From Podarcis liolepis (lineage: Eukaryota), in the NCBI GenBank assembly GCA_965112155.1, contig OZ218099.1: a DNA stretch of 64,000 bases. One strand, 5' to 3'. Numbering within the stretch: the first letter of the stretch is position 1; the number at the start of each line of letters is the position of its first letter. Position numbers and translations under genes: made by a program. Shown here one piece after another: positions 1 to 64,000 of the stretch. Below the pieces are notes generated by a model that searched no databases, had not been told where the DNA came from, and saw only the letters and a program-made list of their open reading frames with translations.

Positions 1-119
1 CCTTTAACTTTACCTTTACTATGAGACAATAGAGTCTATTGTCCTAGATAAAGAGATTGATCACTAACTCTTCAAGAGGCAACTATTCCACTGTATGAGT
101 AGATTTTTTATTTTTATTA

Positions 120-1020
120 TGGATCCTTTTCTATCAAGGATTCAGGTCCGGTTTTGGAGACTGCCTTGGTCTCCTGGGGGATAATCTTTGCCAGGAAAGG
201 GGCAAACCCAGGAGAAATGCCATCAAAGGAACAATGGCAAGAGAAGTTGATGAACTATGCAGAGTTGGCAAAGTTAACAGATAAACTGCATGAAAAAGAC
301 AATAGTGATTTTGACAAAGAATGGGAACCTTTTACATCATATCTGCAGACAGAAACAACAACAAAAATATAGAGTCATTGGCAGACTTTAAATAAACATT
401 TGAAGTTTTATTTATAAAAAAAATAGGAAACATAATAGTAGGACAATATAGAAGTATATATAAACAGCAGAATGTGATATGAGATGTAATAAACCAGGGA
501 TGGAAGTTGAGGGAAGTCAGTGGGGAAGGGGGAAATTGAAATTTGAATGTAATGAAATGATTACAGATATTGTTAAAGAAAAGAAAAGAAAAACCCAGTA
601 AAATGATTTATTTATTTTTAAAAAAGGAAAGGGGCAAACCCTGTTGATTCTCCTAGATTTCTCAATGACTCCTGAATCCTGATACCCTTGAACATGACAT
701 CTTTTGGGAGAGGTGGCGGGACTGCTCAGTTGGAGATGGAGATACTTTTGAAGGGTTTATCTGCCCAGGTAAGTGGCATTCAGCTTGTTCCAGAGGGGTT
801 GCACTCACCCTAAAGGATCAGGGTAACCATCTGATCCATTTTTATTGCTGGAGGTTCAGCAACTTAGGCTGGTATGCCAAGTGCAGCCTGGCCTCAGTTA
901 TCCATACATTTGGGTGATTATATGGGCCTGCCTTTGAAATAATTCAGAATATGAGTGCAAGATTGCTAAAGGGGACTGGGTGATTTGAGCACATCATACC
1001 AGTATTTCATTGTCTTCACA
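120..1020 (+). mobile_element. Degenerate L2-clade LINE RT fragment, interrupted by an L1
   Basis: Remnants resembling QSGFRPG..ETALV, then LLILLDFS after the insertion, and a QN-x-x-ARLL motif near 945-970. Confidence 0.65.
210..624 (+). mobile_element. 5'-truncated L1-type LINE 3' end with 17-bp TSD
   Basis: ORF2 C-terminus-like peptide (PSKEQWQEKLMNYAELAKLT...EWEPF) and A-rich tail. Direct repeat aggaaaggggcaaaccc at 193-209 and 625-641. Confidence 0.8.
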
Positions 1021-1744
1021 AGCAGGGCCTGAGTGGAACTCTCCCCACCTGTGATTCTCTGCAGCTGGTATTCAGAGGCATGCATAATGCTTCTGACATT
1101 AGAATCAAAGCACCATTTATAAAGTGTGTGCTCTGCCACTAAATTTATAGCTCTTCTTGCTATGTGCTCTGGAGTATTCAACTTTCTGAGCATAAATATT
1201 TTCCATGCTAGAAGACACAAATTGTCCTAACAAATTAGTCTCAGGGAGAGGATTACCAAATTGTATAACCATTTCCCCACCACCTCACCAGATTCAATGG
1301 TGCTTGAAAACTCCTCTAACCTTTTCAGATTCCAGGCTTAACATGCAAACACTCCAGATCTTCACAAAAGTCAGCTTAAGGAAACCATTTATTATTTATG
1401 AACCTTAAGGTCATGCATGAACTTTCTTGATGTCCAGTGGATCTTTTTGGAGATTTCTTGGTTGTTGTCATATTAAAATTTATTTGGTTTTTCTTAGCGT
1501 GTGAGGGAGAGTGCAGATTCAGACATAATTAGGAAAATCTTCTTTAAAAGTCTGTCGCCTCCTCTTCCAGCAGACACTTGACATTTTCCCTAATGTCATT
1601 CACAATGGTGATATTTACATTGTATGTCTTAGGGATGCATTTGGTTATTCCGTCTCAGCCCATGTTTTGAGGTTAGAAACTATACTAAATTCATTCTGTA
1701 ACCAAATACAGAGCATCACAAATAGAACATTCAGGCCTGGGTGA

Positions 1745-2865
1745 CTGTACAAGAAAACTGAGAGAAGATTTGGGGTATAATATACAGTTTGCAGCATGGG
1801 AAAAACTATGGAGAGAGGATCTGAAATTTACAGCGTGGTATACATTGAAATAAAATTATATGAAAATGATGTACCGCTGGTATGTAACCCCCAGTAAATT
1901 AGCCAAAATGTACGGGACAAGCTACAATGTTTGTTGGAAATGTAAGGAGAAGGAGGGCACCTTTTACCATAAGTAGTGGAATTGTAAAGTGATCAAGGAA
2001 TTCTACAAAATGATATACAATGAGTTGAAGAAAATATTTAATAATCTTTGTTAAAAAAACAGAAACCTTTTTTGTTATGAATTGTAGGTGCAGAGATACT
2101 GAAGGAACTGAAAAGTCTGTTTATGTACACGACAACAGCTGCAAGGATGCTGCTTGCCCAGAGCTGAAAGATGATAAGATACCTACGAGGGCAGACTGGC
2201 AGATGAAATTATTGGACTATGCAGAGATGGCAAGGAAAATCAGAAATCAGAAGGATCAAAACTTCAACAGAGAATGGGACAAATATAGATTGTATTTGAA
2301 AGACCACTGTAAACATTTGAACTCTTTGGCAGGTTTTAAATAACTCTTACAATGATACATCGACTTTGGATATAATGGACAGGGCCGCCTTTACCCAGGG
2401 GTGGGGGGCACCTGGGTGCTGAATTCTGCGGGGTGCCAGGCACCCGCTGCTTAAGCTCTTAACTATCTACCTGTTATGAAATAGTAATTTTGATCAAGGT
2501 AGAAGAACAAAATACATATATACCTAGGTACTACCGAAATGTATACCTACTGTTTCACTAAAAGACTTTTGACTTTGTGTGCTCATTTACCAAAGATGTG
2601 CCGTGCCAGTGGTGGTGCTTGTCATTCACAAGGCTAAACGAAATTTGGGGGTGCTGGGAGGATCCTTGCACCCCGGCGGCACATATGCTAAAGACAACAC
2701 TGATAATGGAGGACTGTTAACTAGATGTACTTATGATATGCAGTTGGAAAAGTTACTTAAAGAACCCATGGAGGGGAGGAGTGAAGTCTTAGGATTCGAA
2801 AGAATCTTGTATAAAATTCAAATATTTGCAAGAATATTATTTCTGTGAATGAACTTGTAAATAAC
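1745..2865 (+). mobile_element. L1-type LINE 3' fragment with CCHC zinc knuckle
   Basis: [17 protein letters not shown]...[16 protein letters not shown], followed by an ORF2 tail related to 210-372. Contains stops and frameshifts. Confidence 0.8.
2380..2702. mobile_element. Non-autonomous hAT element nested in the L1
   Basis: 8-bp TSD ataatgga at 2372-2379 and 2703-2710. Imperfect TIRs CAGGGCCGCCTTTA and CAGTGTTGTCTTTA. Confidence 0.8.
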
Positions 2866-2869
2866 TATC

Positions 2870-2911
<42 letters not shown>

Positions 2912-2916
2912 GTATC

Positions 2917-2956
<40 letters not shown>
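2866..2956. repeat. (TATC)n microsatellite, resuming at ~3218-3285
   Basis: Read directly from the sequence. Confidence 0.95.
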
Positions 2957-2957
<1 letters not shown>

Positions 2958-3218
2958 GAGAGCCAGTGTGGTGCAGTGGTTAAGAGCGGTAGTCTTATAA
3001 TCTGGGAAACCGGGTTCGAGTCTCCGCTCCTCCACATGCAGCTGCTGGGTGACCTTGGGCTAGTCACACTTCTTTGAAGTCTCTCTGCCCCACTCACCTC
3101 ACAGAGTGTTTGTTGTGGGGGAGGAAGGGAAAGGAGAATGTTAGCCGCTTTGAGACTCCTTAAGGGGAGTGAAAGGCGGGATATTAAATCCAAACTCTTC
3201 TTCTTCTTCTTCTTCTTC
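2957..3218 (+). mobile_element. tRNA-derived squamate SINE (Squam3-like) with (TTC)n tail
   Basis: A box tggtgcagtgg, B box gggttcgagtc, core ctgggtgaccttgggctagtcac, and (ttc)n tail. Confidence 0.8.
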
Positions 3219-3230
3219 TATCTATTTATC

Positions 3231-3273
<43 letters not shown>

Positions 3274-4850
3274 CTATCATCTATCTCCGAGAGAAGAAAT
3301 CCAGTACTGAAACATCCATTGAGGAATCATTCAGGGGCAAGTTAAGGGTCAGCCAATTGGTATTCCCCCCCCCAATAACACTATAATTTAACATGGAATT
3401 TTATCCTGTCTTCTAATAACAATATTCAACAGCTTCCTGTGCAGCTGGTTTTGAGCACCTCAACACTTGGAGCTACTTTAAAGCTTCTACAGTTCAGATA
3501 AATGGATCTTCTAAGTAGGAGTCTAAAAACACATGGACTTTTTTCTTCTGCTCAGGCAAATCGACAGTGACAGTGGAATAGGCGATTGCGGCACAGGGGG
3601 AGGGGACTTTGGTAGTGATAATAATCAATTTGGTGACATGACTGTGGAGAGCTGCAATGGCCCTTGAGAGGAATCAGAATACTTTTTTCTGAGTTGCTAA
3701 ACAAACAAACAAATCCATTACTTTGAAATAATATCATATTGCTCAGCATTATAGAAGCAAGGCATCTTCCTTTGTTTTACTGTCTGTTTTTATCATCCGT
3801 TGTGCCACTGTTAAAAAGCAATAGTTTTATAAGCTGTAGGAGCCAATCTGCTGTTGTCTGTCTGTATATTCCTGAAAACTTTACATGGTCTGACAGAGAA
3901 AATTGCCCTTTGCATTCACGGTTGGCAGAGGAAACAAGCTGAAAGTATGTCCAGTTCTTATAAAACACTGACAACCTCACAATGCACCAAGCAATAAAAA
4001 GAATAGATTTTCTATCCTCTGCTTAAAGTGGTAGAATAAAAGGGAGCTGGAAGAAAAGGGGAAACTTTTTTAAGGGCCATGTACGCATCAGAGTTAAACT
4101 GGGTCACTCTGCAATGCAACGTAGATTTTTACTGCATATAAATTTAGCAGCTTTCTTTGGCATTAGGCGTGTGCCAGCAGCCTTTTTCTGTTATCTCAAG
4201 TTCAGAGCAGGTCCATTGAGGTACTATGAAATTTGAGCCAGGTATCGTAAATGGTAGTAGTTAGAAAAGGAACTGTTGTCAATTATAAAAGACATGTTGG
4301 TTGATGTTGCACCTAGATTAATACTGGGGAAATGTTAACTGAATCTGAAATTGGATAGATGCAAGTAGTTTTCCTGCTTGTTTTTCAAATGCATGACTGA
4401 GCACTCTCTCCTTAGCCGCATGTTAAAAAATAAAACAAATAAAAAAAGCTTGTAAAGGCAAGGGATTCAAGCATCTTTTTCTGGAAGGCTAATGAATATT
4501 AAGTTCTCTTTCAGGAGCTTCACAGATATGTATTTCCACTGGAAAATCAGGGATTTGTGCGCAGTTAGGAACAAACTTTCACAAGAGATGTGTCGCTGCC
4601 TCTGAAAACAGGAGCCTCAGTCACATTCCTGCCTTCTCTCTTCCCTGCTAACAATACCTCACCATACTGTATGCTTTGCCACCCTGCTTCACTTCCTTGG
4701 TTGCTATTTGGGGAGAGGGGCTGTCCCACATATGTTTTTTACTAGTTATTGCAGAGGGGAGGAGGAGTTGATTTGGGGTTGCTGCTGTCAAATTCATGCC
4801 ATACATTTAAAACACATGGCTTCCCCCCAGGGAATCCTGGGAACTGTATC

Positions 4851-4997
4851 CAGTGGCGTAGCATGGGGGGTGCAGGGGGGGCCGGCCGCACCGGGCGCAA
4901 CATCTGGGGGTTAGGGTTAGGGGGCGCAAATCCACGGGTTAGGGGGCACAAATTACTTGCCTTGCCCCGGGTGCTGACAACCCACGCTACGCCACTG
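4851..4997. mobile_element. hAT-type MITE, 147 bp, containing TTAGGG motifs
   Basis: TIR CAGTGGCGTAGC(A/G)TGGG matches at 16/17 positions. Perfect 8-bp TSD actgtatc at 4843-4850 and 4998-5005. Confidence 0.9.
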
Positions 4998-5546
4998 ACT
5001 GTATCTCCCACCTCACCCCAATTGCTAGCATAGGTGCCAACTCCTTGGGGCCCTGGAACACTCACAAAATTCCCCATGAAGAGGCCAGGCACCCACAAAT
5101 TTTGGTGCCAAGGCCATGCACGCTGCATGGGTACCCATGGCCCCAGGCACCCAAGTCATGGGGCCAAGCTGTTACTCCTGATTCCGAGCATAGTTCCCAG
5201 GATTCATGTGGTGAAGTCACATGCTTTTAATGTGCATTAGATGCGCTTTTAATATATGGTGTGTATCTGTATGCTGGCGGCTGCCTGTCTCACCTAGCGT
5301 TTAGTTCCGGTCTGATGAGCGCTCTAGGAATTGCACTTGGAGAGATCTGATTTGATAACTAAATTCAGAGTGCTTACCTCAACTGTAAGTTATTAGCCGG
5401 TGACTAAATACACAAACGCATGTTTTGACACCACCATACTACAGCTATTTTGTAGCCTCTGCTTTTAAGTTTGTGCTCCTTTTCATATTGTTTCCTCATT
5501 CCCCTTCAGACACCATTTGATACCAAAACGGGAATGTGGTGAATGT

Positions 5547-5780
5547 GCCAGTGTGGTGTACTGGTTTAGGTGTTGGACTAGGACCTGGGAGACCAGGGTT
5601 CAAATCAGGCATGGAGCTCACTGTGTGGTCTTGGGCCAGTTCCCTTCTCTCTCTTAGCCTAGCCTCCCACACCAGCCTGTGGTGATGATAAAGTGAGAGC
5701 GAGAACCATAGATATCATCTGGAGTTCCTTGGAAGAGAGGTGGGATATAAATGCTAAAATAAGAATATTATTATTATTAA
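5547..5780 (+). mobile_element. Old tRNA-derived SINE (MIR/Squam3-like)
   Basis: gccagtgtggtgta...cagggttcaaatc head and AT-rich tail. Confidence 0.65.
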
Positions 5781-8167
5781 TTTTAAACCCAAATGAATAT
5801 TAACGCACCAAAAATCTGGAAAAAATGCAGCAATCCTGTTCCAAAGCAGATCTTAACATGAATTTTCATGTGCAAGCTCACTGCTGAATTTTCTTTCTCA
5901 TAGGCAAGGTTCAGGTTGGTTTCTATGCTATTTAAAACTCCACAATTTTCCTCTTTGACTGAAACTGTGTTTCTTCAGAGCTTCCCATTCAGAATTGCTT
6001 CAGAGTCAAGTAGAAGCTCTTTATCTCATGATCTCTTGTTTGCAATTCAGCAGGATGCTGGCTTAATTACAGAATGTGATGGTGGCTGAGTTTACAGCCC
6101 ACCAGATGGTTATGTCAGTTGTTAAAAGCGCAAGATCCCCACCCATCCATTGGAATGTTGTCACAGCTCTCCTACGCTGGATTGGCATTAGTTAAGATGG
6201 CTGCTTTGTTTAGCAGTGAATGAAGTTAAAGAAAGATGGTGAGGTTTGCTGCACTTTTGTAGATGCCAAACGTGTAACAATATGGAGGACGCCATAGGTT
6301 GTGTGGTTTCAGCTCCCTTAGGAAAGCTGGAATTTAGATGAAGCTGCTTGGAAAAATTTGCAACATGGAGGCAAGGTGCAAAACAAAGGCATAGCCTGTA
6401 TTACCAGTACAATTTGCAAAAGGTGGCTTCTTGTAAAGGACAAGGCAATTTATACCTGGTGCTGGACTTGCCGCACTAGACATCCTATTCCCTTTTAAAA
6501 TGTGTTGTTTTTATTTTGGTTATATATTTTGTGGTTTTATATTCTGATTTTATTCTGTGAACCACCTTGAGACCTGTGGGTGTAGGGCGGTATATAAATT
6601 CAATAAATAAAAATAATAATAGAAAAGTGAAAATTTAATCATGTACACAAGTGGAAGCATGAAATCTGAAAACATAGCACTGTAGGAAGTCCCGTATGAC
6701 CATTTGTGGGAAGACCAATTGCCTTCCACTCATGGTTTTATTTTGTTAACTCCCTGCTTTTTCTGCATTGTGTTTATCTTCTCCTGCTTCCTAGATTTAA
6801 TGCTTACTTTTTCTTTGTTAGCATGAAAGTCAAAACCTGCTCAGATATTGCATGATGGGCTATAATTTAATATGGTATTTAACCTTTTAAATGTGCTTAT
6901 CCTTTTCTCTTTTTTGTGTGTGTCTACCGCTAAGTCATTTCACAGTTGAGTTGCAGTAGTCAGCAAATGAACCCATTCACAATATCCACATGGATATCAC
7001 TGAAATAAAACCAGCTATGAATATCAACCAGCTACTTCTTCTGCCTTCATAAAACCTTCTATATTGGGGTGATGCACAGCGATGCAAGATTTAGGCTGGG
7101 TTCTCTGCATGGTGTTGTGACTCTAGTCTATTTCTCGACTACTCCCCATGCTTGTTGAGACAGTAAGCTCTTCTGTGCAATGCCTTCTTTCATTGTAAGT
7201 GCTCTCATATTTGCATAGATGACATTATGTCAACATTATACACAAAAGTGTATATAAAAACCCACCTCTAGGATTCCCCCTCTTGTACACTAACAGTGCA
7301 ATCCTACACATTTCTGTTCAGAAGTAAATCTTGCTGAGTGCAATAGTGGGCATAGCTTTGCAGCATTGAAAAACTAAAACCAAAGCAGGGCTGTGCGTCA
7401 GAAGGTGTCTTAGTGTCCAGGGGCTCTCACTGAATTCTATGCAGCAAAACAAATAGGCTGTAAATGGCAACAATATTGGGAGATAAATTGGGTTCATTGG
7501 GTACAGATTTAGCTCACATTCCAATAAAATTATTGGGAACACATCCTTTAATTTTTTTAATCCTTTAATTTTGCTTCCAGGGCATTTTGAGATGTATTTT
7601 CAACAAACATGGAAGGTACTGTGCCAAACAGCTAGAAACTATTTTTTTTAAAAAGAAAAGAAAATTAATGCAGCCCTTGGATCACCTTGCAAAACTGTAG
7701 GTAGTTGACCAGTGTTCTGGAAAGGTTTTATTGCAGAAGTCTAATGCATGTACCTCTATCCTCATCCAAGCACTGGTGTGGACGGTGCAAACCAGGGATA
7801 CTGGCTCCAAATTGTGGCACAGACATAATTCTCTCTCACTGTTCATGGGCCCTTTTTTGCATTGAGATGGAGAAATGAACTTGCTTGGAAAAAATATGGG
7901 TTTGTTCCCACTGATAATAGTATAAGGTCAGTGGCAGAGAAAGAGAGAGACAGATTAAGAGTGAATCAAATAATGAAATCCAACCTTCAATTGTGCCCCA
8001 ATTTAAGCTGTAAAAAATTCACCAATTGGAGACTATCCTCAAGGTTGTATATAGAGGAAATCCAGCAAGAGAAATGTTTGCAATTTGGCCTTTTACATAT
8101 AGTCATATTGCTACCACAGAGGAGATTACTTTTATTGTAAACCATCTTGGGAGTAAATTAAGAAATT

Positions 8168-8375
8168 GTCCAGTAGCATCTTAGAAATCAATTAAGTTTG
8201 TTCTGGGTATAAGCTTTTGTGTGCATGCACACTTCTTCAGATACAAAGTTGATCTGAAGAAGTGTGCATGTACATATACCCAGCTTATACCCAGAACAAA
8301 CTTGGTCTCTAATTTTTGGGACAATTTAAAATTTATTTATTTCAACCGCGTCAGACCAACACAGCTACCTACCTG
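8168..8375. mobile_element. Degenerate inverted Penelope-type terminal fragment with decayed hammerhead cores
   Basis: Same family as 19782-20174. Inverted arms surround ~8245-8251. GAAA is mutated in both arms. Confidence 0.75.
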
Positions 8376-8448
8376 CACCTTGGAAATATTTTATATTGAA
8401 AGGCGAGGTATGAGTCAATAATGAAAGCAAATATTCTTTTACATTTTC

Positions 8449-8454
8449 TTTATT
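8449..8454 (-). terminator. Candidate distal polyadenylation signal AATAAA
   Basis: + strand tttatt at the edge of the repeat-poor block; transposon remnants resume just beyond it. Confidence 0.5.
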
Positions 8455-8777
8455 TATATTTTTTTAGTTTAAGAATTACACACTAGCCAACATTATTATA
8501 TATTTACATGCTGAAACTGGCTGTAGTAAGTTTAGATTCAAGAAAATATCTCTTATGTGCTACTCAATTTACAATCATCATTTGACTACCTCCATGATCC
8601 CAGAGGTTAGCAGTCCTTTTGAGAAAAACATGAAAATCTGATGCAATGATATCCACTAGTATTTTGCATTTTCTAGCCATTGGAAAATGTGCATTATGTG
8701 CATATTAGAAAGGCTACAAGGTCATTAGTAAGGCTGATGATTACTACATTATGAAGTAAATAGTACTAAGTAAAAAA

Positions 8778-8784
8778 AGAGAGA

Positions 8785-8828
<44 letters not shown>
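8778..8828. repeat. (GA)n microsatellite within the putative 3'UTR
   Basis: Read directly from the sequence. Confidence 0.95.
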
Positions 8829-8831
<3 letters not shown>

Positions 8832-11800
8832 GTGCAAAGACAGTACTAACAGAACCATTTAAACACCCATGCAAATTAAAATGTGAAAACTCAAAACATA
8901 GTCAACTTGATAGAATTTTTGGATGTTTTAAATGCCCGTGTTAACTAACTCAAACTGTACAATGAACCTTAAATATATTTTCGTGTGAAATTTCCTATAA
9001 ATGGCATTAACAATGAAAACATATAAAATGCTGATAAACTTGAATTAGATAACTTTTAGAGATGCGTGAAGCATTAAGAAAATAATTTAAACTAACTCTC
9101 CAACTAATATCGAACTGCAGCTAAGGTTGCCACCATTTCAAAATAATAGTAATAACAAATTCATCATCAGAGCACTTACAGAAATAATTTGACACATAAG
9201 GTATGTGTTGTATATAACCTGCAAAGATAATGAATTCCAATGTATCTATTAATTAAAATGGATAGAGATGCTATCTGTATAAGCTAAAATATGGTAGTGA
9301 TTAATTAACATTCCATTTATTCCTCAAAAATTCAGACAAATGTTTCCTAGTGCATTTTGTTAAACTTTACCTTTGGTGTTAAGCAGTGTCTTGATAGTGT
9401 TCCCTTTAAATAAATTTCTAAAGTAAAGATTCTTTGGCATGGGGGGGTTGGAGTAGGGCTAGGTTGGTAAGGAAGAGACTACTATACACTGACAAATATG
9501 CCTTTCTGAAGACATTTACCTTCATGAAACAATGTCTAGAGGCCTGACCTTCATTTATACTCAAGGGGAATGACGCAAAGAGCATGTGGGGTTCTGATAT
9601 GCACATGGAACTCTAAATGTGCATGACCCTGCTTTGGTGTTTGGTACGGAGGCACCAGACCCATGGTAAACTCATTGGTAGAGGACGATCACACAGGCAC
9701 AGTTCTTCTGTTCTAAGCCCACGTACTATAGCATGCATTGTCCATCTGCATTGCCCATTGTGCAGACCGCTCGCCTTTTAATTCTCCCATAACTGGAAAC
9801 ATGAGCTTTGCTCCTCTGTCATGATGGCAAAAAGCCACTATGTTCTAAAAGGTAGAGAATTTTTAAAGGAGCCCATTATAACACATAGGTCAGGTCTCCT
9901 CTCTCTACCCATAGGTATGCTCATTCGACTACATGACCTCATGTTGCCTGGGGTCTACTTTATAGCATGCTGATTAGCTCAAGGGTTAACTCAGAGCTGC
10001 CCATTAAAATGGAGTTGCACCAGCCCTATTCTCTCAAGATCATAGCTTTAGTGCAAGTGAACATCAAAGCACATCTTTCTGTTGCCATGTCTACAAAATT
10101 CGGCTATGGATCTCCAATCATAGAAGGAGCACTGCGCCAGCAGTTACTGCCCAGTCTCTTTAGTGTTGAGAAAGCTGAAATATCAATCACTCAATATGTG
10201 CAGGTATTTACGAGATGCTAATGCAAATAGGGCATGCGCACATGTACATCAGAGCCACTGGAAGGGGTGCTAACTGAAAACTCTCAGTCGCTTGATTTCT
10301 CTCTGCATTGTGTCAATGATCCAGCTAATGGTCTGTGCATTGACTGTTATAAAGTTGCACTTCCCACAGATTTGTGTGTTAAAATTCTTTTCTGGAATCC
10401 AAGTCTTATGCAAAAGGGTGTTTAAATTATTCTGCTAGAGAACTGCAAATATTGTACTTGGTTTTTTTAAAAAAATCACTGAACAATTACTGTTTCTATT
10501 GACTGCTCATTTACAGCTTATTTAAATATTTACATGATTTTAGGACACTAACCTAAACCATAAATAGAATCAGCTTTTTGCCTTACGTTAAGTACAAATT
10601 AGAAGTTAAAAATGTTAAGAAATCTGATAATATTTACACATGTTCGGTTTTAATTATGATTGCTCACTTTGTATGTTCTATGTACAGATAGCAAAATGTT
10701 ATGACCACTACTTTAAAAGTATTGTACCCTGGCCTTCCTTTTCGCTTTTTTTCCATATAAATATTTCGTATTTTTTCTGCTCCTTCTAGGTATTAGGACT
10801 TTTTTTTTAAAGTTACTAGTGGACAATGTTTTTATTTTAAAAAAAGAGAAGAAACAGGCAAGCAATGTGAGAGCTAGTCTACTTTGAGATGCTAGGAGGT
10901 ACAGTACTATCATAATGTCAAACTGTGAAATGCTTCGTAAGAATTATATGCATTGATCTGCTGATATAGAAATGCCCAGTTACCCTGTATAGTAAGATTT
11001 TAATTACATTAATAATTTGCTTTCTCAAAAAAATATTCACATATCATTTGAATATAGAAAGAAAACTGTTATTAGCTTATTCCTTTAAAACACCTATGTA
11101 AGAGTCTAGCCCAAATCCAGACAACCACAAGAGCTACAGGAGGGAGGATGCCTGCCTGCGTACCAAAAAAGAAAGAAAGAAAAGAAAAGAAAAGATAGGG
11201 CTCAGCAGCACCGTCTTAGTCTCAGCCCGGATCATCCACCAGGAAGGCAAGAGCAGGCAGTGCTTGCTTTTGACTCTGTGAGCCCTCTTCTCCTTTCCCA
11301 TAACTGACTGGCAGTATAAGCATCTCACCCCCTTCAGTACAGATCATCTCTTAAGTGGGGGGCAGGATCATCAAGACAGAGTCCACGTGAGCTTTTGCTT
11401 ACTCCTCATTCCTGTTTCCTTCTCACTGTGCGGATGTGATATAAAGGGAGAAACCATGATCCCACAACTCTGCTAGGGTTACAAACAGTTTGATAGATCT
11501 TGGAATTTCACCTCCCCACCCCCCAAATTCCTTTTGGCAACCTTCCTGCACCTCAATAAAGCAGAAACCCATTTCCATGTGGGTCGCTCTCACTGGATTA
11601 GGATGTCTGTGTGTATATATCACGTATATTACACGCACACACACACAGAGGAATATATATACACATATTGGCATACATGTCTATATATTCGTTGTTTGCT
11701 TGGATAATGTTTAGTGTTTTGTTTTGTTCGCTTACATTAACTTTGCTAACTATGAAATTGGAACACAGTTTCAGGTTTGCTTTTTGTTTTTGTTTTTTTA

Positions 11801-14579
11801 AACCATTATTTCAGTTGCACTGTTAATGTACATTTTACCTTAACTTAAATGGGATTTGTTCCCCAGATATATCTATATTGTATGTCTTATCTATATATGC
11901 ACTTACTCTCATGTTCTCTATGCATTGTGCTTTTGTGTCTGGCAGATTCTAAGTCCCATCCCACCCCCATATTAGAATATAAAAATTCTCAGATGTTTCC
12001 TTCAGTGCTATTATTCAAGACTTTTCCCCCTGGGGATGATAACAGAAAATGTTCAGAATGACATTGCTTGGTTCTTTCTTCCCAGTCATTAAAACTGCAA
12101 TAATATAGAAACATAACATTCCTTAGGCAAACACAAATATGCTGCATGATTCTTTTAGTTTGGAAAATGCATATTAGACTTACTAGCAGTCATATACAGA
12201 ACATATTTACAGAGCATTGATTGCAAAGATATTGTTAAAACTGTGCCGTATTATATAGTAATTTTGCCATAAATTTCACAAAGATGAAGAGAAAACACCT
12301 TAATTGCTGGCTAGTATGCATCCTGAAACCTGAAAAGATGGAGTGATTATTATGTGGAAATATAGACCAAACAAAACTGTGAGAGAGTATATTTTAGCTC
12401 AATTCAAAGGTAACCATGTATTTAAGTTTGCTTTATGCAACGATATTATGGTCCCCCACTTTTTAAAAGCTCAATCTAGTCTGTACACCTGTACACAGTA
12501 TTTAGAATTAATTAGCTCAGAAACAGGGTAGTCTGTCTATTCCTGGAAGCATCTTTTCCTTAATAACAAAAAGGACCTCATGGAGGTGATTGTTTACTTG
12601 CTTTGTCATCCCTGTGGGTAGAATTTCATCCTCTCATTGGCAAGGTCAGATAATATTATGGCTTGTACTATAAACTTCCAGATATCTTAAAGTGCAGTAC
12701 TAGGAACTGATTTTGTAGTTTTTATTATAGCTGACCTGTTGAACCAATGTGAGAAAAAAAGGTATTTTCTTTGAAGGCCTATAAATCCCGTGCATTAATT
12801 ACAAGGTCAATATTTTTCACACTCCTTAAACTTCATTTCTTAGAATAATAATGGGTGTTTGTACAAAGAAAATGAAAATCAGAATAAACCATGAATACAG
12901 CATAGCTCAGCTGTCACAAAATATGTCCTAAGCAAGGATTGTTTAAAACATGACTAGTCCAGTTGTGGATGACATCAAAAGGCAGATGATGCCCTGACTT
13001 GTGAAGTGTACTCAGCCCCAATGCACATGGAAAAACATGAGTCACGTGATCAGTATTTTTTACAAATACATCTTGATGTTCAAAATTCTCAACAATCATG
13101 TATGAACACTGGGTGCTCAGTTACCCCAATTTTAAAATTCTTTACAGAGGAAATGCTCAAACACTCATAGTGCTACTAAAAAGTTAGGTGGAGAAGATAC
13201 ACCAATAAATAAATAAACAAACTCTGCAGAACTGACTGGAAGATTCAACAATACTTAGTGGATTTAACTTTTTGCCTTTATTTTGTCCCACTGTTTCAGG
13301 AACGGGGACCATATAATAGTATGAATTACTTGAAGAAAAACGGGGGCATTTCTATGGTTCATGATTTTGAGAAAAATAAATCAGCTTCTTCCACCAGAAG
13401 ATGCTGGAGAATCCAGCTATTTAAAATAAATATTTCCCCCCCAGTACTCCCTTAAGTATTGCGTCTAAAAAGAAACACTTCTCAAACTGAATGCAATGGA
13501 ACTGGGTGAGGAAAACAACCCAACTCTTATGAGTTTATAAGCTGTCTGTCTTTTAAAATATATATTGTCTAAACAGCAGACATGATTCTATTCCATCTAT
13601 TTGATGTGGAAATGAGATACAAATCAAAACAGCAACTGAGAATCCGTAAGAGAGGTTTATACTAACAAGCAAACTGACACCAATTATTTGTATAGTCTTT
13701 ACCTGTCCCTTACATTTGGAAACATTTGCCACTGTTTTCTCTCTTCCACAGGGAAGGACTGAGCACCGAGAGAAAGCCACCTATGAAGTCACTTGCTGGC
13801 CCACTTACATTTGGCACTTTAGACTTAGAATGCTTCTAGACATTATGCTTCATGGCACACTGTAGCACATAGTTGGGAATCTCTCAAACAACTCTAAGGG
13901 TCATTGTCACACAGCACAGTAACCACTGTGCTGCATTAACTCTTTGCAATTTATCTTTCAAATGAAATGCTTTCAAGTTTCATGCAAACTCCTCACTCAC
14001 CCAAAACTTCCCTTCTCTACATCAGTAACACCATCTATTTGGGAAACCTCTGATACTCATCCGCATGGTATGACGGTAGGCACTACTTAATTTCAAGTCA
14101 ATGCATTTGACAGGTAACGCAGGAAGATGGTTTGGATTGCAAGTATAACACTTCTCTCCATCCAGGTAATGTTGTGTACGTTCCAGATGTGAAGAGAGGC
14201 ATGAGATACATTGCTCTTTGAACTCAAACCTATTTTCTTGCTTCCTCTTTCTGTGCTTAAACTTATGAGTGCTAAAAGGAGGGTGGAAACAACAGAATGA
14301 GGAAGTTTCAAATTCTGCCTCCAAATATCAAATGCTATTATATATTTAAAGGTCATGTTGTATACATTTGTACTGTAACTTAAATATTTCACAATTTTGC
14401 AAAGAAAACCCAAACATTACAAAACAGATTATAGAGTGGGCCAGCAACTAAGGTGTTTTAAAATAACTTTTTGTCCTGAATAGGTTTTTGTTTTTGTTTT
14501 CCCTAAGTCCCACATTTGGCTGTACAACCGATTTTGAAGAGAAATCCAGTTCTTGATAGCTGTGTGGCTTTATTTTGTT

Positions 14580-14969
<390 letters not shown>

Positions 14970-16463
14970 TCAGACTCAGCCAATCATCAAACAGGCAAGA
15001 CCCAAAAAGTCCAACTCAATGTTGGCCTACGGAAGTATGCAACTTAAAGTGGCATACATACATTTACTTGTGGGTCCTGTATTTTGAAAGCACAGGCAAA
15101 GACATTGTATGGCACTGTTAGTAGCCACATGTTTGTCTGGCAGATATCTCGGAAACTGGCGGCACTGCCACTATGTGTTTGCATGAAGTGCTGCACTTTG
15201 CTGGCCCAAAAGTTCTGTTCTGACAAGATTTCTCAGCATTTACAATTAGAATGAGCTCAAAAGAATGACGCAGCGATGAGATACATCAGGTATAACTTCT
15301 GCACTTCATCACAGGCCTTCTGTTTGGATGCAGTGTGAAATCCATTGGAACAATTTTGGAACTCTCATATCACTCTCATATCATATTTTGATATAAAGAT
15401 TAGATTCTGTGTTTAGAGAGAAAGCTGATGAGCTGTTTTACACCTGCGCTAGGACCTCTTTCAAGTTGCAATGCCCAGGATAACAGTGTTCAATTCATCT
15501 TGGAGCATCTCATCAGAACAGAAGGCTGGCCATGGCATTAGGCTGTACTTCAGAGGCAAGTCTAACCAGGCATTCATTTCAGAGTATAATCACATTAAAT
15601 CTCAACACTGGTTTTGGAGTATTATTAGTAACTTTTTAAAATGTGAGATTATATAGTATACTGTAATAAAAAATAATAATGCCATGTTGTTTCTGGCATT
15701 AACTATACAAAAGGAAAGTGGCAGAGCTCTCTGTTACTCTGAGGTAAATCTTTCACCACCTGCAATTTTTCCCTCAAAAAAGTTGCCACTTTGCTTGACA
15801 GGAGATAAGTACCAATCCTTAATTTTAATAGCCGTTATAAACCAGTTTTCTTATCAGACAATTAAATTTAAATTGATGCTGAATATTATGTTGACACATT
15901 TTATAGCAATTCAGTAAATTCTTTACATTTTCATTTGAAAGTATTTTGAACCTGCGGGTATATAATCCCTGCAAGTTTTCTTGAGTCTGAATAGATAAAG
16001 TGATGTGTTTTATTGGGCTGACTTCCAATGGTGGACAGATTCCATTTTCATTACATGAACATATATATAAATAGTTCAGAATAAACAGCATTTTTGTACT
16101 CTTTCACTTTAGCAATTCCTTACATGATTGTGAACTCAAGTGTGTCTACAGGATTCTTGCCCCATTTCACAGGTCCTCACTCACTTGCATCTGTTAATTT
16201 CTACTGCTAGAGGGCTTGGAGAATTTTAATTCTCGTTTGACAGTATGTATGAAAATTTTCTATGGAGAATATTTAAGGCAAGGGTTTCTCAAACTTTGTT
16301 TCTTATCAAATCTGATAGGCACACTACAGGTGACTAACGTGCTCACACATTTGCATTTGTCTGCTAACAGCTACAGACAACAGGGGCAATGTGTAATGAG
16401 TGGTTTGAACACTGCAGCCAAAGTTTTACATATTTATAGAAGGTTTATAGATTACCAGTGAGG

Positions 16464-16464
<1 letters not shown>

Positions 16465-16514
<50 letters not shown>
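16465..16514. repeat. (ATT)n microsatellite
   Basis: Read directly from the sequence. Confidence 0.95.
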
Positions 16515-16517
<3 letters not shown>

Positions 16518-17158
16518 GATTTAACTCATTAAATGTTTATCATGATATCATATTGAAAAGTTGTTTTAATTCAAGGATTCTGAAGTAAGCTGAATACGTT
16601 AAATTTGAAGTTGTGATGCTAAACCCATGTGGGACTTTGCTTCTTAATTTATGAACATTTAGGTTTCAACAGATCAAGGTGTAATTTAGTCAAAGTGATC
16701 CAATTTTGCTTTCCTATCAAAATCATGTGGAGCTGGGTATTGTTTGAAACCCCATATAATTTCTTTCTGAACACTGCAATTGAAAATCTGTTCCACAGTC
16801 ACAAAATATGCCTGTTGCATAGTTTATGTCTGAGCTGGAAGACGTTTACGGTCTAGCCTGTAACAAAAGTAACTTAATTCTGATCAGAATGCCTGGAGTA
16901 AGTTCTCTACCACTTCCCATCGAAACAAACAGCACATTATTTCTGCAGTCCCATAACAAACATTTATGTATGTATAAGCATAGCCATTTCATTTTACAAG
17001 ACATTACTACTACTCCGTCACTGAATTTTGAAGTCAGCCAGCCAATCCCAAACAGGAGTAAACAGGCAGGGGTGAATATTCCGCGCCCCCCCCCCACAGT
17101 GGATAATTGCATATTTCAACATGTATTTCGTGGCATCAAGCTTTATTAAAGAATTCAC

Positions 17159-17242
17159 CGTTTCGAAAACAGTAAATTCTTTATAAAGTTGTTCTTTAAA
17201 AATCATTTTAAAGCGAAGGAAGTTAGTCTTGTGACACAAAAA
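17159..17242 (-). CDS. GABRB2: Candidate cassette exon, 84 nt: FLCHKTNFLRFKMIFKEQLYKEFTVFET
   Basis: Acceptor gtatttgttttgcag|, TTTAAC branch-like motif about 40 nt upstream, donor ACG|gtgaat. Phase 0-0, no stop, several CpGs retained. I recognise no homologue. Confidence 0.45.
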
Positions 17243-18164
17243 CTGCAAAACAAATACGGCATTTTCAATTACATCCAAGGTTAAAGAACAGGAGCACTGG
17301 TTAATCTGAACAGCTATACTGGGGGTGGTGGGTTGGTTGGATGGGGTGAGTCACACAAGCAGGGTAGCAAAGCTATTTTAAAGTTTCATTTTCCATTTCC
17401 AGTCAGAGTCCAGACCTCAGAAGTTAAGCCAGTCTTCAGCCTTCTACACACTTCAGGTAAAATGGAACTGTGCACTTGGCCAGAGATAAATTTGCTTGAA
17501 TGTAAAATAGGGGTTGGTGTATTCTGACAAGGTCACTTTACAGAATATTGAGGGTATGAAACACTGAGAAAAAAGTGCCTGGTAATAAATATAAATCAAA
17601 TTCTCAAATGGCCAGCTTTGGAGTCTTCTATGGCTGCTGCGGAGATGCCATTAACGGTTGCTGCAATGTGAATAACTTGTCACACACCCAAAGAATTTAG
17701 GAGAAAAACAGCATATAAGCAATTTAGTATTACTCTTTTTTTCTTGTCAGATGTTTTTCTGCTGTTATCAGACTCCTTGTCTGATAACACCACAGTTTGA
17801 GAAGGCTGGAGGTCTCTACACCTTTTCCAAAGAGACATTGGAAATTACTACATAGCCGTAAATTAGTAATGGATGAACCTCCCAATTGATTTACTGTATA
17901 GCAGTTAGAAAGTGATTGCACATGTCTTCAAGCTTTTCCCCATTGGAAATTGGTCTACCTTTCATTTCCGAAACAGGAAATGCACAAGGTTATGATAAAG
18001 GATAAAAGGATGAAAAGCAAATTGACCTGATTTTTGGATCTGAAGTGAAGTTTTAGGAAGGCAACTGAGAGCATCATTGCAATACAGCAGGTTCACCCAT
18101 CCCTAATGAAAATGTATGCTTATAACTATATAGAAGCTTACAATACAACAGTGAAACACATTAA

Positions 18165-18512
18165 TTCTGCAGGGCGCCTTTTATCCAGACGGATCCCAAA
18201 GCGCTTTACAGATTTTTAGAAAGCGACATCACTTCACCAACAAGTGCAATCACCTCTCAGGCGAAATGGGGTGGCTATCTAACATCGCCAAACAACGCAT
18301 TGTATTTTAGTACAGGAAATGAAGAATGCTGTAGCCAATTAAAACTATGCAGTGGGTGGGTGAGTGGTGGGAATGGTTCAGAAGGTAGAAGACAACTTAG
18401 AATACAACCAAAACTTGGACAGGAGCCTGGCATTAAGATGCCAGTTCTTGCAAAAAGTGCCGTGGGATCTTTAATTGACCACTAATGGTCCAAGATCTCA
18501 CTAGTAAGTCTC
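18165..18512 (-). mobile_element. AmnSINE1 (DeuSINE) remnant: Deu domain and 3' tail
   Basis: Minus strand reads gtggtcaattaaagatcccacggcacttttt...attcttcatttcctgtactaaa...ggtgaagtgat...tgtaaagcgctttgggatcc...gataaaaggcgc, collinear with the AmnSINE1 consensus as I recall it. Confidence 0.8.
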
Positions 18513-18547
18513 TAAGGATAGAATCATTAGAAAACAATAAAATATAC

Positions 18548-18598
18548 CTTTGTTGAATACATTTCTGGACAATGATATGTGCCAATTATTCTTCTGTC
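18548..18598 (-). CDS. GABRB2: Cassette exon, 51 nt, chicken-type beta2L: DRRIIGTYHCPEMYSTK
   Basis: Acceptor ttttattaacttacag| and donor AAG|gtatat; phase 0-0, 17 codons, ends in the S-x-K PKC consensus. This fits the published description of chicken beta2L (a 51-nt exon with a putative PKC site). Confidence 0.8.
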
Positions 18599-19832
18599 CT
18601 GTAAGTTAATAAAATCAAGACCGGTTTCCATAGAGAAAAGGCAGCTGTTAGCTTTCATTAAAAATTAATGTACTATAGGCTATTATCATAAACGATGCAC
18701 TTTAATTAAAAGCACAGGGCAATCTGAGCCAACAATCAGCAGAAGTATATCCTTGGTTTAGAGGTGCTGTTGTTGTCTTGGCCCTGACATTGTAGACAAC
18801 ACAAATTTGTAATGGAAATGTACAGCCCCCGCACACACAAAAACCTGGTCATTTTTGACCAAGAAAGGAACGATGACATGTAAACGTTAGTTAGGAGAGA
18901 GGGGAACAACATGGGGATTTAAAAGGTGGTAGGGGGAAGGAAGTCTGGATGCTGATGTGGTTCTTCAGCCAAATAACAGGATTATTGATAGGGCAAGACA
19001 GACTTTATGTATAAAAAAAATCCACAGGGCAGGGAAAATAGGTAAACATGTGAAAGGGGACAAGTAACAAAAACAGAAGATGAATAGTGCAAAATATTAA
19101 CTTGAACATAATAATCATGGAGGTATCAAACAATCACTTTAAATGATAACATGATTAAGTGATAAAAATAGAATTCACTGTTGGGCCTAAAATCAGCTTG
19201 CAAAATGTAGACCACAGAGCATGGGACATTGCTGACCCTCCCAGCTCAAATAGCAGATAGACCTACATGGCAGGTGATTCCCAATATCTAGAAACTCCAA
19301 AATGATGGCTCTCTATAGGTGTTGACTCTTTAATATCAGCAGCACACAAATCTAACAAATTATTCAGGTATAAAATAATTATACCTATATAATAAAGTGA
19401 CAGTTTTTATTTAGTGGTTACATTAGTAGCTTTCTTGCTTTAAAAAGCAGCTTTATTCTTGAGATGCTTCTGTAGTGCACATTTATTATTTCAAACATGC
19501 ATCAAACTGACACAGTAAAGCCTTTCAGCCCTTCAATTCCATTGCCTGCAAGCAACTCACTTTTAAAACATGGACAAACGAAGCTGTCAATACAGTCATA
19601 CTTTTTTATTATTATCTCTGATTCTAAAATCAAATGGAACGAAGAAAACAATGTGTGAGAGCACTAATGCAACATTGTCAAAATTGGCCCAATTATTGGA
19701 TGGATTGTCTTATCCATTCAGCATTTCACCCCTAACAAAGCCCTTCAGTAAAAGATCTGACTGATCATTTCAAATCAGTATAAAAAATTTTTCTTCCAGT
19801 AGCACCTTAAAGACCAACTAAGTTAGTTCTTG

Positions 19833-19870
19833 GTATGAGCTTTCGTGTGCATGCACACTTCTTCAGATAC
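19833..19870 (-). ncRNA. Mirror copy of the minimal hammerhead, sense to the GABRB2 pre-mRNA
   Basis: Exact reverse complement of 20045-20082. Confidence 0.75.
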
Positions 19871-20044
19871 ACTGAAACAGAAGTTGCCAGATCCTTCTAT
19901 ATAGTGAGAAGGTGGGGAGGGGTGTTACTCAGAAGGGTGGTGGGAATGGGAGATAGGCCTATCTCCCATTCCCACCACCCTTCTGAGTAACACCCCTCCC
20001 CACCTTCTCACTATATAGAAGGATCTGGCAACTTCTGTTTCAGT

Positions 20045-20082
20045 GTATCTGAAGAAGTGTGCATGCACACGAAAGCTCATAC
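20045..20082 (+). ncRNA. Minimal type I hammerhead ribozyme motif
   Basis: GUAU CUGAAGA A GUGUGC-AU-GCACAC GAAA GC UC^AUAC. It has stem I GUAU/AUAC, the core CUGANGA and GAAA, and a palindromic AGCU stem III. Confidence 0.75.
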
Positions 20083-22479
20083 CAAGAACTAACTTAGTTG
20101 GTCTTTAAGGTGCTACTGGAAGAAATTTTTTTTATTTTGACTATGGCAGACCAACACGGCTACCTATCTACTACTCAAATCAGTATGTCTTCCTTACTGT
20201 CCTCCACTCTACTCTTCTTTTCCATGTCCGCCCTTCCCTTTTCTCAATTTATTTAAGACTGCTCCTTCTGTCAAAACCTTCTGCTTTCCTTTTCCTGCTA
20301 CCTTCTCAATTCCTTTTCTTCACCTGTGCTGTATAGTCTTATTCTAAACCTACTGCACTAGGCCATTTAGCCTATGCTGGACATGGATTGCTCAGTCAAT
20401 GGCAGTCAGAGAACCTTAGGATCAAAGCAGTTCAGTCCAGGGCAGCAAATGACTCTTTAGTTTGCTTGCCTTGTTGTTCTACAACAGTCAGTTCTTCCAG
20501 CTACTCTACAGCTATCACAACAATATACTGTAGATTATCCGGCCTCTCATTTTGTGCACTTGACCCATTTTAAGATTAATAAATTTTCTGAGAAATTGTT
20601 TCATCAATGTACAATTTACTATATAATTTTAACAACATCTGAAATAAAGCTGACTGAAATTAGATCTGCGTTTACAAATGTGCACCAATAGGTGTGTGTA
20701 ATTGCAACCCACTATTTGCCCAAATGATACCACTGCTTCTGTCAAAGCATTATGCAGTTGTACTTTTCTATACTGTCTGAACTGCTTTATTTAAACATTC
20801 TATTTGTGATAGCTGTATCGAAATTATTCTCTATAAAAAGATCTTGAACAACAACAACAAAAAAGTACTTTCTGAGAATTTTTCTGTCATGGCGAAAGCT
20901 AATTATTTAGCTCTCTGAAAGAATTGGAAGGCAGGCTTTCAGATTATGTAAGATAACTGATGTATCTTAAACAAGCAGAAGCTGGATACACACTGTCCTT
21001 GTGCAAATTAAAGATGGCATTCTGAGATTGTTGCTATGGACAGAGAGCTTTACACAGCTGACTTGACCTTTTTTCTGATGTCACCAGGAATAGCACTACA
21101 GACTGTATGGAGAAGTTACCTTGTGACCTTTTCTGTAAGAGGCCACAGGCAAAGTCTGCTGCCACCACTGCCTCACATTACCTTCAAAGCAAATTCTTAC
21201 ATAATGCTAATGGAGAGATGGAAAACAATGGCATGCACACTGCTGGTTTATAGAAAATTCTTACACAACAGCAATGCATAGTTATAAATAGTTGCTTTTA
21301 GGCACTTTCTTTTTTAAAAAATACAAATTCAATGCGGAAAATATGGATTAAAGTAGTCATTTATTGCAGACTGCTTTAATTTTGGCAACTCTCTAAACCT
21401 GCAAAGTATGCCGTATAGATTTTGACCACATTCTAAACCAGAGCTGGCTAACCTATAGCCCTGCAGTGCCCATTATCCCTGACTGTTTGCCATGCTTGTT
21501 GAAGCTGATAGGAGCTGGAGTCTAACAGCATCTGGAGGGTTACAGGTTTTCCATTCCTGTTTTGAACTGTAGCTTAACCATAAATATTTACATGGTGGAA
21601 AGTCATGGATACTTAAGCATATCAAAGCTTCATGATATCCTAAACAGTAGGAATAACTCAAGATAAAGGCAAACACTTAGTAGGATTCAACTAATGAGTG
21701 CTATAAGCAGGAACTCTGTGCAAGGACTTCCTCTAGCACAATGGGGTCCCCCACCCTCCAAAAGGATGTCCCTGGAAATTGGCTGGGGGGGGGGTTACTT
21801 TCCCAATACTCAATTTTTAAAGGCACTGGAATGTCAAAGGAAATGAAATTTCCTTTATGAATTCCCCATCCCTGTCATTCACAGTTTGCCACCTGACACT
21901 GATATAGCATCATCATACAAATACATTTGCACTTGTTGCACTTTTTCATTGGCATATTTGTGGAAACTGTAATGAGTGGACCAGCTCTATGCTACATTTA
22001 TTTCATTTGAATTTTTTGTTGTCATCGTGGGAGTGCAAAAGGGATGCAAACTTGATTGGTAGCTGGAGATTTAGTACTGAGCAGAACTGGTTCTATCTCC
22101 TTTGTGGCCAGGAAATCGGTAGCCTTTATACTGCAATTCTCTTTCCACTTTCTCGTGGACCTATGAAACTACTGAATGACACTGACAGCTGAAATGGGAG
22201 CCAAGAGCAACACAAAAAAGCTCTCTCACCATGTTCTTCAATCCTACCTTCACTAGTAAACTAAAACACAATCCTGGCTAAAGTCCCCCCAGGCTTGCTC
22301 TTTCTTAATTATGCCCCTCTCCCACCTCTTATTCTGGCTAGGGAAATTTAACAAAATGACCTGGAACCAGTTGCCTGAGATGGAGACACTTTTCAAACAA
22401 CATAGAAATACAAGAATACATGATACTAAATAAAAACACAAACTGATACCCCCCAAAAAAACATTTAAAAGGACATATA

Positions 22480-22720
22480 CAGTGGTACCTTGGTTTATGA
22501 ACTTAATCCATTCAAGATGTCCGTTCTTAAACTGAAACTGTTATTAAACCAAGGCGTGCTTTCCCTAATGAAGCCTCCCTCTGCCGGTGCCCTTCCACTG
22601 CTCAGATTCCGTTCTTAGACCGAGGTAAGGTTCGCAAACCAGGACACTACTTCCGGTTTTGCGGCGTTCGTAAACCGAATCATTTGTAAACAGGACTGTT
22701 CTTAAACTGAGGTACCACTG
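22480..22720. mobile_element. Tc1/mariner (Tigger-like) MITE
   Basis: TA|CAGTGGTACCT...AGGTACCACTG|TA. Confidence 0.85.
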
Positions 22721-23803
22721 TAATGTTAATCAGCCAAAGGCCTGGTTAAAGAGAAACTGGCGCCTAGTTCCTAAAGATATGTAATGAAGGCACCAGGTAA
22801 GCCTTAGTTGGTTGTTTCTGAGAGAATGAACAGGCTTCCAGGTTTTCAAGCACGCTGTCCGTAGATATGTGACATAATACAGAGACTACTGAGCCAAAGT
22901 TTATCATTATATGCAGAGTACTCTTAAATCACAGCCAACATGTCCACATAATATACCTTATCTAAAAGTGCAGATGCTGGCCACATCAGTTCAGACTGTA
23001 TTCTGAAGAGAGGTTTGCCTCATAGAATCAATAATGGAAGTTTTATTAACATATATTGAAATGATTTAATTGTCAAAGGAAGTGATTTCTATATGAACAC
23101 TTCTACAAAATAGCAGATCCTATTTGTGTATTATTGGACAAAGATATTGTGGGATAAAAGTTTAGACAAAAATAATAATAATGAGTTTATAAGTGAGTAG
23201 ACTTGAAAAACAAATAAATCTCAGGCAGTAAACTAAAAAGAAGTTTGCTAGTAGCAAAGGCAGTTGAACTTTTTCAACTTTTGCAACCAGAAAGAACATG
23301 TGCAAATCTGTACAATTATGTAAAAGAACTGAATCTTGGCACAGAATTCTAGGCTCCTTCTACTAAACGCTGCTTAGTAAAACTCCTTCATTCTCATGTA
23401 AATACTGTTGCTTACTAGGTTGTTATAAATTACTACTGCTGATATTACTGTTGCATCTTCATATAAGATAATAAGAGCATGCAAGGTGCATCAAACAGGT
23501 TAGAGCAGTAGCAAGAGAGAAGAGATCCCAAAACAGGAAATAAGGGAAGCTCAGAATGTTAAATCTCAGATAGGCATAAGCCCCAAAGAAGCTATCCAGA
23601 AAAAATTGCAGTGCTAAGAAATTATTGATAAATGATTTACATACTCTGCATGGAAAATGAAGAGAAAAAAATATTGCTCACTGAAGGAAACAGAGTTGCA
23701 CAATACCTGGAACAAAGCAAATCCAAGATGGTATGATATCCAAGCAGTGTGAAAAGTTTTATGGATTAAGATTTCATGTTGGCTTCAAGTATGAATGTGT
23801 ATG

Positions 23804-23807
<4 letters not shown>

Positions 23808-23857
<50 letters not shown>
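23808..23857. repeat. (TA)n microsatellite
   Basis: Read directly. It explains the spurious YIYIYI ORFs. Confidence 0.95.
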
Positions 23858-23859
<2 letters not shown>

Positions 23860-24069
23860 AACAACAAATGGAAGAACAAAGCTCAACCTCAGTATATTGG
23901 GAAATAGATTACACAAAACAAGTAACTGCTTACACACACACATATATACACACACAGAGAGTCTCATACAAATAAAAGACAAACGGAAATGCATCCAAAA
24001 ATAAACTTTTCAACTTTCAGGCACTCCTCAATGAATCTGTGAAAAACTAAGGAATACTAAAATAATCTA

Positions 24070-24700
24070 GAAGGAGCCATAGTTCCCACTAAAACGAGGA
24101 ATAAGTTAAAATCGTGACTCCATACTAGAACCTTAGCAGTCAACTCCATAATAATAAAACAAATGGAGTATGTGCTATATTCACAAAGGGCTAGACCAAC
24201 ATGGTTTAAAGCTAAACCTACTAAATTAATTCATAAATTGTCATTGCAACATAGATTATTTATATAAAAATTCTTTTGTTGCTTTTCTACTAAAAGAATT
24301 CAAAGTGACTTACAATGTAATGGATGATGAGAAAACAGTGGATATTTTATCTGGGTTTTAGTAAAGCATTTCATACAGCACTATACAATATCTTATGGTT
24401 AGAAAGCCAACATAAGATGTCTTGGACAATTAGTACAATCAAATGGATCAAAAACTGGCTATCTAACCGTATTAAGAGAGTAATCGTAACTGGCAGTCCA
24501 TCTAGATGGGGAGAGATTTCCAGTGGGATCCAGGGATCGCAATTCGGTCCCATTTTGTTTTATATCTTTATAAAAGATCTGGAAGACAAAGTAGAGAATA
24601 TGCTAAATAAGTCTTTTGGCTTCTACTAATTAGGGAATGGTGAGCAGAGCTAGAACTAACATAGTAGTTGTAAAATAACTCTAAATACTTCTTTGAAATT
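24070..24700 (+). mobile_element. Ancient CR1/L3 LINE RT remnant overlapping the beta2L exon in antisense
   Basis: ORF 24324-24629 reads YLGFSKAFH...[42 protein letters not shown], i.e. the CR1 motifs DFSKAFD, W..NWL..R.QRV and GVPQGS.LGP.LFNIFINDL. A QHG remnant lies near 24197. Outer boundaries are approximate. Confidence 0.85.
24468..24578 (-). CDS. GABRB2: Cassette exon, 111 nt, orthologue of the mammalian beta2L exon: [37 protein letters not shown]
   Basis: Acceptor tttgtcttccag| and donor ACG|gttaga; phase 0-0, no stop. Aligns with the human 38-aa beta2L insert as I recall it ([38 protein letters not shown]). Confidence 0.9.
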
Positions 24701-26939
24701 GGATGATAGATTTACAGACCATATTCTAAATTAAATGTGAGACAGAAGATAACAGAACACACCGGAGCTTCACAGAAGAAAACAATAGTTGGCTTTGCTA
24801 GTCATGCCTGTGTCAAATATCCAAAATGATTTGAGCTTTTTGGACTCAAATACATCATATATCTCTTAAAAAGCCAAAGACATTGTCACATGGAATGGCA
24901 GAAGAGGAAACGATCTCACATGGGGGTAAATTATAAGAGCTAAGTGGATAGAGAGCTTGATGAAAGTAAAGAGAATAAGGAACAACATGACAGTCAACTG
25001 CAGGAGATTCAGTCAGAAGTAGAGGTGTAAGTGCAATTAAAGCCATTAAAACCAATTGATCTGACAAAACAAGCATTATGGTAGTCTTGACACTATCTTC
25101 CCAGGCTGAATGTGCGGTGTCAGCACTGAACAAATTACACATTTAGAACATAATAGAAAGGGAATTTATGAAAAATCAATGGAAGAGGGGCTTCAATGGA
25201 GCTGAAGCAGCTTTGGATCAAGATTTAATGTGTAAAATATAATATAATTGATCTATGAATGCATGTTTTCTTGGTAAATGGCCGTGAAATCACCATATGG
25301 GCAAACCCTTATGTTTCTTTTGCTAGCAAAACTGAATTAAAGGAAGAATTGAGATGCAGAGTCAAATATATACACACAAAGTTCACATACTTATAGCATG
25401 GATACCCAAAAAGGAGATACTTGGTAAGAACAGAATGTGAATGTGAAACAGAACAAACAGATTTCACAGTATATTTGATTCATGGGCAAACCTTTGAGCC
25501 CTAAACCCCACCCTGGAATGCTAAAAACCTGACAACGGCACTTGGGTAAACATCAAGCAGCTGCATTCAGGACAATAGACAAGAAGCAGAAAGGTGTTAC
25601 CACTAAGCATGTCTGAGGGTTGTCAATTACTAGGACAGGAGCAGCAGGACACATTCTATTAGATTTTGCTTCTGTGCTGGCAATCATTATGTTGAGTAGA
25701 TTGCTTTCTGTTTTTTGTACGGAGCTGGAATGTTAGGGACTGACTGTGGTTATAAAAATTAAATAACAAAAATATTTTGGGAGACACTGTTGAGAGGATC
25801 CACAGCATCAATTCAGATAGGCTTATCTGGAATGGTATTAGGCCAAAACTTGACTGTTTATTCTGTGTCAAGTTAAGGGCTTCTTGTCTGCCTGTGCATT
25901 TGGTCTGCTTTTTTAGCCGTTGTCTTTTAGATTTTAGATTTTATCAGTTTAATGGGTTATAATTTACTTCTGGTATTTTCTTGGTGTTATTATTATACAG
26001 CACCCTGGGATTCATTGGTATGGAAGGTGAATTAGAAACATTAACAATAAAGTAATCAATAAAACCTGATACTGATACCCTTCTTTATAATTTTTAAGAG
26101 CTCGAGAAACACCACTTTGGCATGCACAGTTCTTTTCCTCTCCTATTTGATTTCCTCTTCCTTTTCCTTTGTCTATAGCTTCCATTCCAACCATGGTTAC
26201 ACTTGAAACTGAGATTTGAAACCATAAATCAGGCATTCTAGCTGCAGCCCCATCCTCATGGCTGTTGCCCTATTTGTGATGGCAGTGGGGAAGTCTCCTG
26301 TACTCATGGAGGCTTCTGAACATTTTAAAAACCAACAAAACGAGGGTTCCAAAACATGAAGGAACCTCCACAGATACAGGTCTCCCTGATGCAGACAGCC
26401 ATTGAGGAACATTTAGAGGATGACGATGAGGAGGATGAACAGGCAGAACTAGTATGCTTGTGGACATTGTTCCCTCCTCACACATTGACTTAAGCCCTAT
26501 ACACTAGAGTGCCGTTTACAGTACTGAAAAGAGAAGGGTTGGGAGAATTCAGGCCAGATGGAGAAGACAGATCAGGTGGGCCTGTCAGGATTTAGGGAAA
26601 TTTATACTTGCACCAAGCTACACACAAAGGTTGTTGAAAGAATAAATGAAGCTATGCTGCTGTTGTTTCCAAGAAGGGTTTTCTGAAGAGTGAGAACTGT
26701 GACCTCTTAGAAAATAAGAAATGTTGCAAGTTACCTTTTATGAAACATCAGACAACTGATAGCACCACAAAAACTGGTGCTTTGATTTAAAAAATCACAA
26801 CAGTTTTGTCATGCCCTATGATACACTGGAGGAACACTTGGTTGTATCTAAAATGTTGGTTCATCTCTGGAGATAAAGTTCTGAAACCATTTTCCTTTGG
26901 CACCTGAAACTTCACACTGACTTCCATGGGCTTCTGGAA

Positions 26940-27400
26940 GCAGAGACAAGTAGGCGCCGATGTTAAAAGATCCTCAGTGGCTCCCAGTTTGTTTACAGGC
27001 TCAATTCAAAATACTGGCCTTGGTCATTACAGCCCTAAGCCTGATACCTGTATATTTCAAAGTTCCACCTTCTACAACGGTAACTAAACAATTGGTTCAG
27101 ATCTTCCCTAGAAGCCCTCCTCTGAGTGCCCCTGCAAGAGGCCAATGAAGAGATGGCCTTCTCTGTCACAGCACTCAAATTGTGGAACTGCTGCCCTACA
27201 TATGCTCGTTTCACACTGTCCATGTTTTATTTTGTGTGGTCTGCTCTGTGTTCTTGAAACTTGACATCTCTATTCTCTTTTTATACATCATCTTCTGTTA
27301 TTATTTATTTATGCTTCTATCTTCATTGGATATCTTGTTGTACTATCATTCACCCCAAGTCTAATTTACAAAAGGTAGAAATATATTAAATAAGCAAGTA
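26940..27400 (+). mobile_element. Degenerate L2 LINE 3' fragment
   Basis: LKDPQWLPVCLQAQFKIL resembles L2 LHWLPV..RAQFKVL. Confidence 0.65.
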
Positions 27401-30225
27401 AGGAATATCCATCAGCCACAGTCTAAAAGGAGACAGTCTAGGCACAGAGAAAGGAACCATGTATGGAAATGGAGTTCCCTTCCCTCTTCTTTGGAAAGCT
27501 GATACATATAGAGTATCAATGAGAAAACCTTTGTATAGAGCAAACCTTTGCATGAAAATGTAATATTTGAAATGGCTCTATGTGTGAATGGCTTCCACAT
27601 TTCCCCAAATAAAACTTGAAATTATAATTTTGGCAGCAAATATTTAATATCCAAAAATTAATCATTTTTTGCCAATCGTTTTTATTGATTTTCCAATTTT
27701 AACCCAATTACACAAATTAATTCCAAATTAATACAATTTTGTTTAAGAGGTTTCCCACAATCTATTCTTGATGCTTCTTTATGATCTAATACTACTGCAT
27801 TTCATATTCTTATTTACTTCTACCACAGTCCATATTACAAATTATCACATAGTCAACAGCTGCACTCTTAATGATTTCTATTCATTTTATTATATTATTT
27901 AACTTTCAAAAAACTTCAAGTGAGGAACAACAGATTTTCTTTTCTTTTTCAACCTGCATGCGCCCAAACTTAATTCTTAGCCCACCTTTTATTCATTGGT
28001 TTTCTCTGTAAGCAACCCCCCTTTCAGGCATTTTTGGCATGTTTTATTATTTGAAATGTCGAAAAATATTTAAAAAACAGACATGTACATGCCAATACAG
28101 TTTTGTGTGTGTATGTGTTATATAAACTGTTTTTGAGCACCACTATGAAAAGATAAGGCTACTGTGATGGTTGCTTCCTGTTTTTATGCAGTTTACCTCT
28201 GTTTATTTGCAACTAGAAGTCAAGCAAAATTACCATAGTACCATTATTGTAACAAGCTGCAGGTAGGGAACAGGGAAATGAAGGGTTGTATCCAACAAAG
28301 TACCCCCATTCACAATAATTTCTGCTTGCACAACAGACCTCTCCCTTCTTCTTCTCTCCCTGTGCTCCCCCTTCCCAATCTGCTTGGGAGAGTTGAGGGA
28401 AATCCCAAAACAGATTTGGAAGCATGCACAGGCAGAGAAGAGGGAGGGGACATTCCACTACATGAGGGGAAGTCTTTGCATAAAAGGGAAAAAAAACCCC
28501 AGAAACATACCAAAACGTCTAGCCCAGAACCATGTGAATCCAACAGTTATTAACTCTTTCTCCCTCAGTTTTCACACATTGGAGAAAATACGACATGGAA
28601 TTTGGATTTCTTTAAAAAAACAAACATAAATACACGATTTCCTATGAAATATTTCAAGTTTTACATCTATGCAATTTTACAAATAAATCCATGTCATAGT
28701 TGCTGAAATGATGCTTTTGCTGACATTATAAAAATATAAGTATACTTATATTGATTCTGTATTCTCTGTCAAGTTTATACCCCCTTTTGGTTCTGTTACA
28801 GAGTATCACACAGCTTTCAAGCACGTCGTAGTTTAGCCATCATTTTGGATTGTTCCTCTGAGGAACAGCTGGAAAACTCATGAATTTTTTAAAGTCTTCA
28901 AACCTTCTGCCTGACAGATGACAGCAAAGCCTATAGTGAATACAATCCATCTTGTAAATCAAGCTTCAGAAAGAGGAAAATGCCACTAAGTGACAGTGTA
29001 TCTAAAGCCCAAGGCATTCAAGGGCTTTCTAGATGATTTTGGGGTTGTTGTTTTTTGCATAATAAATAAGTGTACAGCTGTGACAATTGGTTGCTCAGGA
29101 TCCAGGCATCTATGGATCTTCTTCCAATGTAGGAATATTGCATTTTTTTACCACTGCACAGCACCATGTTAAATGGGAAAAAGTTATTTTCTTCAGCTGC
29201 TACACTCTTGTGTTAGACTTTTAACAAGCTAGAGAATTCATGCTATGTAAAATCATGGGGGGGGGGGTCTGTTTAGAAGAATGATCAGCGACACTTTCTA
29301 TAAAGAATTTGCAACACCAATTCCTATAAGCTTGTGACACTTTTGATGTGTTTAATGCTTTTAGTAGTGCTGTGCATCTTATTAGACAGTTTTACTATTA
29401 AAATGCCAATTTATTGTGACATTTATTGAATGTTTATTGCTATTGTATTTTACTGTCAACCGCCCACTTTACAAAACAACAGCAGCAAATAAATATTTGC
29501 TGGGGTTGAGGGTGGGACACAAGCACATCAAAATTTGAAAATAGAAAAAAGCTAATGCTAACAAAGTTGTCTATACATTAATGCCCCCACCATCTCATGA
29601 AACTTTCACATTGCTTTGATTATTTTTTAAAAAGCCATCACAGCCATGCACTATTTCTTTCTTTTGGGTGGATATAAAATCTTTTGTAAAGATCCACTAA
29701 TGGATGTGGAGAAGTCTATTTTTGCTGATTTCCCTTCTCTTCTTCAGCCCCTAGAAAATATGCTCAGTGGCTGTTTGGAAAGTGTCATGGGCAAAAACTG
29801 CCCCTTCTGTGAGGAAAGGCCTTCTCTAGATCAAATACTCTTCTATAAAAGCACTTTTTCAGTTTGTGTGTTTATGTCCAGAGCACAGACACACAAATTT
29901 ATTTTTTCCATGGCATATGAACTATCTTATCTCTTCCACAATGCTACATCTTCATCCATTATTAGAAGTATCATATTATGAACATTGGCCTGGGGTTAGT
30001 TCAAGCTTATTTAATAAGACTATAAGGTGTTTTGTTTTGTTTTGCTTTGTTTTGCTTTGCTTTGCTTAGTTTTTTTTAAAATCATCTGGAAAGGCTGTAT
30101 AGTGAAAGCCAAGACGGCCCATAAAATTCCTACTGGACTTGTGCAGCAGAAGAATCAAATGTAAAAAAAAGCTCTGTTTGGAAGAAAATGAATTGTCTAA
30201 TGCTGTAACTGTAAGAGGCTAATCA

Positions 30226-30501
<276 letters not shown>

Positions 30502-30508
30502 TCAAAAA

Positions 30509-30682
30509 NNNNNNNNNNNNNNNNNNNNNNNNNNNNNNNNNNNNNNNNNNNNNNNNNNNNNNNNNNNNNNNNNNNNNNNNNNNNNNNNNNNNNNNNNNNN
30601 NNNNNNNNNNNNNNNNNNNNNNNNNNNNNNNNNNNNNNNNNNNNNNNNNNNNNNNNNNNNNNNNNNNNNNNNNNNNNNNNNN
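30509..30682. other. Assembly gap, 174 N
   Basis: Run of N. Confidence 1.
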
Positions 30683-31155
30683 AGCTGGAGTTCACTCTAG
30701 AGTAGCACTAGAAGAAATATTTTCCATACTAGCTTCTTTTTGGTTTTTGGGTAGTGATGCTTATTACAGTAATGAACAAAAAAACCATTAAATGCTACGA
30801 ATTCTCAAAGTCAACACCATGGAAATCTTTCCACTTGTGTATTGCACAGGTTATAAAGTGCACCTTTTTCTTCAGTGTGCTGGTTTTACTTAATATTTTT
30901 TGTACATGTTGCCTTCTGGTTTGAATTCTCAGAAAAATCTTGCTTGAAGACCTTGTGCAATATACATTAGCTTGAATCGAGGGAACAGTAGAGAATGCAT
31001 TCAACCTTCCTTTAGGTAATGTTTCTTCTTAAGAGCTATGGAAACTTGAAGAGGCTTAAGTTTAAATTTGCATTAGAGTTGGATCCTTAGCTGGAATGCA
31101 AGGTTCAGCAAACTCAAAAGGCTTGCTAATGTAAACTAATTTTAAAAGACCAGCT

Positions 31156-31311
31156 NNNNNNNNNNNNNNNNNNNNNNNNNNNNNNNNNNNNNNNNNNNNN
31201 NNNNNNNNNNNNNNNNNNNNNNNNNNNNNNNNNNNNNNNNNNNNNNNNNNNNNNNNNNNNNNNNNNNNNNNNNNNNNNNNNNNNNNNNNNNNNNNNNNNN
31301 NNNNNNNNNNN
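31156..31311. other. Assembly gap, 156 N
   Basis: Run of N. Confidence 1.
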
Positions 31312-33258
31312 CTGGGTTTCTCCAGCCACTCTGGGCGGCTTCCAACCAAATATTAAAAACAAAGCAACATTTGTTGTAGCTGCTCATTTATTGATTTACT
31401 GCGCCAGGAGGTTAAAAAGAATTGTTTGCATTATTAGTTTTGTAGGAATGGCAACACAAAAACTCTTTCAATCTCTGATTTGTGTATAACTGTTGGGTGA
31501 ATGAATCACAAGTTGAAAGAAAGTAAACAAACCATGACAAAGCCAGTGTCTCATGAGCTGTTCCTATTCTGCCTTGGGACACAATCTAGAGTCATCATTC
31601 ACAGACCCACATAAAAGCAAAGTGACTTGTCAATTTTTCTGTCAGGGACAAGAGGGTTTGAACTAGGAATTGTGGGGTCTAGGTTTGGGACCTAAGCTGA
31701 ACTGTAGACTGTGCATGTTCTCAGGCTTCAGAGCTTTCTTCAGGCACAAAAGGACTCTGCGACATCAAGTCGTGTGACTTGTGAAGCCTGATACAAATCC
31801 TAGAAGCAATGCCTTTTACTGCTGTATGGTCAGAGATGTAGAACCTATTTGCTACTCTTCAAGTCCAGACCTGGGGTTGGGTGCAGTTGCACTCAGCTCT
31901 GGACGGCCTTGGCAAATGTCAAGACAAGTCAACAAGGGCATGTGACTGAAGGCAGTGGAATTCCTTGTCTGCATTGCCTGGAGTTTTTACCCCAATGTAG
32001 CCAGAGGCAATACTACAGTGTAAATAAGTCCATGGTAACAGGTATTATCAGGATTCAGCCCGGTAAACTATTTTACTTGTGGGATTTGAAATGCTCATTA
32101 AGAGAAGAAGCCATACTCCTGCAAAGTAGAATCCTATTTCAACCTTACCCAAATTTTACCTAAGAAGACAATACTACATGTTGAGATAGGAGTGTAGTAA
32201 AAGATACAAAGTGGCACCATTGGTTCATTAGCTCAGTACTTCTCTATAATGATGGGCATAGAGGCTTTCCAGAGTTCAGGCAGGATCTTTCCCAGCCCTG
32301 TGAAACAAGAACCTAGAGACTGAACTTGGGGTCTTCTGCATGCAAAATATGATTTCTGTCCAGCTTTGAACCCTCCCCAGAGTCTGAGGAATTACCAGCA
32401 AGGTAAGAATATTTTGTAATTTTTAGATTAAATATAATGCAAGAAAAGTAGCTAAGGTTGCAAAACTCTATGGTCCCTGAAAAGGTGACCTAAGCCATAT
32501 GGTCTTTTGGATCTCCCTGAAAAGAGAGGTCTGCTCTCTCAGGGTAAGATCTAGATTTATAAGCCTCTCTGTGAGACAATGGAGATGGGGTGGAAAAACC
32601 TGTGCCCCACTCTTTCCACATGAATTGGCAGGGCATAGGTTCTTCTAATTTTATTTCTCCTCACTTCCCACCTCATATAGGTTTGCTCCATTAAGTAAAC
32701 AGTGGATTGCAATAAATTGCAATGATTTTAAGCTAATTCAGAGAAGAAATTGTTTTAGCTGGGCTATGATGACTCAAATTCTGAATCTTAGATGTAAATT
32801 TAATAGGTAGTAGCACACAACAATGCTGAACACAGCACAAAACATCACACAATCTGGCTGAGCTGAAGCACTTGTATTTACTTTGATTTACTCACTTTAA
32901 AATTATCTCTAAATATTTCATCCAAACTGGTTCAAAAGAAAGCTTTTCAGTGCTTAAATATATGTAAACCTGACCAGCCTCCAAAATTAGTACAGGAAGC
33001 ACATTCAATGGGCAAGAGCCAAAGTAACATTAGTGCAAGAAGAGCTGCTGCAGCACAGGTGAGCTTTGTTGTGTGATGGATATCACAAGGGGAAGTAGCG
33101 TAATAGCACAAAAAGTAAATGATAGAGTTAAGCTGTGCAACAATTCCACCATTCTAAGTCACCCATTGGATTTGGCTTATGTTAGGAATGGAGCTTCTGT
33201 TATGGGTGGCTGGCACAACAGGATAGCACTCTATATATGCTGAGCAAAAAGTGCTTAC

Positions 33259-33411
33259 CTAAAGCCACTCTGGCAGCTGAAGCATCATAATTGATCCAGA
33301 ATGAAACCCAAGAGAGAATAGTGATCAGAATGGAAGGCATATAGGTCTGAAGTATGAAGTAGCCAATATTTCTCTTGAGTTTGAAACTGAGCGACAGCCT
33401 TGGATAGGAAC
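33259..33411 (-). CDS. GABRB2: GABRB2 coding exon, 153 nt, loop C and M1: (G)[50 protein letters not shown](G)
   Basis: Translated by hand. Acceptor ctgttctag| and donor |gtaagc. Phase 1-1. Confidence 0.96.
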
Positions 33412-35054
33412 CTAGAACAGAATTTATGTTTAGAAGGTCAAGTTTAAGTTCTGTAGCCCTGCAAACACATTGTTAACGTTTACAACCCGCAGACTTTTAT
33501 TGTAATTCAACACCCATAAGGCAAAAATAAAATTTATTATTAAACAAACAAAATGTCAGTTTCTTTAATCTGTGCCTAAACAAAGATGTCAAAGGTTCAC
33601 TGCTCCTTTGCTAACAGGTGTGTATACACCAAAACCATTAAGCTTTGCAGAAGCTCAGCACCCAATACTGCCTTTTGACCTTCTCTACCTTGCTATGGTC
33701 ACTTTGAAATCACCTGAAGTGCTAGGCTCAGAAACTGGTTCATATACTCATAGCCACAAAAGTCAGGTAAGCAGAGTTGTATTCATACTGTACTAGCTGT
33801 CATATCAATCAAACATAACAAGTTGTCATGTTGGGTATTTATGGCATGATTTTGCTCCTCCATCATTATCTTCCTGGCAGGTGATGCCAGAACATGTAAA
33901 AACTCAAAATAGCCCCTGTGTAACCAAATAAGCGAACAGTGGAATAGACCGGGCTGGGAAAAGGGAAATGAAAGGGGATGAGAAGTAAAAACACCAGAAA
34001 CAGAGCAATATTTAAAACCGTTTAGGCTCCGAGGTTTGTTTAGGCCTCCCACACAAACCTCCTGTGTGAGGAGCAAAATTCTGATCCTTATACTTTCAAA
34101 CCACTGATCTCTGCTCCCAAGAAAAATCAAACTGGGACAACTGTTCTGCCCAAATCCATGAAATGCAAAAGTGGTATTTGCAATCAGACTTGATTAGCAG
34201 TCCGGACAGTTACATCCTGTTCTCTTGAGGGTTGCTTGTTAGTTAACCCCCCCCAAAAAAAACACCCAGCCCCACTGAACTAGGATTGGAAGTCTGTGTA
34301 GCAGAATCAGGAGTTGCACACCCTGTTTCACTATCTGAGGAATGTACTGCCCCCACCGAAGCCTCGCTTATCGGGCTTGCACAACAGCTTCCAACATCTC
34401 CAGCAACGAGAGTTGCATGAGATCTTGCTGGAAGCTGTGACTGCTTCTCCTCACTTCCATAGTGGTGGTGGCAAGGGCACCACCCCATGGGATTCCACCA
34501 TCCAAGGCAGCTGCCTCAGTCCGCCTCATGGGCAGGTTGGCCCTGAAAAAAAGGGGGGGGGGTTAGTATCAAATTATGATTCCATATGGTGCCATCAGGC
34601 ATAAGAAAAGGGCATCCATATATTTTAATAATGAAAGTGTATGGGAAAAGTAGCTTGCTTTTTTATCAGCTTTGAGAGTGGCTGCAGAAAATAGAAAATA
34701 GTTTATTCGTTCAGGTCGATTAAGGTTGATACCCTTTTAAAACAACGACAACCCACATTGGCTGAATACAAAAGTATTTATTATATGTACACCACAGTCC
34801 TATATATGTTTGTTTATGTACTGTGTTCAATGGGACTAACTTCTAGGCAAGCATGCATAGGACAGCAGGTTTGGTGCACCTGACACGGCACAGTTATTTT
34901 AATGAAGAATAAATTGTATTGGTTTGCCTGTTCAGTGCTCATTTGTTTATTCTTTATACGATCCATGCAGTTAGTCATTATGTACTATCCAAAACAACTG
35001 ATGAGAAGCTTTTCAGCAAGCAGATAGATACATTTCCTTTGTGGCACCCCTTCA

Positions 35055-35273
<219 letters not shown>

Positions 35274-38200
35274 TCATTTTACTTCGGTTTATTCTTATTC
35301 GAGATAAATATTTACAAAGTTCAAATACACTGAGAACTTCTGCTATGCATACTCTGTACATCTCAACTGGCCTTGATTTAATCTGGGACAAGTGAAACAG
35401 AAGCCACTTAGGAACAGGAATCAGAAAGAGCTTGGTAAGAATAGAGAAAGGGACTTTTTTGTTATGGTACCTTGAGAGCAGCTAGAAGACTGTCTACCCT
35501 CACCCCATTCCACCTCACACTTTTGTTGTTTTCACTTGATATATTGTTTTGTTGTTTTAAAAACTTATGAAGGAGTGGGAAAATGGGTTAAAAATCCTGA
35601 GGCAAATAAATAAGAGAAATAACTACTAGCTTATAGCCTAAACTGATGAGCCTAGCTAGTAGCTGACAGATTCAGATTTTTGACAGAGGAATCCAGAAGT
35701 ACCAGGTGAAAGACAGATTTAACAAAAATGAAATCTGCATTTCTATTTTGCGCTAATTTAATCCTCTTATACCCAGTTTGTACAACCATAGCAGCTGTTT
35801 AGAGCTTTGATTATTATATACATATCTAATAATCATCTACTTTTTTAAAAAAAAACACTCTTAAAAGTTAAAACTCCTTTTTTCAAACACGTATCACATT
35901 TCTTTCAATGTGCTTAGAAAGAATGTCAGGGAGTAATCATGGAAAGTGAGGAAGATTTACGGCAGGGCTGTTGGGCTGCAAATGAGATATTTCTTCTCAT
36001 TCCTCCGAGGCTGCACTTGCTTCTTCAAGTCTGCCTTTCCAGTACTTACAGCATGTGCTAAACAGACTTTTCTGAGTCAGAGCTCATGACTGCTGGGTGT
36101 GTGGTGACCAGGAACACCGCACCAGCTCAACGATCATGCTAAACTGCCTCTCACCATTACTGGACTGCATCCCCCTGCAGGCAAAGTGCCTGAATGGAAA
36201 AGGAATGTCACTTGTGCAGCTTGTTGATGACACCAGCAAAGAAACTGGGGGACTGATGCAGGAAATGACAAACGGCAATTGAGAGAAAAATCAAAGGCTC
36301 TGCAAAGGAGTATCAACATGATCCTCCAGTTTTAGATATACAGATCTGACTCCGATTCCTCTTATCTGATTCATGAGTTCTGTAGCCTGCAGACCCAACA
36401 GGGGTCTATTTAGCTATTTAGGGATGCTATTTAGCTAAAAATGAAGAATTTAAATTAGTTATGCTCAAGTGCAGTTTAGGTTCCACCGCAATCCAATGAA
36501 TATACTTTGGGAAATAATCAAAGACATATTGATTTCCTAGAAATAGACTCTTGTGATTCGTAGTAAGCAAGCAAATAAAACAGACTAGAAACAGAGCCCC
36601 CCTTTCTTTCCCCCACTGCACTCCCAAAATCTGCCCTGATGGGTCCACCAACCCCACCCCCCATAGAGTTTGAAAGTGTGTGGGGAGATGCAGGGTAGAG
36701 GAGGGCAGGGGGAGGAAATGAAGGTGAATTCTTGTGTGAGTGGAATCTCGCACACAGATAGCTTTGGATACAGTGCTAATAACTATTTACAGGCACTTCT
36801 GAGCCATTTACAGCACAATCCTATCCATGTCTGCTCAGAGGTAAACCCCACTGAATCCAGTAAACTTAATCTCTGGTGAATGGGTAGAGAACTGCAGCCT
36901 TAATTGCTTTTACTTCCCTCATTGCTATCACAGACTTAATTCTATACTGAAGCCTGAGAAATATTTCATACTTCAAAAATTTATGTTTTCATGCTCTTAT
37001 GCAGCTATTAGCATCTCTGGAAACATTTTTCATTTTTTTTAAAAGAAGAAGTTATTTTGGTAGCATGAAAAATGGAGCTTAAATCAGGGGCAAACATGAT
37101 GATGTCCTTGAACTTTATTTCCACTATTGTTCCTTGTTGCCTGCAGCATTCACTCTTTGCTTTCGCTGGAAAAAGCGGACACCAACATGCTGTTTCCTAC
37201 TGAGTTAACCATATGATTGCTTCTCAAAGGCAGCTGGAAGCACTGATTAGTGACATCATCCTTTCATTCTGTTTCCATCAAAGGTGAGCACAGACCACAT
37301 GTATAATATTTCTTTATGCTTCCTGTTTAAAATCTCCAAACAATTTTTGTTTGCATCCTGCAGAGCTTTTTGACTATATCTCTAATATATATTTGTGTAA
37401 CCTTGTTATCATGGTGCAATCTACGTGGCTGACCACAGATGGCACACTACAGTAGAATGACAATTATGAGAACATGACAGTAAAGACTGGAAGATGGGGC
37501 AAGTCTAAGCCTGGGGCGGAGGAGGTAGTGAGGGCAGAGGAAGAAAGGTGACCCGTTGAGGAGGCAGAGGTGATGTGTGAGGCAGAGCACAAGAAGAAGG
37601 AAGAAGGACTGGGGGGGGGGGGCGGCGGCTTCAAAACACACCACAGGCATCAACATGCTGCTAAAAGGAAGGTGACAAGAAGGTGCATTGAAATTCCAAC
37701 TTCAAGAGTTCAAAGCATGATGTCAGTTGTTGAATTTGAACTGCAAGGCAGATCCTGATAAGGATCCAGCCCGCAGAACCAAAACAGTGCCGCACGTCTG
37801 GCATAAGGTGGGGAGGAGGGCAGTGGGAGAGGTGCAAGTGGGAGCAGGGGGGTTTGCAGGGGGAGAAAGCATGGGCACAGGTCCTGCAAGTTATAGAAGA
37901 ACATACAGAAAAAATGCATCAAATACAAATATAATCCTAAATACATTTATACAGAATCTAGCTTCACTGATATCGGTGAAAATGGTTTCAATCTGAGGAA
38001 ATGTTTGACTGAAGATTGAGTTGGAAATTCAATGTCCAACTTCTTTTATTAGGCCATACATAAACACATGCACACAACCACAGTGGTTTTATCAAGGCAT
38101 CAGTTCTCTCTTATCGATAATGAACTGGATTTCCCCATTGCCACCCAACAGAGGTCTGAATAAGAACTGTTTTAATACGCAGGCTGCAGAATTTTCATCT

Positions 38201-39319
38201 GAACAAAATTCGGTGAATGAATCATTCATTTCTTAAGGATTAACTGGGTCATTATATTTAATCCTTCTCTAAACTGGTGGACATGTGTTCCGCTTGACTG
38301 TAACATTTTCACTGGATTTGTGTCACATTATGTTTACTTGCTTCTTAAAAGACTGAAAAACTAATGTGCTGTAGAAAACCAACTCTATTGCATTTCAAGA
38401 TCCATTACCTGATTTTTCTGTACTTTCAGATACACAAATATATATACTGTTTTAATGTACTTGCTGAGAACAGTAAGGAAGCACCACCACCAGGGACAAG
38501 TGCATAACTCCTAGTGCATGTGTGATCCAATTGTATGAAGGAGATAAATACAACAGTTCTAGCCTAAAATTAGACACAGCCCAATAATTGGTGATGGTGT
38601 CATGATTAGACCTCTGAATCTTCCAATATCCTAATTTCTTGAAACATGTGGATCCCCAAATTTTAATATATCCCTGAGAAAGCATCTGCAAAGGGTATTT
38701 AACAAGTCTTATTTCTGAAACATTCACATCTCAGGGCAGCACCTACAGTCACGAGAAATTGACACTAAATTTATTTAGGAATGTTTTGTCATAGGGACAG
38801 GCACTCTGTGAGAGAAGGACACCCTCAAATGCTCTCTAGTGTTAATCTGGATTCGATATGGGTATGTCCTTACTAGGCTCTGCTCTTTTGCAATATCATT
38901 GTACCTATGAATATAAGTCCCTCATCTGGTAAATGTGGCCCGTACCGCATGGAAAATATTATCTCTGAGAAATAATAAAAAAGCATACACTTGTAAACCA
39001 AAAATGATCAAAATTTGCAAAATTAATTCAACATACAGAATAACAGATTTTGATGCGAAAATTAAAAGTTTAGAAACATATTGTTTCTGTTCGAGTGCTT
39101 AAAAAATCATTAGTATGGAAAGATGGGGTTGGAAACCCTTAATTTTTGTGATGTAGACCCTCTCCCCCAACAGCTACAGTCCTTAGCAAGGTGAAATGGG
39201 ATTATGGCTTAGATACAATTGGCGAGAGTCATGTGGTAGGATTTCTTTAAGGGCACCCCTAACCATTTCTTCATAATCCCCGCAGCCCCCCCCCCAATTT
39301 AATAAATAATAAATTAGAC

Positions 39320-39455
39320 CAGGCATAGGCAAACTCGGTCCTCCAGATATTTTGGGACTACAACTCCCACCATCCCTGATCACTGGTTCTGTTAGCTAGG
39401 GATGATGGGAGTTGTAGTCCCAAAACATCTGGAGGGCCGAGTTTGCCTGTGCCTG
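39320..39455. mobile_element. Near-palindromic hAT-type MITE
   Basis: CAGGCATAGGCAAACTCGG...CCGAGTTTGCCTGTGCCTG, flanked by (a/g)attagac (7/8 TSD match). Confidence 0.85.
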
Positions 39456-39459
39456 GATT

Positions 39460-39701
39460 AGACAAATTAATGGAGGCTATCAGTGGCTACTAGTCTTCAT
39501 AGTCATATGCTGCTTCCAGAATCAGATGCACCCAGCCTCTGAACACAGTTGCTGGGGATGGGGAATAACAGCAAGAGGCTACTATTCCCACATGCCCTTG
39601 CTGTGAGCTGCCCATAAGCATCTGGTTAGCCACTGTGAGAAAGGGGTTGGGCTAGATTCGCCTTTAATCTGATCCAGCAGAGCTCTTCATGTATTCTTAT
39701 G
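39460..39701 (+). mobile_element. CR1-type LINE 3' end
   Basis: catctggttagccactgtgaga...ctgatccagcag..ctcttc..gt.ttcttatg terminus, typical of lizard CR1. Confidence 0.6.
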
Positions 39702-42700
39702 ATTCGGCAACGTACACATACTTCTGTACTTCCTGGGATTATCTGGTGTTTTGGAACAGAAAGATTTGATATTTATATATTACTCATTTTTCTGAAAGGC
39801 TTACCACTGACACCTGAACATTCCCACAAATATACCACAAAAGCTAAATGCCATCACTCAAGTGAAAAATTCACACAAAATCTAAAATGCAGACACCAGT
39901 TGTTTGTGGAATGTTACAGAATAGATTGTAGACATACTGAAACCTGCAGCCTGCCATTGCATCTCTCTTTCACTAAAAAGTGAAGAGAATGCAATTTATT
40001 GCAAATTCTATGTATCGTTTATAAAAGTGCCAAAATTTTCTTGTTTGCTTCAGTGGTAATTGGTTATTAAAATTGTAGGTTGGGCTGACCAAGCTATTCT
40101 TCCTGGGCTTACAATTTGTTCACCCTGTTTCACACCTGGACATAATAATTCATTCTTCTGTACGGTACTGACTACTATCCCAGGTAACCTATGCTATTTC
40201 ACAAATCCAAAGAAAACAATCCTAATCTTCATGACCCAGATCAAGCTACTACAACAAGAGAATTTTAGCAATGTCTGCAGCACCTGCAGCACTCTTCAAA
40301 ACACCATTTGAAATTCCCTTTTCATCGTTCTGATAACACCATTATTTGCTGCAGCAGAGCAACGAAGCTATGTAGTCCCTGATCCAAATCTCTACCCAAG
40401 GATGCTTTCCATCCCTGCTCAATATCAGATGCTATGGTATACTATGTGAATGCAGAAATGGTCCATCAAAGGTGCTTATTGTGCCATACAAAATATCATC
40501 AAGTGCTGTTGTACTCAGTTAAACCTGGACATGCTACTTATAGTCTCTGCAGGCTGTTTAACAATTTTGACTTCTACTCTGAAGGAAACTGAAATCCAAA
40601 ATAAGAGGTCAAATCAAAACAACAAACAAACAATAAACCCAATTTGGCAAAAATCAATAAATAAAAGAGGGTTGGGGGAAGAGAAGTGGCATTATTTACA
40701 AAAGATGATGGTTATGAACAATCTTAGCAGTGCCATTTTGGCACTGAAAAGACAACAAAAATGTATGTGCCTGGATATGCCAGAAACCCCAAAATTTTCA
40801 TTCTAGCTTTCAGTACAAAATTAAAAGATTAATGAAACATAACCAGTGAAATGAGGCACAACAATACCTACTAAGTCAAGCTTTTCACACAAGCACACTA
40901 ATATGTAACATCTAACCCTTATCCCCACATTTCACTTGCTTGGCAGGCTAACGTAGTAGTGAATTAGAACCATGAATAGAAGAAGTGAATAACATCTGGC
41001 AACTCCAATAATGCTGGCAGTGAAATTGCATTAGTGCTCTACTTTGCTCAATTATTCTACAGTTATATCACAAATATAAGTTGCAAGGAATAAAGCATAA
41101 TTCCCAAACATAATGCCCACAATGTAAACTTACCAATTTCCTTTGTTGAAAGGGAAATGTACAATGTGCCTATGGGGAATTTCCACTCTGTTCACCAACA
41201 CTGTATTCTCGCAACTTGGGTTTTGGCACATGTGCCGTAACATGAGTGTGTTTCATTAATCTGCACCAGCTTTGGCTGGTATGCCAATTGTTCCCCTTTC
41301 CTGGAGAGAGGTCTGCCTTAGCCACAGTAATCCATGCTCTAGTCATGCCGTGGCCTGGGTACTGTAATCTACGGTATTGTGCTCTCTGTTGGGGCTGCAT
41401 TTGAACTTTCCTTCAGCTAGTTCAAAATACAGCTGCCAGAGTCCTGACAGCTCAACCATGTAATACCACTTGGGCATGGAAGTTGGCTCATGTAACACCA
41501 TCATTACAGCAAGTGCACTGTTTGTCAATGCATTCCTAAGTGCTAGCTTTAATAATTAAAACTTTTAACAAATTTGGCTTGATATATCTGAAGGACTGTC
41601 TAAAGCGTTAATATCAAATTGACCATAGGTTAAAATCAACAACAGAGCCCTCCTAGTCTGCCCACCAGTTAGTTCAGGGAGGTTCTTTTCTGTGGTGACC
41701 TCACAGCTCTTGAACTTCATAACAACTTATTTCTGGAAGGCTACCACACGACAGTGTTTTCAAAAGCCTTGGAAATCTACCTGTTTCAGGTAGTCTTCAC
41801 ATGACAGATATCTCTGAAGTTTTTATTGAGCTTTTAATTGTACTATGAAATTAAGTTGTATTAGGGTTGCCATATGAGGGGTACTCAGAAAAATGGCCTA
41901 TTCATATTTAAAAATAAAAATAAATTTCCATCTGAGTTACGAGTAATTTTCAGGAGATGTAAACAAAGTAATTCATTCTGACATTCCATTTTGGCATTTC
42001 TGGACATAGTAACCTGTTGTACGGTATCTCTAAGCAGTAACATGAAAGGGCACAAGGATTTCTTATGCATGTTCACAAAATGGTTTTCAATAGTATACAT
42101 GGATTTCTTCCTTTAGCAGTTCATCTAAGTCTCAGCATGACAAGAGACAACAGGGCAACAACTCTAGATCCTGTATGGTACCAGCCTATAAAGACCTGCA
42201 TTTTGCAAGCAGATTCTTCCAAGAGGTTAACCTACTCTTCCAAGTTCTCTCAGTGGTAGCCTCTTAATTATGTCAATATGCATATGAGTGTTACATAATC
42301 TTGCCTCCTGGGCTAGAAAAGGAGGATATCTGCATGCAAATATTCATTAAAAAGAAGCCAGCAATAATATCGTAATATCTTTACATACATAAAAGGAACT
42401 TGGCCTCAAAGCAAAAGATGACACACTACATTTGTATGCAAAGAACACCACACAGGCTCATTTATGCCTGGGTATGTGAGTCTTGTACCGACAGCAGAAT
42501 GTATTAATAATAAAACAATGAAATAAACTAGCACAGGAGGGCTTCAGATTTAGGGGATGATTGGAGAATACTAAACCATGATCTAAAGAAACCCGGGACT
42601 GTTGGAAACTTGATCATATACTGCTGGAACTCAGAGGAAGAATATGTGACTGCGTGCCTAGTCAAGTAAAAAAGTTTAGCAGAGCATAGTCTGGGGTGAT

Positions 42701-43924
42701 CCATATTCTAAAGAGTAATCCATAGTGTGGCACAGGTACCTTACAGGGTTTACGGAACATGATTTTTCTTCCTGTCATATCTCAGGCTTTTCTGTGCATA
42801 ACACAGTAGAGCGTGGAAACTCATGTCTGCATAGGGTTTCTCTTTGCTGGATCAGGATGATGGACTAAAATGAACTAGCCAAGAATGGATAAGAAGCCTC
42901 CTCTCAGGGAGAGCTCAGAGTTGTGAAACTGCATCACAGCAGTAGGGAAACTCAGGCAAATATGCCCCTCCAGGCCTCTCCATCTAGGGTACTTTCCCTA
43001 GGCCATGCTCCCCTCCTCAGGCCACAACCCCCTCTTGTGAGGCTTCCTATACCCCTCGCTACCTGTGTTCTGCATCCTCCCTGAGTGCTTTTGCCTGGTG
43101 AAATAAGTCTGTGAACTGACAATACCTATTTCTTGGATGGAGAGGTCTGTGTGTGCAGAAATCTCCAGCTTCTACATGGTTGCAGTACAACCTAGTCACA
43201 TCTGTTGCCTAACCCACTTTTGCCTCTGTCTTCTTCATTCAGTGGAAGGTTGCTTATAAGCAAATGCAGCTTTTAGGCTAATAAAGGTTTCCAACTCTGC
43301 TATATAATTTAATGAGACTTCATTAAATTTTGTCACCTAAGGTCACAAAAAGAAAGGAAGAAAAAGGACACAGCCTTAATTTACTTGAGCCGAAGTTTAT
43401 CTTCCAGTAATCATTTAAAATCACATTCAGCACAGTTCCAAGTTTTCACCGATTTATCTGTACACTGGAAAAATGCCTGCCAGATTGTGGGAATGTACTG
43501 TATAAGAAAAGAAGCCCCCCAAATACAATTGGCAACTGCAACCACCTTTCCCGCTCTCAGATGGATTTCACCAGCTTTCCTTTTTGTAGCTCCCCCTTTT
43601 CTTCTCCGTTAGATGCTGTGTTTGTTTGTTTGTTTGCTTGCTTCCTCCATACAGAACTTGGGGCTTCCTTACCCTCTGCTGCCTACTCCACTTTCCCCCT
43701 TTCTAGCTATTTGACCCTTCTCTCTTGGGTCTTCTCCCACCACCCTTGTTGGCCCCACCTTCCCCACAACTCTCTTTCCCCCCAGGACACTAGTTTTGCC
43801 TAGTGCATCTCCTCTGAGGCACTTTGGAGGTAGTCATTCACAGATGCTCTGATCTGGACGCAGTATGAGCAGAGATGACTTGGACTGGAGGTGCTAATGG
43901 CCTGGATGAGGGCCAATAAACTGA

Positions 43925-43985
<61 letters not shown>
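43925..43985. repeat. (AAT)n microsatellite
   Basis: Read directly. It explains the poly-Ile ORF. Confidence 0.95.
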
Positions 43986-44199
43986 TCTTTATTGTCATTG
44001 CCCCCTCTTGGGGACAACGAAATGAATTGTGACAAGATGATACTTTACTGGTGGGTTGCTTTGATGTCAAGATAATAGGTAGATGCCCTGTTTTGGATTA
44101 GGGTCAACTTCATTGAAGAAGTACCCACAGCACCTGCTTCTTCAAGGGAGTTTAACTCCTTGAAGAGTCCATGGAGGCGGCAGCTAGTGCAGCATGTTA

Positions 44200-44642
44200 C
44201 CTATTCTCCATGGTCTGCACATGGTGCAGGGACCAAATACTTGATGAAGTGCCTCTTCTGGTATGTCCCAGCCTGGTCATGGAGATCAGTAGAGGGTACC
44301 ACCAAAGCAAGGCTAAGGGATGGCAACTTCGCTGAGGACCTTCTCTCTGTAGATTTCCCAGCATCTGGAGGCATGTCTGTCATCACCTATACTCCAATTC
44401 TGTTGGATACTGAAGACATGCCTCTTTACCCAGGCCTTTGAATCTTACTGAGATTGCTCTTTAGGGTCAATGAATTTAACAATCTATGGGAATGTTTTAT
44501 CTTGTTTGCTGTTTAAAGGCTTGAGATTATTTATTATGATTTTGTATTGTTGTCTACCTGTGTATTTTATATTCTTATTCTGAGCTGCTCAGCAATTTTT
44601 TAAAAACTAAGATTGATATATAAATGGATTTAATAAATAAAT
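44200..44642 (+). mobile_element. Degenerate L2 LINE 3' fragment
   Basis: G..YL...L..Y.P...RS remnant, T-rich 3' region and ataaat/aataaataa tail. Confidence 0.55.
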
Positions 44643-47463
44643 GATCTAAATGAACTAAATAATGCTGTCATTTGCTTTCCTTCTCAGACATTATTTGGAG
44701 CTTAACAGTTCTCACTTTCTAAATTATATTCTCAGAAGAAATGTTTGAACAGCAGTTTTGAACCAGCAAGAGAGCCTTTGGGGCATAATTTGTGCTGTGA
44801 AAATGCCACCTGTCTGTGTGTTGAAGGCATTTTCCTTCCAGCTCACTGCATACCTAGAGCATTTGGACACCTAGTCAGAACTCTCACTCAGCAAATTAAA
44901 TTATCCAGTCCCAATAATTCCTGAGCTCTTAGATACTATAAAAATAAAGTTCTTTTGCTTGTCATAAGGAACATGTGAGCTTCTGTAAAAATAAATAAAT
45001 CATTTAATTGTTTGCACTGCTGTTTTTATATTATACCACTTAAAGGTTATTGCTAACATTACTTTCCAAGTGTGGAATCTAAGGTTTACTTTTGAAGTTC
45101 CAGTTCCAGAAGTATTTAGATATTTCAAGCTGGAAGACAGACTAAGAAAGGGAAGCTAGTGGGTCAGCTTCTGGATTTGTTTTGCTCAGCATGTACAAAA
45201 TGAGTGGCAGGCCAGATCAAGGTGCAATGAGGTTCTTAAAATGTGTTTATTTATTTAACTGCAGACCTGGCAGCTGGATGCTTACATAGTAATGTGAAGC
45301 AGGGGACCCAGATATTTGAATATATATATTTTTTGTCCACATAATATACGCTAACTTTGTTTTAGGTTCACACCTAAATACTTGAGGGTGCCTGTCAAAA
45401 ACTTGTCATGTTTATCCAGCTATGGATCAATATACCTTACTGTGATTGCTAAGAAATAGGATTGTTATTAATGCCTTGGATTCATACATCAACTGAAACT
45501 TTGTCTTTTAGCATTTCATGATAAGCACATTTGCATTTTTGTCTATCAATTCTGGAGATATATTACACCATCTCTATGCCATTCTTCATCTCCCGTAATT
45601 TCAGAAGAGGAAATTCTTTCTGGAAAGAGGAAAAAGCTTATTGCTAGAATGACAAATAGCCTTTTTGGCAACTTCTAATTTATTACAAGCCTGCCTCCCA
45701 CCCTACACAAACAGGATGTATGCGCGTGCACACACACACGTTTGGATCATTGCTCAGCAACTGAAACCTAGTGCTGATAAGGTTTGGGCTTAGGAGGAGC
45801 ACATGCTGCACTTTGTCAGAACAAGCCAAGCTCCCACCACAGGACTGGAAGTTGAATGGATTATGATTCCATCAGCTAGGCCTTAGGGAATACTCCATGG
45901 ACATGGTAAGGTATCTAGACACCCAGCAAAGTATCTATATACCCAGCTAAGATCTTTTACATCCCCTGCCACTGCACTCAGCACTGCCTCCTTTAGTTTC
46001 TTCCTATCCTTCTTGGCCTCTCTCTGTAGTGCTAAGACCTTCCTTTTTAGAGGTCAGACTTTAATTCCTGTTGGTGAAAACTACAGAGTTCTCCCCCAGT
46101 CCATATCCTGAAGACCATAAAGCACACTTTTCATGCATTTATGTATCTGTTGTAAGTTTCAGTATCTCCAATTTTAAATGCCAGGAGCGGTATCAAATTT
46201 CTTCATTTAAGTTCACACCGGAGTACCCTGGTGATGCAATTTCTGATCTTTGCTGGCTCCAATAAACATTTTTGTGAACCTATTTCCCCTCCATTCTAAT
46301 ATTTGACCTTCTATTGCAACGTAGACATTCAGTGCCATATTTTACACTATTTTCTCACCTGCTCATCCCCCATTTCTGGTCTGCCATCCTTCAGTGCTCA
46401 AAGCAATAACCCAAGACTATCTAACAGCTCTGCAGGGTTCCATTCAGACAACTGCCAGTCCTTGGCAGAGCAGAGCACATAAGAAAAATTCTCTTTCTGT
46501 TTTCACAAATGTGCATTGAAGAAATATGCTATTGCTCAAGGTCTCATCAGCATTTACTTTCATCTTTCCTCACATTTGTACCAAAAATACAACATCTTTT
46601 TATTATCTTAACAAATTAACAAGACATGGCAGTTCTGCTGCAATCATGTTATATAAACATCTCCCATGAAGATATATCATTAGATTATATTTTAAGCTCC
46701 CATATGTCATCAGAATTCATGCTGAAGCAACCTTACAAAGCAATCTTTATGACAGATTTCTATGGATTAACCAGGTTCCCCTCCCCTCTCCCAACAATTT
46801 TCTCTGACATTTTGTTAAAACTTTAATACTCTAAGCATTGACAGTTGACATCCTTTCTGACACTACTTTTACCAAACATCAGCATATGCGACAAAATAGT
46901 AAATGATGCCTTGCAGATTTAGGCCTCTTAACTTGAAATACACAGAAATGTGTTGGTAACCAATGGCACCACCAATTAACTCTATTAACTCTATTTTGCA
47001 CAATTCAGTTTTCTGGCTTCTTTCAGAAATCACTTAGATCTTCTAGATTTCTTTGCATTGTGTTGTTCTTGCTGCCCGCTGCATAAACTTTACAATGTGC
47101 CGTAAACATTACAGTCTTTATTAATAGGCAGCATGTATTTAAATAGCCTTTTATGCTCCAGCTGCTGGTGATGTACATGAAACACGGCATTTGATGTAAC
47201 TGGAGCTTATGGTGGGAAGGTGAGGGAGTATAGAAGGGATCTTAATGGCCATTTGCAGGCCTAACAGCTTTTAGTTTTTTACAGCCTAGAGCTGCCAACA
47301 TACGCAGATAGGGGCAAATCATAAGCATCACCATTATGGGCCAGTGCAGCTGGTAATTAACAGTTGCATAACACAAGCATCTCTGGCTTGGTTTCCTATA
47401 ATACATGTTTCATATCTATCTGTCTGTCTGTCTACCTATCTATCTATCTATATCTATCTATAT

Positions 47464-47811
47464 GGGGTCGTGGAGGTGCTGTGGTCTAAACCACAGAGCC
47501 TAGGGCTTGCTGATCAGAAGGTCGGCAGTTCGAATCCCCGCGATGGGGTGAGCTCCCGTTGCTGTGTCCTAGCTCCTGCCCACCTAGCAGTTCGAAAGCA
47601 CGTCAAAGTGCAAGTAGATAAATAGGTACCACTCTGGCGGGAAGGTAAACGGCGTTTCTGTGTGCTACTCTGGCTTGCCAGAAGCGGCTTAGTCATGCTG
47701 GCCACATGACCCGAAAGCTGTACGCCGGCTCCCTTGGCCAGTAAAGCGAGATGAGCGCCACAACCCCAGAGTCATCCGTGACTGGACCTAATGGTCAGGG
47801 GTCCCTTTACC
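47464..47811 (+). mobile_element. Sauria SINE (Squam1), near full length, preceded by (TATC)n
   Basis: gctgtggtctaaaccacagagcctagggcttgc.gatcagaaggtcggc.gttcgaatccc head and ggtcaggggtccctttacc tail. Confidence 0.9.
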
Positions 47812-50074
47812 ATAATATCTGAAGAAGAAAAAGGCTTCTCAATGCTTTGAGATGGGAAAGGCTTTGTTTCAAATGAAATTAGTTCACATTTCTATGGGAG
47901 ATTGAGGTGCAGAGGGATTTTGTTTAGTGGAAGGAGGGAGATTAGAAAAGTGGGGAAAGGCTTCATTGAATCTACTTTAGAGTTAATTGAATACTAGTTA
48001 TAGAAACTATCAGCAGATGGAGCTGCTGCTTTACTTAACCCATTTTAAAGAACATACCAAGGAGCAATTTCCACCCATTATAAATAGCAGTTTCAAAGGA
48101 GTGATTTTTGTCAGGAACCCAACAAAAGAAGAAAGGGTTATATTCCTCTTCCTCACCTGCTGCAATAACCCAAATGCTCAACAGACCCGCCCCCCTCCAA
48201 TGGTTGTGGGCATTTTAAAAAACACGCATATAAAGGCAAATATGAATTTAACATCAGATTTAGTTTGGCTCAAACACTGTGTTTAATAATGAGCGTTCTA
48301 TGTTTTCACATGCTAAAACAGCCAAAAATATCATTTTTTCTCCATGATTCTGCTTTTTCAAACATTTTCTTGCTGAGGACTATTAGTCCTAGGCTTCTTG
48401 CATGAGAAAGCTGCAGGAAAATCCAATGAAGGACCCTGCACCAAAAATACAAGGGGTAAGCATTACCAGAATAAGTCTCTTTTTTAAAATGGAGGCATAG
48501 TTTGTATGGTGTGTGGCAGGGGTGGGGAATCTCCAAGCCATAGGCCTGGCAAAATTCCTAATTTGGCTCCCTCAAACCATGGCCACCTGCCTCAAATCTA
48601 ATGTTGTATGTGCCATGAGGTGTGAACCAGGCTGGGATATGACTGTTTCAGTTGCACAGATGATCCCTGCAGAAAGCCGGGTTGAACTGACCGCCTGTAA
48701 TCTGTTAGGGCAGCGAATCCAACCTTGTTGTGCAACTGGCTTCCCTATGGGGAAGTGGGCCATGCAGCTGATTCTTAAAGAAAGCAGCTCTTGTGCTGCA
48801 GTTCCCAAGCACCCAGCAATCAGCAATTCACCCCCATTGAACCCTACTGGAGTATTGTACATATGTCAATAAAGGTTTGAGAGTCTGACATCTCAGCATA
48901 GCAAGGAAGGCTGTAACCAGGCGATCTTGCTTATTCAGTCTGCTGTACAGGTGTTAAGCACTGACTCAGAGCTCCAAGGCCCCTGCTCTGCCTTCTTATG
49001 ATTCTTTATCTTTAAATCAGACTTGGACTGCACATCGTTTCAGAAAACTCATTCCAAAAGAGAACAGCTCCCAAGTCCTTCACATTGGGGACTGTCATCT
49101 GTAAAGCAGTACACATGGTTCCCCTACTAGGGTAAGATTATGGGATAGCGTGATCAGAACAAGAGACTGAGGAATCTGGCTCTTGAGTTCTCGGTTGTTC
49201 TCTTTGCAAATCTGGAGGTCCAGTTAGTCAAGAAGAAGTGTGCTAAGACTCCTGAGTTCAATTTTATATATGGGGTGTATGGTATATCCAGATTTAGGTG
49301 AGAGAGGGGGGAGACAGATAATACAAAGCATTATCACTACTTTCACAAATCCATACCTTTTTTTTTTTTGGAAAATATTAAATTATGTTCATGTGGAACA
49401 AACTGTGCCGGATTTTCAGCCCTAGCTGGAATCTCCCTAGTGAGCTTTACTATACCTTCTGGCTAAATAAGGCGTCCTAAAAATCAGCCAAATCCCTGAA
49501 GGAAAATAAAAGGATTTAAACATACACAGCTGCCCTATGTTGCTTGACTTACAAAATTTAAAGAAATGTGTTCTTAAGAATCCATGACCTGAAAGCCTAA
49601 GGCTAGCCAATGGTCCATTTCAAGAATGGTCAAGTAGACTCTGAAATAAAATAATAAAGCATTCAGCCAGCCCACACCTTCTGGCCATTTAACAGCCCAA
49701 GATAAAATTCAGCTGAACCAAAGGAGGAGGAGTATAGCTAATTCTCGTCCATGGAGCAAATGTGTCACCGAAATGTTGAATATAAAAGTGAAGACAGATA
49801 TTCTAAAATGTGGTGGAAATGGTTTCAACATGCATTTGCTGAATTCTGAGGAACACATCCAAAGTGATACTTAACTTCCTGGTCTTTGCTGCCTGCTTGT
49901 TCCCTCAAATTCTGTATGATGTCTAAGATAAACAGTTTCCTGCTTACTAATTAAATGTCTCCTGTTCAACACTTCCACTAAGGAAATATGACACTAAGGT
50001 ATAGTGCTTGCAAAATGATCTCACACTGAAGGGACATGGGAAGAGCCAATATTGACTTTAGCACAGAGCACACT

Positions 50075-50300
50075 TGTCATCTAGTGGTTAGAGCGACAGG
50101 CTAGAACATTAGAAACCACAGGGTTCAAATTCCCACTTGGCCATTAACTTCACTGATTGATCTTGGGCCAGTAACTGCCTCTCAGCCTAACCTACATCAA
50201 AGAGTCATGGGGAAATAAATGAGGAACAGAGAACCGTATACACCACCCTGATCTCCTTGCAGAAGAGGGTAGGATATAAATGCAATACATTAAATAACAA
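50075..50300 (+). mobile_element. Old MIR/Squam3-like SINE
   Basis: tagtggttagagc...gggttcaaattccc...cttgggccagt...ctctcagcctaacctac. Confidence 0.65.
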
Positions 50301-52819
50301 ACAAAAACATTATAACATGGGATCATTTGGATGATGTCCATGAGCCTGACAGGCTTAAAGAGAACCAGAGAGAAGGTAAATTTTGTGTGCCTTTTTTGAG
50401 CCACAGCAGGACCAACCATGTTTATGAAGTAGGAAGACTTTAAAAAACCTTTGCCAGACAAAGGTGGGGGTGTGTGACTTATTGCAAGCAGAGATAAAAT
50501 ATGTTTTATCAAGCTCTGTAATGGAGAGTGGATTTGTTGACTGGGAGTTTACTGTTTCCACCTCATATGTCAACATTACCAGCTACTGGGTTTCATAGAA
50601 AACAAACCTAAGTATTTGCTTGAATGCAGGATTGTCAACATTCATAATGTAACTTATGGAGAACATATTGCTTGCCACATTGTATTTATAAATCCAGCAA
50701 TCTGTGTTGATGAGGTTCAGGAAAAAGAGTTCTTTGGAGGAGCTGCATCAGTGGTAACAAATGAGGCATTACATTACCGTCTATCACACTATCAGCATCA
50801 ACAGCTGAGATTTAAGGGGCTTCTGCAGAGGGTTGGAAACGCTTTTTCAATTATGAAATAGATGCAGGCCACTTCTGAAGGAGGCTGCAGATTACCTCTG
50901 ACAGCACTAGTAGTATAAACCAGTTTAAAGCTATACAGACTATCCATGGAAGTAAAGTCCACCAAACTCAATGGATCTAATTTCAAGTAGACATGCGTTG
51001 GGTTGCACTGTAAGGGAGAAACTAGGTGCTATGTTAAATACATGTATGCATTTAACGTAACCTTTTTGCTTTAAAAAAACTGCCATTTGGGGAGGGGGGA
51101 CCAGCATGATGGGGGAATTAAACTCCCTACAAGCTGCAATCTTGATGCATCCCTGCCCCCTCTGCTATTTTCTCTTGAAGGGAAGCTGCAATTGGATTGC
51201 AGAAACTCTAGAGTGAAGTAATTATGTTAGAAACTGACTTCTTATTTTTTAAAAAATGCATATTTGTAACCACAACCGTGGAAGTTTTTCTTTGTCCTTT
51301 GTCTTCCTTGTAAGAGTTTTGATTTTAACATTCATTCAATACCTTCTAATTTCTGGGCATTGTAGCTATGCCATGTTCAACTTATACACACTATTCTTGC
51401 AAATAAAACTTTAAAAATGTGAAATTGGCAAGACTTCCCCCTTCAATTCTGCAGCAGTCCTGGTAGACTTTCAAAGCAAAATGAGCAAAACATTTTTTAA
51501 AACAAATAAATAATGAAAGCCATTGTTTTTGAAATGGTGGCATGATCTTCCTTGCTATAGATTCATAGAATTGGAAGAAAGAATATCACCGAGAGCACTA
51601 ATCAGCTCCTCAAGATTACAGGGATTTGAGTTCCGTCTTCCTCCTCCTATGAATAGGATGAGCATTACCAGCTGAGGATGGACTGTCTGAATGTGAGGCA
51701 ATTCTCAAAAAATTAAAATACGATTTTGTTTTTTATTCTTGTCATGTTTCAGGATAAATATTCATTTTGAGATAGCCCAGCCTTTCATCCTCCAAAGGAC
51801 TGGGAGAAGCAGAGCTGTTAATTCACAACAGCAAAAAAGTTAACAGTCTTTGCCATAGCAATTTGGAAAGACAGTATGTGCCAAGTTTATATTCCCATGA
51901 TACTGCACCATATGCATTTTGTAATTTCTGAAAGCTTGTAAAGTTTCCTACTGAAGTAGTCGTGTTACAACTTGCATGCCAATATGCTCTAGCAAACTTG
52001 CAATGGCATTTTCTCACATCAGTTACCATAGTTTAGGTTGATAGGAAATGACAACTGCATCCCCTAGCATTGCTAAAAGTTAGATGAAGCCTTGGCTGAA
52101 TTCTCTTAAATGAACTGCTGTTGTTGTCAGACATAAACTAACTCATCACTCCAGATTTCATAGATCTAAGGCATGGAAAATGAGAATATTTCTAATGGCA
52201 GAATGCAGCAACATTTTCATGATTCATACAGACTTTGAACATGCTGTATTTGCAATACAAACAAAATACTGATTGAAAAGGACAAAAGTAAGTTTGGATG
52301 GCACAAAGTGTTCATTCTGTGCAAATGTCATTCCAATCTAATAAATATAAGATTCCATGTGGGTTAGTGTTTCATTATATTATTTCATAATCTTCCATCC
52401 AATGAAACATTGCCTTCCTTTACACTACTGGGGTCTCTTAACGATCCAGCACTTTGAGTTGGCTCATGCAGTGCAAATCTCCCACATGTTTGCCACTGGA
52501 GAATGTGAGGCCACACCTGGGAGGTGCTCATAGGTTAGTGCTCCCACCCAGGGGCCAACTAAGCAGTTGCAATGACCTGTGTGATTATGTTATCTTACTA
52601 ATTGCAGTAGATGCATGGACAACGCCATGTAGATGGCACTGTATAATAGAGAATACCACCCTTGTAAGAGCCTAATTGTGAAACCCTGCGGACTCCCTAA
52701 GTAGCTTCTCTAGCCTTCCCTGAACTAACATTCTGCTACCTTCATTGATTTTGACACTCCCATTCCAAGGACCAACCGAAGTGGTGCAGCACATGACACC
52801 CCCTCTCCAAATTAAGATA

Positions 52820-53012
52820 TAATAATAATAATTTTTCTTTATACCCCACCCATATTATATTTTTTAAAAAAACAACCTAATAAGACATAAAAAATGTCCC
52901 AATACAGGGCTGCCTTCAGATGTCTTCTAAAAGTCAGATAGTTGTTTATTTCCTTGACATCTGATGGGAAGGTGTTCCACAGGGCAGGCGCTGCTACCAA
53001 GGAGGTCCTCTG
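52820..53012 (-). mobile_element. L2 LINE 3' end
   Basis: Minus-strand peptide APALWNTFPSDVKEINNYLTFRRHLKAALY is typical of an L2 ORF2 C-terminus. Confidence 0.75.
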
Positions 53013-55647
53013 TACTTTTTTTTTCAATCTGAGCCTGATAATCCCACATGTGCCTCTTTGGTTGCTGGCAGTAAAAGTGCAATCATTATAGATCTGTAGC
53101 TTCTAGTGTGGTGTGCCAGCCATGACCTTGCCACTGCCCTGCCCCACTCCATCTAGCACCATTCAGGAAAGCTGCAGAGATGCCGGTGTTGGGAAAAGTA
53201 GCTCTGCACCACCATACAAGACACTACTCTTATGAACTAAATAATTAGCTGCCCATTCAATACATCTAGAATCAGCTGCCCTCCCACTCTGTTTGACGGA
53301 ATGGCCAGTGCTACCCAGCCTGCTTCCTAGCTCCTCCACCTAGTCACGGTTCTCAAATGTTGAATGAAAATCCTCTTGATAGGGACCATAAGGACTAAAC
53401 TAAGCATGACTGGCAAGATCTATGATTAAGATCTCCCAGCAATGTAATCATAATTTAAAAAATAGTAGCTGTAGCATGCCACCAATCAGATTAGCACTGT
53501 GGCACTGGAAATCTTGTTCACCTGATAAAAATTATGCCCCTTAGCTGCTAGTATCTCTACAGAGCAAGTAGTATTTTGGGGGGTGGGGGACAATTTTATT
53601 CACAAAAACATCACCAGTGGGGTGGGGGAAGGGCTAAGACCCCTCTTCACCAGCACTGCAGTCCTAAGGCCATTCTCACCACAGCTGCTTTGTTCATTGA
53701 TTTAACCATCTCCTGACCACAAGTTTTGTCTCCCATGTCATTGCAAAAACAAGATTATTATTATTTTTTTAAAAATGACTACTAATAGTATAATAACGCT
53801 TACAGTAGGTTAATCCAAACAATCTGTGATCGGATATTAGAGCCACAATGAGAGATGGCGAGAAAAGAATTATTTCTCGGCTTTTAAAATATATTTTTCT
53901 CCTGTTGCCCAAAGTAAGAAATTAGCCCATTTATGCAATTCTACTGGATGACAAAGTTACAGAAGTGGGAATTTGGACTGCAGCAATTTTAAGCTGAGCT
54001 GGCAGCACTTTCAACAAAAGAAAATACTATGATTAGCAGATTTCATTATTCCATACAAAAATAGCTGTTCAGTTCTAGCAGGTTTAAATTCTTGTTGCAG
54101 CTGTTATAACAACCGGACATCTTCAAAGCCTGAAATTCATCATTTCCCCATGCCAGGAGGTAGGGGTTATTTATACAGTCATTTACAAAGCTAAGTTATT
54201 GGTTCAGAAGCAATGTGTAATGAATGAGGCAATTCAGTTTTCCTAAAAGATTTTGCAGAAGTACCTAGGGTACTCAGCCTCCCTGCTTCTCTAGAGGCAA
54301 AAAGTATAACAGGAATGAACAATACCTGTTTTAACCTAACATGAACTTGCATGTTTTCTAGTATGGGTCAAGACGGGAACATCTTATATGCTGTTTACTG
54401 GTCTGGATCATAAAGAATCATATATTTAGTTAAACAAAACATCTTAGACATGTTGAATGCAATGATAGTGCAGTATTGCTTGGTGAATATGAGACAATGG
54501 AATATGAGACAAAGACCCACAAAAAAAATATGTTTCAGTGCAACTAAGGACATAAAGATTGACCAGTATTAGTTCTGAAATGCAGCAGATACTCCAGGCA
54601 ATACTTTCTTTTTGGAAAAGAACTGGAGAATGCCTCTACCAGCGTGCATTCACTCTGGGATAATCCATTTGCCACTAGTGATGCCAATAAATCAAACTCC
54701 CAATATATTTATTTTGAAATTTTTAAGTATGGATTTACTAACTCTGCTCCTAAACTGGACACAAAGGACAGCCAATGCGTTACTTAGATAATCTCAGAAG
54801 TCCAACAAAAACAGTTTATACTCATGAAGATTGATGCAGTTCTCCAATATATAAAGTTTGCTGTTTGATATTCTATCCAAGGCACACTAATTACACTTCC
54901 TCATTTTTCTTAAAAGCAGATGTCATGTGCTAGATTTTTAGAGCAGATAATGAACAGCAATGAACATACACAGTGCCAAGAACTGCTGTCAGAAACATTA
55001 GTAAATTTTTGATCTTATGGATACGTTCAGAGTAGACTCTAGTACCTTTGGTGAAGAGTTATTTGACAAATGAAACAAAGGCTACAATTAACTCTCTCCA
55101 CGGTTTCACACAGTGAAAAATGAACAGGACTCCACATGCTTCTGTTCTTCAAAATGCAAACATAGGTATTGTTTTGTAAAATGTCTTAGAGAGCAGCAAG
55201 ATAACACATTACATATCTATATATGCCTACAAGCAATAACAGAAATTTGGCATTCATGAGTGTTGCACAGCAGATCTAAAGTATCACATTTTAACCAGAA
55301 ATCAATATGACAGAAATCAATATTCCTACATTCCTGGGAGCAAGCCCCACTTAACCCCATTGACACTTTCTTCTGAGTAGGCATGTATAGGATTGCACTC
55401 AAAAGTAAGACCCAATGAGCCTACTGAAACTTATTCCTAGGTAAGTGTTATAAGACTGCAGTTTTGTTTTAAATCAAACAAAACAAAAACATTTCAAAAG
55501 ACAAGGAAGGATAAAACTGAGCAGCAGTAACAAAACTTTTTCCACCGAAGGATGGCTTTTTATGCTTCATACTGTACTTTTCTTTAGATGTTTCTAATTA
55601 CTCTGTAAGCCACCTTGAATCCTGGTTTAGGAAAAGGCAGGGATATT

Positions 55648-55910
55648 ATAGAATCATGGAATCATAGAGTTGGAGGGGACCCAAGGGTCATCTAGTCCAA
55701 CCCCCTGCAAAGTAGGAATCACATCTCCTCTCATTCACCTCTTTTCCAAGCTAAACATACCCAGCTTCTTCAACTACTCCTCATAAGTCTTGGTTTCCAG
55801 ATCCTTGACCATCTTGGTTGCCCTCCTCTGCACATGTTCCAGCTTGTCAACATCCTTCTTAAATTGTGGTGCCCAGAATTGGACACAGTATTCCAGGTGT
55901 GGTTTGACAC
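55648..55910 (-). mobile_element. CR1 LINE 3' fragment with an internal deletion
   Basis: agaatcat..aatcatagagttgga 3' terminus and an [29 protein letters not shown]-like peptide. Followed by (TAT)n(TAG)n. Confidence 0.85.
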
Positions 55911-56012
55911 TATTATTATTATTATTATTATTATTAGTAGTAGTAGTAGTAGTACTTTAGTACATATATGCAAACACAACATATTTGCAGACAATGTTAT
56001 GCAAGTCAGATA

Positions 56013-56340
56013 CAGTGGTGCCTCGCAAGATGAAAAGAATCCGTTCTGTGATTCTCTTCGTCTAGTGGTTTTTTCGTCTTGCGAAGCAAGCCCATTGATG
56101 GATTAGCGGATTAGCGCTATTAGCAGCTTAGCATCTGCTGATCGGATCAGCTGATAAGCAGCTTAGCGGCTTAGAAAAAGGGGGGGAAGGAAAAAAAACC
56201 CGCAGGAACTCGCAAGACATTGTCGTCTTGCGAAGCAAGCCCATAGGAAATTCGTTTTGCGAAGCACCTCCAAAACGGAAAACTCTTTCGTCTAGCGAGT
56301 TTTCCGTCTTGCGAGGCATTCGTCTTGCGGGGCACCACTG
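56013..56340. mobile_element. Tc1/mariner MITE
   Basis: TA|CAGTGGTGCC(T/C)CGCAAGA...TCTTGCGGGGCACCACTG|TA. CpG-rich, so probably young. Confidence 0.9.
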
Positions 56341-57779
56341 TATGTATAAACCTCATTGAAATAACTCTTCACAATAAAGAAGAATCACAATATGCACATG
56401 TTTTGTACTTTGTGATCTGAATCCCAGTACCAACTGCAGTTTGAAAAGCTACTTTCTGAACATGTTAAAATGCTCACATTGTATACAGTCTTTTCATGCC
56501 ACTGGACCAAGTTAGAATGCACATCGGAGAAACCACCATTTTTTGAAGACATGCCCCTCCTTCCCTTACAGCCTCCCTCAGTGTGGAAATGGCAAACATC
56601 CTTAGCAGAACCACGGTCCTTCCCCTATATGCATTCTGAGGTGGTGCAGTCTTATGACAGAACTGCGACAACCACCACACGTTTGAAACACCTCTTATTT
56701 AAGCTTGTTCAATACCTTGGAAAGGATAGCCAAGGGGCTGTTTCTACTGAACAAGGATATCTATTTCTAGCAGAACAGGAAGTATTCTTCAACACAAGAA
56801 AAGCATTTGAAAAACATTTTTCTGCAGTCTCCTTGAGTGTGCAGAAAGCTGTAAAAAGAAGGGATCTGTCAAGAAAACCTTTAAATGAAATGAGATTGCA
56901 TGTAATCTTATGTGTGGTATAAGAAAATGCGGGGGGGGGGAGGGCACCTTAGCCTTTGATTCAAAATTTCTTTCATGTTCAACTGCTAGAGGAAAAGATA
57001 CTTCCCAGGGCAACTGCCATTCAGAGAATTTATCCATGCACATTTGCTCTCTACGTGCCACAAATTAATTTTACTATTCTCAAATTTATTTTTTCAATGA
57101 AAGCTATTTGTTTTATTTGAAAATGTATCTAGTCAAAACTATTTAGTGCGCTGTTTATTATCATCATTTCTGTGGCTATTGTAAGCTGTGAAACAAATTA
57201 GCCTTTTAGCGTGCATATGTGGCCGTGCATTTGCTTCTTCCTTCACAATTGTGAGCAATCAAATCAGGAAGTGTCCAATCAATCATGGTTCCCATTTTGT
57301 CTAAACTGGGAAATTATGCTTGCCAGCTTCAGAAAAAGTCAGTATATTAAACACAAGTTTGAAATTAGTTTTGTTAATAAAAGGTATGTGGCATATGAAC
57401 ATACAGATTCTACTTTTAGCTGTCATGACCATCACCCATCAAAGTCTTGCCCTTCATGGATTTGCCTAATTTTGTTTAAAATGCCAGCACTAAATTCACT
57501 GTACAGTACATGTATTGTGTAAATATGTGCTTTTAATCGTTCTGAACATACAATCAGTTCCATTGTATAATTAAGGTCTAGCATTATGACAAAAATAGTT
57601 TCTCTTTATTCACTACCTATATGGTTGCTAATCTGGTACGTTTCTGTCATGCTTCCTCCTCCCCTAGTTATCTTGTTCCTAAGCTAGCCACCCACCCAAA
57701 AAAAACAAACAAATACTAGTTTAGCCTTTTCTCATAGTGAGATACTCTTTCTGGATGATCAGGGGGTCTCTAGTTGGCC

Positions 57780-58290
57780 TTTTATTTATTTATTTTTAAA
57801 ATACTTTATTGACAGTCTTATACAACAAATAAAGTATACATCTTCTTTTACTAGACATAAGTATAAATCTTATAAACGAAGCAACAACCATATACAAGTA
57901 ATACTCCATTTGTTAACAAACAAATACTTTCTTATTCCTTTTAGTGAATTTTCCATTATGGTTCCAATCTCTCTTCTTTTATGGGGGGTGGGGGGTGGGG
58001 TGGACGGACCTTATCTGCTGACTTTAGGCCTTTTTTTTAAATCTAGGTCACTTTTCAGCTATTGCTTGAATTTATTCCATCCTCATACCTCTCTGTGCTG
58101 TGCTCCATCACATCTAGCTTTAAGTTTTCATATTTAGCTGCTTTCTCCAGCCCAGTTTGTTCCTTTCTTTCACATTTAAGCTGCTCTTTTGACTTCCTTA
58201 CTGAAATCCTGGCAACTGACCTTTTGTTCCCCTTGGATTGTGATTTTGGATTACTTTTCTGGTAAATAATTATTGGCTGCATCATGATTT
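57780..58290 (-). mobile_element. Probable L1-type LINE 3' fragment
   Basis: T-rich (tttat)n tail on the + strand and a K/E-rich ORF2-like remnant. Confidence 0.45.
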
Positions 58291-60923
58291 GCCTTCCTTT
58301 AGAGCAGGGACAAAGAACCTGTAGCCCTCTCAGAGCAAACCATCCTGGGGCTGGGAGTCATGGTGTGACTAAAATACATGATGACTATTTACATTTGTTG
58401 TGGGAGCAGATGTGCACCCCTGAAAAATACCCTACTGTACCAGGCGAGGAGACGACAGAACTCAAGACCATGCTGAATAACTAAGAAATGACTAATACCA
58501 AGATAAACTAAACCTAAACTCCTGAAAATAACCTAGCGTAACTGATTTAAAAGATTGTGTTGAGACCATTTTTAGTGTGCTGTGCACCCTAACGTAAAGC
58601 ATATAATATATGGTAGAAAGCAAAAATGACCTGATCCCATGTTTCCAGAAGGTTAAAGTGCTTGAAAATGTTAGTAGTTGAATTTTGTTGTTGTTCTTAT
58701 GCTGGTTTTTCTATTGCTAAAAATACATTGTTATAGCTTCCGAGAATGATCTGCCTTTTTTAAAAAAACAACAACAGCAACACAAACAAACAGCAACACA
58801 CCCTTATACCTTATCCAGGATACTTTGTGAGCAGAGTAACTTTGTGAGCAATAGAAGCTGACAGGAGCCAATGAAGCTGCATGGTACCTGTTACAACTGT
58901 CTTATTCTTTCATGGCCACCTATGGTTTGATAATACATTTCTTTTTTAAAGTGACAGAAAAAGAGGGAGAGAATAAAAATTTTACCACTAGTCCAGTTTC
59001 AGCAAACACACAATACAGGTTGAGTAGTCTGTGAAATTGTGGGGCTGTGTCATGGAAGTTACTCCTACAAGGGTTAATGAAATGGATGACAAGTCTGGAA
59101 TGTAGAACTGCCACAGTCCAGACCTGCTGGCCAAGGCATGTGTCTGTGTGACACCATATCTTAGCACTGTACGAACTAGCAAGGTCACCAACAAGCGAAG
59201 GCTACTAGCTTGCGTCAGGGTAGTTTGGAAATTATGGAGAAAGAAAACCACACCGTGTGAACACGCCCCTTGCAAAAAGAACTGCGGCACAATTTCCTCA
59301 ATATGCTTTAAAAAATGCACCCTGCTGTCTCCACGGCAAGTCTTTACCACAGAGAGATTAAAGGATGCTGAAAATAAACAAATAATATCTGACCAATTTT
59401 CCTTGTGATATGCAGTTCCTACGTTTAAATGGTGGGAAGCCTTTTTTTTTAAAGAAAAACTTCACTTATCACAGCAGGTATTTCTTGACTGCAAACAGTC
59501 ATATTGCACAAAAGTAGTATGCGTGCGGGGGGGGGGGGGGTAAAAGAATCCTAGGAAATAGAGTACAAGCAAAAATAAGCAAACCATTTAAAACTTTGTG
59601 GTAATTCTGAACAATGCAGTAGCCATAACTCACCCAAAGGGGAATTAAAGTTGAGTATCGCAATTCTGAAAATTCAGAATATCCCCCCCCCCAAATCCTA
59701 TTGGCCTTACAAGAAAACAGAAAGACACACACTGAGGTGGGTAAGGGGCTTCTGGAAAGATGTGTGTCCCTCATGAAGCAATAACATGGTGGTTGTAAAG
59801 AATATAGAGGATTAATGGTGCTTTAATTAAGTACTATAATGGGGATGAGACAAAGATGACTCAGAGACAGAACTCTTCATTACATAGATCACAGCATTGT
59901 GACAAACAGGAAGAAGAAATTAACTGTTATCCTCAAAATGATCATCACATCACTGAAATCAATGGTATGAGTGGGACATGATTAGCTGAACGTTTCCAAA
60001 ATCATCTTAAATAATTTTCTGGTTGTATCTGCAAGCTACACACCATAGCTTTTACATATGGATGGTGTCATCTGAAAACCAGTATCCAGCAATACCTGGG
60101 TTTCTTTGTTTTATTTATTTATACATTTAATGAGAGAAACCGGTGTTCTGTGAATTGCAGAAAAACATCTGTTTGCCTCTGGCACAGAGGCTCATTTGTT
60201 AACACACAGCTAATATTGGAACACAGAAAAAAAAATGTTGGTGGAAAGGGAAAAGTCTGAATTGACGGATAACGTAGAAATAGATTTTGTCCACTTAATA
60301 AAATAAAAAAGGAGGGAAAGACCAATGCATGCACTACAATTCTATTTTTCTGGGAGAACATGTCCCAAGGCTCTGCAGTCAGGACTGAGTTATATAATAT
60401 TGAAAAGAAAAGTGGTGAAGACATAGGCAAGAGTGCAGGGAAGACTGGGAGCCCGAAGGCATGGGAACCAGGGATATTAAAACAACAACAACATTCATGT
60501 AAGCAGACTTTCCCTCTTCCACTGTCCTCAACCCACTTACACCCCCTCCAGAAAAATTGTTCCTGGGATAGTACAGGGAGTGAAATTAAGATGGAGGAAG
60601 CAGTTGGTATAAACTGGGTCCTCCTTATGTGAAAGGAGGAGGAGGAAAATGGAACCAATCCATTTGGCAGGAATTGGTGCAAGGCTGCTATGGAGGAAAG
60701 GAGGAAACAATGGATAAGGGCACCAAGGGACTAGGAAGATTTGTAAGAAGCCCAAAAAATTGCTCAGCAGCAGAAGATGGTGGGGAGGGTAGTGGAGTTG
60801 CCCTGCAGGTTGGGGATGGGCATGGTAGTGGCAAGGTTGAGGGAGCTCTGGGTTGGTGACAGCACCATCCAGCCGCATCCCAGGAAGTGTTATGTCACTG
60901 GGAGGCTGATTTGTTGTTCCCTA

Positions 60924-61274
60924 ACGCGGGTGGCGCTGTGGTCTAAACCACAGAGCCTAGGGCTTGCCGATCAGAAGGTCAGCAGATTGAATCCCCATGA
61001 CGGGGTGATCTCCCATTGCTCAGTCCCTGCTCCTGCCAACCTAGTAGTTTGAAAGCACGTAACAGTGCAAGTAGATAAATAGGTAATACCTCCGGCGGGA
61101 AGGTAAATGGCGTTTCCGTGTGCTGCGCTAATTCACTAGAAGCAGCTTAGTCATGCTGGCCACATGACCCGGAAGCTGTACGTCAGCTCCCTCAGCCAGT
61201 AAAGCAAGATGAGCGCCACAACCCCAGAGTTGTTTGCGACTGGACCTAACGGTCAGGGGTCCCTTTACCTTTAC
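60924..61274 (+). mobile_element. Sauria SINE (Squam1), second copy
   Basis: Collinear with 47464-47811; (ACCTTT)n-type tail. Confidence 0.9.
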
Positions 61275-63728
61275 ATTTTAACGTTAGGATACATGAATCA
61301 ACAAGAGGCTGGCTAAAGATCCTGGCTTGTTAGGAAGCAGTAAGCCATGCTCTGGGTTTGGATGTAATAGATACATGCTACTCATGCAGAATAAATGAGG
61401 ATAAGCCAGCAACCCTGGCTTACCATGATGTGCAAATTTCATTTCTACTGTATATCTAAGCCAGCAATCTGAAGGATCTGAAAGCAAGGACAAATGTGCA
61501 TAAGCACTCTTGCTTTTCCTTAATTTAAACATTTTCCTATGCTGTGAATTCTGATCCCACCTTCAGATTACCTTGTTCTAGTATGCCTATATTGTTATAA
61601 GCAACTGGCACTAATTTTTATTTAAAATAAATGGCTTGTTCTACACTTACCCAACCAATCCATTCATCCATATACCTGCCCACACACTTCTTCCCAGGTG
61701 TAACCCTGGAATAAACTATATCCATCTATACTTTCTCTCTAACTAATTGTATAATTTACTTAATTTCTTCTGTATTGTAGTGCCATTTTTGTACCTGAAA
61801 GTGCCGTTTCAGTTGTTTTTCATATATCTTTGCAGAAACATTTTTAGGGCTGCCTTATGACCTAATTCACCTACACAGAAAATATTGCACTCCCTTTACA
61901 CACATATACTTAGCACCAAACTAAATGAAATGTAAGGCATTCCATCCTGCTGATACTATATAAAAAAGCACAAAGCTGGCAATATGTCTTATAAATTGTG
62001 CTAGTACTTTCTCAGACAGATATAAGTGGAAGGAAAATTTGCCTTCCCATAGTATTTCATGTTGCTGTTACTAATTCTGGGTCATTATTGCTGAACTGGA
62101 AACAACCGCAGAATATTGAGAAATCCAGGTCACAGGGAGGAATTCAACATCATGCTATTTTGATCGTTCTATCAGCTCCTGCGTTTCTGCTTACCAGATG
62201 GACAAGCACCCTCTTCTCCTCCCTGCAAACTGGTCTGGGGGAATCTTCTGATCCTCCAAAGTGGATTGGGGGAGGAGACACACAGGGAGAGGAGAGAGGA
62301 GGGAAGTCCCATTGCATTAGTGGGAGCCCTTGAGTTGGCTTCTGGTAGTTCACCAGGTTATATGAATCTGGGCCACAGTTTCCACTAATATAATTCAATG
62401 GTTTGGTTTTTCTCTGTTTGCTAACAATGCGCCATTGTTAGCAAACAGCACCAGATATATCACACACGCATAATTAATCATACATGTATAGTCAATAAGC
62501 AAAGGCAGCAATTATTAATTATCCTTAAATATGATAAGTAAAATACTGAAAAATGCATTGGGTAGGTAAAACATCAAAGTTTGGTTTCATGGCAGGATTC
62601 AGCATCATTTGGCCAATTAAAAATAATAATAGTCGAGGGACTCATCAATTCAGTGCCACATGAAACCATGACACCACAGCTCATAAACAAACTACGAAGG
62701 AGTGCTTAGAATGCAGAAGGGTTGGAATTGAAGTGGATGGGCATAAACTGTCAGCTATGTATTAAGGCCTAAACAACACCCACCCACCTACAATTAAGAT
62801 CACACAGCACTAGGGATACTTGAATCTGTCAATTTCAGAATCTCACAGTTTCTCATTTTTCCAATCAATAGGTGATATATATTAGAAAAATTCATCAGCA
62901 TTATATGCTACTGTCTCCTAATATACACATTTCTGTACTGTATGCAATTTTGCCTTATACAAACATTTGTGCTTGTGGTTTTCATTAATATATGTGTTTT
63001 TATGCCATTTTGTATGCACTGCATGGCTGAAGAATTGCACTACAAAATTTGGCGAAGTGTGAATTTTGAAGGGTGGCCGTATTTCACTTCGCTTATTGTT
63101 TCAAAAAGTGCAAATTACGTAAGATTACATTTAAATGCAAACTGAAATGGAATCCATCCCAGTTCCTCTCCAGCACCTTATCCTCCTGCATGAGCGCTTC
63201 AACAAACACACCCAGTCAATTGAATATGTCAACTAACTTGCTGCACACAATGCTTACTTATACAGTTATCATTAATGTTTTATGCTCTTGTGCAGAAAAT
63301 GCAGAATTTGCAATATAAACACTGGGGGGAGGAATCAAACATATGAATCAGTACAAAGAGGCAGGAAATAATAATTAAAGTAAATACACATGATAAAGCA
63401 ATCACCTTTGCACTGGGAAGCCTAATTACAGTGGTGCAGGCACCATCTACTTCAATGACCAATCTAAACCCTTCATTTAAAAAACCTGAAACAAATAGCA
63501 ATCCTGTTCAGCAGCAGAAAAGGATAAGGAATTGATAGTAATCCTCATGCTCCTCGCATGAACTCCAAAAGACATTTGAGTGAGACTTTAAAAGCTGAAA
63601 ATTGTCCATCAAACACACAAAATAAGTTCCTCTAATCCTTGTGCCACAAATTACTAATCCATCTGGAGAGCTAAATTTGTTTTGTGTGTTTACAAGGATC
63701 TAAATGTCATCCGACACACAGACAACTA

Positions 63729-63932
<204 letters not shown>

Positions 63933-64000
63933 CTATTTTTGTGGATTTTGTTCAATCTGCTTGATATACAGGCAGATTCTCAAGGTCCAAGAAAAGTCAA

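What the first reader, a model, noticed from the sequence alone, without database searches (positions are those of the whole stretch)
18165..18512. AmnSINE1 remnant starting ~35 nt downstream of the 51-nt exon donor
Seen: about 350 bp collinear with the AmnSINE1 Deu domain and tail, in the gene's sense orientation. Known: AmnSINE1 is an ancient amniote SINE whose surviving copies are often constrained, and some are brain enhancers (near Satb2 and Fgf8). Inference: this copy may be an exapted splicing regulator or enhancer. It would be a second ancient retroelement associated with a cassette exon in this intron.
Basis: partly seen in the sequence, partly recalled or inferred. Interest (0 to 1): 0.7.

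Follow-up and report, generated by a model that had tools for sequence, protein, structure and literature searches.

The report
Old SINE hairpins beside GABA exon
A remnant of an ancient jumping element sits just behind a small optional exon of a lizard GABA-receptor gene; its back half has changed little in a distant species and is predicted to fold into two RNA hairpins that likely help control the use of that exon.

Summary
Observation confirmed. 18165-18512 is a 5'-truncated Deu-type SINE on the minus (gene-sense) strand of a lizard GABRB2 intron, starting 35 nt below the donor of the 51-nt cassette exon (18548-18598). A profile of five dispersed copies from the same genome hits the window once (E 1.3e-10), and a full-length 5S-headed relative is collinear. 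The name AmnSINE1 is likely but rests partly on recall, as no Dfam search was possible.

The exon is spliced in two other species, invariant in 28 of 28 sauropsid proteins and probably older than amniotes, so the SINE likely landed beside an existing exon. Constraint is uneven. In a distant species only the SINE's 3' half aligns (about 96% in 18165-18284); the Deu core does not. That conserved part folds on the sense strand into two hairpins (z about -6), and the six changes there break no pair (P 0.01-0.07). The window's densest NOVA-type YCAY cluster lies just 5' of it.

Best reading: a co-opted pre-mRNA element that tunes this exon (0.4). Function is untested, and human GABRB2 appears to lack an annotated copy.

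The parts
18548..18598 (-). 51-nt cassette exon of GABRB2 (DRRIIGTYHCPEMYSTK, TM3-TM4 loop)
   Evidence: splice junctions seen as loose ends in organisms C and D, 0 differences in the exon contigs; peptide 17/17 in 28 of 28 proteins
18165..18512 (-). 5'-truncated Deu-type SINE remnant (likely AmnSINE1): Deu domain plus 3' tail, no detectable head
18350..18512 (-). 5' part (Deu core); clearest family motif, but 18350-18504 did not align at 80% in organism D (170 other letters lie there)
18349..18378 (-). Cluster of 6 YCAY in 30 nt, 170-195 nt below the donor, partly in a ~15-nt insertion against the family profile; candidate NOVA site
18214..18284 (-). Predicted hairpin 1 (26 bp with bulges, -27.8 kcal/mol, z -4.9 sense, -2.3 antisense)
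18165..18213 (-). SINE tail stem-loop (17 bp, -21.7 kcal/mol, z -3.7); the same fold is predicted for the paralogous tail L005
18080..18349 (-). Block that aligns in distant organism D (20 other letters and 11 gap letters in 270 nt); includes 85 nt beyond the SINE tail
18505..18547 (-). Donor-proximal intron, conserved in D (3 differences in the 73-nt piece 18505-18577)
24468..24578 (-). 111-nt cassette exon (orthologue of mammalian exon 10), spliced to the 51-nt exon in C and D
24321..24626 (+). Reverse-transcriptase remnant (CR1/L3 type by the published annotation) that hosts the 111-nt exon antisense
   Evidence: Pfam RVT_1 E 0.0021, below cut-off; PMC2741204 section 5
30244..30498 (-). Upstream constitutive coding exon (TM2-TM3 and loop start; visible part)
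14580..14927 (-). Last coding exon of GABRB2

Best explanation
This is a 5'-truncated Deu-type SINE (likely AmnSINE1) lying in sense orientation 35 nt below the GABRB2 51-nt cassette exon, whose conserved 3' half is predicted to fold into two hairpins in the pre-mRNA and likely acts, with the YCAY cluster beside it, as an intronic element that tunes inclusion of that exon in neurons. Shown: SINE homology, position, exon splicing in two species, low divergence of the 3' half. Predicted: the two hairpins. Inferred: the exon came first (related insert in a frog) and the SINE inserted next to it. The head and Deu core then decayed while the self-folding 3' end was kept by selection, and a short C/A-rich expansion made a cluster that NOVA would bind to promote inclusion. 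The hairpins would compact the intron or keep the cluster accessible.
For: Distant organism D: one 1062-nt contig spans 17595-18577 and aligns at 80% or more in only 4 pieces (453 of 983 nt). The longest is 18080-18349; within 18165-18284 there are 5 substitutions and 1 gap in 120 nt. Coding junction pieces of D differ at 5 of 83 nt (read), about 18% of third positions. Close organism C: at most 2 differences in 348 nt against 18 in 663 and 13 in 765 in the flanks (Fisher P 0.018 and 0.17, pooled 0.047). Fold: 18165-18284 has z -6.55 sense against -3.3 antisense and ranks 2nd of 254 intron windows, after a perfect palindrome. Both hairpins keep p=1.0 in 3 of 3 folding contexts. In D 1 of 5 substitutions is at a paired site (3.4 expected, P 0.03-0.04) and it keeps a G-U pair; 0 break a pair (1.5 expected, P 0.07); with the gap, Fisher P 0.009-0.016. 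Of 5 other family copies folded over the same segment, 4 show no such stability. YCAY: the only cluster of 6 or more per 30 nt in the 64-kb window, both strands; 3 such in 400 kb of neighbouring strand-bases; at most 3 per 30 nt in 12 of 12 other copies. NOVA bound to downstream-intron YCAY clusters promotes inclusion, and Gabrg2 exon 9 is a validated target (PMC3737533, passages). The element has 8 CpG, o/e 0.47 against 0.20 for the intron.
Against: No functional data. Only one distant species was informative, from RNA contigs, with no DNA run; X19 and X20 gave nothing usable. No two-sided compensatory change was seen between orthologues, and covariation across 5 paralogous tails was no better than shuffles (246/500). 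The tail fold is shared with L005, so folding is at least partly inherited and not proof of selection; 1 of 5 other copies (L047) also folds well (z -4.1). A small predicted hairpin at 18297-18283 is broken by gaps in D. The long-range duplex closing the block has p=0 in 2 of 3 contexts. The YCAY cluster lies in the part that did not align in D, is mostly CCAC (1 of its 6 motifs is UCAY), was found post hoc, and spacing alone predicts NOVA sites poorly (PMC3737533, passage). Up to 4 differences near the ends of the D piece are not listed by the tool.
Confidence: 0.4

Rival explanations
1. DNA-level enhancer for GABRB2 or a neighbour in the GABA-receptor cluster, like the mammalian AmnSINE1 enhancers; the hairpins are an inherited by-product.
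For: Precedent: AS021 is homologous to the 3' half (257-570) of the AmnSINE1 consensus and is a conserved brain enhancer (PMC3234267, passages). The conserved block here is also the 3' half. CpG are retained.
Against: Substitutions in D avoid paired sites within the block, and the fold is stronger on the sense strand. The Deu core, where most predicted factor sites lie (PMC3234267), is the part that did not align.
Confidence: 0.2
2. Mostly neutral relic: low divergence reflects chance, a locally low mutation rate or general constraint around a conserved cassette exon.
For: 57-72% identity to other copies, like any old copy. The C comparison is borderline (P 0.02-0.17). Two small non-SINE pieces also align in D (17776-17826, 17595-17653). 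No annotated human copy.
Against: A 270-nt block at about 90% (96% in its core), separated from the exon by 155 nt that do not align, in a species where 530 of 983 nt fail the 80% cut.
Confidence: 0.15
3. ADAR-recruiting stem (editing inducer element) acting on the exon or its splice sites.
For: [quoted passage not shown] In D, 4 of the 16 listed substitutions in the block read A>G on the sense strand.
Against: The exon contigs of C and D show 0 differences. C does not show those A>G changes where it was listed. The stems are short and bulged. RNA contigs without matched DNA cannot tell editing from species difference.
Confidence: 0.1
4. Hairpin 1 is an intronic microRNA or other small-RNA precursor.
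For: 65-nt hairpin whose 3' arm has no listed substitution in D.
Against: No Rfam match at these coordinates among 35 weak matches in 16000-21000. The stem has only 26 bp and a 4-nt loop, short of a typical Drosha substrate (recalled), and the second hairpin is equally conserved.
Confidence: 0.05
5. The 51-nt exon is itself the exonized 5' part of the same SINE.
For: A local alignment to L026 drifts on to 18616, across the exon. Spacing is compatible, and P is 0.035-0.14 in 7 of 12 anchored comparisons.
Against: Profile hits stop at 18524. The anchored test gave 4 of 25 shuffles as good. No 5S head upstream. A frog isoform has a related 18-aa insert (8 of 18 identical, P 0.0012), which would make the exon older than an amniote SINE. 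The tests have low power: 0 of 8 control pairs of known copies reached P<0.1.
Confidence: 0.07

Closest known systems
AmnSINE1 (DeuSINE superfamily) and its exapted copies such as AS021 near Satb2 (PMC3234267, passages; PMC4824008, passages)
   Same: Deu domain plus tail; old, diverged, low-copy; the constrained part is the 3' half; neural gene context.
   Different: Constraint is seen in reptile-type data, with no annotated human copy in GABRB2. It lies 35 nt from a splice donor in sense orientation, and the signal points to RNA structure and not to a distal DNA enhancer. The head is missing.
NOVA intronic splicing enhancer of Gabrg2 exon 9 (PMC3737533, passages)
   Same: GABA-A subunit, cassette exon in the large intracellular loop (recalled), YCAY cluster in an intron near the exon.
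   Different: The cluster here arose inside a SINE remnant, is CCAC-rich, and its conservation and binding are unshown.
Gabra-3 editing inducer element (PMC3479170, abstract)
   Same: Conserved intronic duplex a short way downstream of a GABA-A receptor exon.
   Different: No editing site is shown here; the stems are shorter and SINE-derived.
LINE3-embedded GABRB2 exon 10 (PMC2741204, section 5)
   Same: Old retroelement tied to a cassette exon in the same intron.
   Different: There the exon lies inside the element, antisense; here the element is sense and beside the exon.

Membership tests
DeuSINE superfamily | Central Deu domain shared with 5S- or tRNA-headed SINEs | tested here: met
   Collinear with the 5S-headed SINE L026 and with own-genome copies. 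That this shared core is 'the Deu domain' is recalled; no reference consensus was available.
DeuSINE superfamily | Interspersed, multi-copy | tested here: met
   11 other own-genome loci on 7 contigs share the core by alignment.
DeuSINE superfamily | LINE-type 3' tail with stem-loop | tested here: met
   The tail matches L005 and L026 and folds as a stem-loop.
AmnSINE1 | 5S rRNA-derived head plus tRNA-derived segment (570-bp consensus, PMC3234267) | tested here: inconclusive
   No head upstream of this copy, which fits 5' truncation. Among 11 own copies only L048 shows a trace of 5S (E 0.45).
AmnSINE1 | Best hit to the Dfam/Repbase AmnSINE1 model over AmnSINE2, LmeSINE1 and DeuSINE | not testable with these tools
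   No such library is held; the founding paper PMC1484453 was not held.
Exapted AmnSINE1 element | Purifying selection at the orthologous site | tested here: inconclusive
   Met for the 3' half in one distant species, borderline in one close species, not for the Deu core; indirect negative in human.
Exapted AmnSINE1 enhancer | Enhancer activity in reporter or chromatin data | not testable with these tools
   No such data.
NOVA intronic splicing enhancer | Dense YCAY cluster in the downstream intron | tested here: met
   6 in 30 nt, 170-195 nt below the donor; mean unpaired probability 0.52-0.66.
NOVA intronic splicing enhancer | Cluster conserved across species | tested here: inconclusive
   Covered by a contig of close organism C with at most 2 differences; not aligned in D.
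NOVA intronic splicing enhancer | NOVA binding and NOVA-dependent inclusion | not testable with these tools
   Needs CLIP or a minigene.

The most novel reading that the evidence does not exclude
An AmnSINE1 copy co-opted as RNA, not DNA. In reptiles the retrotransposon's own 3' hairpins plus a NOVA cluster born inside it form the switch for a GABA-A receptor loop exon. Both cassette exons of this intron would then be steered by YCAY clusters inside old retroelements: the two best 45-nt clusters of the 15-kb intron lie 120-195 nt below the two donors.
Probability: 0.2. Interest if true: 0.75.

Novelty: new variant of a known kind. Interest (0 to 1): 0.5.

Why it matters
The exapted AmnSINE1 copies in the papers read here are DNA enhancers in mammals. 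A reptile copy kept for its RNA fold beside an invariant receptor exon would extend exaptation of this family to splicing control and to sauropsids. It would also give a small, directly testable element for the regulation of the beta2L 51-nt exon, reported from chicken. Searches of the held library found no paper with both GABRB2 and AmnSINE1 or with Gabrb2, Nova and YCAY; most subscription papers are not in that library.

Tried and rejected
- BLAST-type searches of the own genome with the element and with copy L048 found only the query; L026 found only 8 5S-like loci.
- Motif scan gave 18 matches against 10 for the reversed control. One is the window, 6 were kept as copies by eye and 11 were dropped as chance or unclear. 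L050 was dropped, as were L006 and L007 as body copies (tail motif only).
- The viral (1) and prokaryote (7) motif matches showed no similarity beyond the motif.
- A first pairwise alignment with lax scores was meaningless.
- The 106-codon open frame over the element has no protein relatives (2 candidates, none at E<=1).
- Rfam shows nothing at the element.
- Exon-from-SINE tests were inconclusive and underpowered.
- Tail covariation was not above shuffles.
- The long-range duplex 18335-18311 with 18105-18080 looked strong but vanished in wider contexts, and differences in its arms are not fully listed; not claimed.
- The permutation over 18110-18319 (P<=0.004 for paired sites) mixes block conservation with pair-level signal, so only the within-core test is relied on.
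- Runs X19 and X20 were uninformative. No raw reads were laid, so inclusion level and tissue are unknown.
- No earlier findings of the scan were returned.

Full report
Context. The window is G000:C2:44950001-45014000. It holds the 3' part of GABRB2 on the minus strand. The intron between the exon ending at 30244 and the last exon starting at 14927 contains two cassette exons. One is 111 nt (24468-24578); its peptide equals that in Podarcis and Lacerta isoforms, so the host is a lacertid-like lizard. The other is 51 nt (18548-18598). The 111-nt exon lies antisense in an RT remnant (Pfam RVT_1, E 0.0021, below cut-off); its human orthologue is annotated as LINE3 (PMC2741204, section 5 read). The 51-nt exon fits the chicken beta2L exon of Harvey 1994, which I saw only as a title in that paper's reference list.

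The observation. The element starts at 18512, 35 nt below the donor, in gene sense. BLAST finds no second copy. Motif searches gave 18 matches against 10 controls, 3 against 0, 3 against 0 and 2 against 0. Eleven other loci were kept as copies by alignment. A profile from five of them, without the window, hits the window once at 18498-18216 with E 1.3e-10. The 11-copy profile has no hit in 200 kb next door. One motif behind that set was composed partly from an alignment with the window and partly from recall, so the test is not fully independent. The tail matches L005. A metagenome record, L026, is a full-length SINE with a 5S head and runs collinear with the window to the tail. Its seeded alignment scores 169 against a window background of 76 +/- 13; its 3' part alone only ties for the best of 636 windows. 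AmnSINE1 is defined as 5S head, tRNA segment, Deu domain and tail (PMC3234267, passages), and other DeuSINEs share the domain (PMC4824008, passages; PMC5753468, passages). This copy has no detectable head and no reference model was available, so Deu-type is shown and AmnSINE1 is likely, partly from recall.

The exon. The 17 residues are identical in 28 of 28 proteins returned, all from birds, crocodilians, turtles, lizards and snakes. A second search returned 38 proteins, 11 of them new: 0 of 3 mammals carry the peptide, and 1 of 4 amphibians has a related 18-aa insert. That insert is 8 of 18 identical, P 0.0012, and is the only such case among the 10 inserts tested. RNA contigs of organisms C and D show the junctions 111-to-51 and 51-to-last exon, and D also upstream-exon-to-51, with no difference in the exon. 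The exon is therefore real and likely older than amniotes, on the evidence of one frog gene model. Tests of whether it derives from the SINE head were inconclusive and underpowered.

Constraint. Four runs were laid on 17300-19700; two were informative. In close organism C the element has at most 2 differences in 348 nt, against 18 in 663 and 13 in 765 in the flanks (P 0.018, 0.17, pooled 0.047). In distant organism D one contig spans 983 nt and aligns at 80% only at 18505-18577, 18080-18349, 17776-17826 and 17595-17653. Within the SINE, 18165-18284 has 5 substitutions and 1 gap and 18285-18310 is variable. The stretch 18350-18504 (Deu core and YCAY cluster) is bridged by 170 letters that did not align. 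The tool does not list differences near piece ends, so up to 4 more may lie there. For human, GABRB2 appears in a table of genes left after removing the AmnSINE1-containing ones, and nowhere else by symbol in that supplement (PMC12015672, passages and supplement search). This is indirect evidence of no annotated human copy; I did not open Table S1 itself. Birds and turtles could not be tested at DNA level.

Structure and motifs. The best-conserved 120 nt fold into two tandem hairpins, z -6.55 on the sense strand and -3.3 on the other. The segment is second of 254 intron windows after a perfect palindrome, and both hairpins are stable in 3 of 3 contexts. Of the six changes in D, five fall at unpaired sites and one turns C-G into U-G (P 0.03-0.04 for paired sites, 0.07 for broken pairs, 0.009-0.016 with the gap). 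Against this: there is no two-sided change between orthologues and no covariation across paralogous tails. The tail fold is shared with L005, and one of five other copies folds well too. A small hairpin is broken in D, and a closing duplex depends on context. Just 5' of the conserved block lies the densest YCAY cluster of the window (6 in 30 nt, 18378-18349). Such clusters are rare in neighbouring DNA (3 in 400 kb) and absent from 12 of 12 other copies. Its position fits the NOVA map for enhanced exons (PMC3737533, passages), but it is CCAC-rich, was found post hoc, and is not shown conserved beyond C.

Reading. Most likely the SINE inserted beside an existing neuronal cassette exon and its self-folding 3' half was retained as a pre-mRNA element that tunes inclusion, possibly together with NOVA (0.4). 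Rivals: DNA enhancer (0.2), near-neutral relic (0.15), editing inducer as in Gabra-3 (PMC3479170, abstract only; 0.1), exon born from the SINE (0.07), small-RNA precursor (0.05). No held paper joins GABRB2 with AmnSINE1 or with Nova and YCAY. Searches were seen as search listings except for the papers named above. The founding AmnSINE1 paper was not held, and published lists of conserved AmnSINE1 loci, which I could not see, may bear on novelty. Verdict: a real, partly constrained old SINE with a testable RNA-level hypothesis; interest 0.5.

Noticed in passing
window 19775-20140: Near-perfect palindrome, two 183-nt arms, 98% complementary, no spacer, about 1.2 kb upstream of the 51-nt exon in the pre-mRNA. 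It looks like a young head-to-head repeat and would be a strong dsRNA/ADAR substrate. A looser relative seems to lie at about 8180-8380 (by eye).
   Followed up: partly
window 24305-24349 (-): Second-best YCAY cluster of the intron (5 in 45 nt), 120-160 nt below the 111-nt exon donor, at the end of the RT remnant.
   Followed up: partly
window 18599-18628 (-): The 30 nt above the 51-nt exon translate identically (ETGLDFINLQ) in a sparrow and a skink gene model: a conserved acceptor region or an alternative 3' splice site.
   Followed up: no
window 17776-17826 and 17595-17653: Two small non-SINE pieces that align in distant organism D (2 of 51 and 7 of 59 differences); 17685-17804 folds with z -3.8.
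   Followed up: no
window 18522-18569 (-): The end of the 51-nt exon is predicted to pair weakly with its own donor region.
   Followed up: no
P0030: A frog GABRB2 isoform has an 18-aa insert related to the sauropsid 17-aa exon; two bats have a different 24-aa insert at the same junction.
   Followed up: partly
L047 (G000:C1:67186760-67189787): Another old copy of the same SINE family whose 3' segment also folds well (z -4.1).
   Followed up: no
window 22478-22722: Small element with 25-nt terminal inverted repeats, MITE-like.
   Followed up: no

Follow-up and report, generated by a model that had tools for sequence, protein, structure and literature searches.

What is the 51-nt segment that lies in frame within a long intron of a GABAA receptor gene of the lizard Podarcis liolepis, and how does it relate to the two inserts, one from chicken and one from human, that have been given the same name, beta2L? 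We asked this on a stretch of 64,000 nucleotides from contig OZ218099.1, referred to here as the window. A first-pass annotation, made from the letters of the DNA, had proposed that the segment is the orthologue of an exon of the chicken gene; chicken GABAA beta2L reportedly arises from a 51-nt exon with a putative PKC site, as described by Harvey et al. in 1994 (PMID 7505310). The lizard segment is that known chicken exon, present in RefSeq models including those of reptiles, so it is an ordinary exon and its finding is not new. The added value is the history that can be resolved around it, namely two unrelated cassettes lying in tandem in lizards, snakes and turtles, which settles a loose end of the beta2L naming. 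The explanation that we consider best, and hold with good confidence, is that of an optional in-frame exon of lizard GABRB2 that equals the chicken beta2L insert and likely brings an extra PKC serine.

The gene and the 51-nt exon

GABRB2 lies on the minus strand of the window, where a search with Pfam PF02932 placed three exons of a Cys-loop receptor. Exon 8 (TM1; 33259..33411) and exon 9 (TM2-TM3 and the start of the large intracellular loop; 30244..30488) were delimited by the Pfam search, translation and tblastn, and the last coding exon (the rest of the loop, TM4 and the stop; 14580..14927) by translation, a PDB search and tblastn. The translation, the PDB search and tblastn with a lacertid model agree on GABRB2, and the PDB matches of the last exon (E 1e-71 for beta2, 8e-45 for beta1 and 4e-40 for beta3) point to this gene and not to GABRB1 or GABRB3. 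The intron between exon 9 and the last exon is 15,316 nt long, with its donor after 30244 and its acceptor before 14927, both in phase 0, and it contains two cassettes: the 51-nt exon and, 5.9 kb upstream, a mammal-type exon 10 on which the first-pass annotation was silent.

The 51-nt exon (18548..18598, minus strand) runs from 18598 to 18548, exactly 51 nt between ttacag and gtatat, as had been annotated without mention of the strand. It is a phase-0 AG..GT cassette encoding the 17-residue peptide DRRIIGTYHCPEMYSTK, which ends in S-T-K, such that the PKC consensus noted earlier is present in the translation; the plus-strand reading of the same letters has a stop. When the intron was scanned for open in-frame AG..GT candidates of 21-180 nt, 649 were obtained, 21 of them 51 nt long, and the exon ranked 14th overall and first among those of 51 nt by an approximate score of its splice sites. 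The motif [ST]-x-[RK] occurred in 22 of the 103 intron candidates of 45-57 nt; a PKC motif by itself is weak evidence, common by chance. Size and motif alone are suggestive and not decisive, and as criteria they were moderately specific. It is the identity of the protein among sauropsids, together with a splice-junction contig, that places the exon beyond chance.

Several other features of the window were recorded. The top-scoring pseudo-exon candidate of the intron is an open frame of 87 nt at 21206-21120 (minus strand), and no insert matching it was seen among the inserts listed for GABRB2 records. Rfam returned 31 sub-threshold matches, none overlapping the 51-nt exon; a palindromic hairpin at about 19900-20015 matched many miRNA models below their gathering score and is probably a simple or MITE-like palindrome. 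Fragments of the 3' part of an L1-type ORF2 were found at 214-369 and 1767-2340 (plus strand).

Orthology with the chicken insert

When the 45-aa frame that surrounds the exon served as the first query, two candidates were obtained, a sparrow GABRB2 model and a skink model that reads as GABRB2. For a broader comparison, 115 records of the GABRB2 search were gathered by shared exact words and cluster look-ups, a procedure that favours identical copies, and the large clusters contributed 15 of 87, 15 of 24 and 15 of 17 members. Since a species is represented by several predicted isoforms, and since these were gathered by exact words and from clusters listed in part, the counts describe a sample and are not species frequencies; clades were assigned from the source names. 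Among the 115 records listed, 57 carry the peptide, identical at 17 of 17 residues in every one of them: 25 of 27 bird records, the single crocodilian, 25 of 47 from squamates, 5 of 10 from turtles, one of the two unnamed and none of 28 from mammals. The holders include chicken and other birds, alligator, turtles and squamates, so the comparison with bird and reptile GABRB2 isoforms that the first-pass annotation had recommended bears it out. Three Gallus gallus GABRB2 RefSeq records (P0025, P0026 and P0065) have exactly this 17-residue insert between the peptides of exon 9 and the last exon, and with this identity the orthology of the lizard and chicken exons, which had been matched on size, position and motif, becomes virtually certain. 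The invariance of the exon is not special, because the adjacent constitutive loop varies hardly more, matching at 17-20 of 20 residues in the records that contain the anchor. Amphibians and fish had no record among the matches listed, which is weak evidence given the clustering at 90% and the word seeds, and no chain with the 17-aa insert was found in the PDB.

Putative function and regulation

Inclusion of the exon would lengthen the intracellular TM3-TM4 loop by 17 residues and set S-T-K directly before the last-exon peptide. No other [ST]-x-[RK] motif occurs in the 51-nt exon, in exon 10 or in the 90 leading residues of the last exon; an R-R-A-S motif is located in the last exon. According to a published account (PMC3829460), every beta2 isoform already has an established PKC serine, S410, beta2L has 17 extra residues in chicken (51 nt) and 38 in human with a PKC consensus in both, and the 8-aa cassette of gamma2L adds a PKC-consensus serine. 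S-T-K would likely give PKC one extra serine beside S410, by which receptor trafficking or run-down might be tuned. Whether PKC phosphorylation is the function for which the exon was selected is, judged from its sequence, about evenly balanced. The gamma2L precedent of an exon that adds a PKC serine, and the lack of any second such motif in the loop parts scanned, speak against the main alternative, in which the exon is real and has been kept for something else: docking or spacing, a role of its Tyr, His or Cys, or recognition by a different kinase. We regard this alternative as tentative, yet it comes out nearly as likely as the PKC role because all 17 residues, and not S-T-K alone, are fixed. 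It also gains from the frequency of the motif among pseudo-exons, from the S410 serine present in every isoform and from the title of Harvey 1994, in which the chicken site is called 'putative'.

The splice sites of the exon are weak (acceptor 0.8 and donor 2.2 by the rough score, the constitutive sites reaching 7.0 and 8.8), and its inclusion may be conditional for that reason. A cluster of six YCAY words lies 172-196 nt downstream of the exon (18352..18376, minus strand); along the 49,421 sense-strand nucleotides scanned, no other cluster reaches five YCAY starts per 30 nt, and such a downstream arrangement is known for NOVA enhancers. We propose it as a candidate NOVA-type intronic enhancer, which together with the weak splice sites could confer neuron-type-specific inclusion. 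The RBFOX word TGCATG is absent from the sense strand up to 890 nt away from the exon, and in the window it occurs 63 times against 59.5 expected. By the title of a reference in PMC2014790, gamma2L is regulated by NOVA through a downstream UCAU-rich enhancer. The gamma2L cassette resembles the 51-nt exon in being short, in lying in the loop and in contributing a serine within a PKC consensus; it differs in gene and in sequence, and for the beta2 exon PKC phosphorylation and NOVA control are predictions from its consensus and its YCAY words.

Origin of the 51-nt exon

The exon lies within a segment (18467..18820, minus strand) that has homology to a dispersed element, with copies on two further contigs (G000:C8:30.874 Mb and G000:C7:50.899 Mb), such that at least three are present in the genome: the one in the GABRB2 intron, the C8 copy (L001:4057-4425) and the C7 copy (L072, about 1456-1639). 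The C8 copy is 74% identical over 94 columns (E 5.6e-9), and over about 350 nt it scores 137 against a shuffle maximum of 77. It has AG and GT at the same places as the exon, but 54 nt apart and with an in-frame TGA. Its identity to the GABRB2 copy is 34/51 inside the exon and 55/68 columns in the flank 18675-18599, the latter figure being inflated by how the C8 copy was found. With the seed excluded, the score of C7 against the GABRB2 flanks was reached by 0 of 1000 genomic controls upstream and 8 of 1000 downstream, and that of C7 against C8 by 1 of 1000 upstream and by 26 of 1000; for GABRB2 against C8 the distal part of the upstream flank, with the seed likewise excluded, gave no significant score (217 of 1000 controls).

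It appears fairly probable from these alignments that the exon derives from an old, low-copy dispersed element that supplied its splice sites. Exonisation would have taken place in the sauropsid ancestor, or earlier with a loss in mammals. The competing possibility, that an old duplication of part of the GABRB2 intron gave rise to the C7 and C8 look-alikes, or that these are conserved paralogous elements, and that the exon arose de novo from the intron, seems to us rather unlikely. It is favoured by the retention of both splice-site blocks in the C8 copy, by the count of three, since DNA and pattern searches of the genome gave no further copies, and by the region of the exon matching none of the L1, CR1, RTE and other LINE copies tried. 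The three copies are, however, on three contigs, the likeness of C7 to C8 is independent of GABRB2 (the upstream comparison above), the identity is lower in the exon than in the flank, with the flank figure inflated as stated, and a Pfam scan of 184 of the 261 ORFs listed around the C8 copy (at least 70 aa) recognised no host gene, its only matches being two to GIY-YIG.

We return to the dispersed element, of which no convincing inverted repeat was seen in either copy examined. The extra matches of one genome search proved to be a different repeat, outside the homologous part, and a derivation of the exon from a CR1 reverse-transcriptase fragment was not supported, as its scores at 15 LINE loci were within the shuffle range. 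As separate observations, two facing GIY-YIG ORFs at L041:8085-9170 (minus) and 9202-9999 (plus) probably belong to Penelope-like elements, and a 453-aa ORF at L041:1889-3247 (minus) had no Pfam match.

Splicing of the exon

Four sequencing runs were aligned to 17800-19400 in search of junctions. In run X8, derived from a related organism whose DNA runs share 0.72-0.73 of words, and guessed to be RNA, one contig of 83 nt with a depth of 3.3 was obtained, whose letters 29-81 (53) equal 18600-18548 without mismatch. Its loose end of 28 letters equals 30246-30273 of the window, the end of exon 9, such that the contig represents the junction of exon 9 with the 51-nt exon and skips 11.6 kb, exon 10 included. 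At the joint, two letters can be assigned to either exon, as required for an AG/GT splice. The junction was seen in one of the four runs, X5 giving a short spurious match and X23 and X12 no alignment. The one contig resolves the upstream side of the exon; neither a downstream junction nor one of exon 10 with the 51-nt exon appeared among the reads of these runs. The first-pass annotation had counted an absence of junction reads against its own reading, and this objection falls with the contig.

The flank that precedes the exon (18599..18679, minus strand) is conserved, as judged from read-through models of sparrow and skink and from the C8 copy; its last 30 nt (10 codons) have an identical translation in the read-through gene models of both species, and a conserved intron flank is expected of a regulated cassette. 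The upstream-extended exon of those models is unusable in the lizard, which has no AG at -30. Lacertid models with and without the 51-nt exon (P0011 and P0107) both exist, as database models only, and at the level of such models the loop is lengthened by 17, 37 or 54 residues over the 474-aa short form. We consider it highly probable that the exon is real and that its inclusion is regulated. A chance pseudo-exon, or a conserved non-coding element never spliced in lizards, could account for the weak splice sites, the rank of 14 among 649 and the three runs without a junction; it is very improbable in the face of a contig that joins exactly to exon 9 and of a frame and a peptide that are invariant across sauropsid records.

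A second cassette in the same intron

The mammal-type exon 10 (24468..24578, minus strand) has 111 nt, encodes 37 aa and was candidate 3 of the 649; it was identified by its match to residues 360-397 of mammalian beta2 (E 2e-11) and by records, its peptide being 37/37 identical to those of Podarcis and Lacerta. Among the 115 records listed, those with exon 10 are 42 of 47 from squamates, 10 of 10 from turtles and 25 of 28 from mammals; none of the 27 bird records has it, nor does the crocodilian one. On that list, 20 records from squamates and 5 from turtles have both exons in tandem, in models of lizards, snakes and turtles. When the two cassettes were compared, their protein score was reached by 1945 of 2000 shuffles and their DNA score by 480 of 1000; likewise, no homology of the 51-nt exon to the human 38-aa insert was detected (1922 of 2000 shuffles reach the score).

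The 38-aa beta2L insert of human is encoded by exon 10 of GABRB2 (Zhao et al. 2009; PMC2741204), and two papers (PMC3829460, PMC2741204) present the 17-aa and the 38-aa insert as one beta2L or 'Exon 10' that differs between species, the two having 'little resemblance'. Since both cassettes co-occur in tandem and are unrelated in sequence, the chicken and human beta2L are different exons. The idea of a single exon with species versions, the chicken type being a diverged or duplicated mammalian exon 10, draws on the shared intron, the shared phase and the shared name, and it is effectively refuted, with hardly any probability left to it, by the distance of 5.9 kb between the two exons in this genome, by the 25 records that have them in tandem, by a similarity not above that of shuffles and by a CR1 match in exon 10 only. 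In the literature covered, with subscription journals outside that coverage, we found no paper that has both exons in one genome.

The lizard 51-nt exon shares with the chicken beta2L exon its gene, its place in the TM3-TM4 loop, its length, its phase and its peptide, the last as in the Gallus RefSeq isoforms; unlike in chicken, the intron that holds it also has exon 10, which is missing from the bird records listed, and there are models with +54 aa. Human exon 10 is likewise inserted optionally and in frame at this junction, with 24578-24468 as its lizard orthologue; it is unrelated in sequence to the 51-nt exon, and in reptiles it is shorter by one codon. By these protein records the absences are apparently reciprocal, of the 51-nt exon in mammals and of exon 10 in archosaurs. 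Because lizards, snakes and turtles carry both exons, results on chicken beta2L are not transferable to the human exon studied in schizophrenia.

Exon 10 is contained in a relic of a CR1/L3-type LINE reverse transcriptase that lies antisense to the gene (24307..24611, plus strand) and was delimited by ORF2 alignment. The strand opposite exon 10 aligns with ORF2 of a CR1-type LINE of this genome at 44% over 91 aa (E 3e-20), and the region has about 60% DNA identity to a CR1-type LINE copy over 290 nt; the copies of this genome are ones that we take to be CR1 from their reverse-transcriptase motifs. Used as a positive control, exon 10 scored 33-38 at three CR1-type loci, where the shuffle maxima were 15-20. 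The CR1 label agrees with the LINE3 annotation published for the human exon 10 (PMC2741204). The alignments show a repeat origin for exon 10, in what reads as an antisense CR1/L3 relic, and the exon would have arisen from that copy before the split of mammals and reptiles and later have been lost in birds and crocodilians.

Taken together, we lean slightly towards a history in which unrelated old repeats colonised the intron twice and each was exonised into a cassette with a phospho-site, the CR1/L3 exon in the amniote ancestor and the 51-nt exon in sauropsids. Turtles would keep both cassettes with both sites, squamates both with a natural T365A, birds and crocodilians the second only and mammals the first only, such that the beta2L of chicken and that of human would be convergent. 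As a part of this history, it is somewhat probable that lizards can make a loop of four isoforms.

The substitution T365A is reported to alter current run-down in human receptors. With positions counted from a mature-chain alignment with mammalian beta2, the residue at human Thr365 is Ala in 41 of the 42 squamate records listed (one not parsed), and in this lizard too; it stays Thr in 10 of 10 turtle records and in 23 of the 25 mammalian records listed (two not parsed). Squamates therefore offer a natural T365A exon 10, and the roles of the two phospho-cassettes can be compared directly in one animal.

What the first reader, a model, noticed from the sequence alone, without database searches (positions are those of the whole stretch)
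24324..24629. The GABRB2 beta2L exon reads as the antisense strand of a CR1 LINE reverse-transcriptase motif
Seen: the 111-nt cassette exon (24468-24578, minus) lies entirely inside a + strand frame reading ...YLGFSKAFH...[49 protein letters not shown]. The two frames are in exact codon register (exon ATC is the complement of RT GAT). The acceptor comes from the complement of the L-E-D-K codons and the donor from S-N-R. Known: these are CR1/L3 RT motifs A and B, and the peptide matches the mammalian 38-aa beta2L insert. Inference: a CR1 copy inserted before the mammal-reptile split and was exonised in antisense, creating a regulated receptor isoform. CR1 similarity is best kept at and near the exon, suggesting selection. 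I do not know whether this origin is already published.
Basis: partly seen in the sequence, partly recalled or inferred. Interest (0 to 1): 0.92.

Follow-up and report, generated by a model that had tools for sequence, protein, structure and literature searches.

The report
GABRB2 cassette exon from antisense LINE
The optional 37-codon exon of this lizard's GABA-A receptor beta-2 gene really does lie backwards inside the decayed reverse-transcriptase gene of an ancient CR1/L3 jumping element, but the overlap of this exon with a LINE3 element was already noted in print in 2009, so it is a good example, not a discovery.

Summary
On the minus strand, 24468-24578 is a 111-nt phase-0 cassette exon of GABRB2. 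It lies between the M3 exon (donor at 30244) and the last exon (acceptor at 14927). On the plus strand it sits in exact codon register inside a 102-codon open stretch (24321-24626). That stretch carries a motif-A relic and a motif-B relic of a LINE reverse transcriptase.

Support for the RT reading is moderate. The window's frame matches Pfam RVT_1 at E 0.002. All 8 squamate versions match, best E 2e-4. 29 of the 30 nearest ESM Atlas clusters are RVT_1. Two more distant clusters carry the canonical VPQGS..GP.LFNIFI motif and a precomputed RVT_1 hit.

The acceptor and its pyrimidine tract are the complement of the Leu-Glu-Asp-Lys codons. The GT donor is the complement of the Asn codon in Ser-Asn-Arg.

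It is largely known. Zhao et al. [quoted passage not shown] They also state that the human exon and its flanks are annotated as LINE3.

The parts
24468..24578 (-). 111-nt phase-0 cassette exon of GABRB2 (lizard counterpart of the mammalian beta2L exon 10), 37 codons
   Evidence: Translation without stops; splice signals; codon table. Lies in the M3-M4 loop intron between 30244 and 14927.
24579..24598 (-). Acceptor AG and 80% pyrimidine tract. It is the complement of the purine-rich Leu-Glu-Asp-Lys-Val-Glu codons of the RT frame.
   Evidence: Sequence reading; pyrimidine share.
24462..24467 (-). Weak 5' splice site GTTAGA. The GT is the complement of the AAC (Asn) codon in Ser-Asn-Arg of the RT frame.
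   Evidence: Sequence reading.
24321..24626 (+). Relic reverse-transcriptase reading frame of a CR1/L3-type LINE: 102 codons open, catalytically dead
   Evidence: ORF list; open-stretch statistics; Pfam RVT_1 E 0.0021 and 8 of 8 orthologues, best 2.2e-4; ESM Atlas 29 of 30 RVT_1.
24348..24374 (+). Motif A relic (Y-L-G-F-S-K-A-F-H), lying in the intron on the donor side of the exon. The catalytic Asp position reads Gly.
   Evidence: Sequence reading. Resemblance to the CR1 Y-L-D-F-S-K-A-F-D block is from general knowledge and was not tested against a CR1 library.
24522..24581 (+). Motif B relic ([20 protein letters not shown]), antisense to the 5' half of the exon. It is one codon shorter than the canonical S-G-V-P-Q-G-S form.
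   Evidence: The canonical form appears in the more distant clusters returned and listed.
30244..30488 (-). Upstream constitutive exon (M3 and start of the cytoplasmic loop), donor AAG|gtaagt at 30244
   Evidence: open-stretch listing.
14580..14927 (-). Last coding exon (loop end, M4, stop), acceptor cag|ATG at 14927

Best explanation
A CR1/L3-type LINE copy landed, in the opposite orientation to the gene, in the intron that splits the M3-M4 cytoplasmic loop of GABRB2. This happened before squamates and mammals diverged.

Read in antisense, its reverse-transcriptase region offered three things:
- a pyrimidine tract plus AG, the complement of the purine-rich Leu-Glu-Asp-Lys codons after motif B;
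- a weak GT donor, the complement of an Asn codon;
- a stop-free 37-38-codon frame in phase 0.

The piece became a symmetrical cassette exon. It adds a Ser/Thr-rich peptide to the intracellular loop and so makes the long (beta2L) receptor isoform. In mammals this isoform shows a steeper current run-down when ATP is low, linked to a CaMKII site (published).

Selection on the exon and its splicing-control flanks has since preserved about 300 nt of the element. The rest decayed beyond recognition.

Shown here: exon anatomy, register, splice-site derivation, RT likeness, and conservation of the frame in several squamate sequences. Inferred: timing, a single origin, and use of the exon in this lizard.
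For: - Exon and splice sites.
- Exact codon register and codon map.
- RT likeness: Pfam RVT_1 E 0.0021 over residues 4-93, model positions 67-144; 8 of 8 squamate frames match, best E 2.2e-4; ESM Atlas 29 of 30 nearest clusters RVT_1, top 0.96 with 204 of 256 shared features.
- More distant clusters P0003 and P0004 (73-74% identity) carry a precomputed PF00078 hit and the canonical V-P-Q-G-S-I-L-G-P-I-L-F-N-I-F-I block. They keep the same S-N-R and L-E-D-K codons.
- The open stretch of 102 codons is unusual for this A+T-rich DNA.
- The copy is unique in the window, so it is not a young repeat.
- Literature: the human exon 10 with 85 bp upstream and 66 bp downstream is annotated LINE3. Exon 10 is found in mammals and lizard, not in chicken, frog or fish. 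The 38-aa insert brings Thr365 and stronger run-down (PMC2741204).
Against: - The Pfam score is below the family's gathering cut-off.
- Neither the intronic flank nor the exon part alone gives a Pfam hit, and the flank alone is not recognised as RVT_1 by the Atlas.
- No PDB reverse transcriptase was matched.
- No CR1/L3-specific model or sequence was available, so the clade (CR1/L3 versus another LINE) rests on the published RepeatMasker call and on motif resemblance from general knowledge.
- Absence from chicken needs a secondary loss.
Confidence: 0.85

Rival explanations
1. Chance resemblance. The exon arose from ordinary intron sequence or is older than any LINE. Its antisense frame merely looks like an RT, and the L3 call on the human exon is a false positive of repeat masking on a conserved exon.
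For: The Pfam score of 18.3 bits is under the 29.6 cut-off. The pieces alone give nothing. The flank alone is not named RVT_1. PDB search gave nothing.
Against: E 0.002 to 2e-4 in a frame fixed beforehand by the exon. 29 of 30 Atlas neighbours are RVT_1. Motif A and motif B relics lie in the right order and spacing, with motif A in the intron, where the coding constraint cannot have shaped it. The more distant clusters read closer to the canonical motif, not further from it. An independent RepeatMasker L3 annotation is reported in PMC2741204.
Confidence: 0.08
2. One old LINE insertion, but the exon was recruited independently in squamates and in mammals, or the element is from a different LINE clade (for example L2 or another CR1-group lineage) than L3/CR1 proper.
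For: No clade-specific test could be run here. Chicken uses a different 17-codon exon (PMC2741204), and a chicken-type 51-nt exon also exists in this window at 18548-18598. So this intron has produced more than one cassette exon.
Against: The S-N-R and L-E-D-K codons that carry the splice sites are the same in the squamate and in the more distant clusters. The exon is phase 0 with the same first and last residues in both groups according to the published alignment. The published annotation says LINE3.
Confidence: 0.06
3. A young squamate CR1 copy that only by accident overlaps an unrelated open frame; the minus-strand 'exon' is not used.
For: Exon use in this lizard was not shown. A CR1 3' end fragment elsewhere in the window (55773-56102, minus) shows that CR1-type elements have inserted in this genome.
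Against: The copy is unique in the window and has no near-identical relatives. The catalytic residue is lost and the rest of the element is gone. The same stretch is conserved in 7 other squamate sequences and two distant clusters. The published alignment identifies exon 10 in lizard.
Confidence: 0.01

Closest known systems
Human/mouse GABRB2 exon 10 (beta2L isoform), annotated as LINE3 in the UCSC RepeatMasker track (Zhao et al. 2009, PMC2741204)
   Same: Same gene, same intron, a phase-0 cassette exon of 37-38 codons in the M3-M4 loop. The paper itself aligns the exon in lizard. The LINE annotation covers the exon plus short flanks, as the RT-like frame does here.
   Different: The lizard exon is one codon shorter; the squamate RT frame lacks one codon of the V-P-Q-G-S block. 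From my recollection of the human peptide, the position of the CaMKII site Thr365 is not Thr here. Exon use in the lizard was not shown. The paper does not state orientation, reading-frame register, RT motifs or splice-site derivation.
Exonisation of antisense transposable-element fragments in general (Alu, MIR, L2 and LF-SINE exons, e.g. the PCBP2 exon of Bejerano et al. 2006, cited in PMC9004415)
   Same: An intronic retroelement supplies a pyrimidine tract, AG and GT in antisense and becomes an alternatively spliced cassette exon. A weak splice site goes with alternative use.
   Different: Most such exons are young, lineage-specific, frame-breaking and rarely included. This one is amniote-old, frame-preserving, coding and functionally characterised in mammals. 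It also comes from the protein-coding RT region of a LINE, in register, rather than from a SINE or a UTR.
Ancient CR1 protein fossils in vertebrate genomes (Frith 2022, PMC9004415)
   Same: A several-hundred-million-year-old CR1 pol fragment recognisable only at the protein level and kept by selection.
   Different: That survey dropped alignments that overlap protein-coding annotation, so exon-overlapping fossils of this kind were outside its scope. GABA-receptor genes are not mentioned in its main text.

Membership tests
TE-derived (exonised) cassette exon | The exon lies inside sequence with significant similarity to a transposable element | tested here: met
   Pfam RVT_1 E 0.0021; 8 of 8 squamate frames, best 2.2e-4; Atlas 29 of 30 RVT_1. 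The score is below Pfam's gathering cut-off, so the support is moderate.
TE-derived (exonised) cassette exon | TE similarity runs past the exon into both introns | tested here: inconclusive
   The Pfam alignment spans residues 4-93, that is 24333-24602, beyond both exon ends. The flank alone gives no hit. The published human annotation extends 85 bp and 66 bp beyond the exon.
TE-derived (exonised) cassette exon | Both splice sites are made of TE-derived sequence | tested here: met
   The acceptor and its tract are the complement of the L-E-D-K-V-E codons. The donor GT is the complement of the Asn codon.
TE-derived (exonised) cassette exon | Exon absent from lineages that split off before the insertion | not testable with these tools
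The literature says not found in frog or fishes, and not in chicken.
TE-derived (exonised) cassette exon | Exon is included in mature mRNA | not testable with these tools
Published for human, monkey and mouse, not detected in rat.
CR1/L3 clade LINE reverse transcriptase | RT motifs A and B in the right order and spacing | tested here: met
   Match to RVT_1 model positions 67-144. The F-S-K-A-F and Q-G-S..G-P.L-F.I-F-I blocks are 50 codons apart.
CR1/L3 clade LINE reverse transcriptase | Best match to CR1/L3 rather than other LINE clades | not testable with these tools
   No Dfam/Repbase library and no CR1 protein could be fetched. The assignment rests on the LINE3 annotation quoted in PMC2741204 and on motif resemblance from general knowledge.
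CR1/L3 clade LINE reverse transcriptase | Intact catalytic residues and the rest of ORF2 (a working element) | tested here: not met
   The motif A Asp position reads Gly. There is no F-A-D-D motif C, and no further RT or endonuclease similarity in the window. It is a relic, as expected; it is filed as derived from the family, not as a functional member of it.
GABRB2 beta2L exon 10 | Phase-0 cassette of about 38 codons between the M3 exon and the last exon, alignable to the mammalian exon | tested here: met
   Position and phase. Alignability of lizard to mammals is taken from PMC2741204. I made no alignment to a mammalian sequence of my own.

The most novel reading that the evidence does not exclude
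The part not found in print is the exact anatomy. A single antisense, in-register exonisation of RT motif B of an L3/CR1 copy took place in the amniote ancestor, with the acceptor drawn from the acidic codons after motif B and the donor from an Asn codon. About 150 nt of donor-side intron still read as an open RT frame through motif A in squamates, presumably because it is a conserved splicing-control region. If so, this is one of the oldest coding exons known to be built from the antisense strand of a LINE pol gene, in a major drug-target receptor.
Probability: 0.75. Interest if true: 0.4.

Novelty: already known. Interest (0 to 1): 0.3.

Why it matters
It is a clear, old and functionally studied case of a jumping-gene fragment turned into a regulated protein segment of a neurotransmitter receptor. 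The long isoform changes how the receptor behaves when ATP is low, and it has been linked to schizophrenia-associated variants. Knowing that the exon and its flanks are a frozen LINE fragment explains the weak splice sites. It also points to the conserved flanks as the place to look for splicing regulators. It does not open a new question, because the LINE3 overlap is in the public repeat annotation and in a 2009 paper.

Tried and rejected
- PDB sequence search with the antisense frame: no reverse transcriptase, only chance hits.
- Whole-library phmmer with the 37-aa exon peptide: two unrelated repetitive bacterial-type proteins and no GABRB2. The 50% cluster representative probably lacks the insert.
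- ESM Atlas on the flank alone: unnamed short clusters, only 1 of 30 with some RVT_1.
- tblastn and motif scan for other RT copies in the window: none. So no in-window CR1 RT comparator exists.
- Paper search for the CR1 motif string: irrelevant hit.
Searches used only 24324-24560, and local scripts only read the window file.
- Clusters P0003 and P0004 look like more distant, probably mammalian, versions of the same stretch. One may be human (many near-identical variants from metagenome assemblies). I therefore did not use them as queries, align them or look for more of them. This also cost me the only route to genuine CR1 RT sequences.
- The exons were searched one by one by reference. The joined spliced model was not built or searched.
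- Rbfox GCATG sites near the exon: none within 200 nt on either side.

Full report
**What is in the window.** GABRB2 runs on the minus strand.

- The exon coding M3 and the start of the cytoplasmic loop ends ...DVNK|gtaagt at 30244.
- The last exon starts cag|ATGGATCC at 14927 and runs to the stop after ...YYVN.
- In the 15.3-kb intron between them, 24468-24578 (minus) is a 111-nt stop-free stretch of 37 codons.
- It is preceded by an 80% pyrimidine tract and AG, and followed by the weak donor GTTAGA.
- All junctions are phase 0, so the exon is a symmetrical cassette.
- The two runs of N (30509-30682, 31156-31311) were left alone.

**The antisense frame.** The plus strand carries a 101-aa ORF at 24324-24629 inside a 102-codon open stretch.

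- It is in exact codon register with the exon. One search gives the codon-by-codon map.
- It reads a motif-A-like block (Y-L-G-F-S-K-A-F-H, 24348-24374). That block lies in the intron on the donor side of the exon.
- Fifty codons on, it reads a motif-B-like block ([20 protein letters not shown], 24522-24581). That block is antisense to the first half of the exon.
- The acceptor AG and its pyrimidine tract are the complement of the Leu-Glu-Asp-Lys-Val-Glu codons.
- The donor GT is the complement of the AAC codon in Ser-Asn-Arg.

**Is the RT likeness more than chance?**

- Pfam RVT_1 matches the frame at E 0.0021 (18.3 bits, below the 29.6 gathering cut-off), over residues 4-93 on model positions 67-144.
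- A word-indexed search of 5.8 billion proteins returned only four clusters.
- Two of them (95% and 87% identity, seven sequences in all) are evidently the same stretch in other squamates. All 8 squamate frames match RVT_1, best E 2.2e-4.
- The other two clusters (73-74% identity) carry a precomputed PF00078 hit. They read the canonical V-P-Q-G-S-I-L-G-P-I-L-F-N-I-F-I block, one codon longer than the squamate form. They keep the same S-N-R and L-E-D-K codons.
- The ESM Atlas places the frame among RVT_1 clusters: 29 of 30 neighbours, top score 0.96.
- An open stretch this long is unusual here. 3.6% of the window's codons lie in stretches that long, and P is about 2e-4 from local composition.

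On the other side:

- Neither the flank nor the exon part alone reaches Pfam.
- The flank alone is not named RVT_1 by the Atlas.
- No PDB reverse transcriptase is matched.

I rate the RT origin as well supported, but by moderate statistics.

**What could not be done.**

Its one call is spent, so there is no RNA evidence for this lizard.
- The two more distant clusters look mammalian. One may be human, because it has several near-identical variants from metagenome assemblies and one variant seen on 391 contigs. I did not use, align or extend them.
- That left me without genuine CR1 RT sequences, so the clade assignment was not tested here.
- The spliced model was not joined. Exons were handled one by one.

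**Literature.** Zhao et al. 2009 (PMC2741204) state the following:

- The 38-aa exon 10 gives beta2L and brings a CaMKII site at Thr365.
- Beta2L receptors run down more steeply when ATP is depleted.
- Chicken expresses a different exon 10.

The E9-E11 distance they give for non-mammalian land vertebrates (14-19 kb) fits the 15.3 kb seen here. Further searches found no other paper that links GABRB2 with exonisation, CR1 or repeats at this exon. Frith 2022 dropped alignments that overlap protein-coding annotation.

**Mechanism.** An L3/CR1 copy inserted antisense in the M3-M4 loop intron before the squamate-mammal split.

- The acidic, purine-rich codons after motif B gave a pyrimidine tract and AG in antisense.
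- An Asn codon gave GT, with a non-consensus T at position +3. A weak donor fits alternative use.
- The in-register antisense frame happened to be free of stops.

Selection on the peptide and on flanking splicing signals then froze about 300 nt of the element. Among the squamate sequences, the donor-side flank is about as conserved as the exon, while the acceptor side decays after about 25 nt. The S-P-x-R site in the peptide is a possible proline-directed kinase site; this is inference only.

**Verdict.** Novelty is low: the LINE3 overlap is in the public repeat annotation and in print since 2009, and antisense TE exonisation is a well-known process. That would deserve a sentence in a review, not a new study.

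Noticed in passing
window 18548-18598 (minus): A 51-nt, 17-codon phase-0 stretch flanked by ttacag| and |gtatat in the same intron. It fits the 'chicken-type' 17-aa beta2 insert flagged by another first-stage note. So this intron holds at least two candidate cassette exons of different origin.
   Followed up: partly
window 24498-24512: The exon contains a 12-nt perfect palindrome (CCATCTAGATGG), so both strands read S-P-S-R-W there. The other squamate sequences read S-P-S-S-W in the RT frame, so the palindrome is specific to this genome and probably accidental.
   Followed up: partly
window 55773-56102 (minus): An open stretch reading ...[29 protein letters not shown]... next to a long A/T-rich trinucleotide run. 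It looks like the C-terminal end of a CR1-type ORF2, that is a separate, much younger 5'-truncated LINE copy.
   Followed up: no
window 103-369 and 2029-2340 (plus): Two open stretches with clearly related translations (...W-Q-x-K-L-x-x-Y-A-E-x-A-K/R...D-x-E-W-x-x-F/Y...Y-L...). They are two copies of some repeated coding element, not identified.
   Followed up: no
window 52842-53102 (minus): An open stretch ending ...A-L-W-N-T-F-P-S-D-V-K-E-I-N-N-Y-L-T-F-R-R-H-L-K-A-A-L-Y. This peptide-like reading is typical of a reptile SINE/LINE tail family.
   Followed up: no
window 23780-23880: A long (TA/TATA)n microsatellite about 600 nt from the exon on its donor side.
   Followed up: no
window 30509-30682 and 31156-31311: Two masked runs of N. 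The first begins about 20 nt beyond the acceptor of the M3 exon.
   Followed up: no
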